Program-made: the position numbers and the translations under genes | The notes under the pieces: model-generated | The model's input: only the letters and a program-made list of their open reading frames with translations | The model's database searches: none | Told to the model about the DNA's origin: nothing | Shown: in pieces, positions 1-64,000 of the stretch | How the letters are laid out: each line of letters begins with the position of its first letter | How positions within the stretch are numbered: the first letter of the stretch is position 1 | Assembly: GCA_947572385.1 (NCBI GenBank) | Contig: CANPBX010000004.1 | Location: forward strand, 23,262 to 87,261 | Direction of reading: 5' to 3' | DNA length: 64,000 nt | Origin: an uncultured Clostridia bacterium | GTDB taxonomy: Bacteria > Bacillota > Clostridia > Oscillospirales > Acutalibacteraceae

Positions 1-16
1 TGTCGATAATGTTCAT
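1..16 (-). CDS. 5' end of an unidentified CDS running off the window (MNIID...)
   Basis: Minus-strand ATG at 16 preceded by strong SD AGGAGGAGGG (21-30); only 5 codons visible. Confidence 0.5.
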
Positions 17-54
17 GCTTCCCTCCTCCTTTCATAAGCCGGAAATTATAGTTC

Positions 55-156
55 TAGTAAACGCACTTAAAGATCGGTAAATGCCGGTTTTTTTAGCCGC
101 GTTGACTACAGCACATTTTCAAACCATTCATTCCGATTTTTTAACTGTGCTGACTA
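55..156. mobile_element. MITE-like element copy A (102 bp, imperfect terminal inverted repeats)
   Basis: Left end TAGTAAACGCACTTAAAGATCGG and right end CCGATTTTTTAACTGTGCTGACTA are imperfect inverted repeats; homologous to 20646-20747. Confidence 0.6.
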
Positions 157-204
157 TTTCAGGCTCTGTCATATTTTTCGCGCCCACCGAAGGATTTATA
201 CAGC

Positions 205-244
205 AAAAAGCCGCCGGAGCTTTTGGCTCCAGCGGCAATTTTTG
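205..244 (-). terminator. Intrinsic terminator downstream of secDF
   Basis: GCCGCCGGAGC/GCTCCAGCGGC stem flanked by A and T tracts, just after the secDF stop. Confidence 0.7.
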
Positions 245-261
245 TTATGGATCTTTTTGTT

Positions 262-2607
262 TTACCTGCTCTCAGCCTTGCGCACCTGCCAGGCAGCAAA
301 GAGGTTTGGGGCAATGAACTGCGAGGAGAAGCATCCGGCTACAACACCCACCATCATCGGCAGTGAGAAGGACACCACTGTACTGATGGAGAAGATGCCC
401 GCCACCGCCAGAACTACCACCAGCGCAAGGAAGGTCGTAAGGGATGTGAGCACCGTGCGGCCCAGGGTCTGGTTCAGGCTCAAGTCCATTGTGTCCACAA
501 ATTCGGCGCGCGGCCCAAGCTTGCGCTTATTCTCGCGCACCCGATCGTAGATAACGATCGTGCTGTTCAGCGAATAGCCCAGCAATGTCAGCACCACCGC
601 GATAAAGATATCGTTGATGGGCATACCGAATATCACGAACACGCAGAATGCGATAATTATGTCGTGGAGCAGTGCCACTATAGCTGTAAGGCCAGCGGAC
701 AGGCCGCCGATCTTCTTAAAGCGCAGGGCGATATACACCAGCAGCAGTATTGCGGTCAGTAAGAAGCATACCATGCACTTCTGGAAGAACTTGGCGCCCA
801 TTGTGGCGTCAACGGAGTTGGACTCCAGCAGCGTGAACGTGGCCTCGTCGAAGGCGCCGCTGAGGACTTCGGCAACCTGGGACTGCTGGTCAGGGGTCAG
901 GCTCTTGTTCCCGGCAAAGGAGACGGTCACACTGTCCTGGCCTGAGGTTATATCCTTATTGATAGACACAGAGCTGTCAAGGCCCATCTCGCCGGAGATA
1001 GTGCTGGCAATGGACTCGCTGTCATATCCCGTGCCCTCAACTGTATAGCGTATCATAGCGCCGCCGGCAAACTGGATGTCCAGCTTCGGGCCCATTACAA
1101 GGCTTGCGATAAGCCCTACCACAATGAGGACTGCGGAGATGGTGTAATAGGTCTTGCGGCTGCTGAAGAACTTAAATCTCCTTGTCTTGACCTCGGTGCC
1201 CTCTCTTGAAGCGCCGAAGAGCCAATGGTTCCTAAACGGCTTGAAGGCGGCAAGGGAGAGGGTCATGAGCCTGGTTGCAAACACGCCCATAATGAAGTTG
1301 GCAATGATGCCCACCAGCAACGTGAAGCCAAAGGAGAAGATGGAGCCCGTGGTGGACTGCCCAAATATCATTGAGAGGATATTGCTGGGGCCAAAGACCA
1401 TCATCAGCATGATCGCCACAATTGCGGTGGTGATATTGCCGTCGAAGATGGCCCAGAAGCTGCTCTGGAAACCGCTCTTCAGTGCTCCGTCCAGGGTCTT
1501 GCCGTTGTTCAGCTCCTCCCTGACGCGGCTGGCGGTGATAACATTCGCGTCAACGCCAATACCAATGGAGAGGATAAGGCCGGCAATACCGGGCAGGGTC
1601 ATTGTAAAGGAATTCATATTGGGGAAGAAGCCGGACACTGCCGCAAAGCATATGCCCATCTGCCCCGCCAGGCTGATAACGGCCACAACGCCCGGGAGCC
1701 TGAAGCACACTATCATCAGCACGGCTATCACAATAAAGGCTATAACCCCCGCCATGAGCATGGCTGAAAGCGCCTGGCTGCCAAGGGTTGGGGCCAGGGA
1801 GTTGAAGTTTGAGGTCTCCAGCGCAAAGGGCAGCGCGCCCGCCTGTATCTGGGCGGCCAGGGTGGTGGCCTCCTCGCTGGTGAAGGTGCCGGAGATAACT
1901 GCGTTGCCGTCGGTTATCTGGGACTTGACATTGGGATAGGAAATCATCACGTCGTCCATCCAGATGGATATGACCGACCCAATCAGCCTTCCGGTGGCCT
2001 CGGAGAACTTCTCCTTGCCCTCCTCGCTCAGCTCCAGCTGGACCACATACTGGGTCGCGCCGGTCTCCTGATCCTGCTGCACGCCGGGCTGGGCGGTCAC
2101 AACGTCCGCGCCCTCAAGTATGATAGTATCGGCTGTAGTGCCCTTGGGAGTCTTGTAGATCTCCCTGCCGCCCTCGCCGTACTCCATGGTCTCGTACTCC
2201 ATGCCCTCTCTGAATGTGAGCATGGCGGTTGCGGACAGCTCGTTTATAGCCTTCTCCGGGTCAAAATCCGCCTCGTCCGACTTCCAGGGGAAGCGTACGA
2301 TTATGCGGTTATTGGCCTCGTCGGTATACAGCTCATAGTCTGTGATATTCTGTGATACCATTCTGGTCTCGATTATCTGCTTGGCGCTCTCCAACTCGCT
2401 GTTGGTGGCGGTTATCCCCCCCGCAGGGCTGAAAGTGGCCTCCACGCCGCCGCGTATGTCTATGCCCCAGCGTATATCCCCCGCCCCTTTCAGGTAGGTG
2501 ACCTTGAAGTCGCCGTTCTGGCCGTACACACCGAAAAGGGAAGTGTACACCAATGCAGCTATCAGGACCAGGACCACAAAGAATACCGGTTTTTTTACTC
2601 GCCTCAT
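262..2607 (-). CDS. secDF: Fused protein translocase subunit SecDF
   Basis: SecD motifs (GIDIRGG, GIGVDANVI) and SecF motifs (IQFAGG, GYSLNSTIVIYDRVREN) in one ORF; start set at ATG 2607 behind SD GGAGGA rather than 2634. Confidence 0.93.
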   Translation of the reverse strand: MRRVKKPVFFVVLVLIAALVYTSLFGVYGQNGDFKVTYLKGAGDIRWGIDIRGGVEATFSPAGGITATNSELESAKQIIETRMVSQNITDYELYTDEANNRIIVRFPWKSDEADFDPEKAINELSATAMLTFREGMEYETMEYGEGGREIYKTPKGTTADTIILEGADVVTAQPGVQQDQETGATQYVVQLELSEEGKEKFSEATGRLIGSVISIWMDDVMISYPNVKSQITDGNAVISGTFTSEEATTLAAQIQAGALPFALETSNFNSLAPTLGSQALSAMLMAGVIAFIVIAVLMIVCFRLPGVVAVISLAGQMGICFAAVSGFFPNMNSFTMTLPGIAGLILSIGIGVDANVITASRVREELNNGKTLDGALKSGFQSSFWAIFDGNITTAIVAIMLMMVFGPSNILSMIFGQSTTGSIFSFGFTLLVGIIANFIMGVFATRLMTLSLAAFKPFRNHWLFGASREGTEVKTRRFKFFSSRKTYYTISAVLIVVGLIASLVMGPKLDIQFAGGAMIRYTVEGTGYDSESIASTISGEMGLDSSVSINKDITSGQDSVTVSFAGNKSLTPDQQSQVAEVLSGAFDEATFTLLESNSVDATMGAKFFQKCMVCFLLTAILLLVYIALRFKKIGGLSAGLTAIVALLHDIIIAFCVFVIFGMPINDIFIAVVLTLLGYSLNSTIVIYDRVRENKRKLGPRAEFVDTMDLSLNQTLGRTVLTSLTTFLALVVVLAVAGIFSISTVVSFSLPMMVGVVAGCFSSQFIAPNLFAAWQVRKAESR

Positions 2608-2708
2608 GTTTGTTTTCCTCCAGTAGCCCGCCACTGCTATATTGCCTAAATTTCGGGGCCGGGCCGTAAACTTTATAGTAACTGGGCCGAAGCCCTATAT
2701 TACGCACA

Positions 2709-2735
2709 AAACAGGGCAGCTTTAACTACCCTGTT
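2709..2735 (-). terminator. Terminator after ispH/rpsA
   Basis: AACAGGGCAG...CTACCCTGTT inverted repeat with flanking A/T runs. Confidence 0.6.
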
Positions 2736-2753
2736 ATTTGCTCATGCGCTAGA

Positions 2754-4757
2754 TTACTCCTCAGATGGCTCCTCAGCCACGGCAGCGTCCTCTGTGCTGA
2801 AAACTACCGCCTCGGCGGGAGCGTTCTCAGCTGCGGCGTCAGCCTCTGCCTGCTCGTCCTCCAGCACCGCGCGGATGGAGAGGGACACCCTATGGCGCTC
2901 CAGATCCACGTCGGTGATCTTCACCTTCACCATATCTCCCACCTTCAAGACGTCCTGGGGCTTGTCAATGCGGTGGTCGGCTATCTGTGAAATATGGATA
3001 AGGCCGTCGATGCCGGGTATCACGCTGGCAAAAGCGCCGAATTCGGTCATGCCAACGACCTTTGCCTCGCAGACGGTGCCCGTGGGGAACTCCCTCTCGA
3101 GCTTCACCCAGGGGTTGTCCTCGGCACGCTTATAGCCAAGGGATATCTTGCCGTTCTCACGGTCGAGGCCCTTTACGTACACTGTTACGGTGTCGCCTAC
3201 ATTCACGACCTCGCTTGGGTGCTTGACCCTGTTCCAGCTGAGCTCGGAGATATGGACCATTCCGTCTACGCCGCCCAAGTCCACAAAGGCCCCGAAGCTT
3301 GTGAGGGACTTCACCTTGCCGGTGAACTCCTGTCCCTCCTCCACCTGCTCCCAAAACTTCTGCTGGGCAGCCTTGCGCTCCTCGCGTAGGACGCTGCGGA
3401 TGGATCCCACCGCCCTGCGGCGCTTGCGGTCCACTTCTATGACCCTGAACCTTACTTCCTTGCCCTGCATTTCGTTAAGGTCGTCGCCCCGGTTTACGGT
3501 AGCCTGGGAGGCGGGCACGAACACCCTCATGCTCTCCCAGAGGACGATGACGCCGCCCTTTACCACCTCGATGACCTTGCCGTTCAGGATCTCGCTGTTG
3601 TCAAGGGCTGTCTGGATAATATCCCAGCCTTTCATGGCGTCTACACGGCGCTTGGAGAGCATGATGGTGCCCTCCTGGTCGTTTGTCTTCATAATGAGCA
3701 GCTCCAGCTCGTCGCCCATCTTCACGATGTCCTCGGGCTTTGCCGCCGGGTCGTTGGAAAGCTCTGCTACGGGGATAAAGCCCGCCTGCTTGCGCCCTAC
3801 GTCCACATAGACCTCTGTGGGGGAGATGCCCACAACTACGCCATGTACCTTCTCATCTGTATTCATGCTTTTGAGGGATTCCTCAAGCATCTCCTCAAAA
3901 TTCTGTTCCGTACTGTTGACTTCAGCCATGGTAACTAGTACCTCCTTTATTATGCTTGCCGGGGTCGAGGCCCCGGCGGTTATGCCAACGCTCAGGCCGG
4001 CGGAAAAGGTGGGCAGTTCGCTCGCCTTCTCGATGAGATACGTTCTACACTGCCCCGCGCATATATCGCGGAGCTTGGCCGTATTCGAGCTGTCCCTGCC
4101 TCCCACGACCACCATGCAGTCGCAGCTTTTGGCAAGGTCCAGCGCCTCTTTCTGCCGTTTCGCTGTTGCATTACATATTGTATCAAAAACCGAGGCATTT
4201 GTACATACCTTTTTGAGAGTTTCCAAACATTTTTCCCATTCCCCTATATGGAAGGTGGTCTGGGCCGCCGCCGCAATGGGGGTATTTGTGAGCTCTGTAT
4301 GGCTCTTTAGCAGATTTTGCAGTTCTTTATGGTCCCTGCACACAAAATATGGGCCCTTGCAGTGGCTTAGAGTCCCCTTTACCTCAGGATGGCCCGGGTC
4401 CCCGAAGAGAATAAACGTCCTGTTTTCCTCAGAGGAACACCCGGCCAAGTGGTGGATTTTTTTAACAAACGGGCAGGTAGCGTCCGCAAACTCCAGCCCC
4501 AACCGGCCTATTTCCTCCTCGGTCTCAGCGGTCACTCCGTGGGAGCGCAGCACCAGCACGTGGCCCTCCGGCGTGTCCTTCGGGGAGCCCACTACCCTTA
4601 CCCCCCTGGACTCCAGCTCCTCCACAAGCTGTGGGTTATGGAGCAGCGCCCCCAAAGTCGCCGCCTTCTTCCCTTCTTTCAGGAGGCCGTACACCATATC
4701 CACCGCCCGCTTTGCCCCGAAGCAGAAGCCGGCGGTCTTGGCAACTTTTATTTTCAC
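2754..4757 (-). CDS. ispH: Bifunctional 4-hydroxy-3-methylbut-2-enyl diphosphate reductase / 30S ribosomal protein S1
   Basis: N-terminal GFCFG, DATCP, TICNAT, GASTP motifs (IspH); C-terminal four S1 repeats (FGAFVDLGGVDGMVHISEL); GTG start overlaps the plsC stop. Confidence 0.95.
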   Translation of the reverse strand: MKIKVAKTAGFCFGAKRAVDMVYGLLKEGKKAATLGALLHNPQLVEELESRGVRVVGSPKDTPEGHVLVLRSHGVTAETEEEIGRLGLEFADATCPFVKKIHHLAGCSSEENRTFILFGDPGHPEVKGTLSHCKGPYFVCRDHKELQNLLKSHTELTNTPIAAAAQTTFHIGEWEKCLETLKKVCTNASVFDTICNATAKRQKEALDLAKSCDCMVVVGGRDSSNTAKLRDICAGQCRTYLIEKASELPTFSAGLSVGITAGASTPASIIKEVLVTMAEVNSTEQNFEEMLEESLKSMNTDEKVHGVVVGISPTEVYVDVGRKQAGFIPVAELSNDPAAKPEDIVKMGDELELLIMKTNDQEGTIMLSKRRVDAMKGWDIIQTALDNSEILNGKVIEVVKGGVIVLWESMRVFVPASQATVNRGDDLNEMQGKEVRFRVIEVDRKRRRAVGSIRSVLREERKAAQQKFWEQVEEGQEFTGKVKSLTSFGAFVDLGGVDGMVHISELSWNRVKHPSEVVNVGDTVTVYVKGLDRENGKISLGYKRAEDNPWVKLEREFPTGTVCEAKVVGMTEFGAFASVIPGIDGLIHISQIADHRIDKPQDVLKVGDMVKVKITDVDLERHRVSLSIRAVLEDEQAEADAAAENAPAEAVVFSTEDAAVAEEPSEE

Positions 4758-5437
4758 CGGGCCGCCTCCCTGTCTTCACCTGCCTGGGAGGGCAGCCCCA
4801 GCTCCTTTAGGGTCTCCTCCCTCAGTCCCGCTATCTCCTTCATAATAGTCCTGCTGGCCCGCCTCAGCTCAAGGCTGGAGTCGTCTTTTATATTAAGGTC
4901 CTTTGAAGGTATGGGCCTGCCGATATTTATAATATGCCGCTTGAACATCTTCGGCAGCCCGCCGTCCTCGGTGGTGATGCACACCGGCACTACCGGGGCC
5001 TTGGTGCGGTAGGCCAGCAGCGCGGCGCCGGTCTTTGGCCTTTGCAGCAGGCCGTCCTTTGACCGGGTGCCCTCGATAAATATGCCCACCATGCCGTTTT
5101 CGTCCAGAAGCTTATAGGCATTCTCAAGAGCGTCTGTACCGCCGCTGCCCCTTATCACCGGGAACGCCCCCAGCAGCCTCAGAAGCCCCCCAAGGAACTT
5201 CCCCCGGAAGAGCTCCTCTTTCGCCATATACAGCACCTGCCGCCACTGGGCCACCCCCAGCATAACCGGGTCCCGCTTTGCCATATGGTTGCTGCATAGG
5301 AGCACCGGCCCGGCCTTCGGTATATTCTCCCTGCCCCGGACGCTTATCCTGAACACCGGATAGTAGAACAAAGCCAGCAGCAACTGGCCTATAAGGTATA
5401 GCAAGTCCTTCCGTCTTGCCCCGCGCTTTTTTGCCAT
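4754..5437 (-). CDS. plsC: 1-acyl-sn-glycerol-3-phosphate acyltransferase
   Basis: NHxxxxD motif (SNHMAKRDP), FIEGTRS, MAKEELF; canonical cmk-plsC-ispH order. Confidence 0.88.
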   Translation of the reverse strand: MAKKRGARRKDLLYLIGQLLLALFYYPVFRISVRGRENIPKAGPVLLCSNHMAKRDPVMLGVAQWRQVLYMAKEELFRGKFLGGLLRLLGAFPVIRGSGGTDALENAYKLLDENGMVGIFIEGTRSKDGLLQRPKTGAALLAYRTKAPVVPVCITTEDGGLPKMFKRHIINIGRPIPSKDLNIKDDSSLELRRASRTIMKEIAGLREETLKELGLPSQAGEDREAAR

Positions 5438-6118
5438 TTACTCGCTACCCCCTGCCTTATTCTCCATGCGCCCCCGGGCCATGGAGGTGAGCTCCTGCAC
5501 CACCTTCCGGAAGCTAAGGCCTGTGGTGTCAAGTATCACGCCGTCCTCAGGGCGCAAATCCAGCTGGGCCGAGTCCTGCCTGTCCCTCTGCACTACCTCC
5601 CTGAGCACCTCCTGGAAGTCCGCCTGCTCCCCAGCCTCCTCAAGCTGCAGCGTGCGCCTTCTGGCCCGCTCCTCGGGGGAAGCCGTGAGGAACACCTTCA
5701 GCTGGGCCTTCGGCAGTATGACCGTGCCGATGTCCCGGCCGTCCATCACCACGTTGTTCTTTCTCGCAAGCTCCCTCTGGACCTCCACAAGGAACGCCCG
5801 GACCTCCGGGATATGGGCCACCCATCTTGACGTCGCCATGGACACCTCCTGGGTGCGTATCTTCTCCGAGACGTCGCGCCCTCCCAAAAGGGTACGCTGG
5901 CCGGCCTCCCCGTATTCCAGGGAGACCTCCACCCCGGGCAGGGCTTTTGTCACCGCCGCCGGGTCCTCAATGTCCACGCCCTTTTCCAGCATATAGAGGG
6001 CGATGGTCCTGTATATGGCCCCGGTGTCCACATAGGTGAAGCCCAGCTCCCTGGCGGCGGCCTTCGCCACGCTGGACTTCCCCGCCCCCGCCGGGCCGTC
6101 TATCGCTATTGCAAACAT
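5438..6118 (-). CDS. cmk: Cytidylate kinase
   Basis: IAIDGPAGAGKSS P-loop, DTGAIYR, MDGRDIGT. Confidence 0.95.
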   Translation of the reverse strand: MFAIAIDGPAGAGKSSVAKAAARELGFTYVDTGAIYRTIALYMLEKGVDIEDPAAVTKALPGVEVSLEYGEAGQRTLLGGRDVSEKIRTQEVSMATSRWVAHIPEVRAFLVEVQRELARKNNVVMDGRDIGTVILPKAQLKVFLTASPEERARRRTLQLEEAGEQADFQEVLREVVQRDRQDSAQLDLRPEDGVILDTTGLSFRKVVQELTSMARGRMENKAGGSE

Positions 6119-6141
6119 AGTTCTCCTCTCCCTTGCTTCAT

Positions 6142-6702
6142 TTATCCCTTCAGCTGCCGGTATTCCTGCTTCAACAGCCTGTACTCAAGCCTGGTCTTCA
6201 TTCTGCCCTCGTGCCATTGCCAGTCCACGTGCTCGGCCTCTTTTATAAGCCCGCATTTCTGCATTATCCGCTCCGATCCCCTGTTCTCCTGAAGGCACCC
6301 GGTAGTGACCCTGTACACGCCGTCCTCCTCAAAGGCGAAGCGCAGGACCTCCCCAAAGGCCTCAGTGCCGTACCCCTGCCCCCAGAACTCCGGGAAGTAG
6401 AAATACCCTGCGTGGACAAGCTTGCCCACCGGTGTGCGTTCCCCAACGGTATAGCCCACAGAGCCCAGCTGCCTGCCGCTTTCCTTCAGCTCCACCCGGA
6501 AAAAATAGAACTTCCTGTCAGGCTTCAAAGCGTCCTCAAGCACGCCCGCGAACTCCCTGTCGGATTCCTCCCGGCTGTGTACCATGATATCCCACTGGTA
6601 CTTGAGCATAGCCCCCTCGTCGGACTTGAGCTGATAATATTCTTCCTCGTCACAGGGCATATAGTCACGGATAACCAGCCTGGACGTTTCAAGCCTGATC
6701 AT
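6142..6702 (-). CDS. GNAT family N-acetyltransferase (RimJ/RimL-like)
   Basis: LETSRLVIR N-terminus, FWGQGYGTEA motif A, ENRGSERIMQKCG. Confidence 0.85.
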   Translation of the reverse strand: MIRLETSRLVIRDYMPCDEEEYYQLKSDEGAMLKYQWDIMVHSREESDREFAGVLEDALKPDRKFYFFRVELKESGRQLGSVGYTVGERTPVGKLVHAGYFYFPEFWGQGYGTEAFGEVLRFAFEEDGVYRVTTGCLQENRGSERIMQKCGLIKEAEHVDWQWHEGRMKTRLEYRLLKQEYRQLKG

Positions 6703-7109
6703 AGTTCCCTTTCCTCCTTCACTATGAAGCCGTCTATCAAAGCGATATCCCTCAGGTCTTTCTCCCGGCCCAGAGCCTCCTTCTGCTTCCTTATGCTCAG
6801 AAGGCTTGCCGACCGCAGCCCCTCTATCTCAACGACCTCCTCGGTCTCCCAGTCCTCCAAGACCTCCACATGCTCGTTTATGGAGAAGATCCTGGTATTG
6901 TCCAGCCCGTCCCGGCGGAAAGGGTACCCCTCTGCCTCAAGCCGGTCTGCAAGCTCCTTTGTGCAAACAAGATCCACGTCGCGGGTGTTCTCCCTTACTC
7001 CGAACAGCACCAGCGCCGCCCCTGAGGTCAGCCAGCATTCCGGCCCCATAAACTCTATCCCCCGGGCAATGCTCAGCACATCCTCCCGGCCCAAAAGCCC
7101 CTTATCCAT
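6699..7109 (-). CDS. Small pol-beta-superfamily nucleotidyltransferase-like protein
   Basis: SGAALVLFGVRENTRDVDL (G-x-A...DxD) and C-terminal GREKDLRD pattern; ATGA-type coupling to the GNAT gene. Confidence 0.6.
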   Translation of the reverse strand: MDKGLLGREDVLSIARGIEFMGPECWLTSGAALVLFGVRENTRDVDLVCTKELADRLEAEGYPFRRDGLDNTRIFSINEHVEVLEDWETEEVVEIEGLRSASLLSIRKQKEALGREKDLRDIALIDGFIVKEEREL

Positions 7110-8340
7110 TTGCTCCCTCCTGTTTTCCCATGCTCACCCCTGCAAGCCTTCCCGTGGCAAAGGCTATCTGTAAATTGTACCCCCCTGTAGGCGCGTCCAC
7201 GTCCAGCATTTCCCCGGCAAAGTAGAGCCCCTCTATAAGCTTCGAGCCCATGGTCCTGGGGTCAACCTCCTTAAGGCTCACGCCCCCGGCGGTAACTATC
7301 GCTTCCGCAATGGGCCTGAAGCCCTCTATCTCCACCGTGAAGTCCTTTAGTACCCCAAGCAGGCTCCTTCGCTGCTCTCTGGTCATAGAGTTGCACCTTG
7401 TCTCCCCGGGCACGCCCGAGCGCTCAACCGCCACAGGTATCAGCTTCTGGGGCAGGAGCCTGTCAAGGGAATTTATCAGCTGCCGGTTTCTGTTCTCCTC
7501 CAGGTCCCGCAGGAGCCTTGCGTCCAGCTGCCCCTCGTCCAGGGCTGGCTTTAGGTCTATATGCACCATATAGGCTCCGGGCGCCATAGGGCGCATAAAC
7601 GCAGAGGCGCTCAAAATAGTGGGCCCTGAGAGTCCGAAGTGCGTAAAGAGCAGTTCCCCAAAGTCCTCATATACCGGCTTCTTTTTCCCCGCGGCCGTGA
7701 CCCTGACCCCTACGTTGCGCAGGGACAGGCCCATAAGCCTTTGGCAGAACTCCCCCGCCTCAACAAGCGGCACCAGGGACGGCCCTATGGGGGCTATGGT
7801 ATGCCCAAGCCTCTCGCAGAGCCTGTAGCCCGACCCGTCCGAGCCGGTCGCCGGATAAGAGGCCCCGCCGCAGGCCAGCAGCACATTTCTCCCCTTATAA
7901 TATCCTTTATTCGTCCTTACCCCGGTAATATGCCCATTCTCCGCAAGCACCTCGGTTGCCGTCTCCCGGCGAAGCTCCGCGCCCGCTGCAAAGCGCGCAA
8001 GGGCCCCGGCTATATCCGCCGCCCTGTCCGACCGGGGGAACACCCTGCGGCCCCGCTCAGTTTTCAGTGGAACGCCAAGGCCCTCAAAAAAAGCCATAGT
8101 GTCCTCGGGGGTGAAGCCTGACAGCGCGCTGTAGAGGAACCTTCCTCCCCGGGCGGCGGAGATGACATCCTCCGGCGGGCAGTTGTTCGTCACATTGCAG
8201 CGCCCCTTGCCTGTGATCCTCAGCTTGCGCCCAGGCAGCTCATTTTTGTCAAGCACCAGGGTGCTGAGCCCCCGCCTGGCGCAGTTTCCCGCAGCCATAA
8301 GCCCCGCGGCCCCGGCCCCGACTATAATAACGTCTCTCAG
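7102..8340 (-). CDS. HI0933/YhiN family FAD-dependent oxidoreductase (probable CTG start)
   Basis: KLRITGKGRCNVTN, ACGGASYPATGSDG, AIVTAGGV, TGGYNLQ; the GAGAAG FAD motif lies upstream of ATG 8298, so the start is extended to CTG 8340. Confidence 0.9.
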   Translation of the reverse strand: MRDVIIVGAGAAGLMAAGNCARRGLSTLVLDKNELPGRKLRITGKGRCNVTNNCPPEDVISAARGGRFLYSALSGFTPEDTMAFFEGLGVPLKTERGRRVFPRSDRAADIAGALARFAAGAELRRETATEVLAENGHITGVRTNKGYYKGRNVLLACGGASYPATGSDGSGYRLCERLGHTIAPIGPSLVPLVEAGEFCQRLMGLSLRNVGVRVTAAGKKKPVYEDFGELLFTHFGLSGPTILSASAFMRPMAPGAYMVHIDLKPALDEGQLDARLLRDLEENRNRQLINSLDRLLPQKLIPVAVERSGVPGETRCNSMTREQRRSLLGVLKDFTVEIEGFRPIAEAIVTAGGVSLKEVDPRTMGSKLIEGLYFAGEMLDVDAPTGGYNLQIAFATGRLAGVSMGKQEGANG

Positions 8341-9209
8341 CTGTTCCTCTCCTCCACCTTCTCATATACTCCGTACTCGTCCCAAATACCCTCTATCTTC
8401 TCCAGCACATTTATTACTTCCTTCTTCCTTCGGATAGCCGCCGTGACTATCAGGGCGTTTATCACGCTGAGCGGCCCCACCAGGGAGTCCACAAAGGACA
8501 CCATATCGCTTCTTGCCAGCAGCACATGGGAGGCGCTCTGTGCCAGAGGGGAGGCGGTGCTGTCGGTTATGGCTATAGCCGTCATGCCCTGCCTTGAGGC
8601 ATACTGCAAAGCCCTTGCAGCCTTCTTGGAGTACCTGGGGAAGCTGATGGCGATTATCGCGTCCTCCCTGTCCACATGGACCATCTGCTGAAGTATCTGC
8701 GCCTCGCTTGTAGCCTCTATGAGCTGCACGCTGTCGAAAACCAGCTGCATATAGTGGGCCAGGAAGGTCGCCAGGGCCAGTGAGCTCCCCGCCCCCAAGA
8801 CAAAGACCCGCCTGGCGTTCACCAGGGCGTCCACCGCCCTATAGAACTCCGCCCTGTCCACGCCCTCCCTTGTGCGGCGCAGTATGTCTATATCCTGCCC
8901 CAGCACGGCATCCAGGAGCTTATCCGGCGGTATGTTCCTGGAGGTCATCTCCAGGCGCTGGAAGCTGGTCATTTTGTTGCGTATCATCTCCTGCACGGCC
9001 TGCTGCATCGCCGGATACCCGGAGTAGCCTATCTCCGTGGCGAAGCGCACCACCGTGGACTCGCTGACCCCCACCGTTGAGCCCAGGCGGGAGGCTGTCA
9101 TAAAGGCAACTTCTTCGGGGTGCTCCTGCAAATATCTGGCGATGGCCCGCTGGCTCTTTGAGAAGCCCCGGCGGTTCTCCTGTATCTTTTCGGAAAGCTG
9201 ATCGTTCAT
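8337..9209 (-). CDS. MurR/RpiR family transcriptional regulator
   Basis: N-terminal HTH (SKSQRAIARY...GVSESTVVRFATEIGYSGY) plus SIS domain (ISFPRYS, ITDSTASPLA). Confidence 0.92.
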   Translation of the reverse strand: MNDQLSEKIQENRRGFSKSQRAIARYLQEHPEEVAFMTASRLGSTVGVSESTVVRFATEIGYSGYPAMQQAVQEMIRNKMTSFQRLEMTSRNIPPDKLLDAVLGQDIDILRRTREGVDRAEFYRAVDALVNARRVFVLGAGSSLALATFLAHYMQLVFDSVQLIEATSEAQILQQMVHVDREDAIIAISFPRYSKKAARALQYASRQGMTAIAITDSTASPLAQSASHVLLARSDMVSFVDSLVGPLSVINALIVTAAIRRKKEVINVLEKIEGIWDEYGVYEKVEERNS

Positions 9210-9247
9210 AGGTCGCTTTATTCCTCCAAAAAAACGTATTTAACATG

Positions 9248-9276
9248 ATTTTACGTCCTTTTCAGGCAAAAATCAA
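9248..9276 (-). promoter_or_regulatory. Sigma-A-type promoter of the murR-cmk-ispH operon
   Basis: TTGATT-17 bp-TAAAAT on the minus strand. Confidence 0.55.
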
Positions 9277-9314
9277 GTCCTATTCAAATAAATTCTCTCC
9301 GGCTAAAGCACAAA

Positions 9315-9352
9315 AACCGGGCAGCCCCCTTTTTGGGATAACTGCCCGATAA
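9315..9352 (-). terminator. Terminator after the DUF5685/J-domain operon
   Basis: CGGGCAG...CTGCCCG stem followed by a T-run on the minus strand. Confidence 0.6.
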
Positions 9353-9369
9353 ACTGAAAGCTGCATTTT

Positions 9370-9483
9370 TCACCAGCGCAGCTCGCATTTTCCCCTTGCG
9401 CCCTTAAACTCCCAGAGTAAAAAGTACCGGCTTCCGGCCTCCAGTTCTATCCTGCCGGCTGCCGGTCCGGCTTCATCATCCAT
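9370..9483 (-). CDS. Putative 37-aa small protein (MDDEAGPAAGRIELEAGSRYFLLWEFKGARGKCELRW)
   Basis: Read by hand; lies between the 9505 stop and the terminator; the SD-like GGAGG sits too close to the ATG, so support is weak. Confidence 0.25.
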   Translation of the reverse strand: MDDEAGPAAGRIELEAGSRYFLLWEFKGARGKCELRW

Positions 9484-9504
9484 CCCTCCAAGGCATATAT
9501 TCCG

Positions 9505-10047
9505 TCAGTTTCTAAAATATCCCGCCAGCTTCCCGTGGAGCCTTCTGAAGTACTCCCTGATCAGCCCCTGCAGAGTTTTATCATAGAGCACGAACACCAG
9601 GTTTGCCAATACAGCCAGCGCTATAAGGCTCCAGGGCATTGGCAAAAACGGTATGTCCTCCCAGGGTATCCCCAGCACATATACCGTGAGGGCCGCCTCA
9701 AGGGCTGCGGCTATATTAAATATCCCCAGCTTTGCCAGCCAGCAGAGCACAGGGCTCCTTATCTTACTCAGCCACGCGAACAGCACCGGGTAATACCCGA
9801 AGAACAGCAGGTATATCAGCGCCGCCTCCCTGTCGGGGGCTATGAACATACATAATGCGGCCGTGGCCCCATACGAGCCCAGGGCCCAGCCTGCGCCGGC
9901 CTCGGCTACGATGGGTATCAGCAGGCACCCGGCTATGGCCGGTATAGCTATGGAGGCCACCTGCACCAGCCCCTCAAACATCATCATCACCACCGAGAGG
10001 GCCGATACCACCCCGCATACGGCGATTTTAGCTGTATTGCCTCTCAT
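9505..10047 (-). CDS. Conserved integral membrane protein (about 5-6 TM segments, ECF S-component-like size)
   Basis: Hydrophobic throughout; SD GGGGCCGGGAGA; 15 bp from the J-domain gene stop. Confidence 0.75.
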   Translation of the reverse strand: MRGNTAKIAVCGVVSALSVVMMMFEGLVQVASIAIPAIAGCLLIPIVAEAGAGWALGSYGATAALCMFIAPDREAALIYLLFFGYYPVLFAWLSKIRSPVLCWLAKLGIFNIAAALEAALTVYVLGIPWEDIPFLPMPWSLIALAVLANLVFVLYDKTLQGLIREYFRRLHGKLAGYFRN

Positions 10048-10062
10048 ATCTCCCGGCCCCTC

Positions 10063-10683
10063 TTAGCAGCAGGGTATCAGGTCGCCGCCCATGCACTCAC
10101 AGCAGCAGTCCGCCATTAGCAGTCCCGAGCACATATCGCAGGTGTTGCACTCGCCGCCGGCACTCCTGCCCGGGTTATAGCCGCCGTACATACCGCCCCT
10201 TTGATTCATAGCCTGGTTCAAAGCCGCGCTGTACTCCGGGTTACCCGGGTCCATCTGGCAGGCCCTGGAGAAGTGGTCCTTTGCCTCCTCCAGCCAGCCT
10301 CGGCGGTACAGCACGGAGCCCTTGAGGAAGTACCATTCGGCGTTCCGCCTGTCAGCCGGGACGCCGTTTAGTATCTGCTCAGCATCCGCAAAGCGCCCGG
10401 ACATAATTAGGCTGCGCACGTCGCCGAAACCCGAGGATCCATAGGCTCCCGCGCCGGGGTTATAGCCCGCGCTATAACCGCCCTTACTGCCGCTGCGCCG
10501 CTGGGCCGTTATAGTATCATATGCCTCGTTTATCTCCTTCATCTTCTCGTCGGCAAGCTCCTTCAAGGGGCTCTCGGCGTATTGGTCAGGATGGTATTTC
10601 TTGGCAAGCTTGCGGTATGCGTCCTTGATCTCCTCGTCTGTAGCGGTGCGGGATACCCCCAGCGCCTTGTACGGATCACTCAT
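10063..10683 (-). CDS. J-domain + TPR protein with Cys-rich C-terminus
   Basis: DPYKALGV...[12 protein letters not shown]-domain with intact HPD; TPR (AEWYFLKG...DPGNPEY); tail CNTCDMC...CCCEC...PCC. Confidence 0.88.
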
Positions 10684-10732
10684 TGATTAAACCCTTCCCT
10701 TTATTGTTTTGAGTATGTTTATGGCCTCTGAT

Positions 10733-10768
10733 CCCTGCCGCCTTTTTCCAAAGGCGGACAAAACTTTT
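10733..10768 (+). repeat. REP-like hairpin repeat copy 1
   Basis: CCCTGCCGCCTTTTTCCAAAGGCGGACAAAACTTTT; homologous to 45539-45589. Confidence 0.65.
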
Positions 10769-11669
10769 ACTTTAGCTCGCGTTTGGGCTTCTCCCTTATG
10801 TGCAGGAACAGGATCTCCCTCTGGACCTCTGCCAGGCCCTTTTGGGCCACGTTCTCGATTATGGGGCCGAACTGCCCCATCTCGATCAGGTTTGCCGCCA
10901 GCACCAGCCTTGCCGCCGTTGCGTTCAGGGCTTCGTTGCAGGCCTTGTCTGCGGCCCTGCGCTCCTCCTGGGTGAGCTCCTTCTTTCCCTCAAGGCCCAG
11001 GCGCTTTATAAATGGATTAAAGCTTCCCGAGCGCATATCCTCCGCCAGGTCGTCCGCCGCGTCCATCAGGTACACCCATCTGCCAAGGAAATACCCAAAG
11101 CTCTCCAGCGCGGGGCGCTGCTTATTATCGCAGCCTGCCAGCTCCCCGAAAAGCTCTCTGAGAAGATTCGCCGTGGGCTCCGCACAGCGGTCTACTCCCG
11201 CGCCTTCTTCCTCGGCCTGCCGCTGGCCCTCCATGGCCTTCTCCACTATGCTTGCCATACCGGGATACTGCCTTGCCGCCCTTCTGGCCTTTGGTGAGAC
11301 TGCCGGCAGCAGCAGCCTGCTTCCAAGGGAGGCGAAAAAGCTCTCGTCCTCACAGTCGTCGCGGAGCTTATGATACGTCAGCAGAACGCAGAGGGCCGCC
11401 GCCTTTTTATATGCCTCCCCGGGGCTTGGGAGGTATGTGCAGGCCTTTAAGGGATTGCACACACAGCGCCGCTTCTGCTCCTCCACCCTGCCGCCTGTCA
11501 CCGACAGGGCCAGCATTGCGTAGAACGCGCAGTCATAGCTCAAGGCAAAGCGGGCCAGTACGCCGTATTCGTCCCCGAGCACCCGGCAGAGCTGGCAGTA
11601 TACCGCCTTATACTGCCCGTACTCCTTTACCAGCAGCTCGGGCTTATATGGGCGCACATATCCGAACAT
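10767..11669 (-). CDS. DUF5685-like protein
   Basis: MFGYVRPYKPEL...YKAVYCQLC N-terminus typical of this family as recalled; Asp-rich motifs DDCEDE and DAADDLAED...G.FNP. Confidence 0.8.
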   Translation of the reverse strand: MFGYVRPYKPELLVKEYGQYKAVYCQLCRVLGDEYGVLARFALSYDCAFYAMLALSVTGGRVEEQKRRCVCNPLKACTYLPSPGEAYKKAAALCVLLTYHKLRDDCEDESFFASLGSRLLLPAVSPKARRAARQYPGMASIVEKAMEGQRQAEEEGAGVDRCAEPTANLLRELFGELAGCDNKQRPALESFGYFLGRWVYLMDAADDLAEDMRSGSFNPFIKRLGLEGKKELTQEERRAADKACNEALNATAARLVLAANLIEMGQFGPIIENVAQKGLAEVQREILFLHIREKPKRELK

Positions 11670-11772
11670 GGTCCACTCCCCTTATCTACCGCTTATTTTA
11701 CCCGATTTTCCCTCTCAGGTGTTGAACATATTGTAAACAAAGCCATTCAAAATCTTTACATATCCCCGCCTA

Positions 11773-12663
11773 TTATCTGAACAGCTTCAATGCCCCCGGT
11801 AAGACCTCGGCCCTGACGTCCGTGCCGCCGCTTACATACTCTCCGTCCAGGGACCAGGGCATGGGCTCCGCACAGGCGAAGGCGGCCCCGGCGGTGTGCA
11901 CGAAGGTGATAAGCTCCTCGTCCACCTGCCCGCCCATCAGTGCCAGCAGTATGCGGTTGAGCTCGTACAGGCTCTTCGGCTTCTTTACCAGCGCCAGCTC
12001 AAAGAGGCCGTCGGCAGGGTCCACCTTTTCTGCGGACATCTTGATTATCCCCCCAAGGGAGGTGGAGTTGCTCAGAGCCCCGAAAAGGTACTCGCCCTCA
12101 TACACGCCGCCCTCAGCGGTCTCAGCCCGCACCGCGTAGGATTTCAGCTGGGGCAGCTCCTTTATGCCCTCAATAATATAGGCCAAATGTCCCAAGGAGT
12201 TCTTCAGGTTCTGAGTGGTGGCATAGGAGGTCTGGGTAAAGGCCCCGAAGGAGGCCACGTATATAAAGTGCCTCTCCCCAAAGCGCCCTGCGTCTATGGG
12301 CTTGGCCTCGCCGTCCACAATAAGGTCCGCGGCCTCGGCGGGCTCCTTGGGCAGCCCCAGGAAATTTGCAAAGTCATTGGTGCTTCCGGCGGGGATATAT
12401 CCAAGCTTGACCTCCTCGCCGCTCCTCAGCAGCCTGTCCACTGTGGCACTTAAAGTGCCGTCGCCGCCGCAGCATACAAGGGTGTCTGGCTTTGCCCTTA
12501 TAGCCCTGTCCAGGGCTTCAGCCGCATGGGCGGAGTTGACTGTCAGCTCCATTACCACCTCGTTTTTATTCTCCTCCCCGGCGAAGGCCCGGTAAATGCT
12601 GTGCAGCTCCCTGAGCACCACCTGCCTTCCGGCGTTGGGGTTTACCAGTATCCTGAATTTCAT
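11773..12663 (-). CDS. Diacylglycerol kinase family (YegS/BmrU-like) lipid kinase
   Basis: VNPNAG, GGDGT, IPAGSTNDFA, SLDGE. Confidence 0.92.
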   Translation of the reverse strand: MKFRILVNPNAGRQVVLRELHSIYRAFAGEENKNEVVMELTVNSAHAAEALDRAIRAKPDTLVCCGGDGTLSATVDRLLRSGEEVKLGYIPAGSTNDFANFLGLPKEPAEAADLIVDGEAKPIDAGRFGERHFIYVASFGAFTQTSYATTQNLKNSLGHLAYIIEGIKELPQLKSYAVRAETAEGGVYEGEYLFGALSNSTSLGGIIKMSAEKVDPADGLFELALVKKPKSLYELNRILLALMGGQVDEELITFVHTAGAAFACAEPMPWSLDGEYVSGGTDVRAEVLPGALKLFR

Positions 12664-12687
12664 ATACGTCCCCTTTCAGCAGTTATA

Positions 12688-13125
12688 TCAAAACCTGTCC
12701 CTGACCCGCTCGTATAGATGGGGCGTGATATACGGATAGGTGACCTCCTCAGGAAGCGTGTCAAACTGCCTTGTTTCAGCCATCTCGCTCTCGGGCATGG
12801 GCCCCAGCTCCTCTATGTCCGCAAAGAATATAGCTCCCCACGCGCCGCTCTCAGTCTTGCCTCCTACCCTGTCCTCGGCCCAGTACATACACATAGGCTC
12901 CAATGTGAATTTTAGGGCACCGCTCTCCTCCCAGAGCTCCCGCTTAGCCGCGTTCTCCGGGGATTCCCCCTGCTCTATATGCCCGCCCTGGGTCTCCCAG
13001 GTGTCCCGGCCCTTATGCCTGCTCAAAAGCAGTTTGCCCTGATATCGGGAAAAAATCACCACGTACTTATTTGATATAGACTCATCCCAGTCAACTATTT
13101 TTGTGCAAATCGAGCCTCTCGGCAT
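12688..13125 (-). CDS. NUDIX hydrolase
   Basis: Nudix box GGHIEQGESPENAAKRELWEESG; start placed at ATG 13125. Confidence 0.88.
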   Translation of the reverse strand: MPRGSICTKIVDWDESISNKYVVIFSRYQGKLLLSRHKGRDTWETQGGHIEQGESPENAAKRELWEESGALKFTLEPMCMYWAEDRVGGKTESGAWGAIFFADIEELGPMPESEMAETRQFDTLPEEVTYPYITPHLYERVRDRF

Positions 13126-13159
13126 TTCGCATCGCCCCTTCTTCTTAATTATTATGTTG

Positions 13160-13188
13160 ATTATAGCAGAAAGGCCGAAGATTGTAAA
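13160..13188 (-). promoter_or_regulatory. Sigma-A promoter of the NUDIX-DAGK transcript
   Basis: TTTACA-17 bp-TATAAT with extended TG. Confidence 0.6.
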
Positions 13189-13247
13189 GCGCCTGAAATC
13201 AAGTCCGAAAGCTGGCCCCAAGCCGCCCCTCAATGTTTTATGTCGGT

Positions 13248-13318
13248 AGTGGAATGTTGAAAACTCGGTGGAAAGTGTTGATAACCCCTTATTTTACTGG
13301 CCTTTCTCAAGTTGAAAA
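13248..13318 (+). promoter_or_regulatory. Cluster of DnaA-box-like 9-mers
   Basis: TGTTGAAAA (13255), GGTGGAAAG (13267), TGTTGATAA (13276), AGTTGAAAA (13310), all co-oriented, versus consensus TGTGGATAA. Confidence 0.4.
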
Positions 13319-13476
13319 GTGTTTTGTGTCCAGAATATTATGTAAATATGATGAATATATTTCCGTGATATGAACGCTTCGCCTTCACTCTTCGACCCTT
13401 TGAAAGTTTCTCTTTATTTTTTCGTCCGGCTATGCTAAAATATATTTATTATGTGAATTATCAGGAGGCTGGCCCT

Positions 13477-14184
13477 ATGAGAGAGGATATCTGCTCAATA
13501 CCCGTGAACGAAGTATTTGAACCCAAAGACGGCTGCCCCTTCTGCCGTATGCGCGATATGCTGGAGGACCGCATGGCGACCTATATCACAGGCGCCGCCA
13601 TGATGGAGCCCGACGTGCGCATAGAGACGAACCGCCTTGGCTTCTGCTCTGAGCATTTCAACCAGATACTCGCCCGGGGCAGCAGGCTCTCGGTGGCCCT
13701 TATCCTGGAGAGCCTTTTAGCCGAGGTGAAGGGCCAGGTCTTCCCTGAGGGCAAAGCCGTGCCCAAGAAGATAGCCGCAACCGTACACAGCCGGGAGGAT
13801 AACTGCTTTATCTGCACGAATATTAAAGACAGCATGAGGCACCTTTTGGAGAGCACTATAGCCCTCTGGCAGAACGAGCAGGAGTTTAGGGACCTGTACA
13901 CCGCCCAGCAGTTCATCTGCCTGCCCCACTACGGGATGGCTGTGGAGGCCGCGGCTAAAATGCCCAGGAAAAATTTCGCGCTCTTCGAGGCTGAGACCAC
14001 CCGCCTTGCAAAGGCCTATCTTGAGGCGCTCAGCGGCGATGTGACCCACTTCTGCCGCATGTTCGACTACCGCAACGCCGGTGGGGACTGGGGCAGCTCC
14101 AAGGACTCCATCGAGCGCGCCATGACCTGGCTCACCTCCCGCGCGCCCACGGCCCAGCAGGACTCCGGGGAGAAAAACCGTTGA
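13477..14184 (+). CDS. DUF6062-like protein with duplicated Cys/His motifs
   Basis: CPFC, FCSEH, CFIC, CLPH motifs; SD AGGAGG before ATG 13477. Confidence 0.75.
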   Translation: MREDICSIPVNEVFEPKDGCPFCRMRDMLEDRMATYITGAAMMEPDVRIETNRLGFCSEHFNQILARGSRLSVALILESLLAEVKGQVFPEGKAVPKKIAATVHSREDNCFICTNIKDSMRHLLESTIALWQNEQEFRDLYTAQQFICLPHYGMAVEAAAKMPRKNFALFEAETTRLAKAYLEALSGDVTHFCRMFDYRNAGGDWGSSKDSIERAMTWLTSRAPTAQQDSGEKNR

Positions 14185-15011
14185 GCGGGCCGGTGTTTGC
14201 GGCAAAGCTGCCGCCCCTCTTTGACCTTGCCCAGACCCTCGACTGCGGCCAGGCCTTCCGGTGGAAGCAGTCGGAGGAGAACCCGGGCATATGGTACGGC
14301 GCGGCCTACGGCAGGGTATTATACCTTCGGGCCGCTGAAGACAGCCTTGAGCTAAGCTGCTCTCCCGAGGACTTGGCGTCCGTCTGGCAGGATTACTTTG
14401 ATTTAGATGAAGATTACGCCCGTATCAGGCAGGAGCTCTCCGGCCTGAGCCCGGTGCTTAAGGAGGCCGCAGAGTTTGCCCCTGGCATACGCATTCTCCG
14501 CCAGGAGCCCTGGGAGGCCCTCTGCTCCTTTATCATGTCCCAGAACAATAATATCAGCCGCATCAAGGGGCTGGTCGGCAGCTTCTGCCGCATGTTCGGG
14601 GAGCCGATCGCCGGTACGGAAATATACTCCTTCCCAACGCCCCAGGCGGTCGCCTCCCTTTCAGAAGAGGACCTGGCCCCCCTACGCTCCGGCTACCGCG
14701 CACCCTACATACTGGATGCTGCCAGGAAGGTCGCTAGCGGTGAAATTGACCTTCACCGCGTCATGGACGAGCCCCCGGGCTTCGGGCGGGAGGAGCTGCG
14801 TAAAATCAAGGGGGTCGGCCCCAAGGTAGCCGAGTGCGCCCTGCTCTACGGCTTTCACAAAACCGAGTGCTTCCCCCTCGACGTCTGGATGAAGCGGGCT
14901 ATGGCCCGGCTGCTCCCCGGCATGACCCCTGAGGACTTCGGCCCTAACGCGGGCCTTGCCCAGCAGTATATCTTTCACTACAGCCGGATGCACCCGGAGC
15001 TTTTTGAGTAA
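14181..15011 (+). CDS. 8-oxoguanine DNA glycosylase (OGG1-like HhH-GPD)
   Basis: DLAQTLDCGQAFRW, LRQEPWEALCSFIMSQNNNI, HhH KGVGPKVAEC, FPLDVW; TTGA overlap with the upstream stop. Confidence 0.9.
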   Translation: MSGPVFAAKLPPLFDLAQTLDCGQAFRWKQSEENPGIWYGAAYGRVLYLRAAEDSLELSCSPEDLASVWQDYFDLDEDYARIRQELSGLSPVLKEAAEFAPGIRILRQEPWEALCSFIMSQNNNISRIKGLVGSFCRMFGEPIAGTEIYSFPTPQAVASLSEEDLAPLRSGYRAPYILDAARKVASGEIDLHRVMDEPPGFGREELRKIKGVGPKVAECALLYGFHKTECFPLDVWMKRAMARLLPGMTPEDFGPNAGLAQQYIFHYSRMHPELFE

Positions 15012-15049
15012 AAGAAATAACCTCCAGGTTGCCTTGGAGGTTATTTCTT
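15012..15049. terminator. Bidirectional terminator between ogg and pnp
   Basis: AAGAAATAACCTCCA/TGGAGGTTATTTCTT perfect 15-bp inverted repeat between convergent genes. Confidence 0.85.
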
Positions 15050-15090
15050 GTTATATTACAGCCTTACGGCTATTTGTCCGGTCTTTCCCC

Positions 15091-17277
15091 TTACCGCCTG
15101 TCGTGGTCCCTGCGCGGGGGCCTGCGGTCATGGTCCCTTCTGGGGGGCCGGTCCGCGCTGATATCATTCTCCGGCACAGCGCCGTCCAGGTCAATAAGCG
15201 CGTCCCGCCTTGAGAGGTTCAGGCGGCCCTTATCATCTATCTCCAGTACCTTTACCTTTACCACGTCGCCCACGTTCACCACGTCCGTGACCTTCTCTGT
15301 GCGCCGGATATCCAGCCTAGAGATATGCACAAGACCCTCTTTGCCCGGAGCTATCTCCACAAAGGCCCCGAAGTCCATCAGCCTTGTGACCCGGCCGTTA
15401 TAGTAGCTGCCCGGCTCCGGGTCGTTGACGATGGTGTCCACAATGTCCATGGCCCGGCGGCATTTCTCAACGTCAATGCCGGTAATGAACACGTGGCCGT
15501 CCTCCTCCACGTCCATGGTGATCTCGCACTCGGCGCAGATCTTCTGTATGACCTTGCCGCCTGTGCCGATGACCTCGCGGATCTTGTCCACAGGTATCTG
15601 CATAGAGAGCATCTTCGGCGCATAGGGGGACAGCTCGGGCCGCACCTCAGGTATGGCCTTGAGCATGATCTCATCTATAATATAGTTGCGGGCCTTATGG
15701 GTCTTTTCCAGAGCCTCCTTCACCATCTCGGGCAGCAGGCCGGATATCTTCAGGTCCATCTGTATGGCGGTGATACCCTTCTTGGTGCCGCCCACCTTAA
15801 AGTCCATATCCCCGAAGAAGTCCTCAACGCCCTGGATGTCCACCATGGTCATCCAGCGCTCCCCCTCGGTAATAAGTCCACAGGAGATACCTGCCACAGG
15901 GGCTTTGATGGGCACGCCGGCATCCATCAGCGCCAGGGTCGAGCCGCAGATAGATGCCTGCGAGGTCGAGCCGTTGGAGCTCAGCACCTCGGATACCAGG
16001 CGTATGGTGTAGGGGAACTCCTCCATTCCCGGCACCACCGGCACCAGTGCCCGCTCCGCCAGAGCCCCGTGGCCTATCTCACGCCTGCCCGGGCCGCGGC
16101 TGGGCCGGGTCTCTCCCACAGAATATGAGGGGAAATTGTAGTGGTGGATATACCTCTTGCTCTCCTCCTCGTCAATGCCGTCCAGCAGCTGGTTGTCCCT
16201 TATAGAGCCAAGAGTCGCTACAGTGAGCACCTGGGTCTGCCCGCGGGTGAACATGCCGGAGCCATGGGTCCTTGGAAGCAGCCCCACCTCGGCGGCCAGG
16301 GGGCGCATTTCATCCATACCGCGCCCGTCCACACGCTTCTGCTCGTCCAGAAGCCAGCGGCGCACCACATACTTCTGGGTCTTATACATACACTCGTCTA
16401 TCTTCGCTTCCTGCTCCGGGTACTCCGGGTCGAAGCGCTCATGGACCTTGTCATAGACCGGGCGCAGCCTGGCATCCCTTACGGTCTTATCGTCAGTGTC
16501 CATGGCTTCCCGCACATCGTCCTCGGCAAAAGCCTTTATAGCCTCGAACATCTCCGGCTCCGGCTCGTTGCTGGGATACTCGAACTTTTCCTTGCCGATC
16601 TCGGCCTGTATACCCTTGATAAACTCAATGATATGCTGGTTTGCCTCATGCCCTGCCATAATGCCGCTATACATATCCTCGTCGGAGACCTCGTTTGCCC
16701 CTGCCTCTATCATGGCTATACGCTGGGATGTGGAGGCAACTGTCACCGCCATCTCGCTCACCTTGCGCTGCTCGGCATTGGGGTTTATAACAAACTCACC
16801 GTCTATAAGCCCCACGGATACGCCGGAGATAGGCCCGCTCCAGGGGATATCGGAAATGGTCAGGGCTATGGAGGTGCCCACCATTGCGGCAATTTCGGGA
16901 GAGCAGTCCTGGTCCACGGACATCACAGTGCACACAATAGCCACATCGTTCCTCATGTCCTTGGGGAACAGCGGGCGGATAGGCCTGTCTATCATGCGGC
17001 AGACCAGGGTGGCCTTTTCGCTGGGCCGGCCCTCCCTCTTTAAAAAGGAGCCGGGGATTTTGCCCACGGAATACAGCTTCTCCTCAAAGTCCACGGAGAG
17101 CGGAAAGAAGTCTATGCCGTCCCGAGGCTTTGCCGAGGCTGTGGCAGCCACGTGCACCACGGTGTCTCCGTAGCGCACCAGGCACTCGCCGTTTGCCAGC
17201 TGAGCCATCTTGCCGGTCTCTATCACTAAGGGGCGCCCGGCAAAGTCGGTCTCATAGCGTTTAAAATTCTCAAACAT
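15091..17277 (-). CDS. pnp: Polyribonucleotide nucleotidyltransferase
   Basis: FFPLSVDFEEK, RREIGHG, SNGSTSQAS, GDMDFKVGG, KH and S1 domains. Confidence 0.98.
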   Translation of the reverse strand: MFENFKRYETDFAGRPLVIETGKMAQLANGECLVRYGDTVVHVAATASAKPRDGIDFFPLSVDFEEKLYSVGKIPGSFLKREGRPSEKATLVCRMIDRPIRPLFPKDMRNDVAIVCTVMSVDQDCSPEIAAMVGTSIALTISDIPWSGPISGVSVGLIDGEFVINPNAEQRKVSEMAVTVASTSQRIAMIEAGANEVSDEDMYSGIMAGHEANQHIIEFIKGIQAEIGKEKFEYPSNEPEPEMFEAIKAFAEDDVREAMDTDDKTVRDARLRPVYDKVHERFDPEYPEQEAKIDECMYKTQKYVVRRWLLDEQKRVDGRGMDEMRPLAAEVGLLPRTHGSGMFTRGQTQVLTVATLGSIRDNQLLDGIDEEESKRYIHHYNFPSYSVGETRPSRGPGRREIGHGALAERALVPVVPGMEEFPYTIRLVSEVLSSNGSTSQASICGSTLALMDAGVPIKAPVAGISCGLITEGERWMTMVDIQGVEDFFGDMDFKVGGTKKGITAIQMDLKISGLLPEMVKEALEKTHKARNYIIDEIMLKAIPEVRPELSPYAPKMLSMQIPVDKIREVIGTGGKVIQKICAECEITMDVEEDGHVFITGIDVEKCRRAMDIVDTIVNDPEPGSYYNGRVTRLMDFGAFVEIAPGKEGLVHISRLDIRRTEKVTDVVNVGDVVKVKVLEIDDKGRLNLSRRDALIDLDGAVPENDISADRPPRRDHDRRPPRRDHDRR

Positions 17278-17291
17278 AATTTACCCTTTCC

Positions 17292-17454
17292 CCCTCCCGA
17301 AAGCGGGAGGGCATTTTTTCACGCCGCCGCCCTGTTTGACAAACAGGCCCTCCGGCAGTCCGGGGAGTCTGTTTGTAAAACAGGTGCTTGGCGGCACTTT
17401 TCCATCCTGAAATATGAACGAACAGCGGCGGCAAGCCCGAGAGCCTGCCGCCGC
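17292..17454 (-). promoter_or_regulatory. Structured rpsO-pnp intergenic region (three hairpins)
   Basis: Hairpins at 17292-17311, 17331-17384 (25-bp arms) and 17425-17454. Confidence 0.65.
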
Positions 17455-17490
17455 CCCCGCTCAAGATACTATAGGACAGATGTTAGGTTC

Positions 17491-17754
17491 TTATTTACGG
17501 ATGCCCAGCTCAGCGATAATGCTGCGGTAGCGCTCAATGTCTATCTTAATGAGATAGTTCAGAAGGCTCCTGCGCTGGCCGACCATCTTCAGCAGGCCCC
17601 TGCGGGAGTGGTGGTCCTTCTTGTTCGTGCGCAGGTGCTCGGTAAGGTCGTTAATGCGCTTTGTGAGAACGGCGATCTGCACCTCGGGGGAGCCGGTGTC
17701 GCCCTCATGGCGGGCATACTTCTGGATAATTTCGGTCTTCTCAACTTTTGTCAT
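17491..17754 (-). CDS. rpsO: 30S ribosomal protein S15
   Basis: [13 protein letters not shown]...LTEHL...[14 protein letters not shown]; start at ATG 17754 behind AAGGTGA. Confidence 0.98.
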
Positions 17755-17767
17755 TTCTATCACCTTT

Positions 17768-17835
17768 TCTATTATATTCGCCCGTCCCGCAGCCTATGGC
17801 CGGTGGAGCCGGTATCCGGGGGATGGGTACTTCAG
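17768..17835 (-). ncRNA. Probable S15 autoregulatory leader
   Basis: Structured 5' UTR (CCCATCCC...GGATACCGG.CTCCACCGG...GGGACGGG) between the promoter (TTTACA-17-TAAAAT, 17838-17866) and rpsO, where Firmicutes S15 leaders are known to lie. Confidence 0.55.
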
Positions 17836-17849
17836 CTATTTTAACATAC

Positions 17850-19145
17850 TCAGCCCGGTTTGTAAAGCCCGACTTTTTCCATATTACCCGCCCTCATAAG
17901 CCAAAACAGCGCCAGCACATTCGGCAGGGCCATCAGGCCGTTCATGGCGTCCCCGATAATAAATACCTGGGACAGGGGCATTAGGCACCCGAAAAACGCC
18001 GCAATACCCGCCGCTACAGGGTACACGCCCCCTCCCCTCCCCCGGGTCAAATACAGGAGCCCCTCCCTGCCGTAGCAGCACCAGGCGATAACCGTCGCCA
18101 GGGCAAAGAGCGCCGTACACAAGGACACCGCAGTGCCGCCCAGCTCCCCTAAGGCCGAGCGGTAGGCATAAAATGTGAGCTCCGCCCCGTCGAGTGACTC
18201 CGGCGGGCAGCTGCATAAAATGCAGAGGCCCGTGACCGTGCACATAATAATGGTGTCCGCGAACACCTGGAATATCCCCATGCACCCTATCTCCTCAGGG
18301 GTATGCCCCTTCACATCCGTGTATGCAAAGGCCGAGCTGCCAAGGCCGGCCTCGTTTGTGAATACCCCTCTTGAGACCCCGGCCTTCATAGCCATAAGCA
18401 TACCGGCAGTCCCGCCCGCTCCGGCCCTGAGGGTAAATGCGCCGTCAAAGATCCTCGACACCGCACCGGGCAGGTTCTCCCTGTGTACCCAGAGCACAGC
18501 TACTGACGCCGCGAAGAACAGCAGGGTCATTATGGGCACGAGCTTTTCCGTAAGCCTCCCCGCCGCTTTCAGCCCGCCTCTTGCCACAAAGAACACTAAA
18601 ATGCCCACGGCTGCCGCCACCCACTTTACCGGCAGGCCCAAATCCCCGCAGGCAGAGGCCAGGGCGTTTACCTGGACCATATTTCCCATGGCAAGGGAGG
18701 AGAGCGCGCAGCCCAGGGCGTATACCCCTCCTAGGGCGCCGCCTATTTTGCCCGCCCGCTCTATGTACGAAAGGGGGCCGGAGGCTCTGCTGCCACCCTC
18801 CCTGAATTTTGCAGCAAAGTAATTCTCGGCAAAGACGGTCATCATTCCCAGCACTGCCGAGGCGCACATCCAGAATACGGCCCCCGGCCCGCCCACCGTT
18901 ATAGCCGCCGCCACCCCCACTATGTTCCCTGTGCCGATGGACCCGGCCAAAGCCGTGGTGATGGCCCTCAGTCTCCCGCTCCCCCTCTCCTTCCCGGAGC
19001 CAAGGGCGGCTTTCAGCCAGCGGATCGGATGGAAAAGCTGGAAGAAACAGCTCTCATATGAAAAATACATCCCGGCGGCTAAAATGAGCAGCAGCACAGG
19101 CCAGCCCCATAATACATCCCGCAGGGCCTCGAATACACCCGTCAT
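17850..19145 (-). CDS. Alanine/glycine:cation symporter (AGCS) family transporter
   Basis: GSIGTGNIVGVAAAITVGGPGAVFWM, GVSRGVFTNEAGLGS, VFADTIIMCT. Confidence 0.92.
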   Translation of the reverse strand: MTGVFEALRDVLWGWPVLLLILAAGMYFSYESCFFQLFHPIRWLKAALGSGKERGSGRLRAITTALAGSIGTGNIVGVAAAITVGGPGAVFWMCASAVLGMMTVFAENYFAAKFREGGSRASGPLSYIERAGKIGGALGGVYALGCALSSLAMGNMVQVNALASACGDLGLPVKWVAAAVGILVFFVARGGLKAAGRLTEKLVPIMTLLFFAASVAVLWVHRENLPGAVSRIFDGAFTLRAGAGGTAGMLMAMKAGVSRGVFTNEAGLGSSAFAYTDVKGHTPEEIGCMGIFQVFADTIIMCTVTGLCILCSCPPESLDGAELTFYAYRSALGELGGTAVSLCTALFALATVIAWCCYGREGLLYLTRGRGGGVYPVAAGIAAFFGCLMPLSQVFIIGDAMNGLMALPNVLALFWLMRAGNMEKVGLYKPG

Positions 19146-19639
19146 GGCTCTGCCTCCAGAAAATCCGCCGCCGCTGCCGCCAGCCCCGCCGATATCTGCT
19201 CCGCGCTGTTCACAAGCCAGGCCTCATCCTGGGGGTTATCGTGATAGCCAAGATGTATCAGCAGGGCAGGGACCTTGGATCCGCTCAGCTCAGCCCTTGC
19301 CACGGCGGGCACTGCCTCCACCAAGTCCGGCTGGGGATAGACTTCTCTGATGTATTTTGTGAATATCTCCGCCGCCCTCCTGCCGGCCGGGCTGTACTCA
19401 TAGTAGGACACCTGCGCGCCCTTTATCCTGGCCTCGACCTCCCGGGGGGCCGCATGGCTGCATATATACAGCAGCAGCCCCCAGCCTGCCTCGTCCCCCT
19501 CGTCTCGGCACTTAATGCCCCTGGCCCCCAAATCCGCCCTGAGCTTTTCGGCTATCCGGGCCGTCCAATAGGCCTCGTCCCCGCCGTTGGGGTATTTATC
19601 CGGCCTCTGTGAGGAAATGATACAGACGCTCTCCCTCAT
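19142..19639 (-). CDS. N-acetylmuramoyl-L-alanine amidase-like protein (degenerate)
   Basis: SHAAP, GAQVSYY, PALLIHLGYHDN...D..W resemble Amidase_3 motifs. Confidence 0.6.
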   Translation of the reverse strand: MRESVCIISSQRPDKYPNGGDEAYWTARIAEKLRADLGARGIKCRDEGDEAGWGLLLYICSHAAPREVEARIKGAQVSYYEYSPAGRRAAEIFTKYIREVYPQPDLVEAVPAVARAELSGSKVPALLIHLGYHDNPQDEAWLVNSAEQISAGLAAAAADFLEAEP

Positions 19640-19660
19640 ATTCCTGCCTCCTATATAGAT

Positions 19661-20545
19661 TTACGGTGAAAGCTTCATCCGCTTTTCAAAAAACTCCTTT
19701 GAGCTCATCCCCGACTCCCTTAAAAACCTGCCCAGGCCATAAAGGGACTCCGGGTCCCTGGTGACCGCGCTTATCTTCTCACGGCAGATAAGGCTTGCCG
19801 AGAAGCCGAGCTCCTTTATTATCCCCGGCGTAGACTTGCTCATAGCCCCGAAGGGGTAAGTGAATGTGCTGGGCGCCTCACCCAGGTTTTCCCTAAACGC
19901 CTCCTGCGCCTTACTGATATCCGACGTCAGCCGCTCCCTATAGTCCTCATCAGACTCCCCGGGCCGCTGCTCCGCCCCCTGAGCTCCCCCTTGCTGCCGG
20001 TGCATATCATAGCTGTGGTTCTGCACCTCCACAAGGCCCGAGCCTGCCATCTCCCGCAGCTGTTCCCAGGTGGCGTGGGTATAGTAGGCGTTAGTCTCGC
20101 CGCTCTCACTGTACTGGTCGGCATAGCGCCCGATGGGGGATATCACAAACTTGACCCTATATCTCTTGGCAAGCTCAAAGGCGTAGAGATAGTTATTATA
20201 ATAGCCGTCGTCAAAGGTCAGCAGTATGGGCTTTTCCGGCAGCTCCCCGCCATTGGTATAATTTATAAGGTCTTCCATTAGAATGGTGGTATAGCCGTGC
20301 TCTTTAAGGTACAGAATGTCGTTTTCAAACTCCGCAGGGGATATCACATACTTTCCGTGGTAGGCCCTGTCCTTGAGCACCGAGTGGTACATCACTATAG
20401 GTATGTCCACGCTTCCGGCCCCTGCCATAGCCCTTGCCGTTATCACTGCCGCCGTCCCAAGCAGCACGGTGAGCAGCCCCATGAGCAGCAGCCTTAGGTC
20501 CAGCCTGACAAGGGCATAGAGCCGCCCCTTTTGTCCTGATTTCAT
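19661..20545 (-). CDS. Polysaccharide deacetylase (NodB/CE4), membrane-anchored
   Basis: IPIVMYH, LTFDDGY, NHSYDMH, FTYPFG; N-terminal TM segment. Confidence 0.92.
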   Translation of the reverse strand: MKSGQKGRLYALVRLDLRLLLMGLLTVLLGTAAVITARAMAGAGSVDIPIVMYHSVLKDRAYHGKYVISPAEFENDILYLKEHGYTTILMEDLINYTNGGELPEKPILLTFDDGYYNNYLYAFELAKRYRVKFVISPIGRYADQYSESGETNAYYTHATWEQLREMAGSGLVEVQNHSYDMHRQQGGAQGAEQRPGESDEDYRERLTSDISKAQEAFRENLGEAPSTFTYPFGAMSKSTPGIIKELGFSASLICREKISAVTRDPESLYGLGRFLRESGMSSKEFFEKRMKLSP

Positions 20546-20628
20546 TTGCCCCTCCCCTTCCCTTTTTCTATTTATAAGCCTGCCCGGGGGAAATTATTCA
20601 AATAAATCTGGAAATATGCCCCAAGGCG

Positions 20629-20637
20629 TGATAGAAT
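20629..20637 (+). promoter_or_regulatory. Extended -10 promoter for the HAD-to-MATE operon
   Basis: TGaTAGAAT immediately upstream of MITE copy B. Confidence 0.45.
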
Positions 20638-20645
20638 AGGCATTA

Positions 20646-20747
20646 TAGTAAACACACTTAAAAATCGGTATGTACCGATTTTTAAGCTGGGCGACTACGC
20701 CGCCTGGCTCAAAAGAGGTATCCTACCTCTTTTGAACTGTGTAACTA
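20646..20747. mobile_element. MITE-like element copy B (102 bp)
   Basis: TAGTAAACACACTTAAAAATCGGTA...AACTGTGTAACTA; internal hairpins CTTAAAAATCGGTA/TACCGATTTTTAAG and TCAAAAGAGGTA/TACCTCTTTTGA. Confidence 0.6.
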
Positions 20748-20775
20748 TAGCAGCTATACTGGGAGGTATCGTAAA

Positions 20776-21615
20776 ATGCCCAAGACCCTCTATGTCAGCG
20801 ACCTGGACGGCACGCTCCTGGACCGGCGCGACCGCCTGCCCGACTACACCGTAAGGACCCTCAACGCCCTTCTCCAGAAGGGCATGCTCTTCACCTTCGC
20901 CACCGCCCGCTCCTGGCACTCGGCCCATATCGTCACCGAGGGGCTCTCGCCGGAGCTCCCCTGGATAGTCCATAACGGCTCCATGCTCTGCGACGGCAGG
21001 ACCGGCTCGTGCACGGACCAGGTATTCTTCACCGATGCCGAGCGCCGGGAGATACTGTCCCACTGTGAGGAGCTCGGCCTCTGGCCCCTATGCTACGGCA
21101 TATTGAACGGCGAGGAGAAGGTGTTCTACCTGACCGGCCTTCCCCGCCACCCTGGGATGGAGCGCTATATAAACAACCGCGGGGGAGACCCCCGCCTCAC
21201 ACCCGTAAGCTCCCGGGATGAGCTCTTGCAGGGCAGGACCTACTACTTCACCTTCATACATGACAGGGGATCCCTTGCGCCCCTCTGGGAGCGGGTGAGG
21301 AGCCTGCCATATGTGAGCCTCACCTTCCAGCAGGAGCTCTACAGGGAGGAATACTGGCTGGAGATAACCTCCCGGGAGGCTACCAAGGCCAAAGCTGCCC
21401 TGCGGCTCAAGGAGCGGCTGGGCTGTGATAGACTCATAGCCTTCGGGGACGCCATGAACGACCTGCCGCTTTTTCACGTTGCCGACGAGAGCTACGCCGT
21501 GGAGAATGCCATGCCGGAGGTTATAGCCGCTGCCACAGACATAATCGGAAGCAATGAAGACGGCGGCGTGGCCCGGTTTCTACTGGAGAGATTTCACAGG
21601 GAGGGTGCAATATGA
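20776..21615 (+). CDS. Cof-type HAD-IIB hydrolase
   Basis: SDLDGTLL, ATAR, TKAKA, FGDAMNDL. Confidence 0.92.
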   Translation: MPKTLYVSDLDGTLLDRRDRLPDYTVRTLNALLQKGMLFTFATARSWHSAHIVTEGLSPELPWIVHNGSMLCDGRTGSCTDQVFFTDAERREILSHCEELGLWPLCYGILNGEEKVFYLTGLPRHPGMERYINNRGGDPRLTPVSSRDELLQGRTYYFTFIHDRGSLAPLWERVRSLPYVSLTFQQELYREEYWLEITSREATKAKAALRLKERLGCDRLIAFGDAMNDLPLFHVADESYAVENAMPEVIAAATDIIGSNEDGGVARFLLERFHREGAI

Positions 21616-22139
21616 AAGCGCTCATAAGAATTATACAGGTACTGCTGACAATAGTATGGCTCGGCTTTTTGACCCTATGCCTGCTGCTGTTCCGAAGCAC
21701 CCACAGCAATGGCCTGACTGGGATAGGCGACTGGCGCGGTTATATAGTCGCGGACAATAATATGTCCCCGGAGCTCTCCCCCGGGGATCTGGCGGTGATA
21801 CATATGGGCGAGGCCCCAAAGGCCGGGGACGCGGTTCTCTGTGCCTCCAGCGCCAGTATGCCGGAGCTCACCCGGATAATCGGCACCAGCGAGGGACAGC
21901 TTATACTAAAGCCCGACGGCTCAGAGGAGAGCAGGCTCGCCTCTATGGAGGAAATAGAGGGTGTCTTCTCCGGGTATATCCCGGGCTTCGGGGAGCCGTT
22001 TAGGTTTCTCTCCAGCATAACCGGCGCTATAGTTATATTCATCGCGGGGCTTATACTCATAGTCCTACCGGGATTTTTACTCCGCGCGCCAAAGGTCCCC
22101 AGGCCTGAGAGACAAAGCGCCTATACCCCACGCCACTGA
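21612..22139 (+). CDS. SipW/S26 signal-peptidase-like membrane protein, catalytic residues apparently lost
   Basis: TM, then MSPELSPGDLAVI, GDAV, IPGFG, C-terminal TM: the S26B layout. Confidence 0.6.
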   Translation: MKALIRIIQVLLTIVWLGFLTLCLLLFRSTHSNGLTGIGDWRGYIVADNNMSPELSPGDLAVIHMGEAPKAGDAVLCASSASMPELTRIIGTSEGQLILKPDGSEESRLASMEEIEGVFSGYIPGFGEPFRFLSSITGAIVIFIAGLILIVLPGFLLRAPKVPRPERQSAYTPRH

Positions 22140-22153
22140 GAAAGGAGCGCTTT

Positions 22154-22885
22154 ATGGAACTGCCAAAGAAATATAAGCACGAGTTCCCATACTCCTACGC
22201 CCTCGGGCCGTTCCCCGCCTTCGAGCTGCTGAACTGCCGCCCCGAGAGTGCAAGGGCCGTATACTACCGGGAGGACTTCACCCAGCAGGACAAGCTCACA
22301 GCTCTATGCAAAAAGCTGGGCGTACCCTGCTACTGCTCCCAAAAGGCTCTTGAGCGCATATCCCAAAAGGAGGCCTGCTACGCTGCCGGGAAGTTTGCAA
22401 AGTACGGCGAAAAGCTCTGCCCGGGCCTGCCCCATGTCGCCCTGGTGCACCCCGGAGACATGGGCAACCTGGGGACCATTGAGCGCACTGTTTTAGGCTT
22501 CGGCATAAGGGACCTTGCCCTAATCGGAGGTGGGGCCGACCGCTGGCACCCCAAGGCCGTGCGGGCCTCTATGGGGGCCCTGTTCCGGCTGAGGGTGCAG
22601 GAATTTGAGAGCTTTGACGAGTACCTTGGGGAGTTTAGTGATAATAGGGACGTCTTCCCCTTTATGCTGGACGGGGGCAGGGTGCTGACGCCTGATACCT
22701 GCCCCAAAAGCCCCCTCTATACCCTGGTATTCGGCAACGAGTCCACCGGGCTCCCGCCGGAGTTTCAGCACTATGGGCAGAGCCTGTTCATCGCCCAGAC
22801 AGCCGAGGTGGACTCTCTGAACCTGGCAGTAGCCGTGAGCATAGGCACTTATCTATTTGCCAATCAAAACGGAGGTGCACAATGA
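22154..22885 (+). CDS. TrmH/SpoU family RNA methyltransferase
   Basis: DMGNLGTIER, AVRASMGA, LVFGNESTGL, SLNLAVA. Confidence 0.9.
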   Translation: MELPKKYKHEFPYSYALGPFPAFELLNCRPESARAVYYREDFTQQDKLTALCKKLGVPCYCSQKALERISQKEACYAAGKFAKYGEKLCPGLPHVALVHPGDMGNLGTIERTVLGFGIRDLALIGGGADRWHPKAVRASMGALFRLRVQEFESFDEYLGEFSDNRDVFPFMLDGGRVLTPDTCPKSPLYTLVFGNESTGLPPEFQHYGQSLFIAQTAEVDSLNLAVAVSIGTYLFANQNGGAQ

Positions 22886-23802
22886 GAGAGGTTACAGTGG
22901 CTGTGCTAGCGGATGTGCACGGCAATTACCCGGCCTTGAAGGCCTGCCTTGACTGGGCCCGGAAAAGGAAAATAGAGAAGTACATCTTCCTTGGCGACTA
23001 TATAACCGACCACGCCTACCCCCAGCGGGTGATGGAGCTGCTGTATGATGCGGCGGGCCGGTACGACTGCCGGTTTATCCGGGGTAACCGCGAGGAGTAC
23101 ATGATAAGCTACAGGGCAAACGGCGGCAGAAACGCCGACGGCTCAGTCTGGAGGGACAGCTCCTGCCAGGGGGCGCTCCTCTACTGCTACGAGAACCTGA
23201 CGGACAGGGACATAGACTGGTTTGAGAGCCTGCCCGTCTCCTGCTCCTGGCAGATAGGGGACGCCCCGCCCATAGCCTGCTGCCATGGCTCCCCCGAGCG
23301 CACCAAGGCCCAGATCTTCAGCCCCGGCACCCTCGAGTCCCTTGGGACCGTCCCCGAGCGCATACTCCTGAAAGGCCACAACCATCGCCCCTTCAGCTTC
23401 TGGCACAGGGGGCTCCGGGTGATATGCGCGGGCTCCGTGGGCGCCCCCATCTGCTGCCGCACCCGGCCCGGAGCCATAGAGGTAACAGAGCTTGCCAAGG
23501 TCTCGCAAATGCTCCTCATGCACTATAGGAAAGGCCGCTGGGTCCCTGAGTATGTGTCCGTGCCCTACGACTGGGAGCAGGCAGTCAAAAATCTGGAGAC
23601 CTCCGGGCTCACTGAGCGCGCGCCGGTATGGTCCGCAATGCTCAGGCACAATGTGCTCACCGGCACCGACCCCTTCGGCAGGGTGCCCGCCCGGGCGGTG
23701 GAGCTCTATAAGAATGACTCCGGCATAGAGGCCGGCTGGGCGGATGTGCCGGAAAAATACTGGCAGGACGCCGCCAGAGAGTACAATATAGAACTGTTTT
23801 AG
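22882..23802 (+). CDS. Calcineurin-like metallophosphoesterase
   Basis: ADVHGN, LGDYI, RGNRE, CHGSP, GHNH, GSVG. Confidence 0.88.
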   Translation: MREVTVAVLADVHGNYPALKACLDWARKRKIEKYIFLGDYITDHAYPQRVMELLYDAAGRYDCRFIRGNREEYMISYRANGGRNADGSVWRDSSCQGALLYCYENLTDRDIDWFESLPVSCSWQIGDAPPIACCHGSPERTKAQIFSPGTLESLGTVPERILLKGHNHRPFSFWHRGLRVICAGSVGAPICCRTRPGAIEVTELAKVSQMLLMHYRKGRWVPEYVSVPYDWEQAVKNLETSGLTERAPVWSAMLRHNVLTGTDPFGRVPARAVELYKNDSGIEAGWADVPEKYWQDAAREYNIELF

Positions 23803-23829
23803 TTTAACTTGTTTTGGGAAGGAGAACAT

Positions 23830-25185
23830 ATGTCAAACCGTATCAGAAGCATGACCGAGGGCAGCCCCACCAGGCTGCTCATAACCTTCGCCCTGCCCCT
23901 TATGCTGGGCAACGTCTTTCAGCAGCTGTACACCGTGGTAGACACCGCCGTGGTAGGACATGGGGTGGGGGTCGAGGCCCTTGCGGCCATAGGCGCGGCA
24001 GACTGGCTGAACTGGCTGGTATTAAGCGTTGTCCAGGGCTTTGCCCAGGGCTTTTCCATACTTATGGCCCAGCACTTCGGGGCAAAGGACTATAGGGAGC
24101 TCTCCCGGACCGTGGGAGCCTCCACCACCTTATGCGGCATTGCCGCCGTAGTGATGCTGGCGCTGAGCCAGGGACTTTCAGAGCCGGTATTAAGACTTTT
24201 GAACACCCCTGGAGATATAATCGGGGACTCTCTTTTATACCTGCGCATAATCTTTGCGGGAATACCTATAATCACCGCCTATAACCTTTTGGCCTCCATA
24301 CTGCGGGCCCTGGGGGACAGCAAAACTCCGCTCTATGCCGTAGTCGTCGCCACGGTAGTGAACATAGGGCTGGACCTCCTGTTCGTGCTGGGCTTCCACT
24401 GGGGTATAGCCGGGGCGGCGGGGGCCACTATCATAGCCCAGGCCGTGTCCACGGTGTACTGCTATATAAACGTGCGCCGGGTCAGCATACTTGAGCTGCG
24501 TCCCGAGGATTTTAAGCTGGGGAGGGCTATCACAGGGGCGCTTTTGAAGCTGGGCTCCCCCGTGGCGCTGCAGAACGCCATAATCTCCGCCGGGGGCATG
24601 GTGGTCCAGTCCGTGGTGAACCGCTACGGTATGCTCTTTATCGCCGGCTTCACCGCCACCAACAAGCTCTACGGCCTTCTGGAGATAGCCGCCACGTCCT
24701 ATGGATATGCGGTCACCTCCTTCGTGGGGCAGAACCTGGGCGGAGGGCTCTTTGCCCGCATAAGAAAGGGTATGCGCTCGGCGGCGGTCATCGCCCTTAT
24801 CACCTCGGCGGTGATAGCCGCGGCCATGCTGCTTCTCGGAAAGCTCTTCCTGGGGCTTTTCATTTCCGGCACAACCGAGGAGGTCTCGGCCTCCATGGAC
24901 ATCGCCTATAAGTACCTGGCCATAATGAGCCTGTTTTTGCCGGTGCTCTATATGCTGCACATCTACCGCTCGGCCCTGATGGGCCTGGGAGACACGGTGG
25001 TGCCCATGATATCCGGCTTTGTGGAGATGGTAATGCGGGTGGGCATAGCCCTATTGCTGCCCCTTCTGCTTACGGACGGCATATACTACGCCGAGGTGGG
25101 GGCCTGGACCGGGGCGGCGGTGCTGCTCACATTGGCTTACTTTGTACGCATGAGGAAATATCCTCTCGCAGATAAAAAAACTTAA
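23830..25185 (+). CDS. MATE family efflux transporter
   Basis: PLMLGNVFQQLYTVVDTAVVG, RALGDSKTPL, VGQNLGG; 12 TM; start at ATG 23830. Confidence 0.95.
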   Translation: MSNRIRSMTEGSPTRLLITFALPLMLGNVFQQLYTVVDTAVVGHGVGVEALAAIGAADWLNWLVLSVVQGFAQGFSILMAQHFGAKDYRELSRTVGASTTLCGIAAVVMLALSQGLSEPVLRLLNTPGDIIGDSLLYLRIIFAGIPIITAYNLLASILRALGDSKTPLYAVVVATVVNIGLDLLFVLGFHWGIAGAAGATIIAQAVSTVYCYINVRRVSILELRPEDFKLGRAITGALLKLGSPVALQNAIISAGGMVVQSVVNRYGMLFIAGFTATNKLYGLLEIAATSYGYAVTSFVGQNLGGGLFARIRKGMRSAAVIALITSAVIAAAMLLLGKLFLGLFISGTTEEVSASMDIAYKYLAIMSLFLPVLYMLHIYRSALMGLGDTVVPMISGFVEMVMRVGIALLLPLLLTDGIYYAEVGAWTGAAVLLTLAYFVRMRKYPLADKKT

Positions 25186-25195
25186 ACCGTCTCAT

Positions 25196-25222
25196 TGCAT
25201 AGCGCAGCCTGGCTGTGCTATG
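25196..25222. terminator. Hairpin between the MATE and ATL genes
   Basis: GCATAGCGCAGC-CTG-GCTGTGCTATGC 12-bp stem; weak U-tract, so it may instead be a processing or stabilising hairpin. Confidence 0.4.
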
Positions 25223-25244
25223 CTTGTCTTAAGGAGATGATTTT

Positions 25245-25733
25245 ATGGCAAACGAGGAGAAGAAGGATTTTAACGCCATGCTTCACGACAGCAAGGATAT
25301 GCCCAAGGTGCAGATAGTCACGGACACGGGGACCATTAAAAAGTACGGCGGGGACAGGATGTACTTTGCGCCGCCCATGGAATATGACCGGGCCATGAGG
25401 AGGGTGCCAGAGGGTAAGCTCGCCACCATAACGGACATAAGAGCCTACTTTGCCAGAGCCAACGGCGCCGACTTCACGGAGCCGATCACGGCGGGGATAT
25501 TCGTGTCCATCGCCGCCTGGGCCAGCTTTCAGCGGGGCGAAGACGAGACCCCCTACTGGCGCACACTGAAGGCCGGGGGAGAGCTGAACCCAAAGTATCC
25601 CGGGGGAATAGAGGCCCAGAGGGAGAGGCTTGAGGCAGAGGGGCATATAGTGGTGCAAAGGGGCAGGAGGAATATCAGGTACTATGTGAAGGATCATGAG
25701 GGGGCGCTGTACTCCTTTGAAGACCGCAACTGA
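25245..25733 (+). CDS. MGMT-family alkyltransferase-like (ATL) protein
   Basis: VPEGKLAT, PYWRTLK in place of PCHRV, Q..RLEAEG. Confidence 0.8.
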   Translation: MANEEKKDFNAMLHDSKDMPKVQIVTDTGTIKKYGGDRMYFAPPMEYDRAMRRVPEGKLATITDIRAYFARANGADFTEPITAGIFVSIAAWASFQRGEDETPYWRTLKAGGELNPKYPGGIEAQRERLEAEGHIVVQRGRRNIRYYVKDHEGALYSFEDRN

Positions 25734-25790
25734 TATCAAGCGATCTGCCCACGCCTTTTGCTATACTAATCTCAGCTAAGAGGTGATACC

Positions 25791-26741
25791 ATGTACCACA
25801 GCAACGAGACAGTGCAGAGGATGATAGAGTGGCTTGAACAGAACCTTTCGGGGGAACCGGGGCTTCTCCCGCTGTCGAAGTACGTAGGGTATTCTCCCTG
25901 GTACTGCTCGGCGCTGTTCCATCAGATCTGCGGCATGACCCTGCGAAGCTACGTGGCAAAAAGACGGCTGACCATGGCGGCGCTGGCCCTTAGGGACGAA
26001 AATTCCCGCATACTGGACGTAGCCCTGGACTCCGGGTTCTCCTCCCAGGAGGCTCTTACAAGGGCCTTTAAGGAGGCCTTCGGGTGCACCCCCCGGGAGT
26101 ACAGGCTGAGCCCCCGGTCCCTGCCGCTGTTCGTGAGCCACGACGTGTTTCACCCCTGGCAGTATGCACAGCAGTATAAAAAAGGAGGCAGAGACATGAG
26201 CAAAGGCGATTTGAGAGATGCAAGAATGAGGGTGGAGTACATCCCCGCCCACAAGTACATGGGTATCTGGGACAATGTGGCTACCTGCTACGGCACCTTC
26301 TGGGCGCGCCACAACTGCGACGAGGTCTGCGGCATAATTGAGAGCATGACGAACGCGGCCCACCCGGTGGTGACCCCCCATACTGCGGGCTGGCACTATG
26401 TGAACGGAGAGCGGCACTACTTCTACGGCATGGGGTTGAGGGATGATTATGACGGCCCGATATCCGACGGATTTGAGGTGCGGGAGTTCCCGGGGAGCTA
26501 CTATCTTGTGTTCTATCACCCGCCCTTTGACTATATGGAGGATAACGGCGAGGTGATGGGCAGGGTAGAGGAACTTGCCTGGAGCTACGACCTCAGCAGG
26601 GACCATGTGGACCCCAGCTGGCTGAGCTCGGCGTCAGGCGCGGGGAGGTTCCTGTGGAACGAGGATGCCTGCCAGTGCTATCAGCGGCATTACCCGGAGG
26701 GGATAGGGTACGAGGTGTTAAGGCCGGTGAAGCTGCGGTGA
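25791..26741 (+). CDS. AraC family regulator (N-terminal double HTH + C-terminal effector domain)
   Basis: YSPWYCSALFHQICGMTLRSY...RRL, ILDVALDSGFSSQEALTRAFKEAFGCTPREYR. Confidence 0.9.
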   Translation: MYHSNETVQRMIEWLEQNLSGEPGLLPLSKYVGYSPWYCSALFHQICGMTLRSYVAKRRLTMAALALRDENSRILDVALDSGFSSQEALTRAFKEAFGCTPREYRLSPRSLPLFVSHDVFHPWQYAQQYKKGGRDMSKGDLRDARMRVEYIPAHKYMGIWDNVATCYGTFWARHNCDEVCGIIESMTNAAHPVVTPHTAGWHYVNGERHYFYGMGLRDDYDGPISDGFEVREFPGSYYLVFYHPPFDYMEDNGEVMGRVEELAWSYDLSRDHVDPSWLSSASGAGRFLWNEDACQCYQRHYPEGIGYEVLRPVKLR

Positions 26742-26749
26742 CATAGTGT

Positions 26750-26823
26750 AAAATGTTTCGTGGACTTCCTTTCGTAAAGTCTGCCTTTTCAAAGGCGACA
26801 CCCAAGGTCTTGCGCGGCAGCGC
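26750..26823 (-). repeat. REP-like hairpin repeat copy 2 (divergent, longer)
   Basis: AAAATGTTTCGT...GCCTTTTCAAAGGC...GGCAGCGC matches both ends of the reverse complement of 45539-45589. Confidence 0.45.
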
Positions 26824-26832
26824 AAAAAAATC

Positions 26833-26853
26833 GGCAGACCGTCAAGGTCTGCC
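26833..26853. terminator. Bidirectional terminator
   Basis: GGCAGACC-GTCAA-GGTCTGCC between convergent genes, with A/T flanks. Confidence 0.7.
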
Positions 26854-26858
26854 TTAAT

Positions 26859-27623
26859 TTATGCTTTTTTCATCTGTATAAAGCTATACACTCCCAGCGC
26901 CGTATAAACGGGCACCAAGATACACAGGGACAAGCCCGCATACCCTCTCATGCTCGAAAAGCAGTAGGGCAGAGCACAGATATCCACAAAGAAATGGATG
27001 ATAACCGGCAGCCAAAGATTGCCTGTCTTCTTATATACCATCCCGAAGAACATACCCATGCCCACAGTCCAGACGACCTTGCCCACTATAACAAGGGGAG
27101 GCTGGCCCAGCACACCAAAGATATGCCCCGCTCCGAATATCACGGATGAAGCCGATACCGCAATCAGGGTGCTGTCCTCCCTCCCCGCGAGCAGCTTTTC
27201 TATCAGGTTCAGGAGCAGGCCGCGTACGTACAGCTCCTCGACCAGAGCCACGCCGGCATAGTATATGACTCCCTCAACCATCACCTTTGCGGCGGAGGGC
27301 TGGCGGTCAAAGGGGTACAGGCCTATGCAGAAAGCTATCAGGCCTATGAGCGCCGCTGCCCCTCCAAGGATACCGTAGCCTTTGATCCCTGCTGCGAGAC
27401 CTCTCTTTGTAAAGCCCAGCCTCCACTTGGGACAGAGAAATCTCAGAATGAGAAAGGCTGCAACACCTATGATCAGGAAATTCACCATCAGCGCGAAGTA
27501 GAAGGGCTCTATGTCTGCAGCCTGTATATTGACAAAGAACACACTCGGTACGCCTGTGATCTCCATGACCGCGATCAGCAGGGTCAGGGCAGCTATGACG
27601 GTAAGCTCCCGCCTGTCTGCCAT
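26859..27623 (-). CDS. CPBP (Abi/CAAX) family intramembrane glutamic endopeptidase
   Basis: EELYVRG, FGAGH, LWLPVIIHFFVD; start either ATG 27623 or TTG 27635. Confidence 0.88.
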   Translation of the reverse strand: MADRRELTVIAALTLLIAVMEITGVPSVFFVNIQAADIEPFYFALMVNFLIIGVAAFLILRFLCPKWRLGFTKRGLAAGIKGYGILGGAAALIGLIAFCIGLYPFDRQPSAAKVMVEGVIYYAGVALVEELYVRGLLLNLIEKLLAGREDSTLIAVSASSVIFGAGHIFGVLGQPPLVIVGKVVWTVGMGMFFGMVYKKTGNLWLPVIIHFFVDICALPYCFSSMRGYAGLSLCILVPVYTALGVYSFIQMKKA

Positions 27624-27627
27624 GCTC

Positions 27628-29112
27628 TTATGCAAAGGGATTTTCGCCAGGATACATCATACCCTTAGGCTGATTGAACCCTATATCCGTAACGCCCAGG
27701 TACTTGAACACCTCAAAGAGCGCCTTGCCATGGTGCCCGAAGGCAACCGCGCCGTGGTGGGGATAGTTTTTGCCAATAAGCACATGGCGGTAGAAACGGC
27801 CCATCTCGTTTATCGCAAACACGCCTATGCCGCCAAAGGAGCGTGTAGCGACGGGGAGCACCTCGCCCTGCGCCACATATGCGCGGAGCTCACAGTCGGC
27901 TGTAGACTGGAGCCGGAAGAAGGTGATATCCCCGGGGACAATATCTCCCTCCAGCGTGCCCTGGGTCACCTCCTCGGGAAGGCTGCGGGCCATGATCATC
28001 TGGTACTTCATGGTGGGGCTGCAGAGCTTGGAGGAGCAGGTGTTGCCGCAGTGGAAGCCCATAAAGGTATCGCTGAACTGATAGGGGAACTTGCCCTCTA
28101 TCTCGGATCTATACATATCCTTGGGCACAGTGTTGTTGATGTCCAGCAGGGTGACAATATCTCCGGAGACACAGGCGCCGATAAATTCAGAGAGAGTTCC
28201 ATATATATCGACCTCGCATGACACCGGTATACCACGGCCTGTAAGCCTGGAGTTCACATAGCAGGGCACAAACCCAAACTGCGTCTGGAAGGCGGGCCAG
28301 CACTTGCTGGTGAGTGTGACATACTGGCGGTAGCCGCGGTGTTCCTCGATCCAGTCCAGAAGGGTTATCTCATACTGGGCCAGCTTCTCAAGTATTTCGG
28401 GCTTCTTGTTGCCCTCACCCAGCTCCTTTTCCATGTCGGCCTTGACCTCGGCTATACGGGGGTCTCCGGCGTGCTTATGGAATGCCTCGAAAAGATCCAG
28501 CTCGGAGTTCTCCTCGATCTCAACGCCCAAGTCGTAGAGGCGCTTAATGGGCGCGTTGCAGGCCAGGAAGTTGAGAGGCCGCGGGCCGAAGCTGATGATT
28601 TTAAGGGACTTTAGGCCAACCAGGGCTCTTGCAATGGGAATAAACTCATGTATGCGGTCGGCACAGTCCCCGGCGTCGCCAACCGGCTCCTCCGGGATAT
28701 AGGCCTTTATCTCCCTTAGCTTTAGGTTATAGCTGGCGTTCAGCATACCGCAGTACGCGTCGCCGCGTCCGCCGATAAGATTGTCGCCGGACTCCTCGGC
28801 GGCGGCAATGAACATGCAGGGGCCGTCGAAATGCTTGGCAAGAAGGGTCTCGGAAATCTCGGGGCCAAAGTTGCCAAGGTACACCACAAGGGCGTTGCAG
28901 CCATTCTTTTTGATGTCCTCAAGGGCCTCTGTCATATGTATCTCAGACTCGACAATGCAGATGGGGCACTCGTAGACGCTCTTTGCTTCAGCGCCGTATT
29001 TTGACTCAAAGGCGTCCATCAGGGCCTTGCGGCGGTCAACAGACAGTGACTCGGGGAAGCAGTCGCGGGAAACAGCCACTACGCCAATCTTGACCTCGGG
29101 GATGTTGTTCAT
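27628..29112 (-). CDS. L-fucose/L-arabinose isomerase family protein
   Basis: GRGDAYCGML, KCWPAFQ, SCEVD, FHCGN, HHGAVAFGH. Confidence 0.8.
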   Translation of the reverse strand: MNNIPEVKIGVVAVSRDCFPESLSVDRRKALMDAFESKYGAEAKSVYECPICIVESEIHMTEALEDIKKNGCNALVVYLGNFGPEISETLLAKHFDGPCMFIAAAEESGDNLIGGRGDAYCGMLNASYNLKLREIKAYIPEEPVGDAGDCADRIHEFIPIARALVGLKSLKIISFGPRPLNFLACNAPIKRLYDLGVEIEENSELDLFEAFHKHAGDPRIAEVKADMEKELGEGNKKPEILEKLAQYEITLLDWIEEHRGYRQYVTLTSKCWPAFQTQFGFVPCYVNSRLTGRGIPVSCEVDIYGTLSEFIGACVSGDIVTLLDINNTVPKDMYRSEIEGKFPYQFSDTFMGFHCGNTCSSKLCSPTMKYQMIMARSLPEEVTQGTLEGDIVPGDITFFRLQSTADCELRAYVAQGEVLPVATRSFGGIGVFAINEMGRFYRHVLIGKNYPHHGAVAFGHHGKALFEVFKYLGVTDIGFNQPKGMMYPGENPFA

Positions 29113-29159
29113 AGGAAATTCCTCCGTATATTCATAGTTGCAGAGCTTTATCTTTTACT

Positions 29160-29188
29160 ATCATAGCGCAAATCAATGGAAAAATCAA
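29160..29188 (-). promoter_or_regulatory. Promoter of the isomerase-CPBP operon
   Basis: TTGATT-17 bp-TATGAT. Confidence 0.5.
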
Positions 29189-29191
29189 CTA

Positions 29192-29204
29192 AAACATACG
29201 TTTG
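29192..29204. promoter_or_regulatory. Candidate LexA (SOS) box upstream of recA
   Basis: AAAC-ATAC-GTTTG palindrome, identical to 53090-53102; resembles Firmicutes GAAC-N4-GTTC. Confidence 0.75.
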
Positions 29205-29223
29205 TAAATACTTCGGAAAATGC

Positions 29224-29252
29224 TTGCTTTTGATGGGGTTTTCATATATAAT
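29224..29252 (+). promoter_or_regulatory. recA promoter
   Basis: TTGCTT-17 bp-TATAAT. Confidence 0.65.
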
Positions 29253-29288
29253 ATGTACATCTCTCAGGATACAGGAGGAAATGATAAT

Positions 29289-30491
29289 ATGGCGGAAAAG
29301 AAACAGGCGGTAAGCGCCAATAAAGGTGATGAACGGCAGAAGGCCTTAGATACGGCTCTGGCGCAGATAAAGAAATCCTTTGGCGAGGGCGCGGTAATGA
29401 AGCTGGGGCAGAACTCCGCCCTGAATATCGAGTCCATCTCCACAGGCTCACTGTCTTTAGACCTGGCCCTGGGCGTTGGCGGGCTTCCCAGGGGAAGGAT
29501 AGTCGAGATATATGGCCCGGAGTCTTCCGGCAAAACTACCCTGGCCCTGCACTGCGTAGCCGAGGGGCAGAAGATAGGCGGCAACGCGGCCTTCATAGAC
29601 GTGGAGCACGCCCTGGACCCGGTATACGCCGCAGCCCTGGGCGTCAGGGTAGACGACCTTTTGGTCTCCCAGCCGGATACCGGTGAGCAGGCCCTGGAGA
29701 TCGCCGAGGCCCTGATACGCTCCAACGCCATCGACGTGATAGTGGTAGACTCAGTGGCAGCCCTTGTGCCCAAGCAGGAAATAGAAGGGGAGATGGGAGA
29801 CGCCCATGTGGGGCTTCAAGCAAGGCTTATGAGCCAGGCCTTAAGGAAGCTGGCGGGAGCCATCTCAAAATCCAACTGCGTTGCCATATTCATAAACCAG
29901 CTGCGCGAGAAGGTGGGCGTTATGTACGGCAGCCCGGAGGTCACCCCTGGCGGGCGGGCCATGAAGTTCTATTCCTCTGTGCGCATAGACGTGCGCAAGG
30001 GTGAGGTCATAAAGAACGGCACAGAGGTCGTGGGGTCACACACAAAGGCGAAGGTCGTAAAGAATAAGGTCGCCCCTCCCTTTAGGACGGCTGAATTTGA
30101 TGTGCTCTACGGCAAGGGGATCTCCAGAATGGGGGAGCTGGTGGATATAGGCGTACAGCTGGAAATCATACAGAAAAGCGGCTCATGGTTCTCCTACAAC
30201 GGCGAGCGCATTGGCCAGGGCCGGGAGAAAGTGAAGGACTTCCTTTCCGCGCATCCGGAGGTAGCCGATAGCATCGAGGCTGCTGTGCGGGAGAATGTAG
30301 GCAAGCTCTATTCTCAGAAGGCTGGCAAAGGGGCTGCTTCTGATAAGGACAATAAAGACGATAAGGGTGAGGCCGCCCCCGCCGAAGCCGGGGATAAGGC
30401 TCCCGCCGAGCCTGCCCCAGAGGATAAGAAGGCTCCAGCCAAGAAGCCCGCTGTGTCTGATACCAGCCTTGATATTACGGTGGACGACTGA
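29289..30491 (+). CDS. recA: Recombinase RecA (long C-terminal tail)
   Basis: [34 protein letters not shown]; start at ATG 29289 behind GGAGG. Confidence 0.98.
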
Positions 30492-31102
30492 TGGAGCTGA
30501 CCGCTGTTGAACCCAGGCGCAGGGGCCTTGTACAGCTATATATAGACGGCGAGCCCGCAGTGAAGATAGACCGGGAGGTGTTCATTAGATCCCGGCTTTC
30601 CCTCGGTGACGAGATAAGCGATGAAGACCTGCATAGGCTCATACTCGACTCCGACAATAGGCGGGCCGCCGAAAAAGCCCTGTACCTTCTGGAATACCGG
30701 GATCATACCAGCAAGGAGCTTCGGGAAAAGATAGCCCGGACTGCCGCTTCCCGTGAGGCTGCTGAGGCCGCCGTAGAGAAGATGGAAGAGCTTGGCCTTG
30801 TAAATGATGACGAATATGGGCGGCGCTACGCAAGGGAGCTCTTCGAGCACAAACGCTTTGGTCCCATGAGGGCCCGCCAGGAGCTGCGGCAGAAAGGGAT
30901 ACGCCCGGAGCTTATTGACGAGCTTCTCAGCGAATATGACGACCCTGAGGCTTTTTCCATGCGTATAGGGGAGATATTGGAGAAAAAATACTCCGGCTGG
31001 CAGGAGGACGAAAAAATAAAGCGCCGGGCGTACGCGGCGCTCCAGCGCATGGGCTATAGCTATGAGCACATCCGCGAGGGGATGCGCGCTCTGTCAGACT
31101 GA
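30491..31102 (+). CDS. recX: Regulatory protein RecX
   Basis: ALYLLEYRDHTSKEL, VNDDEYGRRY, GPMRARQELRQKGI, LQRMGYS; coupled to recA. Confidence 0.9.
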   Translation: MELTAVEPRRRGLVQLYIDGEPAVKIDREVFIRSRLSLGDEISDEDLHRLILDSDNRRAAEKALYLLEYRDHTSKELREKIARTAASREAAEAAVEKMEELGLVNDDEYGRRYARELFEHKRFGPMRARQELRQKGIRPELIDELLSEYDDPEAFSMRIGEILEKKYSGWQEDEKIKRRAYAALQRMGYSYEHIREGMRALSD

Positions 31103-31939
31103 GGCTTTGACCCCTATGACGGCCCTATAGAGCCCGGCAAGGTCCCTGTGTACGGCGACGTCCTCAAAGCCATACTGAGCAAACAGCGCTGAAACATCCC
31201 CTGCCTGGGTCTCGCCTATCTCCACTCCCAGCAGCCCCCCCTCCCGCAGCAGCCCGGACCAGTTTTTCAAAATGGCGCGGTAGAATATCAAGCCGTCCCG
31301 GCCCCCATCCAGGGCAAGGGGCGGCTCTTTCTGTACCTCGGGCTGTAGGGCAGAGAGCTCTTCCGACGCTATATACGGCGGGTTTGAGGCAATGAAGTCC
31401 ACCCCCTTTTGAAAGCCATCAGGGGCATTTAACACATCCGCGGTGACAGCAGTACAGCTATAGTCCGGATATCTCTCTATATTCTTCCGAAGATACCCCA
31501 TAGCCGTACCGTCCAGCTCCACGCAGGCCACCCTGGCCCCCGGCGCCAATGAGCATATCCCCAGCCCAACGGCGCCTGTGCCAGCGCACAAATCCAGTCC
31601 CCGGGATCCCTCAGCCAGCCGCGCTGCAAGGGCCTCCACGAGCACGGCGGTGTCCTCCCTGGGGACCAGCACCCCCTCGCCAACCTTAAGGGCCAGTGAC
31701 ATAAATGGCCACTCCCCCAGGATATACTGCAGCGGCCTGCGGCCGGCCCGCTGGCCAACAGCCTCTATAAACGCCTGCCGTTTCTCCTCTGCCGGGACGG
31801 CATCTCCGTGCAGCGCCAGACCAGGCCTGTCCAGGCCCAGGAAATGCTCTGTAAGCAGTAAGGCGTCAAATCCCGGTGAGTCTATTCCCACCTCCGAGAG
31901 CCGGGTCTTGGCATATAAGTACAGCTCCCGGGCGGTCAC
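31094..31939 (-). CDS. prmC: Peptide chain release factor N5-glutamine methyltransferase
   Basis: PLQYILG, LVPREDT, DLCAGTGA, SNPPYI, ALDGGRDGL. Confidence 0.95.
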   Translation of the reverse strand: MTARELYLYAKTRLSEVGIDSPGFDALLLTEHFLGLDRPGLALHGDAVPAEEKRQAFIEAVGQRAGRRPLQYILGEWPFMSLALKVGEGVLVPREDTAVLVEALAARLAEGSRGLDLCAGTGAVGLGICSLAPGARVACVELDGTAMGYLRKNIERYPDYSCTAVTADVLNAPDGFQKGVDFIASNPPYIASEELSALQPEVQKEPPLALDGGRDGLIFYRAILKNWSGLLREGGLLGVEIGETQAGDVSALFAQYGFEDVAVHRDLAGLYRAVIGVKASV

Positions 31940-32871
31940 TTCACCAGGTCCTCTCCGTTTTCCGGTATGACCGCCTGCATGGCAGCTATTGCCGCCTTTA
32001 TCATATTATCATCCGGTTCCTTCACAGTGATCCTCTGCATCCAGAGCCCCGGGGCAGTGACTATCCGGCAGAGCAGGTTGTTGTGCCGCGCGCAGGCCTT
32101 CTGTACCTCGTAGCCGATATTCACAATAAAAGGTATGCACAGAAGCTTCACTATGGTGCGGATAATTGGGTTCGCAAATGGGATAAAGAAGCCAGCGATA
32201 ACCCCTAAAAGGAGCATAAGTATCATGAAGCTAGTGCCGCAGCGCGGGTGGAAGCGCTTTTGGGGCCGAACGTTCTCAACTGTCAGAGGCAGGTCCTCCT
32301 CGTAGCAGAAGATGGTCTTATGCTCGGCTCCGTGGTACTGGAACACTCTCTTTATGTCCGGCACCAGTGATACACAGAGCACATACCCAAGGAAGATAGC
32401 TATCCTCAGCACTCCCTCGAATATGGAGCGCCATCCGGCTATGCCCTCCCCCACGGCCCCTTCCAAGAGGTTAAACAGGAAGGTGGGCAGCATAAAAAAC
32501 AGCAGCACCGCCAGCGCCACCCCCAGCACAGAGCCTATGCCCATAACTATGCCGGTAATCTTGTCCCCAAAATGATCCTCAAGCCACTTGTCAAAGCCGG
32601 TCAGCTCCTCCTCTCCCATGTCCGTAAGCTTGTCCGCCGAAAGGGAGAGAGCCTTATAGCCCAGCCTGAATGTATCCACAAGGGCAAATATCCCCCTTAT
32701 AAAGGGCTTGCCCAGGATCGGGTATTTCTTGGTGAGCCTGTCAACATGCAGGTCCTCGGTGGTGATGTTTCCCTCGCTGTCACAGAAGGCGGCAGTAGTG
32801 CGCTTTGGGCCCACCATCATGATACCCTCCATCAGCGCCTGCCCTCCTATAGTGGTGATTTTCTTTGGCAT
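31936..32871 (-). CDS. DUF1385 membrane protein
   Basis: GGQALMEGIMM, YHGAEHKTI, HPRCGTSF, LQ/MQRITVKEPD; usual prmC neighbour. Confidence 0.9.
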   Translation of the reverse strand: MPKKITTIGGQALMEGIMMVGPKRTTAAFCDSEGNITTEDLHVDRLTKKYPILGKPFIRGIFALVDTFRLGYKALSLSADKLTDMGEEELTGFDKWLEDHFGDKITGIVMGIGSVLGVALAVLLFFMLPTFLFNLLEGAVGEGIAGWRSIFEGVLRIAIFLGYVLCVSLVPDIKRVFQYHGAEHKTIFCYEEDLPLTVENVRPQKRFHPRCGTSFMILMLLLGVIAGFFIPFANPIIRTIVKLLCIPFIVNIGYEVQKACARHNNLLCRIVTAPGLWMQRITVKEPDDNMIKAAIAAMQAVIPENGEDLVK

Positions 32872-32891
32872 AAGTCAATGTCCTTTCCCGG

Positions 32892-34298
32892 TCAAGTTTT
32901 ACATAACGGTATGCTTATAGTCACGGTCGTGCCCTTTCCCTCAGTGCTCTCAAGCTCCAGCGTCCCCTCGTGCATGGCTACTATCTCGTCCGCTACAGCC
33001 AGCCCTATCCCCGATCCCCGGACCAGTTGATTTGCCTTATAGAACTTTTTCTTCACATTTGCCAGGTGCTCCTCAGGTATCCCGCAGCCGGTGTCCGCTA
33101 TTATCACCTTCACCTGCTCGCCGGTAAGCTCCGAGGACACCGTAACTGACCCGCCCTCTCCTGTATACTTAAGGGCATTGTCTATAATGTTTACAAACAC
33201 CTGCTTTAGCCTGTCCCTGTCTCCATACACCGGCGCAAGGCTTATATTCTCCTCGTATTTCAATTCCTTCCCCTCGGTGCGGGCCCGCTCGGTAAAAAGG
33301 TAGACTGCCTCGTCCAGTTCTGCCAGGATGTCCATTCTCTCCCTCAACAGCTGCATACGCCCGTTCTGAAGCCTTGAAAAGTCCAGGAGCTCCTCCACTA
33401 AGCCCGACAGACGCTCGGACTCCCGGATTATCACGTCCATGCCCTTCTCCTCCGTAGCCGGGTCCGCACCGCCCCGAAGGGTCTCTGCCCAGCCCTTTAT
33501 GGCCGTTAAGGGCGTTCTCAGCTCGTGGGACACCGACGAAATAAACTCATTTTTCATCCGCTCCGCAGCTCCCAGCTCCCCGGCCATGTCGTTTATGGTG
33601 TCGCATAGCTGGCCTATTTCATCATCCCTGGCTTTCTCTATGCGCACCTCAAAGTCGCCCTGGGCTATCTTCCTGGCGCTCTGGCTCACCTGGCGCACCG
33701 GCACCAGGATAGACCGTATGAAATATACCCCCGAGAGAGTGAGCAGCAGCATGATAAAGAGCGCGGCTATGGCTAAAAACACCACTATAGTCAGCGTTTG
33801 CTGGTCCGCCCGCTCCATTGAGACCATATAGCGAACCGACCCCACAAGGCTGCCGTTCTCGTTTCTAACTACCCTGGTAATAGCCATTACCTTCTCCCCG
33901 GTGTTCAGCTCCCCGACCCACTTTCCGGAGCCGTCGGGGCTGGCCAGCGCAATATGGTAGTCGGGCATGGGCTGCTCGTAGTCGGGCTCAAAGCCAGTGG
34001 AGGTGATAAATACCCTGCCGTTGCGGTTTAGGGCCATTATCTCCATCTTGGCCTTGTCCTGGAAGGTCTCGATATAGTCTCTGGTAACGGCGGTGAACTC
34101 CGAGGTTTGGTAGTCCAGTGAGCGGCTGGAGAGCCAGTTCAGCAGCTCGTCCATACGCCCTCTCAAAGTGCTCTCTATGCCATTATATGTGGAGCTCTGC
34201 ACCATAAAGGACAGTGCAGACACAAATACCACCAGTATCACCAGCACTGCGCCCACAGTGTTTATGAACCATCGCCTTGAAATGCTTCTGGCAAACAT
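32892..34298 (-). CDS. HAMP-domain sensor histidine kinase
   Basis: Two TM segments, HAMP, SHELRTPL H-box, NIIDNALKY, DTGCGI, GSGIGL. Confidence 0.95.
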   Translation of the reverse strand: MFARSISRRWFINTVGAVLVILVVFVSALSFMVQSSTYNGIESTLRGRMDELLNWLSSRSLDYQTSEFTAVTRDYIETFQDKAKMEIMALNRNGRVFITSTGFEPDYEQPMPDYHIALASPDGSGKWVGELNTGEKVMAITRVVRNENGSLVGSVRYMVSMERADQQTLTIVVFLAIAALFIMLLLTLSGVYFIRSILVPVRQVSQSARKIAQGDFEVRIEKARDDEIGQLCDTINDMAGELGAAERMKNEFISSVSHELRTPLTAIKGWAETLRGGADPATEEKGMDVIIRESERLSGLVEELLDFSRLQNGRMQLLRERMDILAELDEAVYLFTERARTEGKELKYEENISLAPVYGDRDRLKQVFVNIIDNALKYTGEGGSVTVSSELTGEQVKVIIADTGCGIPEEHLANVKKKFYKANQLVRGSGIGLAVADEIVAMHEGTLELESTEGKGTTVTISIPLCKT

Positions 34299-34314
34299 TC
34301 GGCTCCCCCTTCAC

Positions 34315-35019
34315 TCAGTTCTTCCAGCGGTACCCAAGCCCCCATACTGTGGTGATATGCTGAGGGTTAGAGGGCTCGTCCTCCACCTTCATGCGAAGCC
34401 TTCTGATGTTCACATCCACTATTTTCTCCTCCCCCACATAGCTCGGGCCCCATACATGCCGGAGGATATCCCCCCTGGCTAAAGCTATGCCGGGATTTTC
34501 AAGGAAGTATTCCATTATCTGAAACTCCACCTGTGTCAGCTCAATGGGCGCGCTGCCCTTTGTAAATGAGCGGTCCCGAAGGTTAAGGGTAAACTCCCCA
34601 GCCGCCAGCTGGTCCTGCCGCACGGACTCATACCGCTCGGCAGCCAAGGCCACCCTCCTGTACACGGCATCCACTCTCGCCACCAGCTCCGATGGCGAGA
34701 AGGGCTTTGTTACATAGTCATCCGCGCCCATCATCAGGCCGCTCACCTTGTCCATCTCCTGGGTCTTGGCTGTAAGCAGGATTATCCCCAATGTAGGGTT
34801 CTGGCTCCGAAGCTCCCGGCAGACAGCAAGTCCGTCGTGGACCCCGGGCATCATGATGTCCAGTATCACCACGTGGAAGTCCCCGCCCCCGCGCCTGTAG
34901 AGCTCCAGGGCCTGGTCACCGCTCTCGGCCTCGGTTATCTCGTAACCGGCCCGCTCCAGGTTGATGACTACGAACTCGCGTATATTCTGCTCGTCCTCCG
35001 CAACCAGCACCTTCTTCAT
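34315..35019 (-). CDS. OmpR/PhoB family response regulator
   Basis: VAEDE, LDIMMPG, GADDYVTKPF, IVDVNIRRLRMK, TVWGLGY; start at ATG 35019. Confidence 0.95.
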   Translation of the reverse strand: MKKVLVAEDEQNIREFVVINLERAGYEITEAESGDQALELYRRGGGDFHVVILDIMMPGVHDGLAVCRELRSQNPTLGIILLTAKTQEMDKVSGLMMGADDYVTKPFSPSELVARVDAVYRRVALAAERYESVRQDQLAAGEFTLNLRDRSFTKGSAPIELTQVEFQIMEYFLENPGIALARGDILRHVWGPSYVGEEKIVDVNIRRLRMKVEDEPSNPQHITTVWGLGYRWKN

Positions 35020-35065
35020 GGGTGCACCTCCTTTGAGTGTGTACACTTATTTTATATTATAATTT

Positions 35066-36424
35066 TTACTCCTCAATAAGCGAAAAGCTCTTTATAATAT
35101 CGTCTGTGGACCTTTTGACCTGCTCGTCCCGGCTGTAGACCTGTATGCCGTACACCGAGTCGTTCTGCTCTGCGACCATCGTATAGCCGCTGGACTCCCC
35201 CCGGCTCTCCCAGGCCGAGCGGGTGAACACTCTCACAGAGAACAGGTTCCCTCCAAGCAGCAGCTCACCGTCCTCCGTGGACTTCACCTCTGTATAGGTG
35301 ACCGTCCGGCGCTCCACATCGTTGCCGGCGTAGACCTTGCCCTGGAGATAATACGGCAGCCTGAACCAGTAGTTCTCCCGCACATTCATAAGCGTCCTCA
35401 TAACCACCCTGCTGGGGCCTCCCGGCGCCTGGGAGCGCCATTCCACCATATATCCAGTAGAATCCGGCACGGCATCCTCCGGAGCTGCCGGTAAGGGCGT
35501 AGCCGCCGGTATCTCTATGCAGCCGTCCCCGTTTATGTCCCTGGAGGTGACAGCCGCGGCAGCGGGCCGGGTAAACTCATTTACATAGTCCTCGGTGTTC
35601 ACCCCACCAGGATAGTTCGTGAGCCTGCCCTCCTCCATAAAGAACACCTGGGTGCTCATGCTTCCGTCAGCGGTCGTGCCGTCCACCACGACGCCCAGGT
35701 CTCCGGTGCCGAGCTTGCCAAAGGCCATGCCCGAGTAGCTGGATATGCTGTTGTCCGCCTCAGCTGACGCCGCCTCATAGGGCTTGTCCCTGTCAAAGGC
35801 CACAAGGCTGGCCCTTGCCGCGGCAGTCTCCTCCCCCTCCTTCTCGGTGGGCACGGACTTGTCGATTTTAAACAGCTCATCCACTCCATCGCCGTCGAAG
35901 TCCGTAACAGCCATCTCGCCATAGTTGCCAAGAAGGTGCTCTACCATCCCGCCGCTTGGCTGGTAAATATACGCGTATGCCGCAGCCAGGCGCCCGGTAG
36001 TGCCCGCAGTGCTGCCCCAGCCGATGAACACGGACCTGCCGCCCTCCGGCAGATCCCCGAAGCAGACCCTGTCCACCTGGCTGGCGGAGTTTTTGAAGGA
36101 GGCCGCAACATCCCACCGGCCCCCAGCCTTTGTGAGGAACTGGACCTGGGAGCCGCCGTCCTCAGTGGCATGGAACCCAATGGCGTCCTCAACGCCGTCG
36201 CCGGTGAAGTCACACATGATTATAGCGGAGCGGTATTCTCCGTTTTTGGGGTAGATAAACGTGAGCTCGCTTTGGGAGCCCAGGAGCAGGCTGTAAATGC
36301 TCTGCTGGTCGGCGTTGGCCTTTGGGGGTGATATCAGGTTTGGAGCGGAAATGCCGGTGAATGAGCATGAGGGGATCTCTGCAAGGAGAAAAAACAGTGC
36401 GAAAAGCACAGCTATTCGTTTCAT
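35066..36424 (-). CDS. Putative lipoprotein with FG-GAP/VCBS-like DxDGDG repeats
   Basis: Signal peptide ending in Cys (LAEIPS-C); DFTGDG, DFDGDG, DINGDG motifs. Confidence 0.7.
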   Translation of the reverse strand: MKRIAVLFALFFLLAEIPSCSFTGISAPNLISPPKANADQQSIYSLLLGSQSELTFIYPKNGEYRSAIIMCDFTGDGVEDAIGFHATEDGGSQVQFLTKAGGRWDVAASFKNSASQVDRVCFGDLPEGGRSVFIGWGSTAGTTGRLAAAYAYIYQPSGGMVEHLLGNYGEMAVTDFDGDGVDELFKIDKSVPTEKEGEETAAARASLVAFDRDKPYEAASAEADNSISSYSGMAFGKLGTGDLGVVVDGTTADGSMSTQVFFMEEGRLTNYPGGVNTEDYVNEFTRPAAAAVTSRDINGDGCIEIPAATPLPAAPEDAVPDSTGYMVEWRSQAPGGPSRVVMRTLMNVRENYWFRLPYYLQGKVYAGNDVERRTVTYTEVKSTEDGELLLGGNLFSVRVFTRSAWESRGESSGYTMVAEQNDSVYGIQVYSRDEQVKRSTDDIIKSFSLIEE

Positions 36425-36441
36425 AAATCACACCTAAAGCT

Positions 36442-37686
36442 TTAAGTGTTGGCAACTGCCAGCATAAGTTTAATGCGGTTCTCTTGGTTGACCCTGGTCG
36501 CACTGGGGTCGTAGTCTATTGGGACTATATTGGCCTTGGGATACACCTTCTTCACCTTGCGTATCATCCCCTTGCCAACAATATGATTGGGCAGGCAGCC
36601 AAATGGCTGGGTGCAGACAACATTCTCGAAGCCGCTCTCAATAAGCTCCATCATCTCAGCTGTGAGCAGCCACCCCTCGCCCATTTTGCAGCCATATCCG
36701 ATTACCTGGCCCGCAAGCTCCTTTAAGTGGCTGTATGGCGACGGGGCTATAAACTGCGGGTACTTTTTTACAGACTCTATTAAGTCCCGCTCAAACTTGG
36801 TAAAATACCACTTGAGCATGGTGCAGAGCTGTTTCTTTGCAGAGCTTCCCCCATAGAGCTCGATATCCTCAAGCCTGTTATCCACCTTGAAAATCATGAA
36901 TCCCACTATGCCTGGCACCATGACCTCACAGCCCTGATTAAAAAGAAAGTCCTCCAGGCCGTTATTGGCAAGGGCCGAATACTTCACGTAGATCTCGCCC
37001 ACCACGCCCACCCGGGTCTTCTCCGTGCGCTCAACCTTTATATTGGCAAAGGACTCTGTGATCCTGTCGAAGTACGCGCGGACCTCCCTCTGGGTGAAGG
37101 CCTTGTTCTCTTCAAACAGCTCCGTGAGCTTTTTTATCCATTCTGAAACAAGCCTGTCGCTCTCGCCGTAGTTGAGCTCATAGGGCTTCACCTGGTTTTT
37201 CAGAAGCATAAGCAGGTCCCCATAGGTAAGGGCGGCTATGGCCCTGCGCAGGAGAGGCAGGGTTATCTTGAAGCCGCTGTTGGACTCTAGGCCGGAGAGG
37301 TTCAGGGATATGACCGGGATATATTCGAGCCCGTCCTTTTTCAGAGCCTTGCGGAGCAGGTGGATATAGTTTGAGGCCCGGCACCCGCCGCCGGTCTGGG
37401 TCATTACAAGGGCCACCTTATGGAGGTCGTACCTGCCGCTGTGCAGGGCGTGCATCATCTGCCCTATAGAGAGAAGGGCCGGATAGCAGGTGTCGTTATG
37501 GACGTACTTTAAGCCCTCGTCCACTATCTCCCGGCCGGTGGTGGTGAGCAGGTCTATCTTGTATCCAAAGCTTATAAGCACGTCCTTTATCAGCTCGAAA
37601 TGTATCGGGGCCATATTGGGCGTGATGATAGTATAGTCTTTCTTCATTTCCCGGGTAAATTCAACCCGGCCGGTGTTTTCGGTCAT
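36442..37686 (-). CDS. 2-hydroxyacyl-CoA dehydratase-family protein
   Basis: NDTCYPA, QTGGGCRASNY, VGEIYVK, GEGWLL, QPFGCLPNH. Confidence 0.85.
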   Translation of the reverse strand: MTENTGRVEFTREMKKDYTIITPNMAPIHFELIKDVLISFGYKIDLLTTTGREIVDEGLKYVHNDTCYPALLSIGQMMHALHSGRYDLHKVALVMTQTGGGCRASNYIHLLRKALKKDGLEYIPVISLNLSGLESNSGFKITLPLLRRAIAALTYGDLLMLLKNQVKPYELNYGESDRLVSEWIKKLTELFEENKAFTQREVRAYFDRITESFANIKVERTEKTRVGVVGEIYVKYSALANNGLEDFLFNQGCEVMVPGIVGFMIFKVDNRLEDIELYGGSSAKKQLCTMLKWYFTKFERDLIESVKKYPQFIAPSPYSHLKELAGQVIGYGCKMGEGWLLTAEMMELIESGFENVVCTQPFGCLPNHIVGKGMIRKVKKVYPKANIVPIDYDPSATRVNQENRIKLMLAVANT

Positions 37687-37687
37687 A

Positions 37688-40594
37688 TTATTCCCCCAGT
37701 CCAAGGGCGGCGAATAAGCTGCGCAGGCGAATGCGCACCGCTCCCAGGTTAGTTATCTCGTCTATCTTTATCTGTGTGTAGATACGGCCGCCCTCTTCAA
37801 GGATGGATCGCACCTCGTCGCCGGTTATGGCGTCTACCCCGCAGCCAAAGGACACCATCTGTACCAAATTCACCCGGGGGTCTTTGCTCTCTGCAACAAA
37901 CCTTGCCGCGGCATAGAGCCTCGAGTGGTAGGTCCACTGGTTCAATACAGTGGTGGGGAATTTCTCCACCTGGTCGCTGACGGAATCCTCCGTCACCAGG
38001 ACCGCCCCGCATTCGCAGATAAGTTTATCGATCCCATGGTTTATCTCCGGGTCTAAATGGTATGGCCTTCCGGAGAGGATCACTACAGGCAGGTTGTTCT
38101 CCCTGGCATATGATAGGTACTCCCGGCCCTTTTCACGTATGCGGGACATATACCTTTCGTACTCTCCATATGCCGCGGCGGCAGCCTCTTTTACTTCCCG
38201 CTCAGGGATAGGCGGGAAGTATTTGGCTAAGATGGCGGTCATCTTCTTTGGAAAGTCCTTGGGCCTGTGAAGGCCTACATAGTCGTAGATAAACCGGTGG
38301 TCCTCAAGGGCTGTGACGTTGGCGTCTAAAACCTCGGGGTAATAGGCGACTACCGGGCAGTTATAGTGGTTATCGCCTTTGTGCTCGTCCACGTTATAGC
38401 TCATACATGGATAGAAAATCGCGTCGGGCTTCATGTCCATAAGCGCCTCAATATGGCCGTGCATGAGCTTTGCAGGATAGCAGACCGTGTCTGAGGGTAT
38501 AGTGTGCTGGCCTCTAAAATAGAGCTGCCGGTCGGACTGGGGGGAGGCAATAACCCCAAAGTTAAGCTTCGTAAAGAAGGTGTGCCAGAATGGGTAGAGC
38601 TCAAACATATTAAGGCCCATGGGTATGGCAATAGTGCCGCGCCCTCCCTTTGCAGGCCCGTATCCTGCCAGGAGCTGTTTTTTGTAGTCATAAAGGTTAT
38701 ATTTTGCGGTGGGGCTGTGCTTTTGCAGGGGCTTATCACAGCGGTTACCGGCTATGTATCTGGCCCCATTCGCAAAGGTATTTACCGTCAGGCGGCAGTG
38801 ATTCTGGCAGCCGCTGCAGGTGACGGCCTTGACCTCATGGCCGAAGCTCTCCAGCTCATTGGGGGAGAGTATGCTGCTCTCGCCCTTTGAGCGCTCCAAG
38901 GCGTAGAGGGCCGCTCCGAAAGCCCCCATTAGACCTGCTACTGATGGGCGGGTCACCCCCTGGCCTATCTCCCGCTCGAAAGCCCGGAGTACAGCGTCGT
39001 TTAGGAAGGTGCCCCCCTGGACCACGATATGCCTGCCAAGGCTCTTGGCATCTGTCACACGTATCACCTTATATAGGGCGTTCTTAACTACGCTCATAGA
39101 CAGGCCAGCCGAAATATTTCCAAGGGTAGCGCCGTCTTTCTGGGCCTGCTTCACTGAAGAATTCATGAACACCGTACACCTGGAGCCCAAGTCGACCGGG
39201 CTGCCGGCGAAAAGGCCCTCCCTGGCAAAGTCGTTCATCTCATAGCCAAGGGCGCCTGCAAAGGTCTGTAAGAATGAGCCGCAGCCGGAGGAGCATGCCT
39301 CGTTTAGGAAAATATTATCGATAACGCCGTCCTTTATCCTAAAGCACTTTATATCCTGGCCCCCGATGTCTATGATGAAATCCACCTCCGGCTGGAACTT
39401 CTTCGCCGCAGTGAAATGGGCAATGGTCTCAACAACGCCTAGATCCAGGCCGAAGGCATTCTTGATCATCTCCTCGCCGTAGCCTGTGGAGGCCGCGCCT
39501 TTTATGTGTATATCGGGAAAATCCCTGTAGAGGTCCCGAAGGAAATCCCTAACCAGTGGGACCGGATTGCCGTTATTGGGGAGATACCTTGAGCATACTA
39601 TATCCCCGGCTGAGTTTATTGCCACTGCCTTCACCGTGGTGGATCCGGCGTCTATGCCCACATAGGCCGTGCCGTCTTCGGAGAGCTTGCCGTCAGTGGG
39701 CACGCTGTCCTTTTTGTGGCGCTCCACAAACTCCTTATATTCGTCTTCGTCTGCAAACAAGGCCTCGCTGCTCTGGTAGCTGTGGCTGGAGCTGTAGTTT
39801 CCTATGCGCCCGGTTATCTCCGCCAGGTCGAATTCCTCTGAGTCATCGGACAGCGCCGCGCCTGCCGCCACGTAATACAGGGAGTCCTCAGGGCATATGC
39901 CCCTGACCCCCAGTATCTCATCAAAAGCCTTTCTCAGCTGGGGCAGAAAGGTGAGCGGCCCTCCAAGATACACTATGTTCCCCTCTATCTCCCGGCCCTG
40001 TGCCAGCCCTGCCACCGTCTGGTTTACAACAGCTGTTAAAATGCTGGCGGCTATGTCGTCCTTCTGAGCACCCTGGTTTAACAGGGCTTGGATATCGGAT
40101 TTGGCGAAGACGCCGCAGCGGGAGGCTATGCTGTACGTGCGCTCGGCTTTTCCGGCTATCTCGTCCAGCTCGCCGGGAGTTATGTCCAATAGTGTGGCCA
40201 TCTGGTCGATAAAGGCCCCGGTGCCTCCGGCGCAGGAGCCGTTCATGCGCACCTCCATGGAGCCCGAGAGGAAAAGTATCTTCGCGTCCTCGCCTCCAAG
40301 CTCAATGACAACATCAGCACCCGGCATATATTTCACCACCGCCGTGCGGGTGGCATAGACCTCCTGGACAAAGGGGATGCCCAAGTCCTCCGCAAGGCCC
40401 ATGCCAGCCGAGCCGGACACACACAGCCCCGCCCTCCTGAGCCCGGGCAGCTGCTCCCCGATAAGCCTTAGCATGGCTGAGGCCTTCTCTGCTATCTGGG
40501 AGTAGTGGCGCTCATATCTCTTAAATACCGGCTCATCTCCGTCATATACAACACATTTCAGCGTGGTGGAGCCAACATCCAAACCTATTTTCAT
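37688..40594 (-). CDS. Acyl-CoA dehydratase activase-related multidomain protein (two BadF/BadG ATPase domains + DUF2229-like)
   Basis: GLDVGSTT and GIDAGSTT, CAGGTG, SRCGVF, CSSGCG, SRCTVF, VCYPAK, FGCGVD. Confidence 0.88.
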   Translation of the reverse strand: MKIGLDVGSTTLKCVVYDGDEPVFKRYERHYSQIAEKASAMLRLIGEQLPGLRRAGLCVSGSAGMGLAEDLGIPFVQEVYATRTAVVKYMPGADVVIELGGEDAKILFLSGSMEVRMNGSCAGGTGAFIDQMATLLDITPGELDEIAGKAERTYSIASRCGVFAKSDIQALLNQGAQKDDIAASILTAVVNQTVAGLAQGREIEGNIVYLGGPLTFLPQLRKAFDEILGVRGICPEDSLYYVAAGAALSDDSEEFDLAEITGRIGNYSSSHSYQSSEALFADEDEYKEFVERHKKDSVPTDGKLSEDGTAYVGIDAGSTTVKAVAINSAGDIVCSRYLPNNGNPVPLVRDFLRDLYRDFPDIHIKGAASTGYGEEMIKNAFGLDLGVVETIAHFTAAKKFQPEVDFIIDIGGQDIKCFRIKDGVIDNIFLNEACSSGCGSFLQTFAGALGYEMNDFAREGLFAGSPVDLGSRCTVFMNSSVKQAQKDGATLGNISAGLSMSVVKNALYKVIRVTDAKSLGRHIVVQGGTFLNDAVLRAFEREIGQGVTRPSVAGLMGAFGAALYALERSKGESSILSPNELESFGHEVKAVTCSGCQNHCRLTVNTFANGARYIAGNRCDKPLQKHSPTAKYNLYDYKKQLLAGYGPAKGGRGTIAIPMGLNMFELYPFWHTFFTKLNFGVIASPQSDRQLYFRGQHTIPSDTVCYPAKLMHGHIEALMDMKPDAIFYPCMSYNVDEHKGDNHYNCPVVAYYPEVLDANVTALEDHRFIYDYVGLHRPKDFPKKMTAILAKYFPPIPEREVKEAAAAAYGEYERYMSRIREKGREYLSYARENNLPVVILSGRPYHLDPEINHGIDKLICECGAVLVTEDSVSDQVEKFPTTVLNQWTYHSRLYAAARFVAESKDPRVNLVQMVSFGCGVDAITGDEVRSILEEGGRIYTQIKIDEITNLGAVRIRLRSLFAALGLGE

Positions 40595-40805
40595 ACTCTG
40601 CGGCAGCTTCCTTTCCCTGGTTTCTCCTATCCTGATCTATGGGTTTATAGAAATGATAACATTTTTCGACCAAAAAATCAACAGGCTGGGCATTAACAAT
40701 ATATGGTGTGTTTATTGTGAAAATATAGCTAAATCATACTATTTATACGGCATATGGCCCTCACCCAGGTCATGTGCCGCGGCTGGCTTTTTTTCACTCT
40801 ATATG

Positions 40806-41351
40806 CTATAATATTCGGTAAAGACCCGCGTCCAGAGCCTTGCTTACTAAAGCTGCGGTCTCATTAGGTGACTGCCCTGCGGTGTTGACGGCGTGGCGCT
40901 CATATTCCCCAAGGTCTGCGAACATATTCCACATAAAGGCGACGTTTTCCGGCTGCAGAGGAAACTCCGCGCGCTGTTCACGCTCCGCAGCCCGGGCCAT
41001 AGTCTCCCCTTTATCCGGCCTAAGCACTATATAGCGCAGGTCCAGCCCCCTTTTTGCCAGCGCCCGCCAGGGGGCCAGGAACCATGGGCCTATAACTCCA
41101 TCCACATAGACCATATAGCCTCCCCGGACATATTCCCGGGCACAGGCACATATGGCGTTTATCACCGTCTCGTTCTGGTCCCCGGAGTCTTCCCGCCATG
41201 GGGGGATATAGCCCTTGCGTATGTACTCATAGAAATCATCCGTGTGCATATGTACTGAGGGAGGTTTGCCGCTGTCAGCCAGCAGCCGGGAAACCGTAGT
41301 CTTCCCCGAGCCGCAGGGACCGGATATCAATATCAGCATCCCATTGCCCAT
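40806..41351 (-). CDS. Small P-loop kinase/ATPase (AAA_33-like)
   Basis: SGPCGSGKTT; start probably ATG 41351. Confidence 0.8.
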   Translation of the reverse strand: MGNGMLILISGPCGSGKTTVSRLLADSGKPPSVHMHTDDFYEYIRKGYIPPWREDSGDQNETVINAICACAREYVRGGYMVYVDGVIGPWFLAPWRALAKRGLDLRYIVLRPDKGETMARAAEREQRAEFPLQPENVAFMWNMFADLGEYERHAVNTAGQSPNETAALVSKALDAGLYRIL

Positions 41352-41393
41352 AAATATCACCTACTATATTATATTAAAGAAAGCTGGGTTATC

Positions 41394-41819
41394 ATGACCA
41401 TATACACCCGACCTGTCCACTATTACGAGACCGACCGCATGGACTGTGTGCACCACTCCAACTATATCCGCTGGTTCGAGGAGGCCCGGGTCCATTTCAT
41501 GAAGGAGAACGGCTTCCCCTACGAAGACCTTGAGGCGGCGGGCATTGTAAGCCCGGTGCTCAGCGTGGAAGCGAATTACCACTCCATGTGCCGCTTTGGA
41601 GATACTGTAGAGATCGCAGTGGAAATAAACAGCTATTCCCGTACACGGATCTCCTTCCACTACCAGGTGAAGGACAAGGCCACCGGCCAGTCCAGGTGCG
41701 ACGGCTGGACGTACCACTGTTTCATAAACCGATCCGGAAGGCCGGTGTCTCTGAAAAAGGCAATGCCTGAGTATGACCGCATCGCTGCGGAGCTCCTAGC
41801 TGAGAAGGAGGGCGAGTAA
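41394..41819 (+). CDS. YbgC/FadM family acyl-CoA thioesterase
   Basis: YYETDRMDCVHHSNYIRWFEEAR. Confidence 0.9.
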   Translation: MTIYTRPVHYYETDRMDCVHHSNYIRWFEEARVHFMKENGFPYEDLEAAGIVSPVLSVEANYHSMCRFGDTVEIAVEINSYSRTRISFHYQVKDKATGQSRCDGWTYHCFINRSGRPVSLKKAMPEYDRIAAELLAEKEGE

Positions 41820-42299
41820 ATGGCAAAGGTTATGCTGATATGCGGCAAGCTGTGCAGCGGAAAAAGCTGGTACTGCCGGGAGCTTATGAGAAAGTCTCCG
41901 GCCCTTCTGCTGTCTGTAGATGAAATAACTGAGCGAGTCTTCGACAAGAGCTTAGGCGAGCGCCACGATATTGTCTCAGCCAAAATACGGTCATATCTGC
42001 TGGATAAGGCCGCCGAGGCCGTTTCAGCCGGGGCTGACGTGATACTGGACTGGGGCTTCTGGACGAGGTCCTGGCGTCTTGAGGCAAACGAATTTTTCCG
42101 TGGGCGCAAAATCGCCTATGAGTGGCACTATATTGACGTGCCCGACGAGGTCTGGCAGGAGAATATCGCCCGCAGGAATAAAGCTGTCCTTGCCGGCGAG
42201 GACGACAGCTATTATGTGGACGAGGGGCTCCTTGAGAAATTCAAAGATCTCTTCCAGCCGCCGGAGCCCGGCGAGATGGATATTATATTCAGGCGTTAG
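41820..42299 (+). CDS. Small P-loop kinase/ATPase (AAA_33-like)
   Basis: CGKLCSGKS, LSVDE, VILDWGFWT. Confidence 0.8.
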   Translation: MAKVMLICGKLCSGKSWYCRELMRKSPALLLSVDEITERVFDKSLGERHDIVSAKIRSYLLDKAAEAVSAGADVILDWGFWTRSWRLEANEFFRGRKIAYEWHYIDVPDEVWQENIARRNKAVLAGEDDSYYVDEGLLEKFKDLFQPPEPGEMDIIFRR

Positions 42300-43180
42300 C
42301 CTGCCGTCATAGCCTTCGCTGTTTTGGCGTTGCGCTTTATCTCCTCCTTGAGCTCGTCCAGGGAGGGGAATTTCTTCTCGGGGCGGATGAAGTCCACCAG
42401 CTCGACCCGGACCCTCTGGCCGTACAGGTCCCCGGTAAACTCCGGCATCCAGGTCTCTGCCAGCACCCTGTCCGAGCCCACGGTGGGCTTCACGCCTATA
42501 TTGCACACGCCGTAGTACCTGCCGCTGTCTGTCCGGCACCAGGCGGCATATACGCCGAACCGGGGCAATGCCAGATCCTCTGGCAGGGCCTGGTTTATAG
42601 TCGGCGTTCCCAGCCCGCGGCCTATATGGTTCCCGTGTATCACCTCAAGGGAGAAGCCGAAGGCCCTGCCAAGCAGACGGTTTGCCGTGGAGATATCCCC
42701 CTTGGCAACCGCCCTTCTTATGCGTGTTGAGCTCACCTTCCCTCCGCCGTCCAGCACCGGCGGGACGACCACAAGCTGCGTCCCGGACGCCTCACACATT
42801 CTCAAAAGCAGCCCGGCGTCCCCCTCCGCTCCCCTTCCGAAGCGGAAGTCCCCGCCGCAGCAGAGGCGCTTCGCGTTGAGCCGGCCCAGCAGAATGTCCG
42901 CTGCAAACCTCTCAGCCTCCATGTCCCGGAGCTCTGCAAAATCCATAGAGTACACGCGCTCTATGCCCATGGACTCAAGGGCCGCTGCCTTGTCCTCCGG
43001 GGTCATAAGCGCCGGGTCCCCTGAGGGACTCTTTTTGAATGTGAACACCTGCGTGCTGTACCTCGAGCCCAGCGCCGCCTCAAGCACCGCCCTATGCCCC
43101 AGATGCAGGCCGTCGAAGGTCCCCAGCGCCAGGGACGCAGGGGGATTGTCTTTTATGTCCAGGGTCTCCAGTATCTCCAT
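42296..43180 (-). CDS. ribF: Bifunctional riboflavin kinase/FAD synthetase
   Basis: GTFDGLHLGH, GGDFRFG, VSSTRIR, GTPTIN, NIGVKPTV. Confidence 0.95.
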   Translation of the reverse strand: MEILETLDIKDNPPASLALGTFDGLHLGHRAVLEAALGSRYSTQVFTFKKSPSGDPALMTPEDKAAALESMGIERVYSMDFAELRDMEAERFAADILLGRLNAKRLCCGGDFRFGRGAEGDAGLLLRMCEASGTQLVVVPPVLDGGGKVSSTRIRRAVAKGDISTANRLLGRAFGFSLEVIHGNHIGRGLGTPTINQALPEDLALPRFGVYAAWCRTDSGRYYGVCNIGVKPTVGSDRVLAETWMPEFTGDLYGQRVRVELVDFIRPEKKFPSLDELKEEIKRNAKTAKAMTAG

Positions 43181-43204
43181 GGAGTCCTCCCCTCCCTTAT
43201 ACTC

Positions 43205-44116
43205 TCAATTTTCCTCTGCAAACAGCTTTAAAAAGCCCAGCTGGTTTATCTCCGGCTGGGCTTTTGCCAGCCCCAAGAAGCGCCCCTCAGGGCCGTAGAC
43301 GCAAAAGCGCTGGCCCTCCCTCAATGCTATCCTGGGCATACGCAGCCGCCCTATGTCAAGCCCGCCGCCGTTGCAAAACCTTACTGCCTGGGCCGGGCTC
43401 ACCTGCACCGGCGGGTAGTCCCTGAACAGGGTCTCCACAGGCCGCAGGACCGTTTCCAGCTTACCTTCCGCTGCCAGAGCCCGCAGGCCGTCCAGGGTAA
43501 CAGCCTCTTTTTCCGCAAACCCACAGGCTTTTACACGCCGCAGGGAGGTCATGGTCCCAAGGGTACCGGAAGCTTTTGCAATGTCTTCAATAAGCGCCCT
43601 GATATATGTGCCTTTTGAGCAGGATACTCTTAATATGCCTTTTTGTCCGTCTACGTCAAAACTTCTCAGCTCCAAAGCCTCTATGTGTATGGGCCTGGCC
43701 TCCCGCTCTATTTCAATGCCCTGCCGCGCCAGCTTATAGAGCCGCTGTCCCTTTACCGACACAGCGGAATACATCGGCGGCACCTGCATAATATCTCCGC
43801 AAAACTCTGGGATCACACTCACTATGGCCTCTGCCGGCACTCTGGCGGCACAGACCTCTATGACCTTACCGGTCACGTCGCCTGTGTCATAGCGCTCACC
43901 AAGGCTAAATCCCGCCTCGTACTCCTTATCCGTGTCCGGCAGTAGATCGGCAGCCTTTGCCGCCCTCCCTATAAGCAAAGGAAGCACCCCGGTGGCCATA
44001 GGGTCCAGGGTGCCGGTGTGGCCGATCTTCTTTTCCTTTGCAAGCCCCCGCATGACTGCCACCGCGTCGAAGGAGGTGAAGCCAGCAGGCTTGTCCAATA
44101 TAATAACTCCGTTCAT
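43205..44116 (-). CDS. truB: tRNA pseudouridine(55) synthase
   Basis: KIGHTGTLDPMATGVL, QVPPMYSA, CSKGTYIR. Confidence 0.97.
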   Translation of the reverse strand: MNGVIILDKPAGFTSFDAVAVMRGLAKEKKIGHTGTLDPMATGVLPLLIGRAAKAADLLPDTDKEYEAGFSLGERYDTGDVTGKVIEVCAARVPAEAIVSVIPEFCGDIMQVPPMYSAVSVKGQRLYKLARQGIEIEREARPIHIEALELRSFDVDGQKGILRVSCSKGTYIRALIEDIAKASGTLGTMTSLRRVKACGFAEKEAVTLDGLRALAAEGKLETVLRPVETLFRDYPPVQVSPAQAVRFCNGGGLDIGRLRMPRIALREGQRFCVYGPEGRFLGLAKAQPEINQLGFLKLFAEEN

Positions 44117-44122
44117 TGGGGT

Positions 44123-45091
44123 TTAGATACTTCCTATCTCCTGTAAGTATTCCCGGCAGACAGTAAGCATCCTCTGCCGGGCCTCGTCCATAGCTATCCC
44201 CTCAAAGCTGCACCCCGCCGCCCCAGGATGGCCTCCGCCCCCAAAGCGCCCGCAGATGTCCGCGGCGTTGACCGGAGGGTTTGAGCGCAGGGATATCTTT
44301 ATCTTGCCCTCCTGGCGTTCCTTCACGGTGACGCCGATAAGCACACCCTCTATCTGCCTTGGCAGGCTCTCCACGCCGTCCAGCTCGTTTTCGCTGGCCC
44401 CTGTGCTCTCGTAGACGAACTGTGGAAGCTGGATAATTGCCAGCCTTCCCCCGCAGTGGAACTCCAAGGTATCAGTTATGAGCTTTTCGGCCTCCATTGA
44501 GGCCCGGGTGCGGGTCTCGAAGTTCCGTTGATTTATGTCCCCTGCCGGGGCTCCGGCCTCCAAGGCGTCAGCAGCCGCCCGCAGGGTGCGGGGGGTCACG
44601 TTCCTGTACCGGAAACAGCCGGTGTCTGTGGCCATTCCGGTATAGAGGCACCCGGCGGCAGCTTCATCCGGCTCTGCCCCCAGCTCCTTCAAAAGCAGCC
44701 AGACCATCTCCGCGGTGGCAGCGCTCCCCGGCTCCACCCAGCGCTCCTTTGCGAATGGCACATGGGTGCCGTGGTGGTCTATCGCCATCTCTATCCTGTC
44801 CCCGAACCTATCCCAGGCGTCGCCTAAGAGCTTGCTGTCAGCCGCGTCCACCGTGACTATATGCTCCGGCGCGAAGTCAATTTCCTCAAGCCCCTGGAAA
44901 AGATACGCAAACTTCTCGGGCATGGGGCTTGCGCAGTACCAGCCCGCCCTTTTTCCCAGAGAGCGCAGCCCCCGCACCAGCCCGAACATGGAGCCCAGCG
45001 CGTCCCCGTCCGGGTTCTCGTGGCATATTACCAGTATATCGTCCCAGCCGCCTATACGCGCGGCAGCCTCCTTACAGGTCAGCATCTCCAT
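44123..45091 (-). CDS. nrnA: DHH/DHHA1 phosphoesterase (NrnA-like oligoribonuclease/PAP phosphatase)
   Basis: HENPDGDA, IDHH, TDTGCF, SLRS, GGGGHPGAAG. Confidence 0.88.
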   Translation of the reverse strand: MEMLTCKEAAARIGGWDDILVICHENPDGDALGSMFGLVRGLRSLGKRAGWYCASPMPEKFAYLFQGLEEIDFAPEHIVTVDAADSKLLGDAWDRFGDRIEMAIDHHGTHVPFAKERWVEPGSAATAEMVWLLLKELGAEPDEAAAGCLYTGMATDTGCFRYRNVTPRTLRAAADALEAGAPAGDINQRNFETRTRASMEAEKLITDTLEFHCGGRLAIIQLPQFVYESTGASENELDGVESLPRQIEGVLIGVTVKERQEGKIKISLRSNPPVNAADICGRFGGGGHPGAAGCSFEGIAMDEARQRMLTVCREYLQEIGSI

Positions 45092-45452
45092 CCTCCTTTG
45101 GGGCCTCGGGTATATCCAGATCGTTTATTATCTTTGAGATACTTGCCCCATACTCAATAGAGTCTGTGGGCTTGAATATGAGTTGCGGCACATGTCTGAG
45201 CTTCAGCCTATGGCCCAGCTCCCGGCGTATAAATCCTGCCGCCGACTTCAGGCCCTCAGCCGCCTGCTTTGAGCGCTCCAGGCCCTCTACTGTGCTGACA
45301 TATGCCGTGCAGTATGACAGGTCGTTGGTGACCTCTACCCGCACTACGCTCAATAGGCAGCCGGTCACCCGGGGATCCTTCAGCTCCCGCAGGATAGTGG
45401 AAAGCTCCCGGCTGATGTCTCCGGCGGTGCGGGCTTGTTTGTTTGTGGGCAT
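45072..45452 (-). CDS. rbfA: Ribosome-binding factor A
   Basis: LKDPRV, V.VTNDLSY, AAGFIRRELG..LKLRHVPQL; start at ATG 45452. Confidence 0.95.
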   Translation of the reverse strand: MPTNKQARTAGDISRELSTILRELKDPRVTGCLLSVVRVEVTNDLSYCTAYVSTVEGLERSKQAAEGLKSAAGFIRRELGHRLKLRHVPQLIFKPTDSIEYGASISKIINDLDIPEAPKEDGDADL

Positions 45453-45538
45453 GGTGTTCACTCCTTTTTTATTGCCATTTTTTATACTAAAATGGCAATA
45501 CTTTTCTTTTTTGCTTTTTGGCTTGACGGCAAGGCCGT

Positions 45539-45589
45539 GGGGCGCTGCCCCACACCCTGCCACCTTTCGAAAAGGTGGACGAAACTTTT
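45539..45589 (+). repeat. REP-like hairpin repeat copy 3 (most complete)
   Basis: GGGGCGCTGCCCCACACCCTGCCACCTTTCGAAAAGGTGGACGAAACTTTT, two hairpins. Confidence 0.7.
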
Positions 45590-45593
45590 GCTC

Positions 45594-47996
45594 TTAGTCC
45601 CTGTATTCCTCCATCTCGTAGGCCTCCAGCACATCCCCCTGCTTGATATCTATAAACTTCTCCAGGGTGATGCCGCAGTCGTAGCCGTCCGCAACCTCCT
45701 TCACATCATCCTTGAAACGGCGCAGGGAGGCAATTTTGTCGTCGGCGACTATAATGCCGTCGCGGACTACCCGGACAAGGGCGTTACGGGTTATCTTGCC
45801 GCCGGTGACATGCCCGCCGATGACGATGCCAACATTGGATATCTTGTAGGTCTCCCGGCACTCGGCGCGGCCCAGAGCTACCTCCCGGTACTTGGGCGCA
45901 AGCATACCCTTCATGGCGCTTTCTATTTCCTCGATGCAGTCGTAGATTATCCTGTACAGCCGCATATCTACGCCGTCCCGCTTGGCGTTCTCCTCGGCTA
46001 CAGGATCGGGGCGCACGTTGAAGCCTACTATGATAGCATTCGAGGCGTTTGCCAGCATAACGTCGCTCTCGCTCACAGCGCCCACCGCGCCGTGGATGAT
46101 ATGCACACGCACCTCGTCGTTTGTGAGCTTTTCCAGCGACTGGCGCACTGCCTCCACCGAGCCCTGTACGTCGGCCTTGACGATTATCTTCAGTTCTTTC
46201 ATCTCACCCTCTCTCATATGCTCAAAGAGGTTGTCAAGAGTTACCTTCGTCTGGGCCCTGAAAGCCTCCTCCTTCTGGTCGTTCAGGCGCTGCTCCACCA
46301 GCTCCCTGGCAAGGCGCTCGTCGGAAACGGCGTCAAAGACATCGCCGCCCACGGGCACATCCCCAAGGCCGGTTATCTCCACAGGCACCGAGGGCCCTGC
46401 CTCTGTGACCCTGCGGCCCTTGTCGTCCATCATAGAGCGCACGCGGCCCACTGTGGCTCCGGCGACTATAGTATCCCCCGCGCGAAGCGTACCATTCTGC
46501 ACGAGCACCGTTGCGATGGGGCCCATGCCCTTGTCAAGCCTTGCCTCTATTACAGTACCCTTGGCGGCGCGGTCAGGATTCGCCTTGAGCTCCATCATGT
46601 CGGCGGTAAGTGTTATCATCTCAAGCAGGTCATTTATGCCCTCTTTCGTGTGAGCAGAAACCGGGATACAGGGGGTGTCGCCGCCCCACTCCTCAGGCAC
46701 CAGCTCGTACTCCGTCAGCTGTTCCTTGACCCTGTCCGGGTTGGCGCCCAGCTTATCCATCTTGTTTATAGCCACTATAATGCTGACTCCCGCCGCTTTG
46801 GCGTGGTTTATAGCCTCAACGGTCTGGGGCATAATGCCGTCGTCCGCGGCTACGACCAGTACGGCTATATCAGTAACCTGCGCTCCCCTGGCCCGCATGG
46901 TGGTAAATGCCGCGTGGCCTGGGGTATCCAGGAAGGTAAGGTCCCTGTCGCCCGCCTTGACCCTGTAGGCGCCGATATGCTGGGTGATACCTCCGGCCTC
47001 GCCCTCTGTGACATTGGAGTGGCGTATCACGTCCAGTATCGATGTCTTGCCGTGGTCCACGTGGCCCATGACCACCACGACCGGGGCCCTGGTCACAAGG
47101 TTGGCTTCGTCGTCCTCGCTGTCGTCTATAATGCGCTCCTCAATAGTCACCACCACCTCTTTTTCCACCTTGGCGTGGAATTCGTCGGCAATGAGCACGG
47201 CGGTGTCGAAGTCGATGGTATCATTTATGGCGGCAAATACTCCCAGGCCCATAAGCTTCTTTATGACCTCGGGCGCCGCCACCTTAAGGCGCAGGGCAAA
47301 TTCCCCAACGCTTATCTCGTCGGGCACCTCGATGGTGATATGCTTTGCCTTACGCTCCATGGCTATGCGGCGCAGGCGCTCTGCCTCGGTCTCCCGCTTG
47401 CCTCTCCGCTGCTGGCCCCTTCTCTGCTGGTTCCTATTTGTGAACTTCTGCTTGGTAACAGCGTTATCCTGCCTTGCGCTGACCTTCTGGTCAGCCAGGC
47501 GGTCATACTTCTCATTATACTTGTCGATATTCACATTGCTCGAGCGGGTATCCACCACCCGGCGGGTGGGCGCCTTGGGTTCGCGCACCGGCTGGGCAGG
47601 CTTCTGCTGGGGTTTCTGCCCCGCTTGCTGCTCCGCGGCGGGCTTTACTGCCGCCGGAGCCGTCTGGCCCTTGGGGGCTTCCTTGTCCTTGGGCTGGACC
47701 TGCTTCTTCCCGCTCTCCTTAGCCGGCGCGAGCTTCTGCTCTGCCGGCTTTTTCCCGGAGGCCTCCGGCTCCGCCTTGGGCTCAGGGCCCAGTTCCCTCT
47801 GGGCAAAGTATTCATCCAAGTTGGCCAAATTCCTCTCCTGGGTGAATGTCTCAAAGACGATGTCCAGCTCCTTTTCCTCCAGGGCCGTCATATATTTCTT
47901 CGGCTCCGGGAAGTATTTCGCCAGCGTATCTATTACGTCCTTATTGGTTAGGTTCAGGTCCTTTGCTACCTCCCGCACCCTGTACTTTATCATCAT
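45594..47996 (-). CDS. infB: Translation initiation factor IF-2
   Basis: [31 protein letters not shown]. Confidence 0.98.
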
Positions 47997-48000
47997 AGGC

Positions 48001-48333
48001 TTATTCCTCCTTCTCTCGCTGTTGGCTCTCGGGTAGTCCCCCGTATTCTTTCAAAAGCGCGCCTGCAAACCCCTCGTCGGTCACAGCCACCACTCCGGCC
48101 TTTATCCCACAGGCTTTACTAAGCTCTGCCATACCTGCCTGGATCCGGACGGCCTGGATCCCCGCCCGCCCGGCCTCATACCGTAAGTTCTTATAGGTCT
48201 TCTCCGACACGTCTCCGGCCGCTATGAGCAGCGCGGCCTTCTTTGCCCTGGCTGTTTCCCTGCATACGTCAAAGCCCGCCTGGAGCCTTCCCGCCCTTCG
48301 GCACAGCCCCAGCAGTGACAGCACCTTATCCAT
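48001..48333 (-). CDS. ylxQ: L7Ae/L30e-like protein (YlxQ)
   Basis: [23 protein letters not shown]; position in the nusA operon. Confidence 0.85.
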
Positions 48334-48625
48334 TCTCCGCCATCTCCCCCTCCAGCCGCTCATATACCTCGTCCGGTATTTTACAGGAGAAGGCCCTCTC
48401 CAGCCGCCTTGCTTTCCTTGCTTTTATAAGGCACTCCGGATCTCGGCAGATATACGCTCCCCGCCCGGGCTTTTTGCCGGTCATATCCAGCTCTATGGGC
48501 CGTGGCAGGGGTCCACCGTTTTCGTCCGTCTTTTCCGGGGCTCTCACAATGCGCATAAGCTCCCGCTTTGGCTTCATCTGGCCGCACCCGGCGCACATGC
48601 GCATGGGGGTCTTCCTTTGGTGCAT
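48326..48625 (-). CDS. ylxR: YlxR family RNA-binding protein
   Basis: PMRMCAGC...KRELMRIV, GKKPGRGAYIC. Confidence 0.92.
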   Translation of the reverse strand: MHQRKTPMRMCAGCGQMKPKRELMRIVRAPEKTDENGGPLPRPIELDMTGKKPGRGAYICRDPECLIKARKARRLERAFSCKIPDEVYERLEGEMAENG

Positions 48626-48649
48626 GGGGCTCACTTCCTTATCTATGCT

Positions 48650-49735
48650 TTACTCGTCTTCTCCATAGAAGCCGCTCTCGGGCTTAATATCTATCTTCCA
48701 GCCGGTAAGCTTTGCCGCAAGCCGGGCGTTCTGGCCCTTATTGCCTATGGCAAGGGAGAGCTGGCTGTCCGGCACGGTGACCCTGCAGGCCCGCAAATCC
48801 CCCTCCGAGAGCTCCACCGCCAGCACATTTGCCGGGGACAGGGCCGCCGCAATAAACTTGCCGGGGTCCTCGCTGTACTCCACTATGTCTATCTTCTCGC
48901 CGCCCAGCTCCTCAACTATCTCGTTGACCCTGGCGCCCCTTGTGCCTATACACGCGCCCACCGCGTCAACATCAGGGTTATGGCTTAAAACGGCTAGCTT
49001 TGTGCGGGAGCCTGCCTCCCTGGCTACGGCCTTTATCTCCACCGTGCCGTCATATATCTCCGGCACCTCGGTCTCAAACATGCGCTTCACCAGCTCCGGG
49101 CGTGTACGGGAAATTATGGCCTTCGGCCCCTTGAGCCCCTCCAGCACATCGACTACATAGACCTTTATGTAGTCTCCCTCGTGTACGCTCTCCCCGCCTA
49201 TCTGCTCGGTCTTCGGAAGCACCGCCTCAGCCTTGCCTATGCGCAGGGTCAACGCCCCGGTCCGGGGGTCTACCCTTTCGATCAGGGCGCTGACAAGCTC
49301 CTGGTGCTTGCTCTGGAACTCCTGCATCATCTGGCCCCGCTCACTGTCACGGATACCCTGCCGGATTATATTCCTGGCTGTCTGGGCCGCTACCCGGCCA
49401 AACTGCTTGGTGTCAAGCTTTATGCCCACGGTGCCGCCCACCATGGCCATGGGGGATATCCGCCTTGCCTCCTCCAAAAGCAGCTCCTTATCGGGATCCT
49501 CTATCTCCTCCACAACGGTTTTCAGCAGGTATACCTCAAAGCGCCCGGTGCCCGGGTCCACCTTCATGTCCACATCTTCATTATTATAGGTATTCTTGCA
49601 GGCAGTTCCGATGGCCTTCTTTATCTTATCCAGCATAAAGTCCATGGGGATGCCCTTTTCCTTTTCCAACATGCCCAGCGCCAAAAACAGCTCCTCATTG
49701 CCCTGGGGCTCTGCGGCTTTCTTCTTGCGTACCAT
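48650..49735 (-). CDS. nusA: Transcription termination/antitermination factor NusA
   Basis: FGRVAAQTA, REAGSRTK, GACIG.RG.RV, SLAIGNKGQNARLA; start at ATG 49735. Confidence 0.97.
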   Translation of the reverse strand: MVRKKKAAEPQGNEELFLALGMLEKEKGIPMDFMLDKIKKAIGTACKNTYNNEDVDMKVDPGTGRFEVYLLKTVVEEIEDPDKELLLEEARRISPMAMVGGTVGIKLDTKQFGRVAAQTARNIIRQGIRDSERGQMMQEFQSKHQELVSALIERVDPRTGALTLRIGKAEAVLPKTEQIGGESVHEGDYIKVYVVDVLEGLKGPKAIISRTRPELVKRMFETEVPEIYDGTVEIKAVAREAGSRTKLAVLSHNPDVDAVGACIGTRGARVNEIVEELGGEKIDIVEYSEDPGKFIAAALSPANVLAVELSEGDLRACRVTVPDSQLSLAIGNKGQNARLAAKLTGWKIDIKPESGFYGEDE

Positions 49736-49798
49736 TTTTTCAAACCACTCCTTACAGTTTCTTCCGTGCTTATCTGTCGCACTATATTTTATCACATA

Positions 49799-50287
49799 TT
49801 ATTCCGTATCTTCCGTCTCAATATCATCCAGCGCACAGACCCAGGCAAGCTCCTTCTTCTCCAAAGTCACACTGGTCTCCTCATCCAGCCGCAGCTCCAC
49901 TCTGCCGTCCTCATAGCCTATAAGCAGACCCTCAAGCTCCTTTGTGCCGTCCTCCAGGGGGCGTATGAGCCGGGCCCTCACAGGCTCCTCCATATAGGCT
50001 TCAAAGTGCTCCGGCCTTGTCAGCTTCCTGTTAAGGCCGGAGGAGGACACCTCCAGCACATACTCCTGGGGCACCGGGTCGGTCTCGTCCAGCACCGGGT
50101 CAATGGCGCGGCTCATATTCACGCAGTCGTCTATGCCCACGCCGCCCTCTTTGTCAATATATACGCGCAGCACCCACTCCGCGCCCTCCTTCTGATACTG
50201 CACGTCCCAGACCTTCAGCCCCAGCTCCAGGGCTATGGGCTCGCAGAGCTCATACACGCGCCCCGCCACTCCGACCTTACTGCTCAT
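49799..50287 (-). CDS. rimP: Ribosome maturation factor RimP
   Basis: LRVYIDKEGGVGIDDC, YVLEVSSSGL.R.L. Confidence 0.95.
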   Translation of the reverse strand: MSSKVGVAGRVYELCEPIALELGLKVWDVQYQKEGAEWVLRVYIDKEGGVGIDDCVNMSRAIDPVLDETDPVPQEYVLEVSSSGLNRKLTRPEHFEAYMEEPVRARLIRPLEDGTKELEGLLIGYEDGRVELRLDEETSVTLEKKELAWVCALDDIETEDTE

Positions 50288-50315
50288 ATCCGCCCGCCTT
50301 TCCGTTATAACAAAC

Positions 50316-50341
50316 GAAAGAGCGGGTCGCCCCACTCTCTC
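50316..50341 (-). ncRNA. rimP (ylxS) leader hairpin
   Basis: GAGAGAGTGGGG-CGA-CCCGCTCTTTC, matching the Firmicutes AAGAGUGGG...CCC.CUCUUU leader motif upstream of rimP. Confidence 0.7.
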
Positions 50342-50363
50342 AGTCTACTTACACTATACCATG

Positions 50364-50392
50364 ATTATAGCACCCAATCCCGGGAAAATCAA
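50364..50392 (-). promoter_or_regulatory. rimP-nusA-infB operon promoter
   Basis: TTGATT-17 bp-TATAAT with extended TG. Confidence 0.65.
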
Positions 50393-50420
50393 GGGTTTTT
50401 TCAAAGTTTTGCACAAATTT

Positions 50421-50960
50421 TTACGACTCAAGCTGCCTTGAGAGGAACATTGCCGCCGCTTTGGCGCTCTCCACGGCCTCGCCGCCTATTTTGGGCGGGC
50501 TCTTTTCCCCTTTAATGAGCATTACCGCTCCCATCGGGTCCCCGGAGGACACCACCGGGAACACCGTCAGTGCCGCCGCCGGAAAGCCCTGTGCCGCAAG
50601 CACTGTGCTCTCGCCGTTGGTGACAAAGCTCCTGCGGCCCTGCACCAGCTCCTCCATCTGCACAGACACCTGCTTATGCAGCAGGTCCTTCTTCACCGGC
50701 CCCGCCACGGCTATCACCTGCTCCGTATCGCAGACCGCAGCGCCAAGCCCCGTCAGGTTCACAAGGGCCTCGGCATAAGACTGGGCCAGCTGGGACATCT
50801 CCCCCACCGGGGAGTACTTCTTTAGTATGACCTCTCCCGACACATCGGTGAAGATTTCCATGGGCATACCCTCACGGATCTTCAGGGTGCGGCGAATCTC
50901 CTTGGGGATGACTACCCGCCCGAGGTCGTCGATACGCCGGACTATACCAGTAGCTTTCAT
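50421..50960 (-). CDS. spoVT: Stage V sporulation protein T
   Basis: MKATGIVRRIDDLGRVVIPKEIRRTLKIREG AbrB domain plus GAF-like C-terminal domain; start at ATG 50960. Confidence 0.93.
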   Translation of the reverse strand: MKATGIVRRIDDLGRVVIPKEIRRTLKIREGMPMEIFTDVSGEVILKKYSPVGEMSQLAQSYAEALVNLTGLGAAVCDTEQVIAVAGPVKKDLLHKQVSVQMEELVQGRRSFVTNGESTVLAAQGFPAAALTVFPVVSSGDPMGAVMLIKGEKSPPKIGGEAVESAKAAAMFLSRQLES

Positions 50961-51052
50961 ATAAAAACTTCCTTTCGCGCAAAATTTTCCAGGCCGTGCC
51001 AATTGGCCACTTCCCATTCCCCGCGACCCTTTTTGGACGGCTTTCACGGGGA

Positions 51053-51081
51053 TATTATTTGCGCGGATTTTCCTTTTATCC
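51053..51081 (-). promoter_or_regulatory. Possible forespore sigma-G/F promoter of spoVT
   Basis: GGATA-17 bp-AATAATA, close to GHATA-N17/18-CATAMTA; spoVT is forespore-expressed in B. subtilis. Confidence 0.4.
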
Positions 51082-51106
51082 CGCTCTTTGTCTTTTCGCT
51101 TCGCGT

Positions 51107-52918
51107 TCAATGGCAGCCGTTTCGTTTGCAAAGATACTTTGCCGTGGGGTCAGTTGGATCCCAGGTGTGCCAGGAAGGGATCTTCAGCCCGGCGGGTTTC
51201 TTTAATGGCCCGGAGGTCTCGCTGGGGGAGATGTACACATGAGTCCCCAGCACGCAGTTGTCATATATCCATTTAGCGTCCTCACAGTTGAGGCGGATGC
51301 AGCCAAGGGACCTGGTAGTGCCCAGGTTGTTGAACTCGCCGGACCACATGGTGTAATTATTCCTCAGGTCGTTGGGTACCGAGTGGAACAGGTAATTGCC
51401 CATAATCTGGGTGCACCACTGGGCCCAGCTGCCTCCCACCATCTCCAGCCAGCGGTAGCGGCCCGGGGTATAGAAATTGCCGGTGGGCGTAGGGTCGCCG
51501 CAGGAGACCAGCATGGAGCGCACAGGTATCGTATAGTTTCCCGCGCTGTCCTTTGCGAAAATAATCAGATAATTCGCGGGCTTATAGACCTTGATATAGT
51601 ATGGCCCCTTGACGACGCCCAGATTCGAGATGTCCTCAACTATCAGGCCATTTTTATAATACCGCGTCCAGCTGCCGTCCTTGAAGAAGCCGGTAGCCGC
51701 AGCCCCGGTGGAGTCAAAGCGGTATTTTACCCCGCCGATAGTCTGCACTCCCCTAAGGCACTTTCCGTCTGAACCGATATAATATTTCGTTCCGTTCAGG
51801 CTAAGCCACCCGCGCTTATCTGTGGGCTCATAGCGGGTATAATTCGTCCACTGCTCGCCGCCCTCCTCGGTGCCGGTAAACTCATGGTCCGTAGAGGCCT
51901 CGATAATATTGCCATAGGCCCAGTTTCCCGGGAACACATCGCAGAACTCCCTGGTGCCCTCCAGCTCCTCGATGTTTTCGTCAGGCTGGCGGCCCAGCAT
52001 ACTGTTGAGTATTATAACGGCCTGAGCCCTTGAGATATTATCGTTGGGGTGGAACATGCCGTCGGCGCCGCCGTGTATCCAGCCCTTCGCGTATGCAGAC
52101 ACTATATAGGGCTTTGCCCAGTTTTTTTCAGACACATCCTTAAACGGACAGTCCCCCTCCTCCAGGATGTCGCATGACGCCGCCATGCGCACAAATTCCG
52201 CCCGGGTTATCTTGGCATTGGGACGGAATCCGCTCTCTGCAGAGCCGGTGGCAATACCCAGAGCGTTCACCCTTCCCACAGAGTCCGCAAACCAGTCGGT
52301 GGGCTTCACGTCCTTAAAGCTGGCGCTATGCTCAAAGTCCTTTATCCGCAGAAGGTTGCTGAACAGCGTAGCCGCCTCTGCCCGGGTCAGACTTCCCTGG
52401 GGATTAAAAATCTCAGGGGAGCAGCCGTTTATATAGGCCTTATGCTCGTCCGTGTTAAGCAGGGCAGCCACACTGCGCTCAAGACACGCGGTATACACGG
52501 TGTCGCCGGAAACAGCCGTCTCAGCAGGCTCTACCGGCTCGCCGTCCTCATTGAGCCAGCCGGTAATAGCATATCCACGCCAGGCATGTTCCTCAGGAAT
52601 GCCCGGGACGCTCTCAGGCTTCTCTCCGGGGAGCACGGACTGGATCTCCAAGCCAAGATCCCCAAAGTCAAAAGTCACCGAAACAAGACCGCACTCCGGC
52701 GGTTCTTCAGCGTCATCCGCAGCGGGCTCGTTATCAGCCGTATACGTGTCCGGCTCAGCTTCTTCTGTATTCCCAGCGGCGGTCTCTGTTTCCGCTTCGG
52801 GCTGGGCAGGGGTCTCGTCCGCAACGGCAGTAAGGCCCATGCAGCCTGTTACCATCAGGCAGCACAGAAGCACGGATATCAGCTGCCGAAGGGTCATATG
52901 GTGGCTTGAGGTATTCAT
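51107..52918 (-). CDS. L,D-transpeptidase (YkuD) with SLH domains and cell-wall-binding repeats
   Basis: Signal peptide; three TRAE/SRAQ SLH motifs; GW..NG..YY repeats; HSVP...SLGCIRL catalytic motif. Confidence 0.88.
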   Translation of the reverse strand: MNTSSHHMTLRQLISVLLCCLMVTGCMGLTAVADETPAQPEAETETAAGNTEEAEPDTYTADNEPAADDAEEPPECGLVSVTFDFGDLGLEIQSVLPGEKPESVPGIPEEHAWRGYAITGWLNEDGEPVEPAETAVSGDTVYTACLERSVAALLNTDEHKAYINGCSPEIFNPQGSLTRAEAATLFSNLLRIKDFEHSASFKDVKPTDWFADSVGRVNALGIATGSAESGFRPNAKITRAEFVRMAASCDILEEGDCPFKDVSEKNWAKPYIVSAYAKGWIHGGADGMFHPNDNISRAQAVIILNSMLGRQPDENIEELEGTREFCDVFPGNWAYGNIIEASTDHEFTGTEEGGEQWTNYTRYEPTDKRGWLSLNGTKYYIGSDGKCLRGVQTIGGVKYRFDSTGAAATGFFKDGSWTRYYKNGLIVEDISNLGVVKGPYYIKVYKPANYLIIFAKDSAGNYTIPVRSMLVSCGDPTPTGNFYTPGRYRWLEMVGGSWAQWCTQIMGNYLFHSVPNDLRNNYTMWSGEFNNLGTTRSLGCIRLNCEDAKWIYDNCVLGTHVYISPSETSGPLKKPAGLKIPSWHTWDPTDPTAKYLCKRNGCH

Positions 52919-52995
52919 AGGTACATTGCTCCTTTTATATATAGTACACGGTCATAGACAATTATACTCTATACCGATAAAAAATGGAAGATGTG

Positions 52996-53037
52996 AACGC
53001 AATATTTCTCCCAAAAATTTTGAGGAAATATTGCGTT
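52996..53037. repeat. Perfect 13-bp inverted repeat in the divergent LDT/radC intergenic region
   Basis: AACGCAATATTTC-N16-GAAATATTGCGTT. Confidence 0.7.
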
Positions 53038-53080
53038 GCTTTTCCCTTTATATTTGATTATAATACAGAAGATATAGGTC

Positions 53081-53109
53081 TTGACAAAGAAACATACGTT
53101 TGATATTAT
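53081..53109 (+). promoter_or_regulatory. radC-uvrB operon promoter with candidate LexA box in the spacer
   Basis: TTGACA-17 bp-TATTAT; AAACATACGTTTG at 53090-53102. Confidence 0.8.
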
Positions 53110-53138
53110 ATTATTACTACAGAGAGGGGGCTTACCTA

Positions 53139-53882
53139 ATGGCCGCAAGGAAGAAAAGGCCCAGCCCAAGAGAAACCCGAAGGATACATCTGCTCAGGGA
53201 GGTCCTGGAGGGCAGGATGCCCGGGGACCAGGCTGAAAAAGCCGCACAGTTTATGTGGAACACCTGGGGGAGCCTCAAAAATATAGTCTCCGCTCCTGAA
53301 GAGGCCATAGCCTCCGTGCCTGGAATGGATCCGGATACTGCCAGGCACCTGCGCCTGACTTTGGAGCTGGCCCGGGCCTGCCTTGACGAGGAGACAGACA
53401 GTGTAAAGAGGGTTGGGGACAGGCGCACAGCAGTGGAGCTGTTCCAGCCGCTTTTCCTCGGCCAGCGGGTCGAGGCCGTAGGCGCCGTCCTGCTGGATAT
53501 CGGCAGCAGGGTCATCTACAGGGGTATTGTTTGCGAGGGCGCGGTAAACGCGGTGCCCCTCTATGTGCGCAAGCTGGTGCGCCTATGCATAGACTACGAC
53601 GCCGACAGCTTCATACTGGCCCATAACCACATAAGCGGGAGCGCCGAGCCATCGAAGCAGGATATCCTGACCACCAAGCACCTGGTGCTGGCCCTGGACT
53701 GCATACAGGTCCGGCTTAAAGACCATATAATACTGACAGACAGCGGGTATTTCTCTTTCTCAGAGAGCGGAATACTCAATGCCATGGCTGACGACGCCCT
53801 GGCCCAGTGGCGCAGCGGGATTGCGGAAACCAGGGAGTTGACAGACTACTTGGCAAAAGCCGGCTTGGGCGCCGGAAATTAA
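53139..53882 (+). CDS. radC: RadC-like JAB domain protein
   Basis: HhH (IASVPGMDP); E...HNHISG...PS..D JAB motif. Confidence 0.85.
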
Positions 53883-53898
53883 AAGGAGGGCACTGAAA

Positions 53899-55893
53899 AT
53901 GGACTTCAAGCTTTCATCAAAATTCCAGCCTACCGGAGACCAGCCGGAGGCCATAGACCAGCTTGTGCGGGGAGTCAGCTCGGGAATGAAGGAACAGACC
54001 CTGCTGGGCGTCACCGGCTCCGGCAAAACTTTTACTATGGCAAATGTGATAGCGCGGCTCAACCGCCCCACGCTGATACTGGCTCACAACAAGACCCTGG
54101 CGGCGCAGCTCTGCTCGGAGTTCCGGGAGTTCTTTCCTGAAAACGCAGTGGAATATTTCGTCTCATACTACGACTACTACCAGCCGGAGGCGTATATTGT
54201 ACAGACGGACACCTATATCGAGAAGGACAGTGCAATAAACGACGAGATAGACAAGCTCCGGCACAGCGCCACCTGCGCCCTTTCCGAGCGCAGGGACGTT
54301 ATAATCGTGGCCTCTGTCTCGTGCATATACAGCCTCGGCGACCCTATCGACTACAGAACTATGGTCATATCCCTGCGCCCGGGCATGGAGAAAAACCGGG
54401 ACGACCTTTTGAGAAAGCTGGTCGAGCTCCAGTATGAGCGCAACGATGTAAACTTTATACGCAACAAGTTCCGGGTCCGCGGGGACGTAGTTGAGATATT
54501 CCCCGCCGAGTCCAGCGAGAAGGCCGTGCGGGTAGAGTTCTTTGGGGATGAGATAGAGCGGATAAGGGAATTCCTGCCGCTGACCGGAGAGGTAACCGGC
54601 GAGCTGAAGCACGTGGGGATTTACCCGGCCTCTCACTATATCGTGCCGGGAGACAAGATGAAGACCGCCATCGCCAGCATCTACGATGAGATGGAGAAGC
54701 AGGCCGCCATGTTTAAGGAGCAGGGCAAGCTGATAGAGGCCCAGCGTATCAGCGAGCGCACGCGCCACGACATAGAGATGCTCTCAGAGATAGGCTTCTG
54801 CAAGGGTATAGAGAACTATTCAAGGGTGCTCTCCGGCAGGGAGGCCGGCAGCGCCCCCTTCACCCTGCTGGACTATTTCCCCGATGACTACCTTTTGTTC
54901 GTAGACGAGAGCCATGTTACCCTGCCCCAGGTGCGTGGCATGTTCGGCGGCGACCACGCCAGGAAGCAGATGCTGGTGGACTACGGCTTCCGCCTGCCCT
55001 CTGCCTATGACAACCGGCCCCTGAACTTTGATGAGTTCTATGGTCATATCAACCAGGCCATATTTGTCAGCGCCACTCCGGGAGACCTTGAGCTGGACAA
55101 GTCCACCCAGGTCGTGGAACAGGTCATAAGGCCCACAGGGCTCCTGGACCCCAAGGTAACAGTGAAGCCCACCGAAGGGCAGATAGACGACCTTATCTCA
55201 GAGATAAACCTGCGGGTGGAGAAGCAGGAGAGGGTCCTTGTCACCACGCTGACAAAGAAGATGGCTGAGGACCTGACAAGCTATCTTGAGAATTACGGCA
55301 TAAAAGTGAGGTATATGCACCACGATATAGACACCGTGGAGCGCATGGAGATAATAAGAGATTTGCGCCTTGGGGAGTTCGATGTGCTGGTGGGCATAAA
55401 CCTTCTGAGGGAAGGCTTGGATCTGCCCGAGGTCACTTTAGTCGCCATACTGGACGCGGATAAAGAAGGCTTCCTGAGAAGCGGCAGGAGCCTGATACAG
55501 ACCATCGGACGCGCCGCCCGCAACGCCGAAGGCCAGGTGATTATGTATGCCGACAGCGTCACGCCGTCTATGGAGTACGCCATAACTGAGACAGAACGCA
55601 GGCGGGCCATACAGGAGAAATATAACCTTGACCACGGCGTCGTGCCCAAGACCATCAAGAAAGACGTGGCTGAGATTCTTGAGATTTCCACCCATAAGGA
55701 CGACGGCAAGAAGAAAAAGAAGCACTACACCCCTGCCGAGCGCCGGGAGCTGATAGAGCGTTATCAGAAGGAGATGAAGGCAGCGGCAAAGCTCTTGGAG
55801 TTCGAGCACGCGGCCTATCTTAGGGACAAGATAAAGGAGCTTGAAACCGGGAGCGCGGGGCACGCGCCCCTGCCAAGGAGGAGGAAGGGGTAA
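53899..55893 (+). CDS. uvrB: Excinuclease ABC subunit B
   Basis: [47 protein letters not shown] domain. Confidence 0.98.
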
Positions 55894-56528
55894 TGGCGAA
55901 AGCAGAAGTAAAAAGCGTATGGGAAGTCATCCCGGAGCTGCAGGAGTATATTGAGCAGAACATCCTGCCCCTTTATGAGGCCCATGACTCGGCCCACGGG
56001 CCCGAGCATGTGCGGGTAGTTTTAGAAAACAGCCTTGCGCTGCTGGACGGGCTGGATGTTGACCCCAGCATGGTCTACACTGTGGCTGCCTATCATGACG
56101 TGGGTGTCCGGGTCAGCCTGGAGCACCATGAAGCCGTCTCCGGGCAATGGCTGTGGGAGGACAGGGCTTTGGAGCGCTGGTTTACCCCCGAGCAGCGGCT
56201 TGTCATGCGCCAGGCCGTAGAAGACCACCGGGCTTCCCGCCAGGAGCCTCCTCGGAATATCTATGGGCGCATTGTCAGCGAGGCCGACCGTGACCTGGAC
56301 CCAGAGCGGGTGGTGCGCCGCATGATAGAGTACAGCAAAGCCCATTGGCCCCAATGGAGCGACGAGGAGCATATCCTGCGGACGATCGAACATGTAAAGG
56401 ATAAGTACAGCGAGAGCGGCTATCTGCACCTATGGCTGCCCTGTCCCCGCAATGAGCGGGGGCTTGCCACCCTTAGGGAGTGGCTGAGGTCCGGGGAGCT
56501 GGCTGAGAGGTGCAGGAAATATTTATGA
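55893..56528 (+). CDS. HD domain phosphohydrolase
   Basis: AHGPEH, YHDVG, EDHRAS, SEADRD. Confidence 0.85.
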   Translation: MAKAEVKSVWEVIPELQEYIEQNILPLYEAHDSAHGPEHVRVVLENSLALLDGLDVDPSMVYTVAAYHDVGVRVSLEHHEAVSGQWLWEDRALERWFTPEQRLVMRQAVEDHRASRQEPPRNIYGRIVSEADRDLDPERVVRRMIEYSKAHWPQWSDEEHILRTIEHVKDKYSESGYLHLWLPCPRNERGLATLREWLRSGELAERCRKYL

Positions 56529-56550
56529 GCCAGGAAAGGAGATAAAATAT

Positions 56551-57216
56551 ATGAATAATAAAGAGGCTTTGGCCTTAGGTATCAAACAGCTTTCCACAGG
56601 CTATAACGCAAGGCCGGAGGACTTTATAAGGCCCGGCATTACCTTTGCCCCTCCGGCGCTGGATCCGGGACGGAGGGTCTACTCGGGCAAAATACCCTTC
56701 TTTGAGCTGGCGGCTGTGGGCCACGCGGCGGTCATTATGACTGACATTCCACTATTACCTGCCAGCCGGGGGCTTCGGTCCTGTGCGCCCGCCGGAGGGC
56801 CTTGAGTTCCGGCTGCTTGAGCGCGGCAGGGTCGGGGAGCTGTACCCCAACCCCGATTGGCCCAACGCGCCGCAGGATGATCACAAGCCAAAAAAAGTCC
56901 GGACGTTTTGGCGCTTGCCGCAGCGGACGGTAGGAAAATCGTTGGGATGTCTGGAGCTTCTGCCGACGCGCCCGGGATGTGGCAGGCCGGCATATAAGTG
57001 CCGCCGGAGTACCAGGGGCGCGTACTGGGGGCGCTGCTGGTGCTGGGGCTCTGCCATGAGGTTCAGAAGCGCGGGGCCGTGCCTTTCTACGGGACGAGCC
57101 TTAGCAATATACATTTGCAGAACATAACCTGCCGATGTGGCTTCGCCCCGGCGTGGGTGGCGGTATCCGCCAGAAAAAGAGAGGATCAACTATGGGAAAA
57201 CCGCTTAGTGAGATGA
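56551..57216 (+). pseudogene. Disrupted GNAT-family acetyltransferase
   Basis: Three frame fragments join into one GNAT-like protein (PGRRVYS..PFFE / PDVLALAA..G.IVGMSGASADAPGMWQAGI*VPPEYQGR...PFYGTSLSN); frameshift near the A7 run (56890-56896) and in-frame TAA at 56995. Confidence 0.75.
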
Positions 57217-58244
57217 CACTTGAGGAGTTATGGGAGCTGTTCCCCATATTCTTGACTGAGCATCAGGACTGCTGGGCAGACTGGTACAAGGATGAAATGC
57301 GGGTGCTGCGGGGCATACTCCCTCCCGGCTCCCTGCTGCACCATGTTGGCAGCACTGCCATTAAGGGCATATGGGCAAAGCCCATTATTGACATTCTGAT
57401 AGAGGCCCCGGACATGGCGGCACTGGACAATTCGGCAGGCGCGCTGAAAGCGGCGGGGTATATCTGCATGTCTCATGGCGGAAATCGTGTTGACTTCAAC
57501 AAGGGCTACACGCCCGAGGGATTTGCCCAGCGGGTGTTCCACCTGCACCTGCGGCTCATGGGGGACCATGACGAGCTGTATTTTAGAGACTATCTCAATG
57601 AGCACCCGGATATAGCAAAGGAGTATGAGAGGCTGAAGCTGGGCCTCTGGAAACGGTACGAGCACGACAAGGACGGGTATACCCGGCAGAAGACAGCGTT
57701 TGTACTGGAGCATACCCAGACGGCGAAAAAGGAGTACCGGGGGCGCTATATTTCCCCGGAAACGCTTGTCAGTGAGACCTTTTCTGAGGAGGCCCGGGAG
57801 AGAGTGCTGCAATTTCTGGCTTTCCTGCGCATGGAAGGAGCCGCTTTCGAGAGGGCTGGCGGCTATTGGGCTGGGCAGTATTACTGGGCGGCACTCTACT
57901 TCGGAGAGCCTGTATTTTATCTGCTTATCAATGGAACAGGGGACGAGGCAGCGTTTGCCCCAATAACAGTCTGGACCGACGACAGCGGCTCCACATGGTA
58001 TGAGGACGCGCCCTTATCCCAGGGGGAAAAGGAGCTCTGCTGGAAACACGTGGATGTCTGCGGACATTGCGGCTCCTGCCCCGGTGGTACAGAAAAAACT
58101 GTGTTTTGCAGGAAGTTTGATGATGTGTGCCGCACTGCCCTGCGGTTCATAGCTCCCAGTACTGTGGAGACGGCACTGCTGCAAAGATTGGCAGAGCTCC
58201 GATTTGCGGACATCAGAGGTAGAATAAGGGAAAGGAAGATATAA
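57192..58244 (+). CDS. GrpB/UPF0157 domain fused to an unknown Cys-rich C-terminal domain
   Basis: HHVGSTAI.G..AKPIIDI, FHLHL, FRDYL..HP..A..Y..LK, Y...KT.FV; C-terminal CGHCGSC motif. Confidence 0.8.
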   Translation: MGKPLSEMTLEELWELFPIFLTEHQDCWADWYKDEMRVLRGILPPGSLLHHVGSTAIKGIWAKPIIDILIEAPDMAALDNSAGALKAAGYICMSHGGNRVDFNKGYTPEGFAQRVFHLHLRLMGDHDELYFRDYLNEHPDIAKEYERLKLGLWKRYEHDKDGYTRQKTAFVLEHTQTAKKEYRGRYISPETLVSETFSEEARERVLQFLAFLRMEGAAFERAGGYWAGQYYWAALYFGEPVFYLLINGTGDEAAFAPITVWTDDSGSTWYEDAPLSQGEKELCWKHVDVCGHCGSCPGGTEKTVFCRKFDDVCRTALRFIAPSTVETALLQRLAELRFADIRGRIRERKI

Positions 58245-58246
58245 AA

Positions 58247-58780
58247 ATGGACATTCTTGAGCTGATACAGAACCGCAGAAGCTACCGTGGCCCCTATGAG
58301 AATACGCCCGTCCCCCGGGAGGACTTGCGAAGGATAATGGAGGCGGGGCTTGCAGCGCCCTCAGGGTGCAACAAACAGACCACAAGCCTTATTGCCGTGG
58401 ACGACCCGGAGCTGCTCCGAAAGCTCAAAGCGGCCATAAATCCGCCTATAGCTGAGACCGCCCCCGCCGCCATATTGGTGCTCGCCCGGGAGATAATTGC
58501 CTATAGGGACCGGTGCTACAGCGTGCAGGACTACTCGGCGGCTATCGAGAACATGCTGCTGGCAATAAAATCCCTGGGATATGAGAGCTGCTGGTATGAG
58601 GGGCATATCACGGACCTGGATAGGATAGACTTAAAGCTCGCTGAGATCCTGGATGTGCCGAAGGAGTACCGCATAGTGTGCCTGCTGCCTGTGGGAAAGG
58701 CTGCCCGGGAACCGAGCGCGGGGCCGAAAAAACTGGCCTTTGAGAAACGGGCGTGGTTTAATGGATTCGGGAACGACTAA
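58247..58780 (+). CDS. Nitroreductase family protein
   Basis: [31 protein letters not shown]. Confidence 0.92.
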
Positions 58781-58806
58781 TAGATGAATTGGAGGAAGAA
58801 AAAGAT

Positions 58807-61635
58807 ATGAGCCTTGACAAAATAGAAGTTTTTGGTGCCCGGGAGCACAACCTTAAAAACATAGACGTGACTATTCCCCGGAACAGGCTGGTGGTCCTCA
58901 CCGGGCTGTCCGGCTCGGGGAAGTCGTCCCTGGCCTTTGACACCATCTACGCCGAGGGCCAACGGCGGTACGTGGAGAGTCTCTCGTCCTATGCGAGAAT
59001 GTTCTTAGGGCAGATGGAGAAGCCGGACGTGGACAAGATAGACGGCCTGTCCCCGGCTATATCAATCGACCAGAAGACCACCTCCAAAAATCCCCGCTCC
59101 ACTGTGGGCACTGTGACGGAGATATACGACTACCTGCGTCTGCTGTACGCCCGGATAGGCATACCCCACTGCCCTATCTGCGGCAGGGAGATCAAGCAGC
59201 AGACCATCGACCAGATCGTGGACCAGGTACTGGCGCTGCCTGAGAAGACAAAGCTGCAGGTGCTGGCCCCGGTGGTACGCGGGAGAAAGGGCGAGCATGT
59301 GAAGGAGTTTGACGCCGCCAGAAGGGGCGGCTTCGTGCGGGCAAGGGTGGACGGCCTTCTCTATGACCTGGGTGAGCCCATACAGCTTAACAAAAATCAA
59401 AAGCACAATATCGAAATAGTAGTGGACCGCCTGGTTGTCCATGAGGATATCCGCTCCCGCCTTGCGGACTCCATTGAAGTGGCCTCAGGGCTTACCGGAG
59501 GAATGGTGATAGTAAACGTCATAGACGGCGAAGATATCACCTTCTCCCAGAATTACGCCTGCCCGGAGCACGGCGTCAGCGTAGACGAACTCAGCCCCAG
59601 GATGTTCTCCTTCAATAATCCCTTCGGGGCCTGCAAAAAATGTACCGGTCTTGGAGTTTTCATGCGAATCGACCCAGCGCTGATAATACCCGACAAAAAG
59701 CTCTCCATACGCAAGGGCGGGCTCAAGGCCAGCGGCTGGGCCATGGAGGGCAGCACCATCGCCACCATGTACATGCAGGGCCTTTCCGAGCACTACAAAT
59801 TTTCCCTTGACACCCCCATTGGGGAACTGCCAAAGGAGATAGTGGATATACTTCTGTACGGCACGAAGGGTGAACAGATAAAGCTCACCCGCATGGGCGA
59901 GTACGGCAAGGGCAGCTCCTATATGGCGGCCTTCGAGGGGGTCATCAACAACCTGGAGCGCCGGTATAAGGAGACCTCCTCCAACTGGATAAAGGCCGAG
60001 ATAGAGACCTATATGAATGCCGTTCCCTGCGACGAGTGCCACGGCAAGCGCCTTTCCCCGGAGAGTCTGGCGGTAACTGTAGGCGGGGTCAATATTGCCG
60101 ACTTCTGCGACAAGTCCGTTACGGAGGCCCTGGAGTTTGTGCAGGCTCTGGAGCTTACTGAGCGGGAGAAGCTTATAGCCGCCCCCATTGTAAAGGAGAT
60201 AAAATCCCGGCTGGGATTTTTGCAGAGCGTCGGCCTTGAGTACCTGACCCTCTCCCGGTCCTCCGGCACCCTCTCCGGCGGCGAGAGCCAGCGCATACGC
60301 CTTGCCACGCAGATAGGCTCCTCCCTGATGGGTGTCCTGTATATTCTGGACGAGCCCAGCATTGGACTGCACCAGCGGGACAACAGCAAGCTCCTCGGCA
60401 CCTTAAAGCGCCTTCGGGACCTTGGCAACACGGTGATAGTTGTGGAGCACGACGAGGAGACCATGCGGGAGGCTGACTATATCGTGGACATCGGCCCGGG
60501 GGCCGGAGTGCATGGCGGGAAGGTTATATACTCCGGGCCGGTAAAGGGCATCATGAAGTGCAAGGAGTCCATCACAGGCCAGTATCTGAGCGGCAAGAAA
60601 AAGGTGGAGATACCAGAGACCCGCCGCTCGGGCAACGGCAAGTTTTTGGAGATAGTGGGGGCCAGCCAGAACAATCTCCGGAACGTGGACGTAAAGCTCC
60701 CTTTAGGTGAGTTGGTGTGTATTACCGGCGTGTCCGGCTCTGGGAAATCCTCTCTGATAAACGAGATACTCTATAAGAAGCTGGCGGCCGAGCTGAACCG
60801 CGCCCACACCTTCGCGGGGAGCCATAAGGAGATAAGGGGCCTTGAGCACCTGGACAAGGTGATACAGATAGACCAGTCCCCTATCGGCCGCACCCCTCGG
60901 TCCAACCCGGCCACCTATACGGGACTGTTTAACGACATCCGCGACCTCTATGCCAGCACCCAGGAGGCAAAGCTCCGGGGCTTTGGGCCGGGCCGCTTCA
61001 GCTTTAACGTAAAGGGGGGCCGCTGCGAGGCCTGCCAGGGGGACGGCATCATAAGGATAGAGATGCACTTTCTGCCGGACGTGTACGTGCCCTGCGAGGT
61101 GTGCAAGGGCCACAGGTACAACCGGGAAACCTTAGAGGTGAAGTACAAGGGCAAGAGCATATACGACGTGCTGGAGATGACCGTAGAGGAGGGCCTGGAC
61201 TTCTTCAGGGACCTGCCGAAGCTGAACCGCAAGCTCCAAACCCTGTTCGACGTGGGCCTGGGCTATGTGAAGATAGGCCAGCCCGCCACCACCCTCTCCG
61301 GCGGCGAGGCCCAGCGGGTGAAGCTTGCCACGGAGCTCTCCCGCCGGCCCACGGGCAAGACCATCTACATCCTGGACGAGCCCACCACCGGCCTGCACAT
61401 CGCGGACGTGCACAAGCTCATCGAGGTTTTGCAGCAGCTGGTGGACAAGGGCAACTCCGTGGTGGTGATAGAGCACAACCTGGACCTGATAAAGACCGCG
61501 GACCACATCATCGACCTGGGCCCCGAGGGGGGCAATCGGGGCGGCACCCTCGTAGCCCAGGGCACTCCCGAAGAGGTAGCCCTGGTGGAGGGGAGCTATA
61601 CCGGGCAGTATCTCAGGCCGCTTTTGGGAATATGA
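58807..61635 (+). CDS. uvrA: Excinuclease ABC subunit A
   Basis: [39 protein letters not shown], zinc-finger CxxC motifs; start at ATG 58807. Confidence 0.98.
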
Positions 61636-61646
61636 AGGGAGGCTCT

Positions 61647-62168
61647 ATGCTGCGCAGAATAACGGTCTTTGACGCCATTGGCCAAAGGCAGCTTATGGAT
61701 ATATACCGGGAGAGTAATAAAGAAAACGCGATGGAATTCTATCATGGGAGGCCGCGGGCAGATGCCGTAAGGAGGGTCGAGCGCGACTTTCTGGAGTTCA
61801 TCAGGACAAAGTTTTTTAACGGAAGCGGACGCACATACTGGGTGCTTGAGCAGGAGCGTGTTTGGGTATGCGCTTTGCGGCTGGCAGTCGTTGAGCCGGG
61901 CGTTTTGTATCTCGAGTCGCTGGAAACTCACCCTGACTACCGGCGCAGAGGGTTTGCTGTGCGCCTGCTGAAAGGCATTATGGAAAAATTAAAGAAGGAC
62001 GGCCCATATAAGCTCTATGATTGTGTGCATATAAATAATGAAGCTTCGCTGAAAACCCATGAAAAGTGCGGGTTTAAAATAGTGTCTCAGGAGGGGTTCA
62101 ATTATCTTTTGGGAACACAGAACAGCCGTACTTATGGGCTGCAATATTCCTGGCCGCCGCCAGGCTAA
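61647..62168 (+). CDS. GNAT family N-acetyltransferase
   Basis: SD AGGGAGG; LETHPDYRRRGFA, NEASLKTHEKCGF; the 61101 ORF extension is an artefact. Confidence 0.85.
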   Translation: MLRRITVFDAIGQRQLMDIYRESNKENAMEFYHGRPRADAVRRVERDFLEFIRTKFFNGSGRTYWVLEQERVWVCALRLAVVEPGVLYLESLETHPDYRRRGFAVRLLKGIMEKLKKDGPYKLYDCVHINNEASLKTHEKCGFKIVSQEGFNYLLGTQNSRTYGLQYSWPPPG

Positions 62169-62186
62169 ACTAGAGGAGAATATCTT

Positions 62187-62819
62187 ATGCCATTTGACTT
62201 CAAAAAGGAACAAAAACGGCTCTATTTGCCCCCGAAAACGCCCGAAATAGTCACAATTCCGCCCATGAATTTCGTCGCTGTGGACGGCCTGGGCGACCCC
62301 AACGAGGAGGGCGGCGAGTACAAGGGGGCGCTGGAGGTGCTGTACGCTGTCTCTTACACGCTTAAAATGAGCTATAAGACAGACTATAAAATACCCGGCT
62401 TTTACGAGTACGTGGTGCCGCCCCTTGAGGGCTTTTGGGTGCAGCCGGGAGTCAAGGGTTTTGACTACAGCGACAAGTCCTCTCTCCTCTGGACCTCGGC
62501 GATACGGCTACCGGATTTTGTGCGGGAGGAGGACTTCGCCTGGGCCGTTAGTGCCGCTGAGAAGAAGAAAAAGCTGGACTGCTCCCTGGCGTATCTGCTG
62601 GCGATGGAGGAGGGGGTATGCGTGCAGATGCTCCATCTGGGGTCCTATGACAGCGAGCCGGAGTCGGTGGCACGCATGGACGCTTACATAGACGAAAACG
62701 GCTATGAGAATGATATGGCGGGCGATAGGCGGCACCATGAGATATATCTCAGCGACCCGCGCAAGACTTCGCCGGAGAAGTGGAGGACAGTTATACGGCA
62801 CCCCATAAGGAGGAAATAA
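62187..62819 (+). CDS. GyrI-like small-molecule-binding protein
   Basis: YVVPPLEGFW, CVQMLHLGSYDSE, HHEIYLSDPRK, TVIRHP. Confidence 0.85.
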   Translation: MPFDFKKEQKRLYLPPKTPEIVTIPPMNFVAVDGLGDPNEEGGEYKGALEVLYAVSYTLKMSYKTDYKIPGFYEYVVPPLEGFWVQPGVKGFDYSDKSSLLWTSAIRLPDFVREEDFAWAVSAAEKKKKLDCSLAYLLAMEEGVCVQMLHLGSYDSEPESVARMDAYIDENGYENDMAGDRRHHEIYLSDPRKTSPEKWRTVIRHPIRRK

Positions 62820-62821
62820 TT

Positions 62822-63595
62822 ATGAGCGCATACCGCACCGCTATAGAAACAAACTATCGGATGATAAAGGGTGAAAATATTGCTGAAAATGAGCGTGAGG
62901 CTATCGTGGGAGAGCTGCTTGAGGCGGCGGAGACGGACCCCGCCATGCCCACAGGCAGCCGCGCGATGTATCCGGTATTCTACATTCCCCCGCAGGGCGT
63001 GAAGCTCCAAAGCCTTATGGCCCAGATACCAAAGACAAAGATACTGGCCGGGAACATGTACGAACTGGAGATACTGCGGGTGCTGTGTTTGCTGGCCCCG
63101 GAGGACCCCCGGGTGGTCTTTATGCGGGACGCGACCCTGGAGCGCCTGAGGTCCACCTGCTTCGGCTGGGAGGACGACGGCGTGGGCGAGTGCTTCGACG
63201 CATCTTTGATAGTTCTGCGCTTTCTCTGTGCCGCCGCGCCGGAGGACAGGGAGTGGATAAAAGGCCGCATAGAGAACTATAACCGCCACGCGGACGATAA
63301 AAAGCGCCCCTGGTTCCCCCTCTGGTACTTCTGGCTCTGCCTATCGGAAATGCCTTTGGATCTGGCCCTGCCCGAGATAGCTCGGAACCGCGTTGAACTC
63401 GAGAAGAAGCTCCGGCGCAGCTACGTGATGCACAGCGAGCAGGACCTGGCGCTGCACCCTATGCTGGTGTGTATGCTTCGGAACTTGATGTCGCGCCTGC
63501 CGGAGTATTCCTGGTTGGCAGGATGTGAACCCTGTGTCAGCGGAGCGGATGGAAGAGTGGGGCTCCCTTTGCATTTTGCCGTAAGACCGACTTGA
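62822..63595 (+). CDS. Hypothetical helical protein
   Basis: SD AGGAGG before ATG 62822; coding-like composition; no recognised motif. Confidence 0.65.
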   Translation: MSAYRTAIETNYRMIKGENIAENEREAIVGELLEAAETDPAMPTGSRAMYPVFYIPPQGVKLQSLMAQIPKTKILAGNMYELEILRVLCLLAPEDPRVVFMRDATLERLRSTCFGWEDDGVGECFDASLIVLRFLCAAAPEDREWIKGRIENYNRHADDKKRPWFPLWYFWLCLSEMPLDLALPEIARNRVELEKKLRRSYVMHSEQDLALHPMLVCMLRNLMSRLPEYSWLAGCEPCVSGADGRVGLPLHFAVRPT

Positions 63596-63617
63596 ATTTT
63601 ATATAAGCTTCTTTGCC

Positions 63618-63651
63618 GCCGCTCCAGGCGATCACCTGGAGCGGCCTTTTT
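63618..63651 (+). terminator. Intrinsic terminator ending the uvr operon
   Basis: GCCGCTCCAGG-CGATCA-CCTGGAGCGGC followed by TTTTT. Confidence 0.9.
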
Positions 63652-63745
63652 ATGCCCTGTTCCCGGTATTACAGTATATAAATAACTTCCACTCGGCGGC
63701 AAAAGAGAGCCGCACGAGAATCTAAAATTTAAGAGGGTTGAAATC

Positions 63746-64000
63746 ATGAACAAAAGCAAGTTCCTTAAGAGACCACTTGCGGCGCTTCTGGCCATTCTTA
63801 TGGTCGTCGCTTTGGTCCCAATGAGCGCCTTCGCTGCTGAGCCTGATGTTATCAAGGTCAACGGCGTGGAAGCTACGCTCAGCGGAGACGCTTACTCTGT
63901 GAGCATCACCGCGCCTAACGGTACTGCCAGCGTTATCGAGAACGCGCTCAAGAGCGTTACCTTCGAGCTGCGCAGCAAAAACGGCATTACCGTCGGCATC
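63746..64000 (+). CDS. 5' part of a secreted/cell-surface (S-layer-like) protein, truncated by the window end
   Basis: MNKSKFLKRPLAALLAILMVVALVPMSAFA|AEPD signal peptide; strongly biased codon usage (GCT/AAC/ATC/GAG) suggesting high expression. Confidence 0.75.
   Translation, partial: MNKSKFLKRPLAALLAILMVVALVPMSAFAAEPDVIKVNGVEATLSGDAYSVSITAPNGTASVIENALKSVTFELRSKNGITVGI

Follow-up and report, generated by a model that had tools for sequence, protein, structure and literature searches.

What does a Clostridial cell do with a chaperone partner that ends in a run of cysteines and is encoded between a predicted isoprenoid-synthase-fold enzyme and a membrane protein? The question is raised by three genes on the minus strand of the window, the 64,000-nucleotide stretch of DNA analyzed here, whose host is an Acutalibacter species. 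In reading order, they encode a DUF5685 protein of 300 amino acids (11669..10767), a J-domain/TPR protein of 206 amino acids (10683..10063) and a polytopic membrane protein of 180 amino acids (10047..9505). The initial annotation had described the three genes as co-oriented and closed by one terminator, and had proposed that the Cys tail of the J-domain protein is lipidated or metal-loaded by the neighboring enzyme and docked on the membrane protein. All three ORFs were found on the minus strand at the positions given. The terminator is the weakest part of this description: one terminator-like hairpin with a T-run follows the third gene (9438..9426, minus strand), its stem spans 5 bp only, and the region as a whole contains three such sites compared with 3.3 expected from shuffled sequence. 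In the window, 83 nt separate the DUF5685 gene from the J gene, and this spacer features a strong hairpin (10733..10763, minus strand; eight G+C-rich pairs and no U-run in a fold of 10675-10775), for which the terminator scan made no terminator call, as well as a separate ribosome-binding site.

Synteny surveys showed that these genes belong together. The J gene lies immediately 3′ of the DUF5685 gene in 27 of 30 class-wide loci and in about 76 of 80 named loci, whereas the whole trio was found in about 75 of the 80 named loci, plus most of 20 further loci. The pairing of the DUF5685 and J genes is all but universal, and the two genes often overlap. This association is far beyond chance, and a single functional module of Clostridia is the best explanation for the three genes. 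Clustering of the neighboring genes around the module returned no further recurring gene beyond lineage-local synteny. Six loci clustered with DnaK, but in five of them the neighbor was a 341-amino acid MreB-like protein, and we rejected DnaK adjacency as a feature of the module; among the six, only locus L143 has a real dnaK after its J gene. Likewise, we rejected ispH as a functional neighbor. In the window, this gene is a LytB-S1 fusion (2754-4757) located 4.7-6.7 kb away from the trio, a proximity that the annotation had already suspected to be coincidental. It sits in a cmk-plsC-ispH/rpsA housekeeping block, and the surroundings of the module contain no recurring isoprenoid gene. The literature searched contained no paper that describes the module or a function for DUF5685; PF18937 is unmentioned there, and DUF5685 is mentioned once, within an in-silico list.

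The 300-amino acid protein matches Pfam DUF5685 (PF18937) with E 8.4e-71 and 239 bits (cut-off 26.7) along profile positions 1-269 of 272. PF18937 was the sole Pfam family reported for it at E up to 0.01, that is, PF00348 and PF00494 were not. Its AlphaFold2 model (pLDDT 91.9, pTM 0.89) was compared with the PDB by Foldseek, and the best 50 matches were all prenyl-diphosphate/squalene synthases and relatives (TM 0.33-0.59), with Ord1 and human squalene synthase among them. Four matches had E <1e-3, the best being 3lmd (E 5.9e-4, TM 0.56). By contrast, a search of PDB sequences with a profile from the DUF5685 alignment gave no useful link, the best prenyl synthase, a heptaprenyl enzyme, appearing at E 0.41; designed helical repeats from the same search were spurious. 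The model strongly supports the prediction that DUF5685 belongs, as a divergent member, to the class I isoprenoid-synthase fold.

In agreement with this prediction, the two Asp-rich motifs pointed out by the initial annotation, HKLRDDCEDE (aa 100-109) and GRWVYLMDAADDLAEDMRSGSFNP (aa 196-219), are present in the protein, as is C25-x2-C28. Their likeness to class I isoprenoid-synthase motifs is borne out by conservation in a set of 150 representatives of clusters at 50% identity (151 sequences in position counts), in which D104, D108, E153, D203, D207, D211 and N218 are each 97-100% invariant. In the first motif, DDCEDE (D104-E109; 11343..11360, minus strand), which is of the DDxxD type, D104 and D108 reach 100%, and position 105 is Asp in 110/151 and Asn in 26/151 sequences. 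The second, metal-binding-type motif DAADDLAED (11037..11063, minus strand) places D203 (100%), D207 (100%) and D211 (97%) at i, i+4 and i+8, with A204 at 99% and N218 following at 99%. When hhalign was run in local mode against Clostridial polyprenyl synthases, both motifs fell weakly in register with FARM and SARM (probability 10%, P 0.003); global mode was unsuccessful. The DDxxD motif and the D-x3-D-x3-D triad correspond to the two Mg2+/diphosphate-binding elements of the fold, and both are kept. K/R197 is the sole invariant basic residue, a low number for a site that would bind diphosphate.

DUF5685 resembles trans-prenyl diphosphate and squalene/phytoene synthases in the overall fold of its model (TM 0.5-0.6) and in a DDxxD motif with another acidic motif some 100 residues further along. 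It differs from them in having no significant sequence-profile match, in a second motif of the form DAxxDxxxD and in the IPP-binding basic motifs, which are not conserved. Unique to DUF5685 are an invariant MFGY start and an N-terminal Cys cluster (C25-x2-C28 plus C69; 11463..11597, minus strand). C25 and C28 are conserved at 99% and C69 at 100%, and position 72 is His in 117/151 sequences, the window having Asn72 with Cys71 beside it. This conservation strongly supports a putative Cys3(His) site that DUF5685 adds to the fold at its N terminus.

The initial annotation was also right about the second gene product, which has a J domain with HPD, a TPR and nine Cys in its final 28 amino acids, including a terminal CC. 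The J domain (10504..10677, minus strand) matches PF00226 with E 1.9e-18 and 66.7 bits (cut-off 27.8), with HPD at aa 31-33 (10585-10593). A TPR-like helical region follows at aa 90-155 (10219..10416, minus strand), where TPR_2 (PF07719; E 7e-07), TPR_19, TPR_14 and TPR_16 match. The NCBIfam DnaJ equivalog for canonical class A DnaJ scored 67 bits (cut-off 377) and covered aa 4-63 only, and Pfam gave no match to DnaJ_C or DnaJ_CXXCXGXG in this protein. We consider it strongly supported that the J-protein belongs to class C, with a J domain, a Gly/Tyr-rich linker, a TPR and, at its end, some 28 acidic-tail residues with around 10 Cys at fixed spacing. The conserved pattern of this tail (10066..10149, minus strand, in the window) is C-x2-C-x2-C-x4-C-x-D-x-CCC-E-C-x-GGDLI-x-CC. 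The TPR and tail part of the protein is highly conserved. Among 108 relatives, the last 30 amino acids contain on average 9.2 Cys, compared with 0.8 elsewhere in the protein, and 84 of the 108 knot-type tails have the terminal CC. The conserved tail residues are Cys, of which five positions reach 90% and the remaining ones 50-80%, and Asp, Glu and GGD at fixed spacing. Trp is absent from the tail in the window and occurs in partner tails of some lineages only. Being acidic and having fixed D, E and GGD residues, the tail has less the look of a string for lipidation than that of a specific interface or of a folded knot that binds metal.

For the third gene product, searches of Pfam, NCBIfam, PHROGs and PDB sequences gave no match. 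Its AlphaFold2 model (pLDDT 91.5) contains helices that fit a polytopic protein, and the only coherent PDB match found by Foldseek was TmRibU (probability 0.96, TM 0.46-0.49), weak at E 0.27. The small, six-helix-type architecture and this best structural match weakly liken the protein to the S components of ECF transporters such as RibU. It lacks membership in a sequence family, however, and no EcfA/EcfT genes recur among the clustered neighbors of the module.

Variant lineages allow the module to be dissected further. HPD is kept in 108 of 113 knot-type relatives. The five modules without it form one clade and keep all invariant residues of DUF5685, the TPR, the Cys tail and the membrane genes. 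In four short proteins apparently without a J domain (P0288, P0290, P0296 and P0339), the start is a Met within helix III of the J domain; the gene calls are probably truncated, and we rejected these proteins as evidence. In a second subtype, the Cys tail is hydrophobic with variable ends, and the membrane partner has a zinc ribbon. The S-like membrane gene lies 3′ of the J gene in 105 of 107 knot-tail loci with enough downstream sequence, but in 0 of 10 loci with a hydrophobic tail. In the DUF5685 tree, the hydrophobic-tail subtype is essentially one clade, so that this covariation amounts to one or two events and not to statistical support; we therefore rejected it as independent evidence of contact between tail and membrane partner. 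Finally, one clade (f47) has DUF5685 next to a MATE-like transporter and no J gene at all.

Taken together, the module may serve to anchor a chaperone partner at the membrane through lipid or to load it there with metal. We tentatively favor a reading in which DUF5685 would prenylate thiols of the tail, and the modified J/TPR protein would reside at the membrane beside the third protein and recruit DnaK. By analogy to ComQ and ComX, DUF5685 would ionize an allylic prenyl diphosphate, and thiols in the adjacently encoded tail would accept its prenyl group. The modified tail might then anchor the TPR/J protein at the membrane, next to the S-component-like protein, with the J domain recruiting the only DnaK of the cell; the genome of the window encodes a single dnaK, and its J-proteins are the module protein and canonical DnaJ only. 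Because the HPD-less clade keeps enzyme, TPR, tail and membrane genes, the module would have the pair of enzyme and tail at its core, with recruitment of DnaK as an add-on. Taken further, to a first bacterial protein S-prenylation system in which DUF5685 adds several prenyl groups to the Cys string of a DnaK co-chaperone, the proposal becomes doubtful.

There is precedent for trans-IDS-like prenyltransferases that are encoded beside their peptide substrate (PMC5331326, PMC10853753, PMC13290415). Like ComQ/ComX, PalQ, the P domain of ChrPC and StheQ/StheX, the module features a soluble enzyme with Asp-rich motifs and an isoprenoid-synthase fold, predicted in the case of DUF5685. In both cases the enzyme gene lies directly upstream of the presumed-substrate gene and often overlaps it (PMC13290415, PMC10853753, PMC5331326), and the related enzyme Ord1 is among the DUF5685 fold matches. 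However, the characterized bacterial peptide-modifying enzymes of this fold all act on Trp and not on Cys, and they use a conserved Gln directly before SARM for Trp recognition (PMC13290415). Their acceptors are Trp residues of short secreted peptides, whereas the partner in the module is a cytoplasmic J/TPR protein of 200 amino acids that has a Cys string and in which no Trp is conserved. DUF5685 lacks the Gln before SARM; the residue at position 202 is instead I, M, L, A or V, and Gln is not among the five commonest there in 151 sequences. Moreover, it has the additional Cys3(His) N-terminal part and no match to the polyprenyl_synt profile.

The acidic tail also fits a metal or iron-sulfur module, in which Zn, Fe-S or some other metal would be bound by the tail and by the Cys3(His) site of DUF5685, perhaps in a cluster that the two share. 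The J/TPR protein would then be a metal-dependent co-chaperone in analogy to HscB, Dph4 or the DnaJ zinc finger, the S-component-like protein would supply or sense the metal or cofactor, and the isoprenoid-synthase fold would serve as a scaffold. The fixed Cys spacing with conserved D, E and GGD, the Cys3(His) residues, which fit this function equally well, and a weak HscB-type similarity of the J domain in NCBIfam argue in this direction. Furthermore, S components of ECF transporters include metal-capture proteins. A metal module would, however, leave unexplained why six acidic residues in prenyl-diphosphate/Mg2+ motifs are nearly invariant. Just five tail Cys positions are strongly conserved, and the hydrophobic-tail subtype retains DUF5685 together with a tail whose Cys are far fewer and spaced in another way. 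We hence regard metal binding as the function of the module as rather doubtful.

Fold and motifs are, on the other hand, typical of terpene/prenyl synthases, and the i, i+4, i+8 triad is reminiscent of NSE/DTE. DUF5685 might thus make or modify a small isoprenoid lipid that the membrane protein takes up or delivers, while the J/TPR protein would only assist folding, assembly or membrane delivery of its partners, with the Cys tail as a client-binding zinc knot. The clade in which DUF5685 adjoins a MATE-like transporter and has no J gene would agree with this, as would the HPD-less clade, which shows that DnaK is not always required. It would be unusual, though, for an enzyme to be paired so strictly with a J-protein of its own, and the Cys tail is retained even where the J domain has decayed, which indicates that the tail is more than a chaperone accessory; a small-molecule function thus appears unlikely. 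Very unlikely is a pseudo-enzyme adaptor, i.e., a non-catalytic DUF5685 that would regulate or target the J-protein simply as a subunit bound to its tail or TPR, since, although invariant basic residues are few and non-catalytic members of the fold exist, e.g., small subunits of heteromeric prenyl synthases, pseudo-enzymes usually lose the metal-binding Asp residues that are the most conserved positions of DUF5685 across 6,695-representative diversity.

Tail prenylation with anchoring at the membrane would resemble known Hsp70 systems. In CSP (DNAJC5, palmitoylated) and Ydj1/DNAJA (farnesylated CaaX), lipidated Cys residues hold an Hsp70 co-chaperone on the membrane (PMC4447612). The module J-protein likewise combines an N-terminal J domain with HPD and Cys residues, but its Cys string is acidic, has fixed spacing and follows the TPR at the extreme C terminus, whereas the CSP string is central. 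CSP palmitoylation, the Ydj1 CaaX and the Rab CC depend on eukaryotic enzymes, DHHC acyltransferases and alpha/beta farnesyltransferase for CSP and Ydj1, that are unrelated to DUF5685, and we regard these Cys-tail parallels as resemblances only. Bacterial DjlA and DjlB/DjlC (with HscC) are class C J-proteins that bring Hsp70 to the membrane, and L143 as a relative of the module has its own dnaK next door. In contrast to the module, the Djl proteins use ordinary transmembrane-helix anchors and have no Cys string, TPR or enzyme partner; the host of the window, moreover, has no second dnaK.

The initial annotation had named a different fold, variable Asp motifs or genes that are not co-conserved as grounds against its reading; found instead were isoprenoid-synthase folds only among the 50 best PDB matches, near-invariant Asp motifs and a trio conserved across Clostridia. 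As a whole, its interpretation holds for these points and for its caution about ispH, whereas lipid or metal modification of the tail and docking on the membrane protein stay proposals.

DUF5685 is a large family, with 6,695 representatives at 50% identity. PF18937 is present in 166 of 300 sampled Clostridia genomes and in 108 of 177 genera, i.e., in more than half of the genomes, many gut commensals among them. If the enzyme modifies the Cys tail, protein prenylation would be extended to bacteria, a membrane-tethered branch of the DnaK system would be revealed, and trans-IDS-like prenyltransferases, which are now developed as biocatalysts, would gain Cys as a new acceptor chemistry. S-prenylation, if true, would provide a lipid-anchored, Hsp70-recruiting platform at the Clostridial membrane that arose separately from the lipidation of CSP, Ydj1 and Rab in eukaryotes and with another enzyme fold. 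If the tail binds metal instead, the module would define a new metal-dependent co-chaperone.

The initial annotation had proposed a trio of co-oriented genes, and all three open reading frames were found on the minus strand of the window, whose host is an Acutalibacter species. The first (11669..10767) encodes a 300-aa protein with a full-length match to Pfam PF18937 (DUF5685; E 8.4e-71) and 96% identity to a protein of Acutalibacter sp. 1XD8-36. The second (10683..10063) encodes a J-protein of 206 aa, in which a J domain (PF00226, E 1.9e-18) with its HPD motif at aa 31–33 is followed by a Gly/Tyr-rich linker, a TPR (aa 90–155) and the C-terminal end [28 protein letters not shown]. Starting 15 nt past the J stop, the third gene (10047..9505) encodes a 180-aa polytopic membrane protein that matched no family in Pfam, NCBIfam or PHROG; beyond it, at 9438..9426, is a weak terminator-like site. 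In the window, 83 nt separate the DUF5685 and J genes, and the latter has its own ribosome-binding site. Directly after the DUF5685 stop, this spacer contains a strong hairpin (10733–10763, minus strand; 8-bp G+C, no U-run). In most relatives both genes overlap instead.

The association of the trio exceeds chance. Of 300 Clostridia genomes sampled, 166 encode PF18937, spread over 108 of 177 genera, and at E values up to 1e-3 the family comprises 6,695 cluster representatives (50% identity). A J gene lay directly downstream of DUF5685 in 27 of 30 class-wide loci, frequently with overlapping frames, and the order DUF5685, J gene, membrane gene was found in roughly 75 of 80 named loci, the exceptions being mostly contig ends; 20 additional loci agreed with this arrangement. 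The trio is thus co-conserved across Clostridia. Clustering of all neighboring open reading frames gave no other recurrent partner beyond lineage-local synteny, i.e., RpiR and an HI0933-like flavoprotein in 21–23 loci and cmk in 14. A Cys-rich protein of ~280 aa without Pfam family (cluster 7), found in Ruminococcus-like genomes at L075:151-1029 and in 14 further loci, is encoded ~0.8 kb ahead of the module and probably reflects the same kind of lineage-bound synteny. In the window, a 250-aa protein with several Cys pairs from the uncharacterized family DUF6062 (PF19538) is encoded 1.8 kb upstream on the opposite strand (13432–14184, plus); its conservation is limited to the closest relatives (3 loci). 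The proximity of ispH had been noted as possibly coincidental and we treat it as such: no isoprenoid gene recurred near the module among the clustered neighbors, and in the window ispH (LytB) is fused in one frame to four ribosomal protein S1-like domains (2754–4757, minus) as part of a cmk-plsC-ispH/rpsA block, downstream of cmk (5438–6118) and an acyltransferase gene (4754–5437).

In the literature searched, PF18937 was not found and DUF5685 was named in one publication only, an in-silico list of domains. Sequence profiles alone did not detect a relation to isoprenoid synthases. The AlphaFold2 model, computed from 34 sequences, was confident (pLDDT 91.9, pTM 0.89), and all 50 of its best PDB matches share the isoprenoid-synthase fold (best E 5.9e-4, TM ~0.55–0.6), including geranylgeranyl, octaprenyl, solanesyl and farnesyl diphosphate synthases, human squalene synthase and the prenyltransferase Ord1. 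Across 150 diverse representatives, M1, G3, Y24, C25, C28, L43, D46, F49, C69, D104, D108, E153, G196, Y200, D203, A204, D207, D211, N218, N273 and G278 are 95–100% invariant, and position 197 conserves its basic character (K/R). The first motif is DDxxD, with D or N at position 105; the second, D-A-x2-D-x3-D, aligns its three acidic residues on the same side of a helix. A weak local profile–profile alignment with Clostridial polyprenyl synthases (P 0.003, probability 10%) places both on FARM and SARM, the first and second Asp-rich motifs of prenyl synthases. With this fold match and with D104, D108, D203, D207 and D211 among the invariant positions, the resemblance to isoprenoid synthases that had been read from the sequence hence held up. 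Specific to DUF5685 are an invariant N-terminus, a single invariant basic residue and a Cys3 site (C25, C28, C69). A His at position 72 accompanies these cysteines in 117 of 151 sequences; the protein of the window has Asn72, with Cys71 next to it. All characterized trans-IDS-like prenyltransferases target Trp and carry a Gln before SARM (2026 review, PMC13290415). Since this Gln is absent from DUF5685, the family is outside that group, although by analogy it may work in a similar way.

The J-proteins end in an unusual tail. Among 108 relatives, the last 30 residues contain a mean of 9.2 Cys versus 0.8 in the remainder of the protein, 84 tails end in CC, and acidic residues outnumber basic ones (3.2 D/E versus 0.4 K/R). 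Conservation reaches 90% at five Cys positions and is 50–80% at the others, next to conserved D, E and GGD-L-I. Searched by itself, the TPR-plus-tail part retrieved 4,746 clusters, whose sole name was "DnaJ domain-containing protein", and in a large J-protein survey DnaJ-TPR is listed as no more than a generic architecture (PMC10410713). We infer that DUF5685 would modify the product of the next gene, like the isoprenoid-synthase-fold prenyltransferase ComQ its adjacently encoded substrate ComX, here on Cys, and that this modification would tether the TPR/J protein to the membrane. The lipidated J-proteins of eukaryotes (PMC4447612) offer a functional analogy only. The data establish the fold, the motifs and the gene linkage, whereas the chemistry, its acceptor and the part played by the membrane protein belong to the proposed reading. 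Taken as a whole, we regard this chain as possible and put it forward tentatively. The main rival explanation, in which the cysteines would serve a metal or Fe–S center, draws on the fixed spacing of the tail Cys, its conserved acidic residues and the Cys3(His) site of DUF5685 itself, and we consider it rather unlikely. That the same fold would serve small-molecule terpenoid chemistry appears somewhat less likely again, and we give little credence to DUF5685 being a pseudo-enzyme.

For the membrane protein, the structure model was likewise confident (pLDDT 91.5). Its sole coherent PDB match was a weak one to the riboflavin S component TmRibU (prob 0.96, TM 0.46–0.49, E 0.27). The near-invariant polar residues E49, K106, N111 and D156, spread along the protein, are consistent with a candidate ligand or partner site.

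Tail and membrane partner define two module subtypes. In ten modules (L143–L149, L155, L158, L161) the tail is hydrophobic and non-acidic with 4–8 Cys; none has the S-component-like gene, and six encode a small TM plus zinc-ribbon membrane protein. The DUF5685 tree places this subtype in essentially a single clade (support 100/97), with which one intermediate, having both membrane genes, is nested; we therefore rejected the match of tail type and membrane partner as independent co-variation. One genome (G021) carries both subtypes (L155, L156). The zinc-ribbon protein, found inside the module in other lineages, has a homolog outside it in the window's genome (G000:C32:10091-10495, minus; E 2.8e-23). 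In a further clade (f47), no J gene accompanies DUF5685, and the next gene encodes a MATE-like 11-TM transporter (L150:903-3125, also L013, L015 and L021).

As to the chaperone side, the window's genome encodes only one further J-protein, the canonical DnaJ adjoining a single dnaK, and in one locus the Cys-tailed J gene is immediately followed by a dnaK encoding 585 aa (L143:7483-9237, genome G259). Five modules lack the HPD motif, with ~10 residues of the helix II–III loop deleted from the J domain (J genes at L089:4812-5423, L096:4788-5441, L099:2500-3105, L101:4821-5429 and L153:1362-1973, with L153 belonging to the same GTDB family as the window). The DUF5685 N-terminus of this clade reads LLGY, not MFGY. 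Because its modules keep the invariant enzyme residues, the TPR, the Cys tail and both membrane genes intact, enzyme and tail seem to form the core of the module, for which stimulation of DnaK seems dispensable.
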